Source: Saccostrea echinata | Lineage: Eukaryota | DNA: 64,000 nt | Direction of reading: 5' to 3' | NCBI RefSeq assembly: GCF_033153115.1 | Contig: NW_026889803.1 | Location: 1,674,001-1,738,000 of the forward strand | Program-made: the position numbers and the translations under genes | The notes under the pieces: generated by a model | The model's database searches: none | What the model was told of the DNA's origin: nothing | Seen by the model: the letters and a program-made list of their open reading frames with translations, nothing else | Shown here: one piece after another, positions 1 to 64,000 of the stretch | How positions within the stretch are numbered: the first letter of the stretch is position 1 | Layout of the letters: the number at the start of each line of letters is the position of its first letter

Positions 1-2621
1 CCGACGATGAACAAGGCCGAGGATGATTCAGCTCCGAGATGCACAAGTGTTGCACATGGCTATTAATTTTTGGCGAAGAGAGAGCTGCATACTTGTGCGG
101 CTACTCACATAATTAATGATGTCCTTACTGATGATGGAAGACTTAATTTTAATTGGTTAGGAAAAGAGAGGGATGTTTCTTTAAGAACTTTTGTCCTGTC
201 GGTGGCCTCAGGTTGAGAAGACGGGAAATCTCTTCACACCAGCTTTCATTCAGTGAATTGTCAAATTATCTCCAGATGGAAATTAAATCTAACTTTATAA
301 TATGTTACAAGTCTAAATCTTTTTCTTTAGAATTGGTATATTTCTGTTAAGAGTGAAATATTATATCATTTGAGTTAACATGTAGATATATGTGTACGAT
401 ACTTCCTTGTAAGGGTTCATAATGCTAATGCAAGTAAAAAAAAGTAAAAACAATATATTACAGCTATGTAATAACTAAAAATTACGCGTTGAATCATATC
501 AGTGAGATTGTAAAGATAATTTATAAAATGAATCTGATCGCATTTCCTGAAAAATGATGCAGAATAAATTGTCATCTTTAAATCTAAAGTAAACGGGTGC
601 GAGTGGGAAAACAATATAAATTAAATATTTGTACATCTAAAAAAAATCATTGCGTGAACATGGCAGCAATACAGGTTTTTTTTAAATATGGGTGGTGGGG
701 GTTGGTTGGCTTGACAAGCAAAAAACAAAGGATATTTGAGAAAAAAACTGCCCAAACTAAAAAAAAAAAACAACAACAAACAAATTATTTCATGGAAAGG
801 GAGGAGGGGCTTTCTCTCTTCGACTAAAAAAAATTATGCACATTAACAGGTTGGGGGGGGGGGGGGGGTTAGACCATATTGCAACAAAAAGGGAGGGGTG
901 ACCTTTCAATTAAAATTTCTGTATTAAAATAAAAAGCAAGAAATTATTCTCGTTAAAAAAAGGAGGGGACAGAACAGACCTCCCCGGCCCTCTGATACTA
1001 TTGTTCCTTATATCAGATATGCAAAGGTAGGTAGGTATAAATGAGGCACGCAGTATCGGGATTTGGGGGGTGGGGGGGGGATTTTTTCCAAACATAACAT
1101 TTTACTGTTGCAAATGTTCGTTGAAAGGCTGGATGCCCCTCTCCCCACTTGTTGATGCATTATAAGTGAAATAACGTTTAATGTGGTAATGGTAAGTAAT
1201 GTATTAATAAAATTTGGTTGGGAAAAAAGTTGGAACCTCTACATTTTTTTTTTTTTGCTTGTCAAACTTTTTTTTTCTGGCTGCCGCCTCCCCCTCCTTC
1301 AAAAACGATATAACGATACTACGTGTCTGTAAATTAAACGACTATACTCGTATTTTATCTTTAGCGGAGACAATCACCGTTGAATTCACCGTTGAATGCT
1401 TACCATGTGTTTTTTTTTTCAATCACTTTCAAGGCAAGATTTGTTTCCTAAAACTTAGACTTAAAATGAAATGAATTTAAAACCACAAATGTTGAAATGC
1501 GAAATTGAAAAAAAAAATTGCCCATGGAGGATTTGAATGAATCTCTACTCACTTAACTGAAAATCTTATTAATATTATGATATACTTTTCAAACAGAAGA
1601 CGGGGATAACAATGAAATGCATTGTAAGATACAGTGTAACATATATAGGGACTAGTTGAAGAGGATTTTTATGGAAACCGGTCGGTAATCTATCAATTTT
1701 AGAGCTATTTCCCTTAGCCTTCTCGTGGGTGGGGATGGAGGGAGGGAGGTGGTGGATGGGTTGGATTGGTTGCAGGTAAAGTGATCTGCCCTTTGATCTA
1801 ATTGAAATTTATAGTGTATTACTCAGTTAGTACTGCATTCAAGCATTCTAAGCATCTTATGTCAATAAATCAATTGAACACCTCTTCATTACTGAAGTAT
1901 AAGCAACAGTGGTTTTGTTCACCTTTCCTAAGTGGTTCATGGAGAGTACCCTGTGTTGAAAATGAAATACGTCATGTTGATAAACACAGTACATTGTATT
2001 TACATCTTTATACAATATGAATTTTCTCGGAAATCTTTTTTTTTTTCATTAATGTATAAAAGGTCCTTGGATTGTGAAAACCAATATCAAATTTAGATGT
2101 TTTCCCTTCTGTAGGGCATAAACAAAAACTGATATTTATACAGATAGTCTAATTTTTGTGCTCTTTCGGTTGTACCAAAATACACATTAAAATCAATATT
2201 TCTGCATATGAATAAAAATAAAGATGAAGCAATTTGACTCTTGCCGAAATGGGTTTAAGAATGCCTCTCTGCATAAGTTTTATCTTTGTTTTGTTGCTCT
2301 TTTAAAATTTTTATTTCATTTGATGATTTGCAAATTTATCCACAATCTGGGAAAAAACCCATCAGTACAAGTTCATCGATTGAATTTGAACTCTCAAAAC
2401 TTCATACTACTAGTAATAAATTTTAACCCAATTCAGTGACACTTGCTATTAAGGAATCTATATGCAAAGCAGGGACAGATCCAGGATTTTTTTTATCCAA
2501 TGGGGGTGGGGGGGGGGGGTGGGGTGGAGTTCCAATTTAGCTGTAATAAATGTCAGGGTCAGAAATTTTTTGACAAGCAAAAAAACAAACAAAAAAAAAT
2601 ACAAAACACCCCCCCCCCCCA

Positions 2622-2658
<37 letters not shown>

Positions 2659-2854
2659 AACAACTTGTCCAAACCTCATAATACTATTTCGTTGGGGTTT
2701 GGGTTTGGGTGTGGGGTTGGAAAGGGGTGGGTGGGGGTATGAGAAGACACTTTCCTAAGTCAATTTTCTTCGGATAGATGACTCTGTACTATTTTAAGAT
2801 GGGTCCATGTTTCCTATGAGTGTCTAAGGTCATTTTTTCGTTACTAGCTTTTAC

Positions 2855-2880
2855 CATAGACCTACAGCTATAGGTCTATG
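2855..2880. mobile_element. 26-bp palindromic insert (CATAGACCTA...TAGGTCTATG) with 7-bp TSD; probable P-superfamily excision footprint
   Basis: Reads cttttac|catagacctacagctataggtctatg|cctttac. Inverted ends are a perfect 10 bp; the flanking 7-mers differ by 1 base. Confidence 0.6.
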
Positions 2881-2896
2881 CCTTTACATAGAAATT

Positions 2897-2989
2897 TTGT
2901 TACATTAAAAGTTTAGACTTTATCAAGTTAAACTTAAGACTGTTACAGATAAGTTTCACTTGATAAAGTCTAAACTTTTAATGTAACAA
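2897..2989. repeat. ~93-bp near-perfect hairpin (fold-back/MITE remnant)
   Basis: ttgttacattaaaagtttagactttatcaagt(t)aaactta and its reverse complement surround a short spacer. Confidence 0.75.
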
Positions 2990-3179
2990 TTTATAACTCT
3001 GAAAATCCCGGGGTTGGTGGGAGGTCCAAGTATACGATGTAGCTGGAAGGAGTCAGACGGATGCTATGCATTCAATGAGTACTGTGGGGAAAAACTGAAG
3101 TTCAGATCATTTCACTGCAGAGTTCCTATGTCAAATTTTAACCTCTATTGTGATATTACCCTAAAATGGGTTTGTTATT

Positions 3180-3925
3180 TGAATTTTAAAAATTTGGGGA
3201 TGTTTATGTAATGATATGACTAACTGTGCATCTGTTCTTGAAAACAGCATTTTCAAAGACCCCCCTTCAAATTACCATATCAAAATTTGACCCATATTGT
3301 GACCCTAAATCCGGGAGACATGATTAGAACAAACTTAACTGAGAATCTTTACTATACAAAGGGATGTTTGTACATTAATTAATATGACTAATGGAGTCCT
3401 TTTGTTCTTGGAGAAAAGTTTTCTTTTTAAATTTACCCCTGTTATGGTCCCATCTTACCCCCTGAGGAGCGTAAATTTTTAGTACATGGGGCTGTTTTTA
3501 TTAAAATATGACTTACTTTACCCTTCTTGAACAAATTTTTAAACCTTTTTTCCTTAAGTTACAATTTAACCCTGGTGGCCGCACACTAGAAACGAGATCT
3601 ATTATTTATATAGATTGGAATGTAAAGTATATAAGGACGCTTTTACATTTACATAAGTTTTGTCTCTTACAATCCGCTGATTCTGTATAATATTAAATGT
3701 CCCATCCTATCCGTATCATTCATTCATTATTTCCCTTTGGAATGGGACATAACCTTTTATTTGAACAAATCTGAATTCTCTCATTCAAAACAAGCTGTGC
3801 TAATTAAGGTTGTACAAATTGTTTCTGATATTTTGGAGAAGATTTGTTAAGTGAATAGATGACAGACAGGCAAGCGGACAAACTTCTATCAGAACTCATC
3901 TAAGCTTTTAGCTCAGAGGAGCTAA
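3180..3925 (-). mobile_element. Degenerate Helentron-associated (HINE) element with decayed Cg170-like units
   Basis: Decayed satellite motifs (atgactaac..ctgttcttg, cccatattgtgaccc, gaacaaactt), a gacagacag microsatellite remnant and a terminal tttagctcagaggagctaaa resembling the HINE end. Boundaries are approximate. Confidence 0.5.
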
Positions 3926-4550
3926 AGGAGTTGATCCAAGGTGTATGGCTCAATCTTGAATAAAAGAAATGCATGTAGCACTAAATTGAAATCAACTTTT
4001 TTCTGGGCTAAACACAATTGGGCTTTCAAAACAGAATATTGGAAATTGGAGGAGGGTGTAACAGTTGCGCCATCTCAACAATTTTTTCATCTTCACTAAC
4101 CAAGTGTCTCATTCGCTTACTCTCACATCATAAGAGACGAGAAAAAGCGCATTGGGCACTTGGCTAATGAAGATGCAAATATTTTTGTGAAAGCATTTTA
4201 TAGGGATCATCAGTAAAGGAGTGTTGCTCAGGAAAATATCTAGAACTTTGTCAAGCTTGTACACTCCAGCAAATAGAGGTAGTCGAGTCCTGACTATATC
4301 AACAACAAAAAAGAAAGGAATGGTGACAGTCAATTTACACAACGATTCAAAGAAAGCAAAATACAGGAGTCGGTAGAGCGAACAAGACAAATTGAGATTT
4401 TCGAAAGAATAATATGTTCTGTTGCCAAAATTGATGTGTTCACTTCCTGCAACTATCATAGAACAAAATGGGAAAAAATTAGCAAAAAAAAAAATAATAA
4501 TAAAAAAATGGTCCAGTCGTTCGCTGGAAGAAGAACTAGATGATTAGCTA

Positions 4551-4710
4551 TAGCACTACTCTCCAGAAAGTGGCAGCCGGCACTACTCTCCAGAAAGCGG
4601 AAGTTAGCACTGATCTCCAGAAAGTGAAACTAGCACTACTCTCCAGAAAATGGAATCTAGGGTTTTCTTCAGAAAGTTTAAGCTAGAACTCTTTACAGAG
4701 AATGGAATTA
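4551..4710. repeat. Tandem minisatellite, ~26-bp unit x ~6
   Basis: Unit is approximately tagcactactctccagaaagtggaac and decays toward the 3' end. Confidence 0.75.
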
Positions 4711-5354
4711 TGTGTGGGCCAAGAAGTCTAACGAGAGGAGGAACAAACAACCAGGGAAAAGGGCAGTACATGTAGCTTCAACTAACTACGAGCACATCTT
4801 ATGGCTCGTCAGAGTGAAAAGAATGATCCAGGGGATGACCAACGGTTCCTACGGATTTGCTTTTGAGAAGCGCTATTGGGAACACCACATTGTATATGTT
4901 TCAAATACTAATAGGATTTAAAATTATAATTGCTAATTAATGTAATTCACCAGGGACTGAAAATATGCTTTAATAAAAGTACATATTAAATCAATTGTTT
5001 GAGCACAGTGGTAAATGTACTTAAGGAAACACGAGAAATACGTTTGATACGAAAACTACCGGTGTTAAATATTATTATCTGATAATTCAGGTAGCACATT
5101 CTTTAAAAGGTATTAAAACCCCATAGCCCTTAAGAAGTTAAACATAGCTTTTCACACAATACTACATATTGATCGTTTAGGCAGACTTTTAAAACGTATT
5201 TATTGTTCCTCTCTCGGGAGATTCAAATAGAATTGTCACCAATACCATTCGGGAGTTATCTGCCCAATGTCGGATCAGAAGAGTCCTTGACAACCTGCTG
5301 AAATGCAGTGTAAGATGCCTTTTCAATTGGGGTAAAGGGAAATTATAAGCGGAA

Positions 5355-8300
5355 ATGAATGAGGATTCTATCAAAGGTATGTGAATTATATTTATCCATC
5401 TATTTGTTCGTTATACAAAAGGCTATATTAATTTTAATTTTTTAAAAGAGTAACTCGATGTTTAAATCTGCATGTAACGATTTCATATGCATACATGCAT
5501 TGTTTCATTGTAACGCTAGACTGACATTCTACAAAACGATAGACCTTATTAAATAGCAACGGAAGTTCTCTTGAAAAAAATGTTTTATTTAACTTAAAAT
5601 GCATGTTATATTTAACTTAAAATGCAATTAAACGGAAGGCAAGTCATTATTTTTATAACAGATTTCATTGATAATAAGTATATTATATACTAAGTTGACA
5701 ACGATAATGATTTCAATTTAAATATTCAACATCAAATCTTTTAATGATTTTAAGACTTACCGGTACGTAATTTGAATTTACTTATAATATGCCGACTTCG
5801 CACAGATTACCACCCTCTTTCCCCAACCCACTAATAAACACACACATGTAAATAAACATTAAACAATCAAATCGGTTAAGGATTATTTGAACAAAAAACA
5901 AAAATTTTGAACAACTGTTCCTTAAAATAATGAAAAAAGAAAAGAGAAATCGTTAAGTGTCGTTGATTTTAGGGTCAAAGTATGACATACAAGGGTTTGA
6001 ACAAAATTAATATGTTGACATTCATCAAATATTTGCCTTCACAGGACACTAATCGTTAAAACAGCCATCGCCAATCATCGATAATTCCTCAAAAGAGCCG
6101 TTTAGAAATTACTTTCAGAATATCAGATCAGTTTTTACATATTTATTTTAGATCTCTGGTATTTGTAGAAGGTGAATATTTTTATTCCTTTTTTTATTAT
6201 ATATCGGATTATCTTTTTGATGAACGGCTTAAATGGAGCAACGATCTGGTCTAGTATTGTCAGCAAATACAAATCTGTTTAATCTTTTTACTGTATGGGG
6301 CTGCGTAAACAAATGTTCTTTTATGCCAAGAAATTTGTTTTTGATTTTCTTTACTGAATAGAATAACATTTTTTTTTTACCCAAATCAATCTTTGTTTAA
6401 AAGATAACATGTGATTGACTAAATCACATCTAAAACATCTTATACACCTCACAGCATTTTACATTCCATGTCTTAATTAACTAGTATTTAAAAACACACA
6501 CACACACACACTCATAGATAAAGTCAAAACGTCGACACCATACTGTATAATACACAGCATCGTAGACATTTTGGACATCAAATCTGATTTTAAATTGATT
6601 TTTAAAATTCAAATATCCTGATTGAATTGTGAAGAACGAGCCACTTAGATCTGACAAGTCTGTGTGTCAAAAAGGTCTGCGTTTATCTACAAAATACCTG
6701 CTGCCTTTTTAATCAAACTAAGTACGTCTTTTCAGATGTCAAGAATCGCTATTGATCTTTCGATACAGATATTTGACTTCGATAAGAAAAATAGATATCG
6801 ACTTATATCCTATAAGTTAATATAAACCTTATTTTCAAATCATTTTTCATACAGTTGTCTCACATACAGCTGTTAACAATATAGGATAGCAATATAGATA
6901 GTTATGAAGGCATTCTTTCGTGCAACTTTCCCATAATCGTAAATTTCATAAAATGTTTTGACATTGCCTTTATCTCGTAGTGCATGTACAAGCGAATGTT
7001 TGATTTTATCTGTCTACCCGCAAGAAAATGGCAGGCAGACTATTCTGTTCTTAAGATTTATGGTAAAGACTATGACATTTGGTCGACAACATGCGTAATT
7101 ATGGATCGAAATCCAAACATAGAATATCAAACCATTATCTAATACATTGCATCATATTTTTCCTTCAATTGATATTTTTTGATTTGGCAATCATTACTAC
7201 AAATTTAGAAACTGGATCATAAAATTATTGTTGTAATGGTACCTTTCTAATCGATTATAAATTGTTATATATACTTTACCCGTTTCTGTTCAACACTTAT
7301 ATTTATTTAATCATTTGATATATTTTCAGAAACCTTTGAAACAGAGGAAGATCAGCTAAAACATGGTCTTCTCCATGGAGGGTTCAACCTCCATGATCTT
7401 CCTCGACTCCCATCCAATGTCGTCAAACTGTACGTCTGCGCAAACAGGAAAGGTAACGCTCAGTAATCTTTAAAAAATTCTCAATAATGAGGAAGTCTCT
7501 GACCGATTCATTGAAAGTGTCTTGGTGAAATCAGGAGGGAAAAGTTTTGCAAATTATATTTTCTAGAGTTTGAAAAGGAACGAGAGATTTTAATCAGAGA
7601 GGTGTATCCCGACCTGAGACGTTACTGCCGGGACAATCATGGAGTGGACTTTCACGTAAGAACCAAATCCTCATAAAGTACTTTATTAAGATCATGCGAT
7701 GAATTTTGTACAGTACATTATATTTTATCAAAGCTAAGTACTATTAATATTTAAAATACATGTATTCATGTTGTGAATGTCGATGTAGGCTGTTGATTTA
7801 CGATGGGGATCAAGGAAGGAAGTGGATGTATTCCAGCCGATGTTTCTGCGAGAACTTCAACTGTGTCAGAAAGACACAATGGGTCCAAATATACTTGTAA
7901 GAACAATGATTTTAATAGCCAGTGGTATTCCACCATAGCGTAATTCACAAATTGTTAAAAGGCTTAATTTTTTTAGTGCATGTTAAGTGAAGATGAGGAA
8001 GTGTGGTATCCGCCATTGGAGGTGGAAAAAGACGAGTACGAAACTTTACTGGAATTCTTAGCTTCCTGTGGATTTGAAGACGAGGCTCTCTTTGTGGATA
8101 GGTACTACAAGGAAGACAAAAATGGCCCTACACCATACTACTATTTACAAGTGGACTTCCAACAGACTTGTAAGAATGAAGTGTTTTCTCATTTTCGCTT
8201 TTCCACATTCGATGTGTACAGATCAGGTCTGTCACCAACAGATGATTTAAGCATGTGTCCCTTATAGTTGATTTAAACATACATATATTGCCCTCATTAA

Positions 8301-11300
8301 TTCCAAGTTATTATTCGCAATGATTGATTCTTCTTGCAGATTCTGACGAATGGTCTAGCACACTTTGTCTTCTTCAACAAATCTTTCTGAAAGCATCCGA
8401 AGCTTGTCTGCAGAAAGGAATGATTGACACTGAAACTTACATGGAGTTCAAGCCTATAGGTAATAAAAGATATTCATTTGGTACAAACTGTCACTTCATT
8501 ATGTGAAGCAGACTTTCTATTGTGGAGATATATTTGTAGGCTTAGAGAACGAAGTTGAAACAGGAATCCTTGCAGTTGATCGGAAACATAGGGAAAGAAA
8601 CTGCATCTTGTACGTAAAAGGATTATTACAAGAAGGAAAAGAGAGTACAGTAGATGACAACAGTAGTTCTTGTACAGAGAGTACCATTAGTAACGGTTTC
8701 CTACCAAGCAGTCTCAGAGAAACAGTGTATGAAAATATGCGAGGAAGCGTGAACGTTATAACTGAGCCTGTAGATGATGTATCACTTGAAAAGTTAGAAT
8801 TTTCTAAAACGTTTGCAAACAAAGTCTACTGTTCAGTGAAAGAAATCGTGGATGAGTCGATCAGAAATCAAAATCCCGTGCAAAGAGATCCTTTTTTCAG
8901 GGAAATTTACAACCAGTGGAATTTTCTTAAATCTTCTCAGTGTCCATTTCTGGAGAGAGATGATTTGATGTCTGCAACGAAGGATTATTTTCTATCAGAA
9001 ACAGATAGACCTTTGGCAATTATCGGTGAAAATGGAGCAGGGAAGACCTCTGCATTGGCGAAGATTATCAGAGATGTGAATACCGCCATATATAACAAAG
9101 ACTTGACGATGAGGACAGCTATTGTGTTCCGATTTGTAGGAGAGACTCAAGTTGTCACCGCACGACAGTTTCTCTTCAATCTTTGTCTTCATTTGGTCGA
9201 CTTGATGGGAAAGGATCGAAGCGAAATCCCCACGGATTACAAACAGTTGAAATACTTTTTCTCAGAGCTTCTTCTCAGTGGAGAATTTGGCGGCATGCTA
9301 ATAATTCTTCTAGATTCGGTGGATCTGCTAGAAGATAATCACAACTTCGAATGGCTCCCAATAAAAATAGCAGTAAATGTCAAATTGATTGTATCATGTA
9401 GTTCAAACAGGACAGAATTGTTCACTCATTTGTTAGATAGATGTAAAGACAGTGTCCACTTTCTATCACCACTGTCCTCTACCGAGTGTGAAAGGATTTT
9501 CAGAGCTTCCCTGAGCACTAGTTGGAGGTCGGTAACATACGAACAAATGTCCATTGTAAAAGACGCATTCCAGGTATGCACCTTACCATTGTTTTTGTCA
9601 ATGGCTATCGAGGAGGCTAAACGTTGGCATTCCTACGACGACATGAATTTTTGTTTCATCGGAGAAAGCGTTGGAGAAAACATAAACGCCCTATTTGAAC
9701 GCATTGAAAAAGAGCATGAAACCTTGCTTGTATCGCATTTTCTTGGTTACCTCACTGCTGCAAACCTGGGATTGAGCGAGGCCGAATTACTGGATATTAT
9801 GTCAATCGATGAAGCGTTGCTTGATGACGTCACTGCATGCTGCAAAACTACCATTAGAAGAATGCCGGCGTATCTCCCAGCGCGTTTGTTACAAGATCTT
9901 GAACCCTTTATCACAGAGAGGGAAGTTGATGGGATACTGGTGCTATCATGGAAGCACAGGCAATTTCAAGATGCAGCCGCTAAGAAATATTTAAGTGAAG
10001 AGAAATTCGTGGAGGATCTGCATTCAAACATTGCGGACTACTTCTTGGGAACATGGGGAGGATCCATAAGAAAACCATATCATGAAAGCAATAAATCTCA
10101 TCTTCAAAAAAGAGAAAATGAAGCATGTCGATTTTTATGCGAGCAACCAAATCATTTTGGAAGTACAGAAGCAATGACAACTTACAATCTGAGGAAGTTC
10201 CGACATCTTCCCTTCAGCCTCCGAAGAAGTAATCGCCTGGATGATTTGAAGAAATATGTACTGTGTGATTTAGATTACATGTTTGACAAAATTAAGTCCT
10301 CGACATTTCAGGAACTCTTGAGAGACTACAATGACGCACCAGATCGAGAAATTCAACTTGTAGAGGATGCATTAAAAATGGCAAAACCAACAATTGAAAA
10401 GGACATAAATTGTTTAGGAGCGGAGTTGTCAGGTCGACTGCTTGAACACACTAAATCCTATAAATATATTCGCCAACTTGTGCACAACTGTGACTTGTAC
10501 GCTCAAAGAAACTGTCCTTTGATTCCCAACTGCCAATGTTACAATACGCCAGGTGGGCTGCTGCAATACAGTTTTAACGCCGAAAGTGCATCAAATATTT
10601 CCTTTCATCAAAGTCCGTGTGGTATTTTTCTTACAGCTAAAACTGCCGGTTCCCTTTCGTTAAGAGCGTGGGAGATTTCAAAGGGGGATCCAAGGCCTGA
10701 AATAGTGATGCCTTTTGGTCAAATATACGCGACTAAGGACGGAAGTTTTCTAAACGTTTTTTGCAATGACGGAACTGTTAAAATTTTTCGTTCCGATTGT
10801 GGTGAACTTTACGATTCAATCGAGTACAAATATGACGATATTGCAAGTGTTTGTGTTTCGAAAAAGTATCTAGCACTTGCATTGCAAAGGGAAACAGGTC
10901 CATATCTTATCGACGTAACGGAAGCATCCCTAATTCACAGATTTAGCTACCATTCACGGAGCATGGCATTTAATTCTCAGGAAACACATTTTGTTTGTGA
11001 GTCAGGTCGTAATATTTACCTATTTGAATTACCACGATTAGTGCGAAAATGCACTGGAGAAGCAAGTGATGTCCCGAAACAAATTGTCCTTTGTGGAGAT
11101 AAAAAATGTTTTGTCGTCACCAAAAGCAAACAAGTTGAAACTATCATTTTTGACATCACTAACAAACACTATAGGCGTAACAACCTAATGACTGACATCG
11201 ATATCCGTGATATGAAGTTGTCCAACACTGGATTTATTCTAGTCATTATGACTGGAAAGAGTCTTCGCCTGTTTTCAACCAGTACGGAAAAGCAGAAGTT

Positions 11301-13008
11301 CATTAATAATGACTTGCCGCCTTGTTGTTTGACATATCCGTCTTCTAACTACGCCAGTGTGTCATTCTCCGTTGATGATAAGTTGTTAATAGGAATAAGA
11401 GGCTACTTTGTTCTCATTTGGAAAACAGACACCGGGAAACTTGCACGTGTTTTGCAGACCGGAAATACCCCGCTCTTGAAATTGCTGACGTCATCTGCAA
11501 CTAATAAAGCAGTGACACTGTCAGCTGACAACGATGTCCAGATCTGGGATTTGAGCAATGTTGATTATCCAACTAGACATACTGACAAAGTATTTCAAAA
11601 TCCAGTCAAAATTACTGAAGTCCTTCACGCCAAACATCAAGTCGTCTGCTTAGGATCAAATCAAGAAGACGTAAAAATTGTTAACAGCAGTAGTGGACAA
11701 ATCGAACACGTTTTACGGAACGACGATGATGTTGGTCCTGTCCATGATTTCATAGTATCTAAAGATGGCAATTATGTCATAACACGAATTAATTCCCAAA
11801 GCCTAAGAGGTCAATCCTCTACAGAAGCCATCCTCTATGATGATTTATTGTGGGATGTCAAGAGTGGTAGTAAAATTCGACATGTCTTCGACAGTCGCTT
11901 TGCCGTTTTCTCCAATAACTGCCGAACCTTGGTGTTTGTAACTTGTGTGAATCTTTCCAAAAACTGGAGAAATAACGTCTACAACTTAGAAACCACAGCT
12001 CTGGACTCTGATTTCAATTTTCTATGCGATTTTCCCGAGAAGACAGAGTTTTTGACCACACCCTGTGTTGTTTCTGAAGAGGAATTTAGTTACATCGTAG
12101 GAGTTGTCAAAACAGGTGCGCCGGCGGACACTGAAAGTAAAGATGAAATCAACACCCAACTTCTTGTTAGAGGACTGTTCAGTCCCTCAGCAACGTACAG
12201 AATGATTGGAATCAGAGATATTGTTCAGACACTGGGTGAGGAGGATACTTTTCTAGATGCCTTTCCATATCAAGAATGTAGCTGCTTGATCGTTTACGAG
12301 AACAGGAAGGGGTTGAACAATTCAAAGAGCTCCAACCCTTATCCAAAAGGGGCTGTAGTTTATAATGTTGAAAAGGAAGAATGTCTTTTTCACTTCTCTT
12401 CATTTTTAGAACCAACAACAGATGTATCCAGGATCAAATTTTCATCAAATAATAAAGTTATCCTGGATAATAATGGAAATGTATTCACAGCAGAATCAAA
12501 TTTTAAAGTGCCAAATACACGAAGCAAAGGACTGGACTTAAGATATTCACGTCTAGCATTGAAAGGGCAGCACATTATTGGACTAACCAAAGATCGCACT
12601 GAGTTAACAGTGGTTCGATCCAGCGATGGTGTCCAGAATGCAAAAATCCCTGTTCACGGCCGAGGATGTTGCCTGAGCGTGGACCACGACGACAGAACCA
12701 TCGTAGTTGGCTGTGAGGACGGAAGAGTCATGGTGTGGAGTCTGATTTTACACCTGAGTGATCCCATGGCGGAACTCATTTCAAAACTTCCCAGTCGAGT
12801 GTCCAATCCTAATAAAGTGACTGACAATCAAGCAGTGGATTTGTTGCAAAACGATATAAAATATATAGAGGGTCGAAAACCAGCACAGCCAACGATCACC
12901 AGTCAGACTGACATCAGAAGACCACCAAGTCATCAGACCGTGTCCACCGCAGTGTTTCTGACACAGCAAACAAGTCTGGGGAGAGAGACACCCTGTCATG
13001 TACAATAA
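5355..13008 (+). CDS. NACHT and WD40 repeat domain-containing protein (NWD2-like STAND NTPase: DUF4062-like N-terminus, NACHT, WD40), ~1707 aa, 7 exons
   Basis: Exons 5355-5376, 7330-7452, 7567-7655, 7789-7896, 7977-8169, 8340-8459, 8540-13008 are all GT-AG and in frame (5124 nt). N-terminal EREILIREVYPDLRRYCRDNHGVDFHAVDLRWG is the NWD1/2 DUF4062 signature. Walker A is GENGAGKTS and Walker B is LIILLDSVD, followed by GLSEAELLDIMSIDE and SWKHRQF motifs and C-terminal WD40-like repeats (DVQIWDL, IVVGCEDGRVMVWSL). Exon 1 is the least certain. Confidence 0.85.
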
Positions 13009-13668
13009 CAAACATTAATAGTATTATTTAATTTGGAGTTTTTGTGCCAATTACTAATAAATGAAATTTTGCATTGAAATGATGGAATACTGGATATACA
13101 TAAATGTTCAAACAAATGTGGCATTGTTCAGATAAAACTTAATATACATTACTGTAAATACATGTATTAGTTACTGATTATTGTTGAAACACAATATTTT
13201 GGTTAATAATGTCACAAATATATAAAAGATAAAAACTGGAAATGGAATCTAAAACTTGAATAAACTTCCATATAAGGTAATAAAGTTTTTGTGCAGTTAC
13301 TGTTGACAAAACTAAAGCATCCTCATGTCCAATATGAAATGTTATATCACGGATTATTATTCTATACGTGATATACTTCTGTTATGCACGATAAGATAAG
13401 AAAGATATTATACACGTATAAGGCCTCTCTGAAGGAAGTTCATTAAAAACATAATCCATATTGGTAAATTTGATATATTGAAACACCATATTTGATCTCT
13501 GCTTCCCATAAAACTCATTGAGAAAATTTGACCTAAAGAAAAAGTTCTAAAGTTTCACTCTAAATTCAATGTGAACTCCCTCAAGAGCCCCCTGGAATTT
13601 TGTCCAAAACCACGATTCCTAGCGCTTCTTTCACGAGAGACCTTGGTTAAGAAACAAGAGTACTGAAG

Positions 13669-24587: not shown

Positions 24588-26112
24588 CACATTGGTCAGG
24601 AAATAGCAAAAATCAGTTCAGTATTGAAAAGTTTACAGAGGGGGGGGGGGTCTTGAATTTTACACTACCTGATGATGCTTCCATATCAATATAACTAATA
24701 GCTTTGTTTGCTGTTCTTGAGCAGAAGATTTTTTTCCTATATATTCCTTTGTCAAAATTTGATCACCCATTGAGGCCCTCCCTACCACTGGGGGGTCATC
24801 ATTTGAACAAACTTGAATCTACACTGCCTGAGGATGCTTCCAAATCAATATGACTAAACATGGCTTTGCTGTTCTTGAGAAGAAAATTTTTCTATATATT
24901 CCTAAGTAAAACTTTGATCCCCCATTGTGGCCCACCCTTCCCCTGGGGGTCATCATTTGAACAAACTTGAATCTACACTACCTGAGGATGCTTCCATATC
25001 AATATAACTGATGGCTTTGCTGTTCTTCAGCAGAAGATTCTTTAAAGATTTTTTCCTACATATTCCATTGTAAAAATTTGATCCCCCATTATGGCTCTCC
25101 CTACCCCAGGGGGTCCTGATTTGAACTATCTTGAATCTACACTACCTGAGGATGCTTCCATATCGATATGATTAATAGCTTTGTTTGCTGTTCTTGAGCA
25201 GAAGATTTTTTAAGACTTTATTCAAAATAATCTTTTATAAAAATTTGATCACCCATTTGACCCTCCCTACTCCCGGGGGTTGTGCTTTGAATAAATTTGA
25301 ATCTACACTACCTGAGAATGCTTCCATATCAATATGACTAAACACGGCTTTGCTGTTCTTAAGATTTTTTCTATATATTCCTATGTAAAACTTTGATCCC
25401 CCATTGTGGCCCCACCCCTCTCCCAGGGGTCATCATTTGAACAAAATTGAATCTACACTACCCGAGGATGCTTCCATATCAATATAACTAATGGCATTGC
25501 TGTTCTTGAGCAGATTTTTAAAAGAATTTTTCCTATATATTTCTTTGTAAGAATTTAATCCCCTATTGTGGCCCCTCCCTTCTCCTGGGGGTCATCATTT
25601 GAACAAACTTGAATCTACACTACCTGAGGATGCTTCCATATCAATATAACTAATGGCTTTGCTGTTCTTGAGCAGAAGGTTTTTAAAAGAATTTTTCCTA
25701 TATATTTCTTTGTAAGAATTTAATCCCCTATTGTGGCCCCTCCCTACTCATCATTTGAACAAACTTGAATCTACACTACCTGAGTATGCTTCCATATTAA
25801 TGTGACTAAACATGGCTTTGCTGTTCTTGAGAAGAAGATTTTTAAAAGACATTTTCCTACATATTCCTATGTTAAACTTTGATCCCCCATTGTGGCCCCA
25901 CCCTTCCCCCAGGGGTCATCATTTGAACAAACTTCAATCTACACTACCTGATGATGCCTCCATATCAACATAACTAATGGCTTTGCTGTTCTTGAGCACC
26001 AGATTTTTAAAAGAATTTTTCCTACAAATTTCTTTGTAAGAATATGATCCCCTTTTGTGGCCCATCCCTACTCCTGGGGGTCATCATTTGAACAAACTTG
26101 AATCTATACTAC
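24553..26112 (-). repeat. Cg170/HindIII-type oyster satellite array (~10 units of ~155-167 bp) within a truncated HINE
   Basis: HINE end aacaagaggcccatgggccacatcgctcacctgagc. Unit anchor gaatctacactacctgaggatgcttcc recurs at ~24815, 24969, 25133, 25300, 25449, 25611, 25767, 25935 and 26100. Confidence 0.9.
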
Positions 26113-26781
26113 CAAATCTGTGTCCTTACCTCTTTAATTCTATTTGGACAAATATGAATTGATAACTTAATGGTAGAAATTATTTACAGATTCAAGGAAA
26201 TCTTGAAACTTGCCACAAATCTGTATTTACATAATCATATCTTAATAATGGTCTGAAGTTTTCATGTTGAAAAACCATGCATGGTTTTGTTACTGAAAAT
26301 TTTTACTTTACTTCTCCTAGGATGACAATTTACAACAGTCTACATTTGTTTTTATAATTACATAATTGTAATATCTCCTTTTAAGATGATGACCTATATT
26401 CAGGCTCTCCTACACTGTAGCATTTAGTTCCTTTGCTATTCTAAATATCAATATATCAGGTTTTCATGCTGTGAGCAAAGCCACCTTCAGTGTATAACAA
26501 AACAACAAAACAAAGTATGAAATGTAACAATGTCTTTCATTCAAAATTATAAAACAAAATCCTACACTAAATAATCAGTGTAAAGGATTCAAACTCCTAG
26601 TACACAGAAATAAAATTCTCTCTTTACAGCAAAATGCATGATTGCAGAGTGGAGATGTAATTTTCTTTATAAATAGCACTATCAATTTGGCGTAGACACA
26701 AAAGTCTTCAGATGTTGATATTGGTTAGTATTAATCAGCTGTTCCTTATAGAGATTTCACATTGTGCAATTCCATCTGATT

Positions 26782-29560
26782 TTACTTGCTCATGAAATCA
26801 ATTCCCTTTTTGATGTTGGCTTGTAATTCTGGCATAGCCTTTTCTATTAACTGTGCTTCATATTCAATTGTTTTAGGGATTCCAAGATTCTTTTCCACTC
26901 CATTTTTCTGCAGAAAAGAAAAATTTAAGCATTCTGTAATTTTTGGCTAAATGAAGAATTATAAAACTAATCTACAAGATTTTGATCGGAGCCATGATAA
27001 ATATGTGAAATTCTATGTACTGAACTCATCCCCTCAACAGAATATTGTTTGTGGAGGATACAATAACAAAATTACTACAGGTACTGATAAACTTGAAGAA
27101 ATCAAAACATTTCTTTTATGTTGTAATAAAAATATCTTTGCACTGTAATCTCTAAGATTTATATAGAGAGCACTTTAAAGAAGAAACATGGATTTTCTTA
27201 AACAAAAAGAAATAATTCAATTCTGATTGTACTTGTTTATATCGTATAATATGTGTTGCTTCTGTCACAATGACATATGTCAAAAAGTATCAATCCGTTT
27301 GACATTACAATTAAAATTTGTCCAATTTGAAGGCATTTTTGAAAAGAAATTGTCTTATATTTTCTTATCAATGATAGAAAATTAAATTATAAGGAATAAA
27401 TGTTAATAGATACCCAAGTTATATTTGTATAACCTGGATAGGGTCAGTTTATACTTTTGTATAAACGACTTTGTGGTTTATGAAGCTGAACTGCACCCAC
27501 CAAGGTTATACAGTAAAACTTCGGTAGTATTTGAATTCATTCCTAAATATAAAAAATTTTCCCTTGTGTTCATTACAAGTACTCACCCCTAGAAGCAGTG
27601 GTGTGGCAAAGTAAGCAGCCGGAGTCTCTGTCGACCTGATGTACGCACATTCTACTTTATTGTCAGCACCATTCAAGGCATCCAGGAACTTGTACGCAAA
27701 TCTAGCTGCTGCAAATGCCATGGACAATGTGGCTGATCCCTATCAAAACAGAACGAACTAAAGTAAGACCTAGAGGGACATTCCACCTTTAGTTAAATTT
27801 TATTTATTTGAAATCTTTTCTTCCTTGAAATTCTATGAAATTTTTCCACTAGGGTATAAAAAGCATTGTACAACACATTTTAATTTTCAATGAATGGCAT
27901 TAAGAGCAAATGCAAAAGCTAACAAGTACATGAAATACACAAATAACTTACTGCTCCAGCCTTAGCTTCTACAACCTCGGTTCCAGCATTCTGTATTCTC
28001 TCTGTTAACCTTGTCCTATCCTCCTGTTATTAATATTAAATACCTGTGTTAAGTATTTCTGTAACATCATAAACAAACTTGAAATGCGAGAGTATATAAT
28101 TGCGTACATTTTAAGTTTATGTTGCCCTCCATTTATTTATGATATTAATCATTTATGGTGTGTGATAACTGTAAATGTTTAACATTTGGCAGTGTATTCT
28201 ATTTAGCAGACTTAGCTTTCTAGAAAGCAGCTTTCACTAAATCAAGTTTATCTGTAAGTGCTATGTACATTGTATATGCTTACTAAATCAAATCTATGCT
28301 AACTTGTTGAAAAATCAATTTCCACCAAATATCGTTCATGCTTAATATTACTGGTATACATTTATAATATATTAGATCATTATTCAACATAAAAAAGAAT
28401 ACTTTTTATTTTAAATTTCATTCCCTATGTGTTTTTTATCAATAATAAATCATCAGACCAGACATACATATTTGCATATTATCAATTAACATGAGTACAG
28501 TAGCATATGCAAAATCTGGATTACATTAAAAGAAAATGAATCTTCAGCTCTTCTTGCTTTACTAAGTTTCAGGAAAAAGTTCTGGTTTCCATCAATGTAA
28601 GTATATATATATATACAGGTAACTCTTGATGGCTCGAACTTCGATCTCTCGAAGTTCTTGATCGCTCGAAGTGAGTCTCCGGTCCCGAATTTTCCCCCTA
28701 TATAACTAAGCAAATTTACTCTTGATTTCTCGAACTCTTGATCTCTCGAAACCCTTGATCCCTCGAAGTCAAAATTCAGTCCCGCTATGCATATTCTTTT
28801 AGATTATACCCTCGATAGCTCGAAGTGGCTATGTGTATACAAGGTTATATAATTGGCACCTTTACCTGGACATTTAAATGGCCCCAGGCAGAAGACGCGG
28901 GTCTCGAGGAACGGGATGTTTATTCAGGTGACACTTATGCTGCAAGGTGATAATTGATTTATAATTAATCATTTTTGCCTATATGCTATTAAAATAATTA
29001 TCATCGACTGTCTTACGATGATTCAGAGACGGAATGTCAGTGAAAAGTAGTAATTGATTACAAGACGAAACACTAATTTAATTTTTATTTCGAGTCAGTG
29101 TCAAAGTTAAACGAAATATGAAAAAGCATTAACAGCCTCAATGTCAATATGATGACTATTGTTGGACAAATACTTACAGAACTCCGTTCAATGATCATGT
29201 TAATATGGATTTATAGTCAATGCTACATGTATGTATGCGACGCGGTAAAATGTCGTTTTCATGTAACGAATGCGTAGTATGATGTCCATATTACAAAGAA
29301 TAAATAAATATACATGAAATGATTTACATATTTTGCTTTACTCAGTTTAATGAAATATTCATCTAAATTACGAAAAAATATCGTTGTTTTATATAAACCA
29401 CGTGTAAAAGGTTAGCACTGCATGAAAATCATTACATCCGGTAAGACTAATTTTAAAACCTGTCAACAAACCCGGAAAATTCCGGACTCTTGAAAACTCG
29501 AACTCTTGATCTCTCGAAGTTTTTCCTCGGTCCCGCGGACTTCGAGGTATCGAGAGTTAC

Positions 29561-29622
<62 letters not shown>

Positions 29623-32600
29623 TCACGGAGTCCGAACATTTGGCAACATCAGTAAACTATAAAGTTTTACAGCACTTACTTGTGGAAAAGCTACTGCTGG
29701 TGTAGCTTGTGACAGCAGTGGAATAATAGTAACTCCACTGTGCCCTCCAATAACCGGTACATTAATCTTATCTACATCAAGCCCCTGTAAAATCAATTAT
29801 ATATAATTAAATAATTCTCTCTTACTCTAGGAGTTATTGAAATGATTAATTGTTAATACCAACAGTTCATCTTATCTGCTTCACTTAAATTAATCAAGAA
29901 AATTGCATCCAAATTTTTATACTGTCCATTTGAAAAAAAAAAGCATGGAGAGGTTAAAATTGACTATTTCTGAAATTACCACAAACAGCTTAAACTAGAA
30001 CTGTCCAAAAGGGACAAATACCCCCCGCTGGGTTTTTCAAAGATGCCAAATCACTAATATTTTATGGATCTAAGAGGTGTTTTCTTATTAACATTTAGAG
30101 TGAAAAAATAATTGCTCATTATATTTTTTTAATGAATGAAACCAAGGAACAACCTAATAAAACATCAATACCAATACATTGTAGTTACATTGCTTTTTAA
30201 TACATTGAAAAAATAAATTGCAACTATCTGTCATCTTTTTGAGACATGACATTCTGCATTGACTGTTGAAAAAAAAAATCAATGAATTACAAAATCAAAT
30301 TAATCTTGATAACTTTATATCAAATTCATTTTAAAAATGAAAGGCTGCTCATCCAGTAACTATGTACTATGACAGACAATAAATTACAATTAAGAGAATT
30401 AAAGAACAGAGATCTTTAAATTCCCAGGAGATATAGATAACACATGCTTGATCAGAGATGCCCTAACAACTTCCCACACTGAACTCAATAATTTATCGCT
30501 AACTGGATGATGTCCACTCATTAGTCCCAAGGGACAAATGGATTTACACTATCTGCTGTGTAATGTAAGAATTGTTTTTAGTACTTGGTGATTTTTTTTT
30601 GTTTTAATGAATAGTTTTAAGCTGTAGTTCACATTTTTGTACAGATGTTCTAGATTCTGTGTCTCAAACCTTAGAAATAAACCCAAAATGACTAAGTCCA
30701 GGGTTCTCACTAGGATTTTGCTACCTTGAGTCCCAGGACTCAAGATTTCTGAGAAGGTTGCGTCCCAGCTAAATTTGATGCGTCCCAGAAAAATTATGTT
30801 GAGTCCCAACTAAATTATTGCAGTATCCTTCCATCCAAACATCAATAAAAATCTTTATCATTTTATCAGTTTGTTTACGCAATATTAACATATTCAAGTA
30901 TATAAACTGGTAATGCATTCAAGCCATATTTTAAAATACACGCGTAATCAATTGCCATACAAATAACTTGGTGTTTAACTGTTGCATAATCAATTAGTAC
31001 CCAGAAGTTGACTGTATACAATCACAGGTGTCATGTTCAATGAGGCGTAACTAATCCTGTCGGTAGTTGCACTGGGTGAAATTCACGAGATAATCAAGCC
31101 GCATTGTGTATACAAGCAGTAATTATGGTTTCTACATGTAGATAACACTCAAGATTCAATTTTTTTTTAAAAAAGTTTACAGCTGTCGGAGTTTGGCATA
31201 CGACACTATTAGGCCTATGACTACGGACTAATAAACATGAACTATCTTATGATCAATCCCTGTTTAAAAAAAAGAGAAATAAGTAAAAGAAAAGTTGTTT
31301 CTTGGATAAACTTTATGATAGTTACTGGAAGGTTTCGATTAAATATTTCTTTGACAAATCCTAAATCAGAATTCCCCGTTTTCGAAACCACCCGAATTTT
31401 CTCGCTAACGAGGACGCGTCCGATCACGAGTCCGCGGACGCATCGTTTTTAAAAACCTTGCGTCCCAAGTAATTTTGCTGCGTCTAGGACGCAGATTCTT
31501 GCGTTAATGAGAACCCTGTAAGTCAATAAAAATGAAAAAAAAAACCCTGTAAAATGCAGAAAAATTATCAAATAATGTTGAAAATACCAGGTGCACATCT
31601 TCATGTGGTAAATAATGAGTGTACAAATTTTCATACAATTCTATGAAATAGTCTTTGAGTAAAGGTCAGGACAAAACCACATAATAAAAATGAAAAAAAA
31701 AACACCTGTAAAATGCAGAAAAATTATTCAATCATGATGAAAATACCAGGTGCACACCTTCATATGGTGAATAATAAGTGTACAAATTTTCAGACAAATC
31801 TATGCAATAGTTTCCGAGAAACGCTCAGGACAAAATCTTGTCTACAGACAGACGGACAGACAGACGGACATGGTGATTCCAATATACCCCCCCTAAACTT
31901 CGTTTGTGGGGGGTATAACTATAACTTACCTTTAATTCAGCTACAAATGTGTTGGCTCTAACAACATCTAATGTTGTGACACCAAAAATGTTTATTCTGT
32001 TTTCATTGAATGCATTTTTCTTTTTGTATACTTCCTCTGCAATTGGTACAGTTGAGTTGACCTACATTTATAAAGAATATAACATTTTAATACATGTAAT
32101 TTCACACAATGACTCGTTCATGAAAGTACCACAGTTGAGCTTCTGTTAGAAATGAATGTGACCAATGCACTCAAAATTGCAATTAAAGTTATTTCCATGC
32201 ATTTGTTAAAAATTGTTTGTAATTAAGAACTTAGTATGTTTAAATGTTTACCAACCGGATTTGTAATAATTCCCAAAATAGCATTTGGACACACTTCAGC
32301 AGTGACACTGCAAAGGTCTCTAACAATTCCAGCATTTGTGTTGAATAAATCATCTCTGGTCATTCCTAATGATCAAGATAGTAGAAATAAAACAAAGCAC
32401 CAAATTACCAATATTCAGTCTCAGATGTTAGATACATATGAAATATTTTCAAATACATGCAAGTCTGCTGATTCATGGATCTAAATTTAATATGCTATTG
32501 AGCTTTACCTATGGTGTAGTGACTTTAAAAACAAATTCTAGACTCCTGTAATCTTTCCTTGACATCTAATCTTTATGCCTGCATATGAATATGTATACTG

Positions 32601-35600
32601 GCTGCTTGCAAAAAGCTTTGAAGTTAATCATACTTTAAGAGCAATATATATTTAGTATATCAGACTTGTCGAAAACCGTCAGTCCTGTCATCAAGGCCAG
32701 TACAACTTTGTCTGGACTGATAACTTTCAACAAAACGTAAAATCGAGTGTGACGCAAATTCTAAAAAGATCGAGATTGGGGTGCCGAGGTGGTCACAAAA
32801 TCAGAATGGCAGAGTGGCTGCGTGGTGACGATAGTCGATTAAATTTATTCCAGCCAGGGCCTATATACTATTGTATATACATCCCTACATGTATTACAAC
32901 AAAGACATAAAACATGTCATTTATGTCTTTGATTAAGACTCTCTATCCTAAGAAGCGAAACTTGTGAGATTGAAGGCTGTTGAAAATAATAAAGGGCATT
33001 TTGGCGCTGTTATTTATTTTCCTTTCTCTGTGTCAAAATAAGGTACATGTATTATCTGATCTGACAAAACTTTGTCTGGTTTTTTGAACACAGAACATTT
33101 GACTTTGTCAGACCAAATGTCTGACAGTGATTTCAATATTTCGACAAGTCTGATATATGATTCTTTACAGAGTATACCTGGTTTTCGTGGGACTCCAGCA
33201 GGTATGAGAACTAAATCAGCATCTTTTACAGCATCTGCAAGTTGTTCTGCACCTAAATGACCTGTAACTTTTGCTTTTGTTGAAATGTGACTCAGATCTG
33301 CAGCTACTCCAGGTGTGTGCATTACATCATAGAGGGACAGATGTGTTACCCTGTGCGAGTTCTTCAAAAGGAGTGATAAAGGCTGACCAATGCCCCCTGA
33401 AGCTCCCAGTACTGCTACTTTGGCATTATTCTGAATATATAAAAGCTTAAAATGATGAACTATGAAACTACTGAATGTATGTAAATAATAATAACTAAAA
33501 AAAACAGAGCATGTCAAAATAATTATACTTATTGTATTTCTCCTAAGAAAATCTAGTGTTCAAGAGAGGAACAAGATTTTCTGATATTTCCACAAGTGCA
33601 TAGCATGAGTGAAAAGATAAAAAAAAAATCATCCTGTCTCACAAGTTTGAGTTTAATTTTAAAGCATTAAAGTTGAACTTTGTTATCTTGAACACTGACA
33701 TCTTGAGTACCAAGGATATATCAAGTAATTTGGAAGTCATAACCACTTTTTCTTTTTGTTTTTTACCATTGTTATCTCAGATCCTCAGATATCTCAATGT
33801 TTAATCTTGATAATGAGGTCTGACTGTATATCAAAAACTATCTGAGTTATAGCATCACAACAAAAGTGTTGGTGGACAATGTGATTTCTATATGACTCCA
33901 GCATTTCATGCCCTAAAAGTATTAAATAACAAGGTTAAAATATTCACTTGGAAATGAATTTGGTGGTCACATGATCAAGTCTACTAAGTCTGCACTTCAC
34001 AGGATTCGATTACGTGTCAACAGACACCAACCAATTTAATTTCGTAATGAACTTTTCACCTTGTCCCTCAATCTATATTTCTTAAAGTAAACTTAATGTA
34101 CTAGGAAATGTATACAAGGAATAAGGATGTTGTTCAAACAGAGTATTTGGCACATTCCATCCTGCATATAGCTACTTTGGCTTCACCAGTTAATAAGAAA
34201 AACCTCTTTCTTCAATAAATAGAGCAACTTTGAGGGTGACTGAGGCAAAATAATTGCAAGGAGGCTTAAAGGGGCCTGGACACAGTTGCAATTTTTACAA
34301 TTTCAAATTTCTATTTTTATTAAAAAATTAACTTTACTTTCATATTAATGAATTGAACTTACATGAATATTCTTATAATTCAATGACAATGTCATTCTTC
34401 ATAACATCACGTCATACATCTGCGTTTGTAAACGATGCACGAGCTCTGTTATTGTTTATGTCTACATTCTACCGGGTGTGTTCAATTTGTTCACTTGTGC
34501 ACACAGCACTGACAATGCCGGTGAATTGGTTTTGCTCTCTCAAATTTCTACACCGAATTTTCTGCACTATAGTTTTAATATTTTTCATTAATATACATTC
34601 AACAAAATTTCTACTTTTCTTAAGTATTATGAATAAAGTTTACTTCAAGAAAATGCAAGGATACGTGTCAATCAAACTCGTCCCGAAACTTGCTTTTAAT
34701 CATTTCCAGATAAAAGAAGTTTCTAAAAATGCTTTTATTATATTTCTGAAACAGTGTGAAATGCTCCAGCAGCATAGAAGTCATGATATTTTACTTAAAA
34801 TTTTAGAAAATATTAACTTCAAATCTGTGTCCAAACCCCTTTAAAACTTTGTCAAAATTTTCTGAGAGAGAGAAAGCTTTGTTTTCCTTCTTACCATTCA
34901 TATTATTATTCTTCATTAGGATAAAAATTTAATTAATCACAACCATTAAAGCCATTTTTATGGAAACAGTCCTCAAAATCTCTGCTGGAATCAATGCTAG
35001 TAAGTCTTGTATTTGGGCAATGAAAATGAGTGATGCAACACATTTGTGATTTTAAATTTCTCTCTTATCAGGTGTGAGTGAGAAGTGAGGTCTTCCTAAA
35101 TTTGGTGTTTATCATGTCACCAAATTTTTAACTAATTTTAATAAATTTTTTAATTATCTTATGATTTTTTAACTATCTTATGAGAAGAGTCTAAATTTAA
35201 AAGCGAGCACTGCTTGCACTGTGAGCTCTAATGACAACACCGGAACGACTTTACTTTACCGGTCCCCAGAAAAACGCGCTAAAATATAGTGTCGCCGTAG
35301 GCGACTTCAATATATATGAGATCGCGTGAGCGATCGAAAAAAATAAAAAAATATGAGGTTTTAAGCCTTTTTGACCCCACATTCGAATTCTACGGTTAAA
35401 AGTTTAGTTTAAAACTTCGTTTATAAACGAAGTTTTTAACCTCGTTTTCTGAAAAAAAGTAATAAATGTTGTTTATTCAGTGAAAAGGAGACAAAAAATA
35501 ATTGTGAACGAAGCGCGTGCGGCGCATGCTTAGTGCCGTTTCTTTCGTACTTAGCCATTTTTTTCATGTAAACAAACCAACGAGATGTCGTTGAAGCTGA

Positions 35601-36676
35601 ATTAAGATCTTGCAAAAAATACAGATGCAACTGAATTTCTTAATTAATCTAAAAGAACAAGACACTAACCCTAATCTCTCGGATGGTATGCGAGGACTAA
35701 CCCAAATCTCCCAGGCGGATGCTAGACCATGCTAGACTAACCCATGTGCGAGGACTAACCCTAATCTCTCGGATATATGCGAGACTAACCCTAATCAGTC
35801 GAAAACTTATGCAAGGACTAACCCTAATCTTTCAGGTGGGTGCAAGACTAACCCTAACCAGTCGAAAAATGTGCAAAACCAACCCTAATCAGTTGAGTGA
35901 CGTAAATCTTACGTCATAGTGCAATGAGCGCGCGGATCTTGCGGATCTGGGGACCGGTAAAGTAAAGTCTACCCACAACACCTGAGCAAAGAGAAAATTC
36001 GTACATTGCAAATTGATCCAAATTATTTTTTTTCTGCAGTAACCTCAAGACCCACAATGCAACGCGTATGCATCTTGCTGCTAACCTTTTTCTCGTGGTA
36101 ACAACAAAAGTTCACAAATAATAAATTCACCTTGATTTAAAGAATATTGCAGATAAGTAGTAGATTAAATGTTCTTTGTTAAAATTTGCACTTTTCAGAC
36201 TTTGTTAATGGTAATGCAACCAACATCCGATCTAAGTTAGAACTGAATAGGGATCCAGTAATACACATCTGTGCTCACCCTAACGGTCGAACTGTCAGCA
36301 TATTAGAATACACCACCCTAATTATTGCATCTAGAAGTTTCCTAAGGTTTTTCCTTGGAGTGTTTGTAGTGTACCTTAGGTGGGCGAGCAATGATAATGT
36401 GTTAATACTGTAGTGGTACCTAGTACGTATATCCTTCAGTATATTACGTCACACTCCAGTGGTTTTGTGTAACGTGAGCATTTACAGCCATGTAATGCAT
36501 ATTCACAATCACTATATCATTATTTCACAGTACCGGTAAAGTATTTCATTGAACCGGAACTTGCTGCAACAGAATGAGACAATTTTTGCATCAAATTGTC
36601 TAACCTGTGATGATGAAGAAAACTTCCTTGCTGAAGAACAAACTGCTAATGAGGGTCTTGCGACTCTGGAAAACAT
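26782..36676 (-). CDS. MDH2: Malate dehydrogenase, mitochondrial, 340 aa, 8 exons
   Basis: Exons 36676-36605 (transit peptide [24 protein letters not shown]), 33430-33178, 32365-32256, 32061-31930, 29784-29680, 28023-27952, 27739-27587, 26907-26782. Motifs [66 protein letters not shown] and GSATLSMA. Confidence 0.97.
28616..29563. mobile_element. Tc1/mariner-type MITE (TA target) embedded in (TA)n
   Basis: ta|caggtaactcttgatggctcgaac ... ttcgaggtatcgagagttacctg|ta, with subterminal ctcgaa repeats and (TA)n at 29564-29620. Confidence 0.8.
29993..31920 (-). mobile_element. Pearl/CvA-like HINE element in MDH2 intron 4, interrupted by another insertion
   Basis: One end is aactagaactgtccaaaagggacaaataccccccgc. 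It has two ~158-bp core repeats at 31525-31830, a (gaca/gacg) microsatellite and a terminal hairpin ataccccccc...gggggtataa. Confidence 0.65.
30699..31518. mobile_element. Non-autonomous DNA transposon, TIR CAGGGTTCTCA, 6-bp TSD TAAGTC
   Basis: taagtc|cagggttctcac ... atgagaaccctg|taagtc, with subterminal gcgtcc/gagtcc repeats. Confidence 0.8.
32900..32931. mobile_element. 32-bp palindromic insert (CAAAGACATAAA...TTTATGTCTTTG); probable P-superfamily footprint
   Basis: attacaa|caaagacataaaacatgtcatttatgtctttg|attaaga. Inverted ends are a perfect 12 bp; the 7-bp flanks match at 5/7. Confidence 0.5.
34270..34840. mobile_element. Non-autonomous TTAA-target element (Kolobok-like)
   Basis: ttaa|aggggcctggacac ... 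gtgtccaaacccct|ttaa. Homologous to the element at 48490-51894. Confidence 0.75.
35242..35974. mobile_element. MITE with ~29-bp TIR, 8-bp TSD ACAACACC and an internal ~31-bp CTAACCCTAATC tandem repeat (Merlin-like termini)
   Basis: acaacacc|ggaacgactttactttaccggtccccaga ... tctggggaccggtaaagtaaagtctaccc|acaacacc. Confidence 0.8.
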
Positions 36677-37028
36677 GTTTCTGCTGCTGATTTGTTGTGT
36701 CCTCTATCAGAAGGCCAAATGACAGGATGTACTCGTTGAGCGAGAGCGCATGAGCGGAAGCGCTTAATTATTACGCCGCTCTTGACAACCATAAATTTAT
36801 TTATTGCTATATCAAGTAAAAATATAATAAATAATTACATATTTATCACAAAACCTTTCTTAAAGACTTTGTTACAATGATTTTTTTTCGATGAAATTTT
36901 TATAAAAAAGTAAATATAATTTATAAGAGAGAATTATTTAGTGTTAGCGTAGTGAAGTGTTTACAAAGGCAGTGAACCGCCACATGCACACATGAGTTAG
37001 GTTGTAAACAATAAAACATACATTTACC
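36677..37028. promoter_or_regulatory. Bidirectional promoter region shared by MDH2 and STYXL1
   Basis: 352 bp separate the divergent ATGs. NRF1-like GCGCATGAGC (36746-36755) overlaps ETS/GABP GCGGAAG (36754-36760). Forkhead motifs TGTTTAC (36958) and GTAAACA (37004) are present. Confidence 0.75.
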
Positions 37029-40000
37029 ATGGAGGAAGGTTTAGAATTACTGGAACCAACAGAGATGTACAATATGCTTCAACAGGCAACGATTTTCTCT
37101 AACCTAACAGATCCTAATTATATGCTGCTAATGGGTGAATATAAAAACATGCAAAATGTCTCTGCAATTTATTTAAGGAATGTTTTTAATTTTTGTGTGA
37201 TTTATTGGTGTGTAAATCACACAGACTTTTCATGTAGGCATATTTCATGAAGTGCGCTAGTGCTTCATGAAAAATATGCTTACGTGCAAGTCTGTGTAAA
37301 TCACACGGACTTGTCACGTAGGCATGTTTCATGAAGCGCGCTAGCGTTTCATGAAAAATATGCCTACGTGCAAGTCTGTGTGTTTTACACACCAATAACA
37401 CAAAAATTAAAAACATTCCTTATATTTACATTTTACATACTCAATAGCACCAAAAATATACTCAATGTTTGAATTATTCGCTGCCCTATATATCGTTACA
37501 TTTTTATTAACATCTCTGTAGCTTATTGTGATGTCACTTTAGCGCGAGTTTCTCGGTGCATATTTCTGCACATGTGTATACACGAAAATGGCATTCAAAT
37601 CAATTTCACAGTTGGCTTAGTAGAAAAACAAGCAAATGTAAATATTATATGATATAAACATTCTGCATTGTTTAGGCCTAAAGTAAATCTTCCGAGAGAT
37701 CCCCATTCGTTAGTGATGGGACATCGGTTAATTTTCATATTCGATCATCGGTTGGAATCGGTTACTGCTTCTGATGCGATTTTACCGATTATAATCGGTT
37801 GTCATAGTTTTGTATATAAAAAGCAGACTATTACAATTATTTAATATTATTTCTTTAACATGAATATATAAAATATATGATATATTGTTTTCTTTGTTGT
37901 TTTACTGCTTTTACACTTTCTATACATGCACCTTTCGGTTCTTAATCACCTCTGCTTCGTGCTAGTTGGCTAGTATCAGATGCAGACACCATTTTCTTTT
38001 ATTAAGAAGAAATAAATTTTAAACCAGAAATGGATAATTCTTGAATGTATTTTATTAGAAGTATTTCCAATGATCGATTATGAAAAATTATAATCGATCA
38101 TCGGAATTGGTAGCATTTATTCGTCGACAATCGATATTTTCTGATTATCGGTACAACACTACCATTCGTTATTTTCCTGTTGAATGAAGGGAGCTTGTAT
38201 TTACACACTATTAACTATATTAATTTTGTATGAATTTACCAAGTGACTCAATCTAATTAAAATTAGGTGTTCCGAATCCGCTATCACTTCTCAAAAGCGG
38301 TAGCGGATTCGGAACATCTAATTTTAATTAGATTGCCAAGTGACTACAAGACAAAGGTTATGGTATGAGGAATAGTTCTGCCATTATTTGTCAGAAAATT
38401 ATAATTATCTGACAAGTCAACATTATCATCTGGACAACTTGACATTATTATCTGTTGAATTATAATATTTATCTGATAAATGGCTATAATTTATGTTGTC
38501 ATAATTATCTAAGTCGACCTGATTACATGACAAGTCCAGTTATAAATTGATAATTTGTGGAATTAATAGATAATACTGTTGACTTGTTAAGATGTTTTGT
38601 CAACTTGTATGTTATTCCAATTCTCAGATTAATTTTGTTGACTTGTCAGATAATTATGTTGACTTGTCAGATAATTATGTTGACTTGTCATATATTAATA
38701 TTGACTTGTAAGATAATTATGACAACCTGCTAGAAAGTGATGTCAACCTGTTGGATGATTTAATGCTGACTTGTCAGATCCTTATGTTGACCTGTATGAT
38801 CCTTATGTTGATTCGTTGCCAACTGGATATGGCAAAACCTGGGCATGGACATGTTTTCATGTTGATGTTTTAAACACATGAATAAGTGTCAAGTCAACAA
38901 AAAGATTTGGCATGTCAACATAAGCATCTGGAAAGTTGACATCACTTTCTAGCAAGTCATAATTACAGTCAGATTTTGTTATTTTGAACTTAAATAGATC
39001 AAAAGAAACCTTCGAGATATCCAAGTATTTGAAATATTGCAGGTAAAATACCTATAAAGAAAAAGTGCTTGTGACTTCCAAATCATTTCGACATATCTGT
39101 GGTATTCGTACGATGGCCAGATCTTTTTGTTGACTTGACACTTATTCATGTGTTTAAAAATTAATGACAAAAATATGTCAAGCAGAAGATCTCTTGTTAG
39201 AAACTGTCATTTTTGTCAATTTGACAATTTCTCTGCACAAAAAGCAACAAAGCTTTCTGTGCATTATGTACTTGGAGAATTTGTCAATTTGTACAACACC
39301 AGCATAGGTTTTTGTGTATTATGTCTGTGTTAAATTTCACATGTACAAAATACAGTAGGTAAGTTAAATTGTTATGTGATGGCCATTATCAGCCATTGTA
39401 TATTCGATAAATCAATGTTCAAGATACCATTTGCAAAGTTCAGCTGCATCAGAAGATTGTCTATTTGTCAGATAATTATGTTTATTTGTTGGACATGCGT
39501 GTCAACATTTTAGATATTTAAATGACAAGTAGATGAGCTGAAGGTTTCTTTCATTTTCTGCTTTTTTCTGTTCAAAATGGATTGAATTTGAAATTGAAGT
39601 ACATGTATTTGGAATAAAAGATTTCTTTACATTGCTTTCTAGAATTAATGATTTTGCAATATGGGCAAGGCTTATTGCCATTGATATGTGCTTTTAACAT
39701 ACCCCAGCTAAAAAAAGATTGTTTCAAAACACTATCCTACATACAAAATTTCTTGTATTTTCTATTCTTATGTTAATATAGTCATATGATTAGAACTAGT
39801 AATTATGTTTTTTTAATTAAAGCTTAATTTTTTTTATATAGCTAGCAAATTATGATGAAAATGTACCTAGTATGAACTTAGTAATCTGATTTATTGTAAT
39901 TTTAGATGCAAGAAATAAAAATGAGTACAATGAAAGCCATGTTGTTACTGCTAAAAAGGTGCCAAAGGTAAAGTTCAATGATTTTTTACTGCATCTTTGA

Positions 40001-40719
40001 AAAACTTAGTTCAAAAATTAACAAAAATATCTGTTTATTTTACTTTATTTGAATTTTATGAACTGTAATTGTATGCATCAAAAGAATTAAATTATTGTAC
40101 AAATTAAAGATTAAATATACTATGGAATCATAAAAATTTTTGAGGGCCAAATTCATGGCTTGCTTAAATTTTACAGGTTTGTGGGGACGTAATTTTGTGT
40201 ATTCTCTCATATCTACAAATTTTAAAAGAAATCTACCTTTGAAACCCTTGTATTATAATTAATTTGTGGAGGATGTATATTTGTGGATGAGGGGTATCCA
40301 TGAATTCCACGAATATTGAGCCACCATGAAATCTAATGATTCCACAGGAATCTTTGTTAATTTCTGATGCAATTTTTCTGATTTTTTTCTAACTGTTGGG
40401 AAAAAAATATATAATAGCTATAATGCAACCCTTTATTTGTTGAGATAAAAAAAAAACAACAACAAACAAACACATATAGTAACTGTAGCTTTACCTTTAT
40501 TTGCAATTTATTTGAAGAATGAAGATGGTTATTTTGTGTTACCCTATGATGCTGAATTAGAATGTAAACAGAATATTGTGGTGTACGACAGTAATACTTC
40601 TACATTAAGAGAACCAGAGGGTAAGACTATATCATGTCTCAAATAGATGTAAGGAAGACTTTTTGTAAATTATACTTATGAAATATATATATTTTTATAT
40701 TTTTAGCTCACCTGAGCCA

Positions 40720-40761
<42 letters not shown>

Positions 40762-40783
40762 TGTCGTCGTCGGCGTCGTCGGC

Positions 40784-40825
<42 letters not shown>

Positions 40826-42108
40826 AAGAACCACTGGCCCAATTTCAACCAAACTTGCCACAAAGTATCCTTGGGTGAAGGGGATTCAGATTTGTTCAAA
40901 TGAAGGGCCATGCCCTCTTTCAAGGGGAGATAATAAAGAATTAGTGAAAAATTAATAGCATCTTTTAAAAATCTTCTAGTCAAGAACGACAGAGCCAGGG
41001 AAGATGAAACTCATGTGGAAGCATTCTCAGGTAGTGTAGATTCAAGTTTGTTCAAATCATGACCCCCGGGGGTAGGGTGGGGCCACAATGGAGGATCAAA
41101 GTTTTACATAGAAATATATAGGAAAAACCTTTAAAAATCTTCTTCTCAAGAACAGCAAAGCCATGATGAGTCATATTTATATGGAAGCATGCTCAGGTAG
41201 TGTAGATTCAAGTTTGTTCAAATCATGACCCCCCTGGGGTAGGGCGGGGCCACAATGGAGGATCAAAGTTTTACATAGAAATATATAGGAAAAATCTTTA
41301 AAAAATCTTCTTCTCAAGAACAGCAAAGCCCTGATTGGTCATATTTATATGGAAGCATCCTCAGGTAGTAAAAATTCAAATTTGTTCAAATCATGACCCC
41401 TGGGGGTAGGGCGGGGCCACAATGGAGGATCAAAGTTTTACATAGAAATATGTAGGAAAAATTTTAAAAATCTTCTTCTCAGGAACAGCAAAGCCCTGAT
41501 TGATCATATTTATGAGGAAGTATCCTCAGGTAGTGTAAATTCAAGATTGTTCAAATCATGACCCCCTGGGGTAGGGTGGGGCCACAATGGAGGATCAAAG
41601 TCTTAAATAGAAATATATAGTAAAATATCTTCTGATGAAGAACTGCAAAGCCATGATTAGTCATTTTGATATGGAAGCATCCTCAGGTAGTGTAGATTCA
41701 AGTTTGTTAAAATGATGACCCCCGGGGATAGGGATGGGCCACAATGGGGGTCGAAAATTTTACATAGGAACATATAGGAAAATATCCTCTTCTCAAGAAC
41801 TGAAAATTATGTTTAGTCATTTTGATATGGAAGCATCCTCAGATAGTGTAAATTCAAATTCGTTCAAATGATGACCCCTGGGGTAGGGTGGGGCCCAATG
41901 GGGGATCGAAAGTTTTACATAAGAACATACAGAAAAAATATTTCTTCTCAAGAACAGAAAAGCTATGTTTAGTCATATTGATATGGAAGCATCCTCAGGT
42001 AGTGTAGATTCAAGTTTGTTCAAATATTGACCTCTGGGATAGGGAGGAGCCACAATGGGGGATCAAATTTTTTCAAAATTTACTCAAGTACAACAAAGAC
42101 ATTTGTTA

Positions 42109-42144
<36 letters not shown>

Positions 42145-42190
42145 ACCTTTTCAATACTGAACTGATTTGTGCTTTTGCCTAGCCAATGTG

Positions 42191-42231
<41 letters not shown>

Positions 42232-45200
42232 CTGAAATGCAGTTTTGAAGATCATATCTGTTTGAATAGATCCAATTTGCAAACAAATATGTAAACACAA
42301 TAACCTCAATCTCATTTTAAAAATGAACATTTGCACTAATCTCCACATTGTTGTATTCATTCTGTAGCACCTGCTTTAGACTGTGGAAGAATGCTCTGGG
42401 ATATGGGTAGTCGGAACAAAGTAAAAATTCTGAAAGGTATGTGTCCATAAACAGTACACTGGTATGTTTGCCTCATTAGAATGAGGTATGCTTATTAGTC
42501 TTTTGACTTTTCTGGCCATGTGTTTCTTGAGTAAAGATTTTTCAATGACTGTAGCATATTTTTACTACTTGTATTTCTTGATAAGAGGATGTGGCTATTC
42601 AATGGAACAAAACTAAGTCATTTTCACTGATGGGTGCTTTCTTGCAAGTTTAGATGGAACTGGTCCTGTAATTCTGGAGATGAAATTTAAAATATTAAAT
42701 TTACAGATGACAGACCCATAACTTGAACTCTGTGCATTTTCTATGAACAATCCACAGAGTTCCAAATGTCAACATGGCGTTAAATTTGAAGCAAGGAAAA
42801 AACGTTTGAATTTTCGTATTGATATGAATTATTTTTTAGCTTAAAAGGCATATACAATCTCAAAAAGGTTTGTTATGATTAATTTGGTAGTTATTTTCAG
42901 TGCAACTCCTTTTGTACTCTTCAAAATCATTTCGGAGCGGATCCACTCCGATTTGCTACATTGCAAGTATATGGGATGTATTCTAACTGTGGTGAAGGCT
43001 TGTCCCAAGACACAGTTAGATTATTCTAACTAAATCGGAACCCTGTCACTCAGAAAAACTCACTTGAGCCACTGGCTTAGGTGAGCTTAGAAAAACACAC
43101 TTTCTATACATGTACTGGCAAAAATCAGATTTTTACAGAAAACAAAACAAAAAAAAATTATAGAAAATGAAGGACCTATAAATCAAGTACCAGATATATT
43201 CCTCCTTTTTTTGAAATGTAGCAAAGTTTTCAGTCTCCTTTTCCACTTTGGTATGAGAGTTGAAAGCTATATTATATAGCCATTTCAAAATAAGCTTAGC
43301 TTGATTATAAATTTAAATAAAACTTTTTTTTTGGGCGGGGGGGGGGGGGGGGGGGGGGTTCCTTTACTTCAAAGAAAATAAAAGAATATCTTCTTGCAAT
43401 ACACTGATTAGATGGGTTAAAATTAATGTGTATTTAAAATAATATTGTAGTTGATAACACATATATTTCACCTTATTCCTAAAAAGCAAACTTTTTTCAG
43501 GTGGATATGAAGAATTTTCAGCACTCTACCCATTTTTACGGACTCAAAAGATTATGTTTATGCCAAGGGTGAGCCAAATAAAATTATAATTTATAATTAC
43601 TTAAATATTTTTTATACTTGTATTGACTATTCTGATTTTTTGTTTTTTGAAAAAGATCACAACTTGGTTTTCAAGCATAGGGCATAAAAACACATGAGTA
43701 ACATACATGTGCATCTTAATTGTATAATTCTTGTCCTTATATACTTCATTCAGTACTTGTGAAAAGATTTAACACATATAATTGTTTTTTGGCAGGAGAT
43801 GGATGACAACTTGAAACCTTACCCAACAGAAATCATGCCTGGAGTTCTATACCTCGGAAATTGGAGGCAGGGAAATGCTCCATACATTCAGAAAGACTTA
43901 AAAGTCAAAGGACATGTTAACTGTTGTGTGGAGTCAGAAACTTTGTAAGTTTCTCCATAAAAAAAAAATTGCTTGAATATCGATATCCTTATGGTAACAA
44001 ACATGGCATTTTGGATACATTGATGATCTATATCAAGCTTATCAATTCAATAATTACAGGTAGTGATGTTGCCTTTGACATGTAATGGAATATATGTATG
44101 TGATTAATTCTGGTAGTTTGAATTTATTAAGTGAATCCTGTTCAGAATAATTTCCTTCAATATGTTTCAAGAATAGATTTTAAGGGAGATAACTCTTCCA
44201 ATTTCTTAAAGAAATTTGGGTAGCATTTGCATACTGTTTAAATACATGTACATACATATGTATTATGAAATATTTTCTGTATTTTGTTTTTCTTTGAAAG
44301 TTTTTCAGACCCTGGTCCACATTTGCTCCACATTCAGGTGGAAGATGATAATGAGGCAGACCTCTATAGCAAATTCCAAACTGCCTGTACATTTATTGGT
44401 AAATATTTTGTATTGCTTTTTTTTGTGGAAAATTCATAACATTCAGTTTTTTATTTTGTATTGCATTTTTTTGTGGAAAATTCATAACATTCAGGTTTTT
44501 TTTGTTTTTGTTTTTGTTTTTTTTTTTTTGGGGGGGGGGGGGGGGGGGATTACCATTATTGACTGAAAAATGTGTTATGACCCATTTACTGAATAAAATC
44601 AGTACATGTAATTAAATTGTATCTTAATAATCCTAATTTTTCAGATACCCACAAAGACAAAAATGAAGTAGTGCTAGTATTCTCTAATTTAGGAATCAGT
44701 CGGAGTGCCACTATTGTTCTGGCTTATCTCATTTACAAGTTCAAATGGACTCTTCAGGTGAGTGAGTGACTACAGTTCATCACAGAGGATATGCTCTGCT
44801 CTTGCTGAAGAGCCCTACACATCAAGTACATATAGTCATAAGTCGGCTCTGCTTATCAATATCATCAATTTTGTACCCCTACATGCAATTTGTTTTCCTC
44901 TGGCAAAGTCTTAATTTTAAAAATTTATAAGAATTATGACAGTGCTAGTAGATTTTAATCAATGATCAGAAACTCATAATTTGTCAACTCAACCAGATTG
45001 ACTTGGTTTTGATTTTGTTGTACTGAAGCATTCAAAGTTTTGAAGGAGATTTGCCAAGCAAAAAAGTATACATGTATAAGACATGGTTTTGATTCAATAG
45101 ATTATTTATTTTAGGAAGCATACGACCATGTTCTGAAATGCTGCAAAACAATTCGACCAAACAGAGGTTTCATTCAACAGCTATCTAAATGGGAGGAGGC

Positions 45201-45246
45201 AGTTTTAGGAGGAAAAAAGACCAATATCGAGGACCCCAATTTCTAA
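37029..45246 (+). CDS. STYXL1: Serine/threonine/tyrosine-interacting-like protein 1 (MK-STYX; rhodanese domain plus catalytically dead dual-specificity phosphatase domain), 299 aa, 9 exons
   Basis: Exons 37029-37134, 39906-39967, 40518-40620, 42368-42436, 43501-43568, 43796-43944, 44301-44398, 44645-44757, 45115-45246 total 900 nt in frame. Motifs EPTEMYNMLQQ, DARNKNEYNESHVVTA, ILKGGYEEFSALYPFLRTQKI, YPTEIMPGVLYLG, pseudo-active site VLVFSNLGISRS and IRPNRGFIQQLSKWE. Confidence 0.93.
37174..37422. mobile_element. Palindromic MITE with two internal tandem hairpin units
   Basis: taaggaatgtttttaatttttgtgt...acacaaaaattaaaaacattcctta. The internal ~85-bp unit (cacacagact...tgcaagtctgtgt) occurs twice. 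Confidence 0.75.
37711..38161. mobile_element. hAT-type MITE, 8-bp TSD CCATTCGT
   Basis: ccattcgt|tagtgatgggac ... gtacaacacta|ccattcgt, with subterminal atcgg/atcga repeats. Confidence 0.8.
38249..38335. mobile_element. 87-bp fold-back micro-element with 10-bp TSD (Mutator-like)
   Basis: ccaagtgact|caatctaattaaaattaggtgttccgaatccgcta...tagcggattcggaacatctaattttaattagattg|ccaagtgact. Confidence 0.85.
38385..38960. repeat. 21-bp tandem repeat (gacttgtcagataattatgtt) in both orientations, probably subterminal repeats of a DNA element
   Basis: Clear copies at 38640-38720, inverted copies at 38405-38460, and an inverted pair at 38868-38912/39115-39158. Confidence 0.65.
40701..42225 (+). mobile_element. 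Structurally complete HINE/non-autonomous Helentron with 7 Cg170-type units (STYXL1 intron 3)
   Basis: 5' end ttttagctcacctgagccaaaggctcaagtgagct plus a (cgt)n microsatellite; units at ~41017, 41184, 41351, 41516, 41673, 41829, 41985; 3' end gctcaggtgagcgatgtggcccatgggcctcttgtt; inserted in a T run. Confidence 0.9.
42756..43032 (+). repeat. Dispersed ~280-bp repeat, copy 2, inserted in a decayed HINE end
   Basis: Homologous to 19820-20110 and followed by the reversed HINE terminus cacttgagccactggcttaggtgagct. Confidence 0.7.
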
Positions 45247-45685
45247 AACCTGTTTTTTTTCTTGGTACTTTGATTATACTGAAGGAACAGTAAAAAAAGA
45301 CAATTCATTTGAACTATCAAGTCTAATCATGTTGCTCTTGATCTATAATGTATGATTAGAACTGTCAATTCATTTATATTAAATTGTACTTCAAGTCTGA
45401 ATAAAGAAATCAGATTTAATACTATGAAAATACGTGTATGTAGGTAAATTGTACAATACAAATAATTAATAAAAAATCTATTTTTGCTGGGTTGATGTTT
45501 CACTTTTGCATAATACCTTTGCAAGGATATTTTTAAATGGGTGTAATATTTAGTTGTTTTGATTCTGCAGTCATCATTTAGGTAGATCTCATTACTTTTT
45601 TATTGATCAAGAATCAGTCTCCAAAGTGAGCTAACAGTAGTTGCTGACCTAAATGTATATAACATACGTACATGTTTTAAAATGA

Positions 45686-46480
45686 TTTTTAGCTCACCTC
45701 AACAAAGTTGAGATGAGCTGATGCTATACCCCTGGTGTTGGCATCCCAGTTTAGTTTTAGGAGCAGGTCCATTCCCAAGTAACTATAAGCCCTATCTGGA
45801 CCAATCTTGCATGGATGATGCATCGAGGGATGAACACTACCAGACTTGCTTTGGATGCTAGATCAGATTTCCATTTCCCAGATGAATGAACAGGTTAAAG
45901 CTTTTTAAGCTGGTCCATTTTAAGTAACTATAAGATGTACCAGGACCAAACTTGCATGGATGATGCATCTAGGCATGGACAGTATTAGACTTGTTTTAGA
46001 TATCTACATTTTCTGGATTAGAGACAAAGTTAAAAAGTTTTTTTAGTGCAGACTCATTCTCAGGTAACTATAAACCCTACCTTGACCAAACTTGCTTGGA
46101 TAATACATCTAGGGATGCACACTACCAGAATTTTTTTGGATGCTAGATCTGACATTTGCCAAATGAGTGACTGGATTAAAGATTTTGGAGGAGCTCTTCA
46201 AGAAACAATATGGTCTGTTATGAATAAATTTGCAGGGATGATGCATCTAGGGATGGATATTACCAGACTTGCTTGAGATGTTGGATCTGAACTACCTTTT
46301 CTGGATGAGTTATATTCGTGGAGCAGGTACAATCACAACTTTACAAGTAACAATACATCATACAAAACCAAACTGGCATTGATTTTGGGATGCATGCCAA
46401 CTAGAAAAAATTTGGTGCGAGATTTGCTTTACTTATAGAGAACACTCATTAAGGAGAGCTACGTATCTTTGATTACCTAG
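45686..46480 (+). mobile_element. HINE-like element of a third subfamily with ~135-140-bp internal repeats
   Basis: Terminal hairpin tttttagctcacctcaacaaagttgagatgagct. The unit accaaacttgcatggatgatgcatctagggatg..accagacttgct occurs 4-5 times. Confidence 0.65.
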
Positions 46481-46812
46481 GTTTTTTTTTTTTCCAGAAA
46501 TACGCATTTTGCATGATAGGAAAAGTCAGCATTTACATTAACAAAACATATTTCCATGTCATCGAGTACACTCGTATTTAAATGCTTTTATTTTTGGTTA
46601 CACTTGCAATTAATAATTCAAAAACTGCATTACTGTGAATAACTTTAATCACAGTACTCAAATTAGATCTACAAAATAATAAATATTATATCACAACTTT
46701 TCTTGCACTATTTTGAAATGTACAATTATACATTTATTATAGATATGCTGCAGACATAAAAAAGAAGAAGATATTTACAAGTAATATATATGGATGGGGA
46801 CACTTAGGTATA

Positions 46813-49800
46813 TCATGTGTAGGATTCATATCGATCCTGCCAATAGTCACTATCTGGCAAATTTTCCAAGTCTGAAAATTGTTTCAGATGAAATTTTGTC
46901 ACTTGATAATCCACCATGAATCTGATTGCAAAATATCCACAAACAACTTCAAAAATCACAAACAAAGCCATCACAATATGCACCGCTCTCTCTAAAGGAA
47001 GTAAGATGGCGTCCTCATTGAACAGAAGCAGCATTATCAATGGCAACTGTATTAATATAGTTAACAGCCAGGATCCAGCTAACTCAGGAACCTGTAGAGA
47101 AACAGTGGGGATTATTAAGCAAGTATCTAGTAGGATTTTGCTTGATGTGGCAAATGATGAGTAATACATAATGTAGAGAATTTTTAATACCATATCCTCC
47201 TATTACATGTAAGTACCCCTGCCAGTGCTTATAAAATTAGAAAGAAGGAAGTGATTATTAGGTCCGTTATAAAATTTAAGTTTGTGTTTCAAGACATGTA
47301 TAATACTACAATAAATAGATACATTTTTTTTTTTATAAAAGCACACCCATCTAAAATGTATTTTAAAAGTGGTATATGTTCATTCTAAAATGAAATGTGA
47401 CAGCAAGCTATACATTCTCTATCCAGAGTTGTCGTTCCCGCTACGCTCCCACATACACCTCTCTCAACGCCTGTTATACAAGATTCTTGGAAAATTTATA
47501 AAAGATGAAAAATTGTATTATTTATCATTAATTATTATATTTCTTATCGGTAAACAGGATTTATATTAATCTATTACCCATGAAAAGGATTTTTTAATAA
47601 AATTTTTAATAGTTACTGCTCAAAATAGTTCCCTAAAATCTATGAAAATAAATCGTTTTGAGGGATGATAGATTTAAAGGAAATGATAAATTATCATCTT
47701 TATCAATAAGGCCAAACAAAAAAATATGTGTGGTTCCGGTTACACTTCCAAAAAAATTAGGGAAGGTAGGTAGGGAATTTTTTTTTTTTTTTTTATTTTT
47801 TTTTTTTTTTTAACAAAATGATTTTCTTAATTTTTCTAAATAATACCTATCACTGCTTTGCAAATGGCATTTAGATGTGGTATGATAATATACTAGTCAA
47901 TATTGGTAGGGGACACCTACATGCTAGCTTGCTTTGGACTTAATACTATTAAACACTTGCACTATGTTTTGCAAGGAGGCCGTCATTGCTGAAACTAAAT
48001 CTTAAACCGGAGCCATTGATGGAAATCGGGGAAAATTCCGGAAAAAATATGAAAATTGCCCAAAAAAAGTTTAGGGTTGGGGGTATAAAATAGGGAAGGT
48101 CGGGTAACCGGAACCACACATATTTTTTTTATTTGGCCTAATTACGAAAGTTAATTATGATTTTATTATCAAATTTTCACCGTTTAAAACTTGTATACAA
48201 GAATTTTGTACAACGAGCGTTGATGGAAGTGTTGGTAGCATAGCGATAGAAAACTCTGGATAGAGAATGCAAGCTATATATATATCATATTAAGGAGACA
48301 TAAATAACGTACCGGTAAACCACTTAATTAGAAATTAGATTAATAAATATTGTCAATGCACAGTGGTATAATCCTGTTAAATTATAAGATAAGAATTTCA
48401 CGAAGGGGGACCTTATGAATGGATGAATAAAAGGTCCCAGTAGGGTGCTTACAGGGGCTTAATGGGCATATATGGTACACTTTTTTTAAAGGGGCATGGA
48501 CACACTTGCATAGCTGTTTTGTTGACAATTTTAATTTCTATTTTTATTTGAAAAATAGCCTTAGTTTAATGACTTGAATTCAAATGAAAATTCCTAATAT
48601 TCAATGACAATGGCATTCTTTAAAACCTTACACAAAACACTGGAGTTTGTAAACATTGGCACGAGCTTTGTTTTTGTTAACATTTACGTTATACCAGATT
48701 TCTTTGATTTGTTGACGTTGCTTACATCACCAACCACAATCTGACAACACTGTTATGTTGGTTTAGCTTTCTCACATTTCTTTTTAAATTACTTTTCCTG
48801 ATTCCAGTTTTAATTTATTTTATTAATGCACCTCAGATTTCCCACTTTCCTTGAATATTAAGGATAAATTTTAGTTTATGAAACTGCAAGGATGTACAGT
48901 CAAGGGACCAGGGATGGGGTAATTGAAAAAAGTAATTGTAATTGACTGTAATTAATTACATTTTTTGAGGTAATTGGAAGTAATTTGTAATTGAACATTT
49001 TTTCAATTACTTGTAATTGTAATTTAATTAATTACACTGAAAAAATACCATGTAATTTCAATTACTTTTTCAATTACATTCAATTACTTTATATGATACA
49101 CATTCATGATATATTCATGATATATCATCACCACTACCTCCCCATTTTACTGCATGGTTTTTATTTTATTGTTTAACATATATCCTCAATCCTTCAATTA
49201 TACAAAGTCTTAGGTTAATGCTTACAAAAAAATAATTAAATGATTGGCTTGATAATAATAAACTGGTTTCTTTCTAATCATTATGTAAATTTTGAATTTT
49301 TTGATCTATATTTATAAATATGAATTTTGAACCTTCCTTCTTAGGTCTATTCAGCTATGAAACACACATTTATTATATTTCAGTCTTTGTTGTTTGATCA
49401 ATAATAAAGTAAAAGAAGGTGTGTGTCATTAATAAGTTCTCTCTTGTTGGGAAGAGATAATTGCCCTCCAGATCACAGCTTTAAATTGCAATCAAAACAA
49501 ATCAACTCCTCGAAAGAGATATTCATTCCATGATTTAGAAGACAAAGCCAATGGAGATAATTATTTCAATTTAAAATGTTCCGCTAGCTTTAGAAAAAAA
49601 ACTTTCAATTTGATAATTACTTTAACATCTAAACAGATTTTTATGAATGAATTTTCTATCTGTACAATTCTGATTTAGGAAGTAAAATTGTTCAACATAA
49701 ATAGCAATTTAGGATGTTCAGGTTACCTTCAAATGAAATATTTAATTTGAAGGGTTACAGTTACGACTCATTTCACTCTATTAAAATACTCATTTTTAAT

Positions 49801-52800
49801 CAAATATCATAAGCCATGCAATTTGTGTATATGTAGGTTTTGTGTGGTGGAAACTGCATCAAAGTGATCTCGGATAGTTCTTTAAGAGATTCTTATTGTT
49901 TTGTAAATAAATGTTATAAATTAAACCAGAATGATACACAATGCCTATTAATAGCATATTATTTCTTGTACTGTTTGTGCAGAGGCTGAGCTTATATACA
50001 AATAAATGATGTTCTGTTTATTAATTCACTGACAAGGATTATAAAAATTTTCAAAAAAATTTAAAATGTAATTTGTAATTTAATTAATTACTTTTGCAAA
50101 GTAATTGTAATTTAATTAATTACATGTCTTAGAAAGCCTGTAATTTAATTGTAATTTAATTGAAGAAAAAGTCAAAGTAATTGTAATTTAATTAATTACT
50201 TTTTAAAGTAATTGACCCCATCCCTGCAAGGGACATAATAATTTGCCACTTCTGCGCAAATCGTGTCACGTTTCCTCGCATGTTCGGTAAAGTAAGGCTG
50301 AGCACTATTAATAGACAAGAGATTTTCCCTTTCTAATTTTATCTTTGTGTTGTAATACTAAAATTGATGATGTATACACAATATTTTTGTCGTCTGCTTT
50401 ATTGTTTGTCGATAAATTTATGTAAAAACAGCATGGGTCGGAAGGGGAAAGAATTAGATACATCCGTCAGAAGTATGGTTGTTAAAGCGTATAAAGAGAA
50501 CAGAAATACATCAGAATTGGAGAGAATATTAGGAATTCCTAGGTCTACAATACGTAGTATTGTGAAAAAGTTTGATGAAATGAGACAGGTAGAAAATCAA
50601 CGAGGAAGGGGAAGGAAGAAAGTGTTTACAGACAGAGATAAAAACAAACTTTCACGCATGGTTAAAGAAAACAGACGAAGAACTTACGAAGACATAACAG
50701 GTATTATAAATGAGGGAAACAATCATAGTTTTTGCACTAGAACTAAAAAAAGAAAAATTCAAGAGCTGGGACACAAAAGGAGGGTTGCCAAAAAAAAAAA
50801 ACGCTATTCGCGAGGCCAACAAAAAAGCTCGCTGCAAGTGGTGCAAGGAGAGAAGAAATTGGACTGTTGATTGTGAATGGAATAAACGGGTGTTTAGTGA
50901 TGAAAGCCAGATAGTAATTGGTAAAAATAAGAAAGTTTATATATGGAGAAAAGACGAGGAAAAGTACAGTGCGCAGTTAGTGTGTCCGCCATCCCGACGA
51001 CATCTGAGTGTCATGATCTGGGGTTGTGAGTGTATAAAAGGAATAGGAACTTTAACTAATGTAGAAGGCAACATAAATGCAAGAAAATATATTGAGATAT
51101 TAGACAACAACCTTTGGCCTGTTTTAGCCAGACATTTTCCAGGTAACCAGTATGTATTTATGGATGACAATGCTCCCATTCATAGAGCAAATTTAGTAAA
51201 AGAATACATCGCCAACAACAACATAATTACAACATCATGGCTTGCCCAGTCTCCTGACCTTAATATTATCGAGAACATTTGGTCAAAAATAAAAAGAACT
51301 CTGGAAACCTGTGCCGAATTCATTAACACAAAAGATCAGCTTATGGCAGAAATTCGGACTGCCTGGGAAAATGTACCAACCTCCTATATTGAAGACCTGT
51401 GTAAGACAATTCCTGGCAGACTAAATGAAGTATTAAATATGAAAGGCAATTTAACAAAGTATTGAGGTAAGATAAGTATTTATTAATTGTTTAACAGATC
51501 CTAAGTATCAAGGTGCGCGATGTAAAAAGTATGGCGGCCATTTTGAAGTGGCGAATAATTATGTCCCTTGACCGTATTTCAATCAAACATATGCACCCAA
51601 AATTCATAGTTTTTATAATTTTTAGATAAAAGAAGCTTCTTAACAGGTTTCTATAATAATGTATCAGTCTGAAATGCTCTTGCAATACTGTATATAGGAA
51701 AATTTTCACCCCCATTTTTATTCTTGCCCCTTTCACCCTCTTTGCAAGAAGGTGAATTTAAAACAGGGCGAATTCAAAGAAAACTGCATTATCCCTTGTC
51801 TATGTGAATTTAGAAATGGGGCAAAATTGTTTGCATTTGTGAAAGGGTGAAAATAATATGGGACAAAAATAACCTGTATACAGTCCATGCCCCTTAAACA
51901 AATAAAAATTGAAGAATGCACACATTGTTCCATCACGTGAGTGTCTCATGTTATGTTTCATTTAGTACATGCATATATTCCCCCCCCCCCCCCCCCCCCC
52001 CCAAGAATTGGCATACTACTGGTAGGCCGGTACATGTGTACCTGTATTAGATTATTCTTGTTATTGTGAAAAAGTAATTAGAATTTTATTTCCTTACCCT
52101 CTCGGTTAGGTTTCCAAGAAATCCTAAATACAGTCTGACAAACTCTATGATAGTAAACACTATGTAGATGGCTATAAGTATGATTGCATACAGTGTTGAT
52201 AATGTGGAGTACTGTAATAAAGAAAATAATAAATACAAAGTTTAAAATGATAACATTTGGTAAATGATCAACACTAAATAAAAATGGAGCAATTTATAAC
52301 TTTTTTTACTTACTTTTACTTCAAAAATGACAAGGGTGGCCACCAGCCAGAAGGGAGAGAAGAAAGCATTAAAATACAGTGCCATCTGAAGGGGCAGATT
52401 TGTGACATATTCACTACCTGAAAATTAGACATAAGGCTATCAGTATAATCACATTTATAAATCTCAAAATATGTACATTTGAAACAGTAATTAATATCCC
52501 CCACACCTGGCCCCTATAAAATGACCCAGTCCACAGTACTGGAAATTGTCTTATCCCCCAATTACTACGTACTAGGGCACAAACATCTGAATGAACTCTG
52601 TTTGTGGTTTAGTACATGTATGTAGTAATTAGAGCCAAACAAACAGCTTATTTTAATCAGATTGAATGTATTAATAGTGAGTGTAGCAAGCTCTAGAGAC
52701 TAAGAGGAAATTTTAACTGAAATCTGTTCATTTGACAAGCAAATTTTCATGTGAAATCTTCCCAAAATTCTTCCACAACCACAAATAGGCACAATTCTAT

Positions 52801-54563
52801 GTGATAATTGCAAATATAACATGCCTGCAGTTATCATGAAGATTTTGTTCTTGCAGCTTGCAGAAAGCTTTAAAGAAACAAAACGCATCTACTCTACAAT
52901 GCTTTTCCTTCAAAAATTGTACCATTTAAGACTCTGATATGGAAATGCAACTAACATGCCATATCATGCGACTCACAGCCTAGACTCTCATGTGTTTGAA
53001 ATTTGGAGGCAGATCAAATTTCAAAATGTAGTTTTTAATAGTATACAAGTGTGCTCGCCCAAACAGCCACACCTTAAAACATATTAATTTAAACTATGTA
53101 AGGCCACAAAAATTTAAAATTTAGATTCTCATCATAATTTGCTCAAAAATTGGGGCGGGTGGGCGGATTTTATTTTTTATATTTTATTATTGAAAATATC
53201 TACATAACGCTCTTCTTACACAAAATTTTCACATTATGTTAATGCCAATATGAATATATTTTATTGTTGATTCTTTTAAATATCTACTGAAGATTCTTGT
53301 TATAGAATATTAAATATTTATAGTTTTAATTAATGATTTTTCAAGTACACAGATACTGCACACGCCACACAAAATGGGGTGCGGATCCCAATAAATTGCA
53401 TATGCTGTGTGTAGTTCTCATCGGCCTTTCTGCATATACCTTTTAGTTTTACCCAACAACTCCTTTTTGTTTTGTGTGAAATATCACAGATTTCCACTGT
53501 CCTAATACTTTCGTTCTTGGGACTTGACACGTTCAACACTAACATATGTCATTTTAGCAAAACAGGATGTCTAAAACTGTAAAATATTCTACTGAAAAGT
53601 CTATGCTCAACAGTTTTAAGATTTACCATTTCCTTATCTTCTAAAGTCTGCTGACGACCTTTTTTTTTTAAATACAAAATCACATACAACCGGCAATCGT
53701 TATAACTTGACCAAATGTCATTTTCTTCATCTGATTTTACTTGGTTAAAATCTCTTTAAAAACTTGCTCATGCCAGTGATGGTATCTAGATGTACTTAAG
53801 TTATTTTTGATTTTCTGCCTTCTCTATACTGGCAGGGACCTATATACTATATAGGTCCCTGATGCTGGCAAATTATTTTTCCCTACATATTTAAACTGCT
53901 TTTATTGCAGATTTTTCTCCATTCTTCACATGGCTTTTGTGCTATAAATAGTGCCACACGACTTTTAATACAGACGAGATATAACTCTTAAAAATTTTGA
54001 CCATGATTCTTGCTGAGTAAAAAATACATGTAAATACTTTTGAAACCCAAAAACCAAAATAAAAAACAACGGGGCGGGGCACTTTGAGCAGGACGGGCAG
54101 GGAAGAGAATCCAAAGTTTAATTTTACCTGGCCTAAATGGGATTAAATTGTGTATAGTGATTTTTTTTTTTCAACTTTTCCAAATTTAATTCAATACAAG
54201 TATAGATCTTGATCTAATGATCTTTACATTAATTTAAATTGGATGATTCAAAAAGCTATTTAATAAATAAGAATTAAACCTCCCTATGATTACATAATTT
54301 TAATAAAAATCCCTGATAAGAGAGTACACCACCCTGTTTCAAGAAGATTTATCAGGCAAACTATTTTTTCTCAATAGGCTTAAGAAGTGCCTGAACTTGT
54401 CCCAAAGTTTAAATGCCCAACAAGAACTCGAAGGACCGACAAAAACTACGGATCGCATACCAGCTTTAATTATTTGATGTTGCTGGGGATCCTGCGCGGA
54501 TTTGGAAGGAGGAAATATAACATCTGTCACAGAATTCACTGTTCTTCGCAGTGTAGCTTCCAT
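46813..54563 (-). CDS. TMEM17: Transmembrane protein 17 (ciliary transition zone, MKS module), 199 aa, 4 exons
   Basis: Exons 54563-54461, 52417-52314, 52211-52098, 47091-46813 total 600 nt. Motifs EYVTNLPLQMALYFNAFFSPFW, IEFVRLYLGFLGNLTERVPELAGSWLLTILIQLPL, LPLERAVHI and FHLKQF match TMEM17. Confidence 0.92.
47413..48268. mobile_element. Mutator-like MITE, 9-bp TSD CAAGCTATA, carrying a nested Harbinger MITE
   Basis: caagctata|cattctctatccagagtt ... aactctggatagagaatg|caagctata. Confidence 0.8.
47710..48138. mobile_element. PIF/Harbinger-type MITE, TAA TSD
   Basis: taa|ggccaaacaaaaaaatatgtgtggttccggttac ... gtaaccggaaccacacatattttttttatttggcc|taa. Confidence 0.8.
48909..50226. mobile_element. 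hAT-type MITE, TIR CAGGGATGGGGT, 8-bp TSD CAAGGGAC
   Basis: caagggac|cagggatggggt ... accccatccctg|caagggac, with dense subterminal gtaatt/aattac repeats. Confidence 0.88.
50433..51465 (+). pseudogene. Tc1 DD34E transposase with a single frameshift in an A12 run
   Basis: MGRKGKEL..HTH..GRGRKK in one frame; FSDES, MIWGC, FMDDNAPIHR and QSPDLNIIENIW in the +1 frame. 34 residues lie between the second catalytic D and the E. Removing one A from 50790-50801 restores a single ORF. Confidence 0.9.
51688..51883. mobile_element. Short Tc1/mariner-type MITE
   Basis: ta|ctgtatataggaaaattttcaccc ... aaaataacctgtatacag. Confidence 0.65.
53102..54133. mobile_element. PIF/Harbinger-type non-autonomous element, TAA TSD (TMEM17 intron 1)
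   Basis: taa|ggccacaaaaatttaaaatttagattctc ... gagaatccaaagtttaattttacctggcc|taa. Confidence 0.65.
53833..53861. mobile_element. 29-bp palindromic insert (CAGGGACCTAT family) with 7-bp TSD; probable P-superfamily footprint
   Basis: atactgg|cagggacctatatactatataggtccctg|atgctgg. Confidence 0.7.
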
Positions 54564-54896
54564 AGCAATAATCACATTCAGCGCCCAACTTTCCGGAAAG
54601 TAAACTTAGTAAATAACACCTGAACCGAACCGGGAAAAATACAAACAATGTTGAGGGCGGTGCATCGAAACGCCGAAATGTCGGGTTTCTGCCGAAATGT
54701 AAGTAGAATGCGCCGAAATGACTAATGAAATACTGCAATGACTGTGGATATCAATTGATACGGATACTAATACCCCAAAAACATAAACTTTTTGAGGTCA
54801 ATCCTTACCCCTAAGGTTTTAGAGCCCATTTATCGTAAATATTGGAGGAAGTCAGCCGCCATTGACGGGTTTCATAGTATACCGTATACCACGCCC

Positions 54897-54942
<46 letters not shown>

Positions 54943-55078
54943 TCTTATAAATTACAGATATGTTATAAATGTTTCAGTCATTATACAATTATCATTATTT
55001 ATGAGGAAAAACATTTATTTTTTCAAGAATAAAAGAATAAATGATTTAAAAACATAATTATCAATTATAAATTATTGT

Positions 55079-56797
55079 CCCATAGCAAAAAGAAATGGCA
55101 TTTTTCCATTTTATCTCCATTCATTCAGCATTTTCTAGCCATTTTTCATTTTAAAAACATTTTTCCTACATTTCTCTATCTTTCAATTTTCCAAAACCAT
55201 TTTTTCAGAACCATTTCAAAACCATTTTTGTTAGAAAATGCTTTTTAAATGGTAAACCTTCACCATTTTTTCTCCATTTACTTGAGTAAATGGAAAAGAA
55301 ATGCCAGTTTGGTGATCTAACTTGCTTGAGCTTGCCATTTTTCTTCCATTTATTTTCTGAGAAATGGAAAAATGAAGAAATGGTTAGTTTTAGGCATATT
55401 CTTAACCCTTAAGATTTGTCAGCAGTTAATTGATGCCAGGTGCCAAGTTTGTATAATGGGCCAGAGGCTATCAGATTTCCTCCCCAGCTCTGTGGTGACC
55501 GCCTTTCTCAGTTATTTTAAACATTGGACAAAAGCACTTCGACCTAGCTGGTAGTGATGGAGCTTAGATGGCTGAATTATTCTTCAAGGAAGATTGGGGT
55601 TTTTAGTATTTTTGATGCTGAAAAAACTGTACATTGATGATCAAAGCAGAATTATAAGATAACGTAACTTCTTGGAGAATGATTATCTGACAGTTTTAAT
55701 GTTTCTAATATTTGGGGAGTGGTGGAGAAGAAAAACAACACATTTACCATCACTGAAAGGGTATTCTTTTTGAGAAGTAAGTATATATATTCACATATTT
55801 TTATTAATGTCAACAACACAAAAATGCTTTTTCTAAAGAAAACATGTACATTAGGAGTGTCCACTGATCATATTGATGCAATAATTAATTTATAAACCAA
55901 TCTAGTTAAAACTTAGACTGATCGAGGGACACTATTGTAAATTCTTATAAACTTCAATTATTAACTATTTTCTTGCTCACTTTTCTCAGGTAAATGGTTA
56001 AATTTCTTCTGCAATCTGTTCAACCTATTAAATCATTTGTTTCTGATGAAATAGTGAATATACAGGCAGGGCAGTACTTGTACATGTATACTTATATTGT
56101 TCATGAATACAGACCTCGTAAAAGTTATTAGATTTATGCTACAGGAGTAACGATCAGCTGCAGTAGTGAAAAAAAATTGACAAAACAGTTTTCTGTTCTT
56201 TTCTCATTATGCATTTTGTTTATTTTTAGAATATGTACTGCTTGCATATGGAACACCAAAATGAACATGGAAACTGTAAATTGTCAAAGATGCAGACTAC
56301 CATTATTCAAATCGAATTAGGAGATTAATCCATCAAAATTTCTAGGAATGCAAAACAAAGTTTGTGAAAAAATAAAACATTTGACCTTTGTTTCATGACT
56401 GACTCTACTACCAAGAAGATGGATTTTCAAAGCGCTTATTCTGTGGATATTGAGAACCCAGCTTTTTTCATTTTTCAATTATTGTAAAAATGTTTTTAAA
56501 ATGGATATTAAATGGTTAAAACAAAAACCATTTATTTTTCATTTTTCTTCTCATTTGCATAAATGGTTTTGGAATGGTTAATTTGCATGTTATAAGGCCC
56601 AAAAAAATGGAGTTTGAATGGATGTTAAATGAGGTTTGAATGGAAATAAAATGAAAAATGGTTTTTAAATGATAATCCTTTCTGTTGAGAATTCTTGAAA
56701 CTGTTGATGATATAAAATGGCTCCCGAATGGTTTTAAAATGGTCAGAAAAGAAATGTCTTTTAAATGGTAATTAAATGGATTTCATTTTGATAAGGG
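55079..56797. mobile_element. Non-autonomous CACTA/EnSpm-like element (CCC...GGG termini, 2-bp TSD GT)
   Basis: gt|cccatagcaaaaagaaat ... atttcattttgataaggg|gt (15/18 TIR match), with many subterminal ccattt repeats on the left and aaatgg repeats on the right. Confidence 0.65.
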
Positions 56798-58076
56798 GTG
56801 AATATCAATGGAATATTATTGATGTACAATTGATAAATTTATATCGTAAACAATGTTTGGAAACTGGGGATTTTGTTTTCTGTTTGTTTGTGTTTTTTAT
56901 TTAATTTTTTTTCTTTGTATTAATGGTTTGAACATATTTTATTGTATAAATAATATACAAATGGTTTGAACACAAGTTCTAACAACTTACGAGGTTCTCA
57001 CCATAAATGTCTACAACTGTCAAGATCTATATACATTAATTACATGATAAATATATAACTAACTAGAGTTTTAGTGTAAGGCTGTAATAATTAATTAAAT
57101 CTGCCAGAATCTCTTAAAAATTTTTGTTCAGATTGAAAAATATATTTATTGATTTCAACATTTTGTGACTCATCTCCCCACAGAAGTAGGTGACAATCAA
57201 TAATATTCAATTTAGTGTTTGGTTTAATAAGACACAGTAGGTTTCTAAATAGTTCCTCTCTAGCATGTTGATATTTATTACATACAAAGAAGAAATGATC
57301 GATATATGGGTCTTCTGGTGTACCACATGACTAATTTATAGGACTCTCAATAATGTTTCTTTTATAAAGATCATAATTTAATTGTATTTATTTAATTAAA
57401 TAAATCTTGAAAAGGATAGAATGCAAGTTATTTAAACTTAAAAGATCCTTTCCTCATTATACAAGCAGTGTATAAAATATGATTGTCATAACAGTTATAT
57501 CATACAAGCAATATATATTAATTTGAACAAGAAGATTGCATGTTTATCAACTTCATGCAGATGGATCAAGTACTTAATGAATTTTTTGAGAATTTGGAAA
57601 TTTATCACAGTTTCAATCACCTTAAGTAATAAAATAAAATTGTCTCTCATATGGTGTGTACATTAATTTGTTAGACACAATTTGTGCAATAAGTTATTCA
57701 TGTTTCATGCTGGTAGCATTTGAACTTAACATTTTGTAATATTTTGTATTATATGTTGAAATGCGATAAGATGTATGTCTTAAGCAATAAATAAATAATA
57801 ATAATATATTAATGATGTGAATTAATTAATTTAACAAAACAAAGGGAAACACTGTAATATAGTAAATGTCATCTGATTCATGTTTTGGTTTCTTAAAAAT
57901 GCTTTTAACTATATAAATACATATGTTTACATATTGAATTTAGTTTAATCTTATAAATCTTCTGCCATTTGCCTTTATTGTATATGTTGTGCCTCTTTCA
58001 TTAAACATCATTAGTGAACCTGATACAAGTCACATGCAGGCATCTTCAATTACACACAGGGAAGCATCTTGTGTAT

Positions 58077-58380
58077 CCCGTACGAAAAAATCCAGGCGGA
58101 GAATAGGCGGATAGTATAGACGGAATCCGTCTGAATAAAGCTATATAAAGCATTATGATGCTTAGGTGGAATACAAGCGAAATTCAGGTGGATTTTAGAT
58201 GGAATTCAGGCGGAAAAATAGGCGAAAAATGCAAATTAGTCCGCCTGTGAATTCCGCTTTTCAAATCCGCTTAAATATTCCTGCTAAAGCATTAGTAGAA
58301 TATTGGACGGAATTCAGGCGGACTTTAGACAGAATCCGTCTAAAGATTCCGCTTAAATATTCCGCCTAAAAATCTGTAGA
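58077..58380. mobile_element. Putative CACTA/EnSpm-like terminus with subterminal repeats (partner end not found)
   Basis: Begins cccgtacgaaaaaatccaggcgg. About 15 copies of aggcgga/tccgcct-like motifs occur in both orientations over 300 bp. Confidence 0.5.
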
Positions 58381-58568
58381 AAAATAACAATGAAGTAAAA
58401 CATAACGTTAGTACATTATTTATTAACTTATTTAAAGTTACATCTGACTTCAAAAGTTAAACTATTACTGTCTATTTCAAACTTTTAAATTGGCTTTTAA
58501 ATCAGCTGAAAGAAATCTTTTACTTGTATTCAGCAAGAGTTCACATGAAATTAGTCCTCTTATGATCC

Positions 58569-60031
58569 TCAGTTTTTTGTCGCTTTGCTTTTAATCTTTT
58601 TCCTGGCATACGACACCTGCTCTGTCACTGCGTCATTTACACTCTTCTCAGAAAATGACCCACCATTCTGATTACACCAGATGGCTATATATTCTGAAAA
58701 AAAGTAGACAATACTAAATTTAGCACATTATTAGAATTGAAATTTTGTTATTTTTAGATATTTCAGGCAAATTAAGTTCTAATTGTACTATTTTGACATT
58801 TCTTAATTTCATCATTGTAATTCTATAATCATCATTGAAGACAAAATGATTAATGTAAGAGATTAGAGAAACAATGTTACTGATGTCTGTACCCTTTAAG
58901 ACGTCCATTTTGGAGTTATCCAAAACAGGTCTCAGGTCCCCTTCTTTGGATTTGATTCCTTGACCCCTGCTAGATGCCAACTCCTCCCAGGAAAATATGG
59001 CCGGTAGAAGTTTGGCCGTCATAGTAAAGGCCATTTTGGTGGGATGGGCCTTTTTGGCGGCATCTTTGGCCTTCCTTAGAGATTCTCTCCTCACTTTCAA
59101 GCTGTGATGAGCCAGGAGTTTTGTCATCTGCAATCAAAGTAAATTGCTTATTTCTGATATAATTATATCTAATGGGAAACATATCAAACTCAGAAAAAGG
59201 GAAACATTTTAAATTTGGCATTTGGGGTAAAAAAAAAAAGAAAAGTTTGACTCACCTGGCTATCAGAATCCTCTGGTGTTGAGGCATGTTTTCTCGGAGA
59301 TCTCCTTGGAGTAGTTGGCAGGGTATTTTGTTGCGAAATCACAGGAGATGTGGTGCTCTGAGGTGACAAGGTCATGTTCTGTACTGATTGTGTGACTGTG
59401 TTTTGAAATGAAAGTGTATTTGTGTCTTGTACTGACTGAGTGACTGCATTTTGAAATGGAAGCACATTTGTGATACTCAATGGATCTGTGTTTGTGTTCT
59501 GTAAAGACTGAATGTGTGTGTACCGTGGTTGAATATTGTGGGTTGTGATAAAGCTCTGAGGAGTTGAGATGACATTGTTATCCTGTAAAGTTGTGAAATG
59601 TTGAAAGTGTGTGTTGCGTGTTGTACTTTGCTTTGTTGGTGTTTTGAGTGTTGGTGTATTAAGTGTTGTCTGTGGTGTTTGCTCTGATATGTAAGTGTCA
59701 TGTGCGGACCATGGGGGTGGCTGTGTGTAGTTTGTGTATGGAGTCCATGTTTGTGTAGTCAAAGTAGGCATCCTGATCTCCTGGTCCAAAGTTTCATATG
59801 ATTTGTCTACCATCTGAACAAATAAGGAAAAACAGAATGTTAGGATAGTCATATTCACACTCTGAATAACAAGATATATATAATGTCTGACAATTGAATA
59901 CACTACCTGGGAGTTCACACAGCTTTCAGACTGTCCAGACTTGAATTGTTTTACAACGGCCTGCATGTAGTCCTGCACACTAGGTTTTAGCAACAATTCA
60001 AAGAGCTGAACTACGTCTGCTGGTGGAACTA
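58569..60031 (-). CDS. BEN-domain protein with a Thr/Gln-rich low-complexity middle region; 5' end not identified
   Basis: Exons 60031-59907, 59813-59256, 59127-58893, 58693-58569 splice in frame (GT-AG). The C-terminus MTAKLLPAIFSWEELASSRGQG..RPVLDNSKMDVLKEYIAIW..SVNDAVTEQVSYARKK fits the BEN pattern (LL..FS.EEL...G...LD......R-K). TPRRSPRK lies before the domain, and AATAAA is on the minus strand near 58420. Confidence 0.65.
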
Positions 60032-60247
60032 CTGAAGAGAATAAAAAACAGTGATATACTAATTAGCATAGTAATTATCAATAGTGTAAAGAGCATTATT
60101 ACATGAATCATTTCACATTGTTATGTCGTGTTTTCACTGTAAAAAATAAATAAATAAATAAAATAAACACGAAAGATAAATTTCACCTTTCGGTGGCTGG
60201 TATAAAAGGACATGGTATGAATATTTTTTAAATTTAATTCGTGGAAC

Positions 60248-60281
60248 CAGGGAGCTATATACATAGTATTATAGGTCCCTA
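60248..60281. mobile_element. 34-bp palindromic insert (CAGGGACCTAT family) with perfect 7-bp TSD; probable P-superfamily footprint
   Basis: gtggaac|cagggagctatatacatagtattataggtcccta|gtggaac. Confidence 0.7.
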
Positions 60282-60303
60282 GTGGAACAGGCACATGTTT
60301 CTG

Positions 60304-60306
<3 letters not shown>

Positions 60307-60376
<70 letters not shown>
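60307..60376. repeat. (TA)n microsatellite
   Basis: Continuous TA run adjoining the inverted repeat. Confidence 0.95.
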
Positions 60377-60379
<3 letters not shown>

Positions 60380-60412
60380 CACTAAAAATGACCAACGACA
60401 CGAACAATAATA

Positions 60413-60454
60413 ATTGTCAAATTTTCGGGACAACCTGTCCCTTCCTCAGGACAA
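60413..60454 (-). ncRNA. Minimal type-I hammerhead ribozyme motif (minus-strand copy)
   Basis: Reverse complement reads AUUGUC-CUGAGGA-A-GGGACA-GGU-UGUCCC-GAAA-AUUU-GACAAU. Confidence 0.7.
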
Positions 60455-61118
60455 TGAAAAAAGTTAAGAAGTCATAAAAACAAAGGAAATAGAGAAGCAA
60501 AAACAACTAGCACTACTACTAAACTACCAAACACTAAATATTTACAATGTTACATGTTTAATTTTGAGTTTATAAACAGTTGTGAACAAAGAAATCCGGA
60601 GCGCTATGAATTGCGTCCGGTCTATCGGGTGTAGTCTGGTGAAGTGTGATTTACATAATTGAACGAATTAAGATATTAGTATTAGTAATCCTGGAACAAC
60701 CTACCCAAATATTTACAGCTCACATTTTTGTTTATTTCTTTTTTCCGATTTCCAAATTTAAAATATATATCCAAATTCATATTTCTAAATTGTCCTTCCA
60801 TATTATCTTTCTTTAATTTCTGTTTATTATGTAGAGTTACGCTATTTTGATAGAATAAGACAATGTACGATTTACTGTTGGCCTTAATTAATTAGCGATA
60901 ATTAATTCGTTCAATTATGTAAATCACACTTCACCAGACTACACCCGATAGACCGGACGCAATTCATAGCGCTCCGGATTTCTTTGTTCACAACTGTTTA
61001 TAAACTCAAAATTAAACATGTAACATTGTAAATATTTAGTGTTTGGTAGTTTAGTAGTAGTGCTAGTTGTTTTTGCTTCTCTATTTCCTTTGTTTTTATG
61101 ACTTCTTAACTTTTTTCT

Positions 61119-61159
61119 TTGTCCTGAGGAAGGGACAGGTTGTCCCGAAAATTTGACAA
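61119..61159 (+). ncRNA. Minimal type-I hammerhead ribozyme motif (plus-strand copy)
   Basis: Stem I UUGUC/GACAA, core CUGAGGA at 61124-61130, stem II GGGACA/UGUCCC, GAAA at 61147-61150, and a self-complementary AAUU in place of stem III. Confidence 0.7.
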
Positions 61160-61259
61160 TTATTATTGTTCGTGTCGTTGGTCATTTTTAGTGCTTTATA
61201 TAAATTTCCATCCGTGACCTTGTATCTACTTAGTAGATCCGACACTTAGGATATACAGT

Positions 61260-61439
61260 NNNNNNNNNNNNNNNNNNNNNNNNNNNNNNNNNNNNNNNNN
61301 NNNNNNNNNNNNNNNNNNNNNNNNNNNNNNNNNNNNNNNNNNNNNNNNNNNNNNNNNNNNNNNNNNNNNNNNNNNNNNNNNNNNNNNNNNNNNNNNNNNN
61401 NNNNNNNNNNNNNNNNNNNNNNNNNNNNNNNNNNNNNNN
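61260..61439. other. Assembly gap (N run)
   Basis: Run of n characters. Confidence 0.99.
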
Positions 61440-62168
61440 TATTTATAGCTATATTATTTATTTTTTATTATACTATATGTTAAAAAATTATTACAGAAAC
61501 AAGTGCGAGTGATTCGTGGCCACGAATTTAAAATTCATCATGTTCATCATGTTCATGGTCATGAAATAAAAATTTGCGGCAACGAATTAAAATTTCTGGC
61601 CACGAATTATATTTGTAGTACTTAAAATATTGTAGATTATTCAAGTTCCCTTGATGTATGCACATCTAATACTACAGAAGTAAAATTCACTTTATGAACA
61701 GAATAGAATTTTATGTGTTTGATTTTATTACTATTGATGTTATAAACTGCTAAATTTATTGCAGCAAAGATATTTGGGGTGGGGGTCAATTTTCAATTTG
61801 TGTGAACATCTGTCGGAAAAGCGGGGGTGGGGGGCTCGTGAATAGATATATAAAAATGGGCATGACTGATTCATTTTTCTGCTTTATCCTACGATTAGTG
61901 ACTTTCAGAAGTTTTTCTGCATTTTAACATTATTAATTAAGCCGAATATTCTTTCAAACATTTCCATATTACCTGATTAAATAAACTCAAATCTAAGGCT
62001 AGAAAGTTTTGATGAGTTCAGTTTATCAAATAAATCAGTCTGATTTATTATATTAAGTTGCAAAACCCTTTTCAACTAATCTGAATTAGTCCACGTTTCG
62101 GGAGTGGGAAACGACGCACTAATGTTGGAACTAATGCATCAGTTTTATTTACAAATGAACCTTCTCTC

Positions 62169-62430
62169 CATTGGCGGATTTAGAGATTAATAAATGGGGG
62201 TGGATGTGGGCAACATTTGGAAAAAATATAATTTTGGGGGGTCAGATATTGCTTTTATTATACAAAACTGATCTAAAATAATAATAATAAATTAAAGGGG
62301 GGTTGGAAGGGGGCTTTGCTGGCCCCTGGGCTCACCAGAGCTTTGCCCTGGACCCATTTGGGTCCTTAAGGCGGCCCCAGGCTCCCGAACTCCCCCCCCC
62401 CCTTTTTAAGAAATCCTGGATCTGCCACTG
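62169..62430. mobile_element. GC-rich MITE (CA(G/T)TGGC.GAT termini), apparent 5-bp TSD CTCTC
   Basis: ctctc|cattggcggattta ... ctggatctgccactg|ctctc. Confidence 0.6.
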
Positions 62431-62779
62431 CTCTCCTATACCATTAAACTATGTCTGGATCTAAGAATTTTGGATTGGAATTCATTTTTCATTCAAACAA
62501 ATCTTTTTGCAAATACTACCAAGTTACAGAATTAATCAATTTATTTCCCTGGCATATTATCATATATTTAGGAGAATTTATCTTTTTCTTCGTATTATTT
62601 CATTTATTTGTGTGTACTTCTCTGAGGCGATTTTGAAAGACCCCGGGTTCAAATTTCGACATGACAAAATTTCAGGGTTCATATAATTTCAGGAAATTGC
62701 TTCATTAAAACGCTTACTTGTACCCACTATTATACACATAGAGATAGTGCATGAAATTGATACAGATTTTGTCAAAATC

Positions 62780-63943
62780 ATGGCCGACGTGGACTCTCAA
62801 GACGCCGCATCAGTCCCAGCTTTAGCGGTTACAGCTGCTGTTGGTGCAGTAATTGTCTTAATTATACTTGTGTGCAGTGTAGGAAGGGAAAACAAACCAA
62901 AATCTGAAAGTGGTGAGAAAGTTTACTGAACAAACAAGAGATTTCTAATTTTCTAGGTGAAAACGAAAGATTGCACCATCACTCAGGGTCCTTAGACGAT
63001 CTGAGCAAAAATTAGTGTATGGTTTAAGGTGGGGTGGGGGATTCCTAATGAGCCTCGGTGACTCGTTTCAAACTCTCAAAACTTTTCTTATTTTAAAAAA
63101 ATCCATCAAAAAGAATTCCCAGTGGAAAGGCAGAATGTTGTTTTTTAAATTATTGTCATAAATAAATCAATTACCAATTACCTAACTTCATTAAAACTTA
63201 AAAAAAAAATCAAACTTCTGAGAATTAGGTCCCTGTCATTATGACCATATAACCCTACATCATTTTTTTCCAAATCACTGGTGAAAATGGATCCCATCTC
63301 CTGAGACAGACAGTCAACAGTCATACAAATATCGTGAGGGTGACCAGAAGCAGAAATATTTTAAATTGTTACCCTGTGATTGGGTGCAAGGGATGACAAG
63401 TGCATAAAATTCAAGGCAATGAACAAAAAAGGGCATGGAGAAAATGGTGTAGGACTAATGATGGTGACCTAATTCTCAATCGTTTGAATATTTTTTTTTT
63501 TTTTTTTGCAAGTTTTCATAAAGATGTGGTTGATGAAAATCAATGTTAGGAATTTTTATAATTTTTTTTGATGAAATTTAGAACAAGACTTATAAGCTGC
63601 AATGTATATAAATATGTAATATGACTTTTATATTGTGCAGTCACAATAAGAAAAAGGAAATGAGATGAAGAAATATTTTGATGTTTAACTAATTTATTTG
63701 TAATATCCGAGACAGCAAATTTTTGTGTGTTTTCAGAACAAAATGAAAATGTTGAGAAAACCCAGAAAAATGAAAAGACAGAAAAACATGCAAAGAAAGG
63801 AAAAGCACAGAAAACAGTGAAGAGGTCACACAGTGTTCACTTTTCTCATCCATGGCTATCATGTAACCTGAAGGGACACAGTGGACAAGTTTTAGCCCTG
63901 GACTTCAGTCCTAATGGCAAATACCTCATTACAGCTAGTGATG
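62780..63943 (+). CDS. TBL2: Transducin beta-like protein 2 (N-terminal TM anchor plus WD40); first two exons, continues beyond the window
   Basis: Exons 62780-62912 (TM segment ALAVTAAVGAVIVLIILVCSV) and 63737-63943 (basic linker, then FSHPWLSCNLKGHSGQVLALDFSPNGKYLITASD) match the TBL2 pattern FTH..L...LKSHSG.I..MDFSSNGKYLAT. Confidence 0.85.
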
Positions 63944-64000
63944 GTTAGTTTGTAATATGTATATGTGGATATTTATGTGTCAATTTTTTTTTATGTATAC

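What the first reader, a model, noticed from the sequence alone, without database searches (positions are those of the whole stretch)
60307..61259. 301-bp inverted repeat with twin minimal hammerhead ribozymes at a (TA)n site
Seen: nearly identical inverted arms, each with stem I, CUGAGGA, an extra A, a 6-bp stem II, GAAA and a palindromic AAUU replacing stem III, giving a predicted UUU cleavage triplet. Known: Penelope-like elements carry minimal type-I hammerheads in their pLTRs that are thought to cleave as dimers, often leave inverted truncated pLTRs, and some clades target microsatellites. Inference: a very recent PLE insertion. Either strand's transcript has one sense ribozyme plus its antisense copy, so it could self-cleave or be locked in a 300-bp dsRNA that feeds siRNA or editing pathways, probably within the BEN gene's transcription unit.
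Basis: partly seen in the sequence, partly recalled or inferred. Interest (0 to 1): 0.7.

Follow-up and report, generated by a model that had tools for sequence, protein, structure and literature searches.

The report
Head-to-head Penelope stub with hammerheads
This mirror-image repeat is one short, very young insertion of an abundant Penelope-like jumping gene in a TA microsatellite, an already described layout, and the ends of its many sister copies pile up at the predicted cut site of its tiny hammerhead ribozyme, which likely records that ribozyme cutting the element's RNA in living cells.

Summary
The 301-bp inverted repeat and both minimal hammerhead motifs are real. They are the 3' ends of two 5'-truncated copies of one Penelope-like element (PLE), joined head to head in (TA)n; the 'spacer' is also element. 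Full-length relatives in this genome carry a 921-aa RT + C-terminal GIY-YIG ORF with a Neptune/Nematis-type linker; a 23-mer from the arm has 657 exact matches, and the long arm is 100% identical over 581 nt to an ORF-bearing copy. This layout is textbook PLE, so the locus itself is ordinary. The family is more informative: 23 of 24 head-to-head pairs combine one short end with one 83-nt-tailed end, and 5' truncation points are about sevenfold enriched at the predicted hammerhead cut (two overlapping samples of 100 copies, p about 1e-5), with a second, sharper hotspot at an initiator-like site 227-229 nt upstream. Best reading: two-strand priming on one source RNA, part of which was ribozyme-cut in vivo. 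Cleavage is inferred, not shown. The twin ribozymes are antiparallel and cannot form the cis dimer; location inside the BEN gene is unproven. This scan noted the same footprint before in other genomes (two notes agree on the cut-site pile-up, two found none).

The parts
60306..60376 (.). (TA)35 run, left half of the microsatellite target; fused to the short (A-type) 3' end of the left arm
   Evidence: 90 of 97 scored 3' ends of sister copies run into TA repeats
60377..60671 (-). Left arm: 5'-truncated PLE 3' end read on the minus strand, from -253 relative to the predicted cut to end site A (+42); lacks the 83-nt tail
60414..60454 (-). Minimal type-I hammerhead motif, left arm (identical to the right one over these 41 nt)
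60672..60678 (.). Head-to-head junction: 3-7 filler bases between the two truncated 5' ends
   Evidence: gap 3 by BLAST; exact family match starts at 60679
60675..61259 (+). Right arm: longer 5'-truncated PLE 3' end starting at -480 (includes the 230-nt 'spacer'), through site A and into the tail; runs into the N stretch. Sister copies end at site B (+125) followed by (TA)n
   Evidence: 60679-61259 is 100% identical to L002/L031 and L003
60926..60929 (+). Hotspot of 5' truncation in sister copies (-229 to -226), in an initiator-like TCACAC; inferred capped transcription start of the pLTR promoter (mirror position about 60644-60647 on the minus strand)
   Evidence: promoter activity not tested
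61119..61159 (+). Minimal type-I hammerhead motif, right arm; predicted cut between 61154 and 61155 (U16.1-U17)
   Evidence: 520 exact genome matches of the 34-nt core
61190..61202 (+). End site A: motif followed by a short internal TA run; tail-less arms stop here and fuse with the target (TA)n
61203..61259 (+). Visible part of the 83-nt tail between end sites A and B, present on one arm only
   Evidence: 411 exact genome matches of a tail 20-mer

Best explanation
The locus is a non-coding, very young insertion of an abundant endonuclease-bearing Penelope-like retrotransposon, made of two truncated 3' ends joined head to head in a TA microsatellite, likely produced when both nicked target strands primed reverse transcription of the same source RNA at two start sites 83 nt apart. 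Shown: family membership, ORF in sister copies, TA targets, one short plus one tailed end per pair, near-identical arms, and pile-ups of 5' ends at two fixed positions. Inferred: (1) transcription starts about 228 nt upstream of the hammerhead in the upstream pLTR; (2) the GIY-YIG domain nicks both strands of (TA)n and the 3' ends pair with the short UA runs after sites A and B; (3) two cDNAs grow towards each other and are joined through microhomology or filler; (4) a minority of template RNAs had been cut by the hammerhead, probably as a dimer of the two pLTR copies or with protein help, so cDNAs ran off at the cut; most templates were uncut. In this particular copy both arms read through the ribozyme, which is a passenger with no likely local function.
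For: Family: 40 best-scored genome places 99-100% identical to the arm; 657 exact 23-mer matches, 0 for the reversed control; ORF 921 aa with RVT_1 E=1e-9 and GIY-YIG E=4e-9, unit length 3780 nt. Pairing: among the first 100 listed matches 24 head-to-head pairs, 0 tail-to-tail; 23 of 24 pairs are one A end plus one B end (read, 23 of them re-typed; p=9e-7 if independent); 14 of 15 pairs with >=900 nt overlap are >=99.4% identical between arms; in the 22 unselected A/B pairs the A arm is longer in 10, the B arm in 10, about equal in 2, so neither arm is simply a copy of the other. Cut-site pile-up: 8 breakpoints in 969 copy-nt at +4..-6 versus 55 in 48,002 upstream (p=2e-5); among 100 tail-anchored copies the rate rises 0.15, 0.32, 0.39, 0.66 to about 1.2 %/nt at +5..-6 and falls to 0.14 just upstream (10 events after removing one double count, 1.4 expected, p=3e-6), which is not early abortion; whole-genome mismatch patterns gave 40 rows at the cut versus 4 just upstream; an equally AT-rich window at -50..-39 is not enriched; all 18 scored partners end in TA, not in an older copy. 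Start site: 28 rows in a 4-nt window; 9 of 17 junctions at -229/-227 are preceded by G versus 11 of 59 elsewhere (p=0.008; 7 of 15, p=0.03, without the two discovery rows), the cap signature described for L1 (PMC9341517, passages).
Against: No cleavage, cap or RNA end was observed: only contigs were available. The pile-up is broad, not one base: of 39 distinct rows 5 lie at +1, 6 at +2, 8 at +5 and 8 at -6/-7, and windows downstream are also raised (24 rows at +5..+16, 12 at +17..+28). Some rows are internal deletions, ATT-unit indels or both arms of one locus, and at least 1 of the 8 events is an internal deletion. Bin limits were set, and the two 100-copy samples overlap. Because +1 is a G, a capped start at +2 would mimic a +1 end. 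U17 is a poor cleavage triplet (own knowledge); in a fold from -228 stem I has pairing probability 0.01. No sign of selection on the core within the family. The first G count was inflated by a subfamily allele with G at -229 (11 of 50 copies) and had to be redone. Frangieh 2024 found no RNA reads at the cut of a lizard PLE.
Confidence: 0.9

Rival explanations
1. Same element, but the pile-up of 5' ends near +1 comes from reverse-transcriptase stalling or fold-back at RNA/cDNA structure (stem II, the AAAUUU palindrome, the GACAAU-loop-AUUGUU hairpin at +1..+16), not from ribozyme cleavage; the hammerhead is silent in vivo.
For: 8 of 39 rows extend to -6/-7, several as fold-backs across the palindrome; the +1..+16 hairpin forms in the folds; breakpoints also cluster loosely at other hairpins (-181..-203, -246..-267); most copies read through the motif; two earlier scan notes on other genomes saw no pile-up.
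Against: Stalling at the strong stem II predicts ends near -9, where the rate is low (0.05-0.14 %/nt at -7..-50); many junctions at -3..+5 join to TA runs or unrelated DNA with no fold-back; the rate drops about ninefold exactly across the predicted cut.
Confidence: 0.3
2. The +1 pile-up marks a second transcription start site rather than a ribozyme cut.
For: PLE pLTRs hold internal promoters (PMC2377424, abstract); +1 is a G, so a cap-derived G on a +2 start cannot be told from a +1 end.
Against: Only 1 of 5 distinct +1 junctions is preceded by G and none of the 6 at +2 by definition; the peak is a ramp from +45 to +1, unlike the sharp -229/-227 peak; +2 is preceded by a purine; coincidence with the scissile bond would be chance.
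Confidence: 0.12
3. The mirror pair arises by self-priming or snap-back (one cDNA or an antisense RNA folding back on itself), as hypothesised for rotifer PLEs, not by two primed cDNAs.
For: PMC3846280 (passages) proposes self-priming from palindromic junctions; some pairs here turn almost symmetrically (L111, L146, L170) and arms are near-identical.
Against: Either arm can be longer by kilobases (10 versus 10), and when the tail-less arm is the longer one neither arm contains the other; 23 of 24 pairs have different 3' ends.
Confidence: 0.15
4. The locus is a functional host regulatory RNA element (dsRNA or ribozyme switch) in the BEN-like gene, or at least alters its neighbours.
For: A read-through transcript would form a 300-bp duplex; a minus-strand exon at 59909-60031 has an acceptor-like boundary and candidate donors lie beyond the insertion at 62336 and 62718; both arms keep the inferred start site, pointing outward at two divergent genes.
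Against: The arm is 100% identical to other mobile copies, so it is too young for domestication; hundreds of equivalent insertions exist; no RNA contig bridges it.
Confidence: 0.07
5. Assembly or library fold-back artefact.
For: No long reads were checked; no second haplotype of the locus was found.
Against: Mid-contig position, unequal arms with different ends, filler at the junction, and the same rule at dozens of loci.
Confidence: 0.02

Closest known systems
Canonical C-terminal EN+ Penelope-like elements, Neptune/Nematis type (Craig et al. 2021, PMC8557442; passages and section 15 read)
   Same: Single ORF with RT then GIY-YIG, DKG, CCHH and CX2-5CxxC linker; pLTR with hammerhead; adjacent inverted 5'-truncated copy; tail at one end only; microsatellite targeting.
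   Different: Tail is 83 nt rather than 30-40 nt and is bounded by two similar motifs, each followed by a short TA run that matches the target; the window copy has no ORF. Neptune versus Nematis was not resolved.
Minimal hammerheads (min-HHR) of metazoan PLEs (Cervera and De la Pena 2014, PMC4209133; parts 1-2 of 4 read)
   Same: Short helix I, long helix II, extra base between 9 and 10.1, G10.1-C11.1, palindromic 15.2-16.2, no helix III; that paper also reports dual motifs 100-700 bp apart on opposite strands.
   Different: U at position 17 in 121 of 123 sampled copies. The paper states there is no in vivo evidence; here genomic 5' ends pile up at the predicted cut.
Poseidon PLE of Anolis carolinensis, PAc (Frangieh et al. 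2024, PMC11167929; parts 1-2 of 4 read)
   Same: Both target strands cut and extended in vitro; two internal RT start sites that delimit the tail; uncut RNA is the main template; protein-assisted hammerhead.
   Different: PAc primes without homology to the target and lacks the linker Zn finger; its authors found no RNA reads at the cut. Here the two start sites abut TA runs like the target, and each head-to-head pair uses one of each.
Animal non-LTR retrozymes (10.64898/2026.07.22.740005, part 1 of 5 read; PMC7229834, listing only)
   Same: Type-I hammerhead in a dispersed repeat, related to PLE pLTRs.
   Different: This family is autonomous (intact ORF in sister copies) and the locus is not a tandem array of a non-coding monomer.

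Membership tests
EN+ Penelope-like element (family level) | Single ORF with RT and C-terminal GIY-YIG endonuclease | tested here: met
   921 aa in L033; RVT_1 456-596, GIY-YIG 819-903. The window copy itself lacks the ORF.
EN+ Penelope-like element (family level) | CCHH motif with two Cys inside GIY-YIG; DKG motif | tested here: met
   C826, C829, H847, H863; DKG at 323
EN+ Penelope-like element (family level) | Partial-tandem pLTR upstream of the ORF, carrying a hammerhead | tested here: met
   Upstream repeat of the 3' end in L043, L045-L047, L053, L055 and others
EN+ Penelope-like element (family level) | Adjacent inverted 5'-truncated copy and a tail at one end only | tested here: met
   24 head-to-head pairs in 100 matches, 23 with one tailed end; tail is 83 nt, longer than the usual 30-40
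EN+ Penelope-like element (family level) | Target-site duplication | not testable with these tools
   Both flanks are (TA)n; no empty allele found
Neptune or Nematis clade | CX2-5CxxC linker between RT and EN | tested here: met
   C781-X4-C786-X2-C789
Neptune or Nematis clade | Placement in the RT phylogeny | not tested
   No named reference proteins were fetched; no tree built
Naiad/Chlamys | N-terminal GIY-YIG | tested here: not met
   GIY-YIG is C-terminal
Hydra clade | No CCHH, DKT, CxCX5C linker | tested here: not met
   CCHH and DKG present
Penelope/Poseidon clade | Linker Zn finger absent | tested here: not met
   Linker present
Minimal type-I hammerhead | CUGANGA and GAAA boxes, U16.1, helix I and II, extra base before G10.1-C11.1, palindromic 15.2-16.2 | tested here: met
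   the sixth pair of stem II is broken in about half of the copies
Minimal type-I hammerhead | Covariation or selection on the core | tested here: inconclusive
   123 sampled copies too alike; core no better conserved than the flank. In two DNA runs of other coded organisms the listed majority changes inside the motif fall only in loop 2 / its closing base (table cut)
Minimal type-I hammerhead | Self-cleavage (as dimer or with protein) | not testable with these tools
   Indirect only: pile-up of 5' ends at the predicted cut
Non-LTR retrozyme | Non-coding 170-400 nt monomer in tandem arrays, no own ORF | tested here: not met
   Arm continues into an RT-EN ORF in sister copies; unit 3780 nt

The most novel reading that the evidence does not exclude
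This young family is a genomic fossil record of the PLE RNA life cycle: insertions map a capped start at -229/-227, in vivo self-cleavage of a U17 minimal hammerhead at +1, and obligate use of two different TA-pairing start sites by the two nicked target strands on one source RNA, which would explain both the inverted copy and the one-sided tail of PLEs and answer whether PLE hammerheads cut in cells.
Probability: 0.5. Interest if true: 0.65.

Novelty: new member of a known kind. Interest (0 to 1): 0.45.

Why it matters
The locus itself is an ordinary PLE stub. The family matters because two open points in print become testable with one active element: whether metazoan PLE minimal hammerheads cut in vivo (PMC4209133 notes no in vivo evidence; PMC11167929 found no reads at the cut; PMC8557442 calls the function unclear) and how the inverted copy and the one-sided tail arise. 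Intact ORFs, a simple (TA)n target, two defined priming sites and two predicted RNA 5' ends give exact predictions for RACE and for in vitro reconstitution.

Tried and rejected
Rfam scan: no hammerhead family at E<=10; the 8 weak matches are unrelated. PDB sequence search with the ORF: 0 matches at E<=0.01. Sequencing runs: no RNA holder on record, contigs only; contigs of guessed-RNA runs cover exons of both neighbours and the element, but none bridges the insertion or shows an RNA end. Empty allele: no second copy of the flank in the assembly. Folding z-scores of the ribozyme and tail were not significant (-0.2 to -1.6); cofolding two motifs did not give the AAUU dimer as the minimum. A first junction analysis with several reference copies was misregistered for the -229 site (upper half) and was redone; the apparent 6 of 7 G at -228 is explained by a subfamily allele. 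Bacterial promoter scan is irrelevant here and found nothing. Rejected: host-derived spacer; retrozyme; RT-synthesised TA tracts as the only source of the flanks (solo truncated copies have TA on the 5' side too); nested insertion into older copies as the cause of the +1 junctions. Lunse et al. 2017 on PLE hammerhead dimers was not held and is known only as a citation in PMC6765202. Searches for a published cut-site pile-up or twin-priming model for PLEs listed none, but most subscription papers are not held, and supplements of PMC11167929 (Fig. S2) and PMC8557442 were not read and may bear on both points.

Full report
Numbering. +1 is window base 61155, the first base after the predicted hammerhead cut; -1 is 61154.

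1. Observation. The inverted repeat is real: arms 60368-60671 and 60902-61205, 99% complementary, 230 nt apart, with one difference outside the TA run. Rfam has no match to it. The 41-nt motif alone folds into stems I and II (-12.6 kcal/mol, z -1.6). The window lies well inside a 69.7-Mb contig of a 923-Mb genome.

2. What it is. The arm is a high-copy repeat: the 40 best-scored of 1627 candidate places are 99-100% identical; exact matches number 657 for a 23-mer after the cut, 520 for the 34-nt ribozyme core and 411 for a tail 20-mer, with 0 for each reversed control. Upstream of the arm, sister copies continue through the window's 'spacer' into an ORF. [quoted passage not shown] The unit is 3780 nt, ATG at +473, stop 542 nt before the next cut. 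The window's right arm (from -480) is 100% identical over 581 nt to two other loci, one of which (L031) has an open 936-codon frame. The left arm is a shorter inverted copy (from -253). So the locus is two truncated 3' ends joined head to head in (TA)n, very young and non-coding. Inverted truncated copies, one-sided tails, microsatellite targets and oppositely oriented minimal hammerheads 100-700 bp apart are all described (PMC8557442 passages; PMC4209133 parts 1-2; PMC3846280 passages).

3. The pairing rule. I fetched all of the first 100 listed matches (contigs C1-C7). They hold 24 head-to-head pairs within 6 kb, 0 tail-to-tail and 5 direct. 3' ends fall in two classes: 55 stop at site A (+42), 41 at site B (+125, 83 nt further), 4 are other; 90 of 97 scored ends run into TA repeats. 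Both sites are a similar motif followed by a short TA-like run in the tandem element. 23 of 24 pairs are A plus B (hand-read; one pair, L114, has a 4.4-kb gap and may not be one event; p=9e-7 under independence). Arms of a pair are usually closer to each other than to a third copy (14 of 15 long overlaps >=99.4%) and either arm can be the longer (10 versus 10). The window follows the rule. This fits the in vitro result for the lizard element PAc, which cuts and extends both strands and starts at two sites that delimit the tail (PMC11167929, parts 1-2), and suggests two separately primed cDNAs from one source, later joined. That step is inferred.

4. Do the 5' ends record the ribozyme cut? In the 100-copy sample 8 breakpoints lie at +4..-6 (0.83 %/nt) against 55 over -7..-880 (0.115 %/nt; p=2e-5); at least one of the 8 is an internal deletion. 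To exclude early abortion I took the first 100 matches of a tail anchor (56 newly fetched, 44 already held): rates were 0.15 (+85..+46), 0.32, 0.39, 0.66, 1.3 (+5..-6; 11 rows, one a double count), then 0.14, 0.16, 0.17, 0.22 %/nt upstream (p=3e-6 with 10 events). The two samples overlap. Whole-genome patterns that require mismatch upstream gave 40 rows at the cut, 4 just upstream, 24 at +5..+16, 12 at +17..+28 and 8 near -195 (my estimated detection rates differ, 0.25-0.47). Among 39 distinct rows at the cut the first matching base was -7 (2), -6 (6), -4 (1), -3 (2), -2 (4), -1 (1), +1 (5), +2 (6), +3 (1), +4 (3), +5 (8); some are indels or two arms of one locus. The shape is a ramp that ends at the cut, as expected if some templates had their 5' end there and joining loses a few bases. 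Most copies read through the motif, so cleavage would be partial. Partners of 18 such arms end in TA, so they are not insertions into older copies. Among 20 copies with upstream pLTR sequence, 4 start within about -2..+9 (hand-read).

5. A second hotspot. Breakpoints also cluster at -229..-225; a whole-genome pattern gave 28 rows in a 4-nt window. The site is initiator-like (a TCACT initiator-like motif is noted in rotifer pLTRs, PMC3846280). After dropping 4 rows that are internal deletions or duplications and allowing for a subfamily allele with G at -229, 9 of 17 junctions at -229/-227 are preceded by G against 11 of 59 elsewhere (p=0.008; 7 of 15, p=0.03, without two discovery rows). An untemplated G is associated with copying of a cap (PMC9341517, passages). 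At +1 only 1 of 5 is preceded by G, but +1 is itself a G, so this test cannot exclude a capped start at +2. I read -229/-227 as the likely pLTR start (PLE promoters lie in the upstream pLTR: PMC2377424 abstract and section 16; PMC6765202 passages), which would put two sense hammerheads on a full transcript and allow the dimer.

6. Local consequences. A transcript across the whole locus, on either strand, folds the ribozyme into the long duplex; the two motifs are antiparallel and cannot be the dimer. Both arms keep the inferred start site and point outward, towards a minus-strand spliced gene with a weak BEN match and a plus-strand WD40 gene starting near 62781. Whether the insertion is in the first intron of the BEN-like gene is open: candidate donors lie beyond it, but no contig bridges it.

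7. Comparison and novelty. Membership in EN+ PLEs is met on every testable feature; Naiad, Hydra, Penelope/Poseidon and retrozyme tests fail; Neptune versus Nematis was not tested. My literature searches listed no report of truncation pile-up at a PLE hammerhead cut or of an A-plus-B pairing rule, within the limits of the library. The scan's own notes, read after my analyses, report the A-plus-B footprint in several other genomes; two report inner ends at the start site and cut site, two found no pile-up. These are unchecked and are not counted as support.

8. Verdict. Ordinary locus, new member of a known kind (confidence 0.9 for identity). The twin-priming reading is about 0.75 and in vivo ribozyme cleavage about 0.55. 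Interest 0.45, because the family makes a stated open question directly testable.

Noticed in passing
window 62781-63942 (+): Spliced gene with an N-terminal hydrophobic segment and WD40 repeat (intron 62912-63736 in two contigs; WD40 E=3e-7); resembles TBL2 by recall only. Diverges from the BEN-like gene, with the insertion between or within their 5' regions.
   Followed up: partly
window 58559-60031 (-): Spliced gene with Thr/Gln-rich exon and weak BEN match; introns 58694-58893, 59128-59256, 59814-59907 seen in contigs; first exon not found.
   Followed up: partly
window 50337-51465 (+): Two overlapping frames that look like a Tc1/mariner transposase split by a frameshift (name from recall).
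   Followed up: no
window 57091-57330 (-): Short frame resembling the C-terminal end of a LINE-type ORF (recall only).
   Followed up: no
window 60132-60300 and 61440-61600: Both flanks of the TA run are themselves repeated in DNA runs and share short inverted matches; the microsatellite may sit inside an older non-autonomous repeat.
   Followed up: no
G000:C12:2086727 and 2086810 (L218/L219): Two tail anchors 83 nt apart on one strand, i.e. a likely tandem duplication of exactly the A-to-B tail.
   Followed up: no
L031, L038, L170: Multi-kilobase near-perfect palindromes of the element (up to 3.3 kb at 99.9%), some with open ORFs on both strands; possible sources of long dsRNA or of instability.
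   Followed up: no
L036:oriented 3967 (G000:C28, about 9.6088 Mb): A diverged copy of the ribozyme has C at position 17 and a non-palindromic core; one copy only.
   Followed up: no
L056 (G000:C30, about 1.5497 Mb): A CUGAUGA match inside the ORF region of a diverged copy; probably coding coincidence.
   Followed up: no
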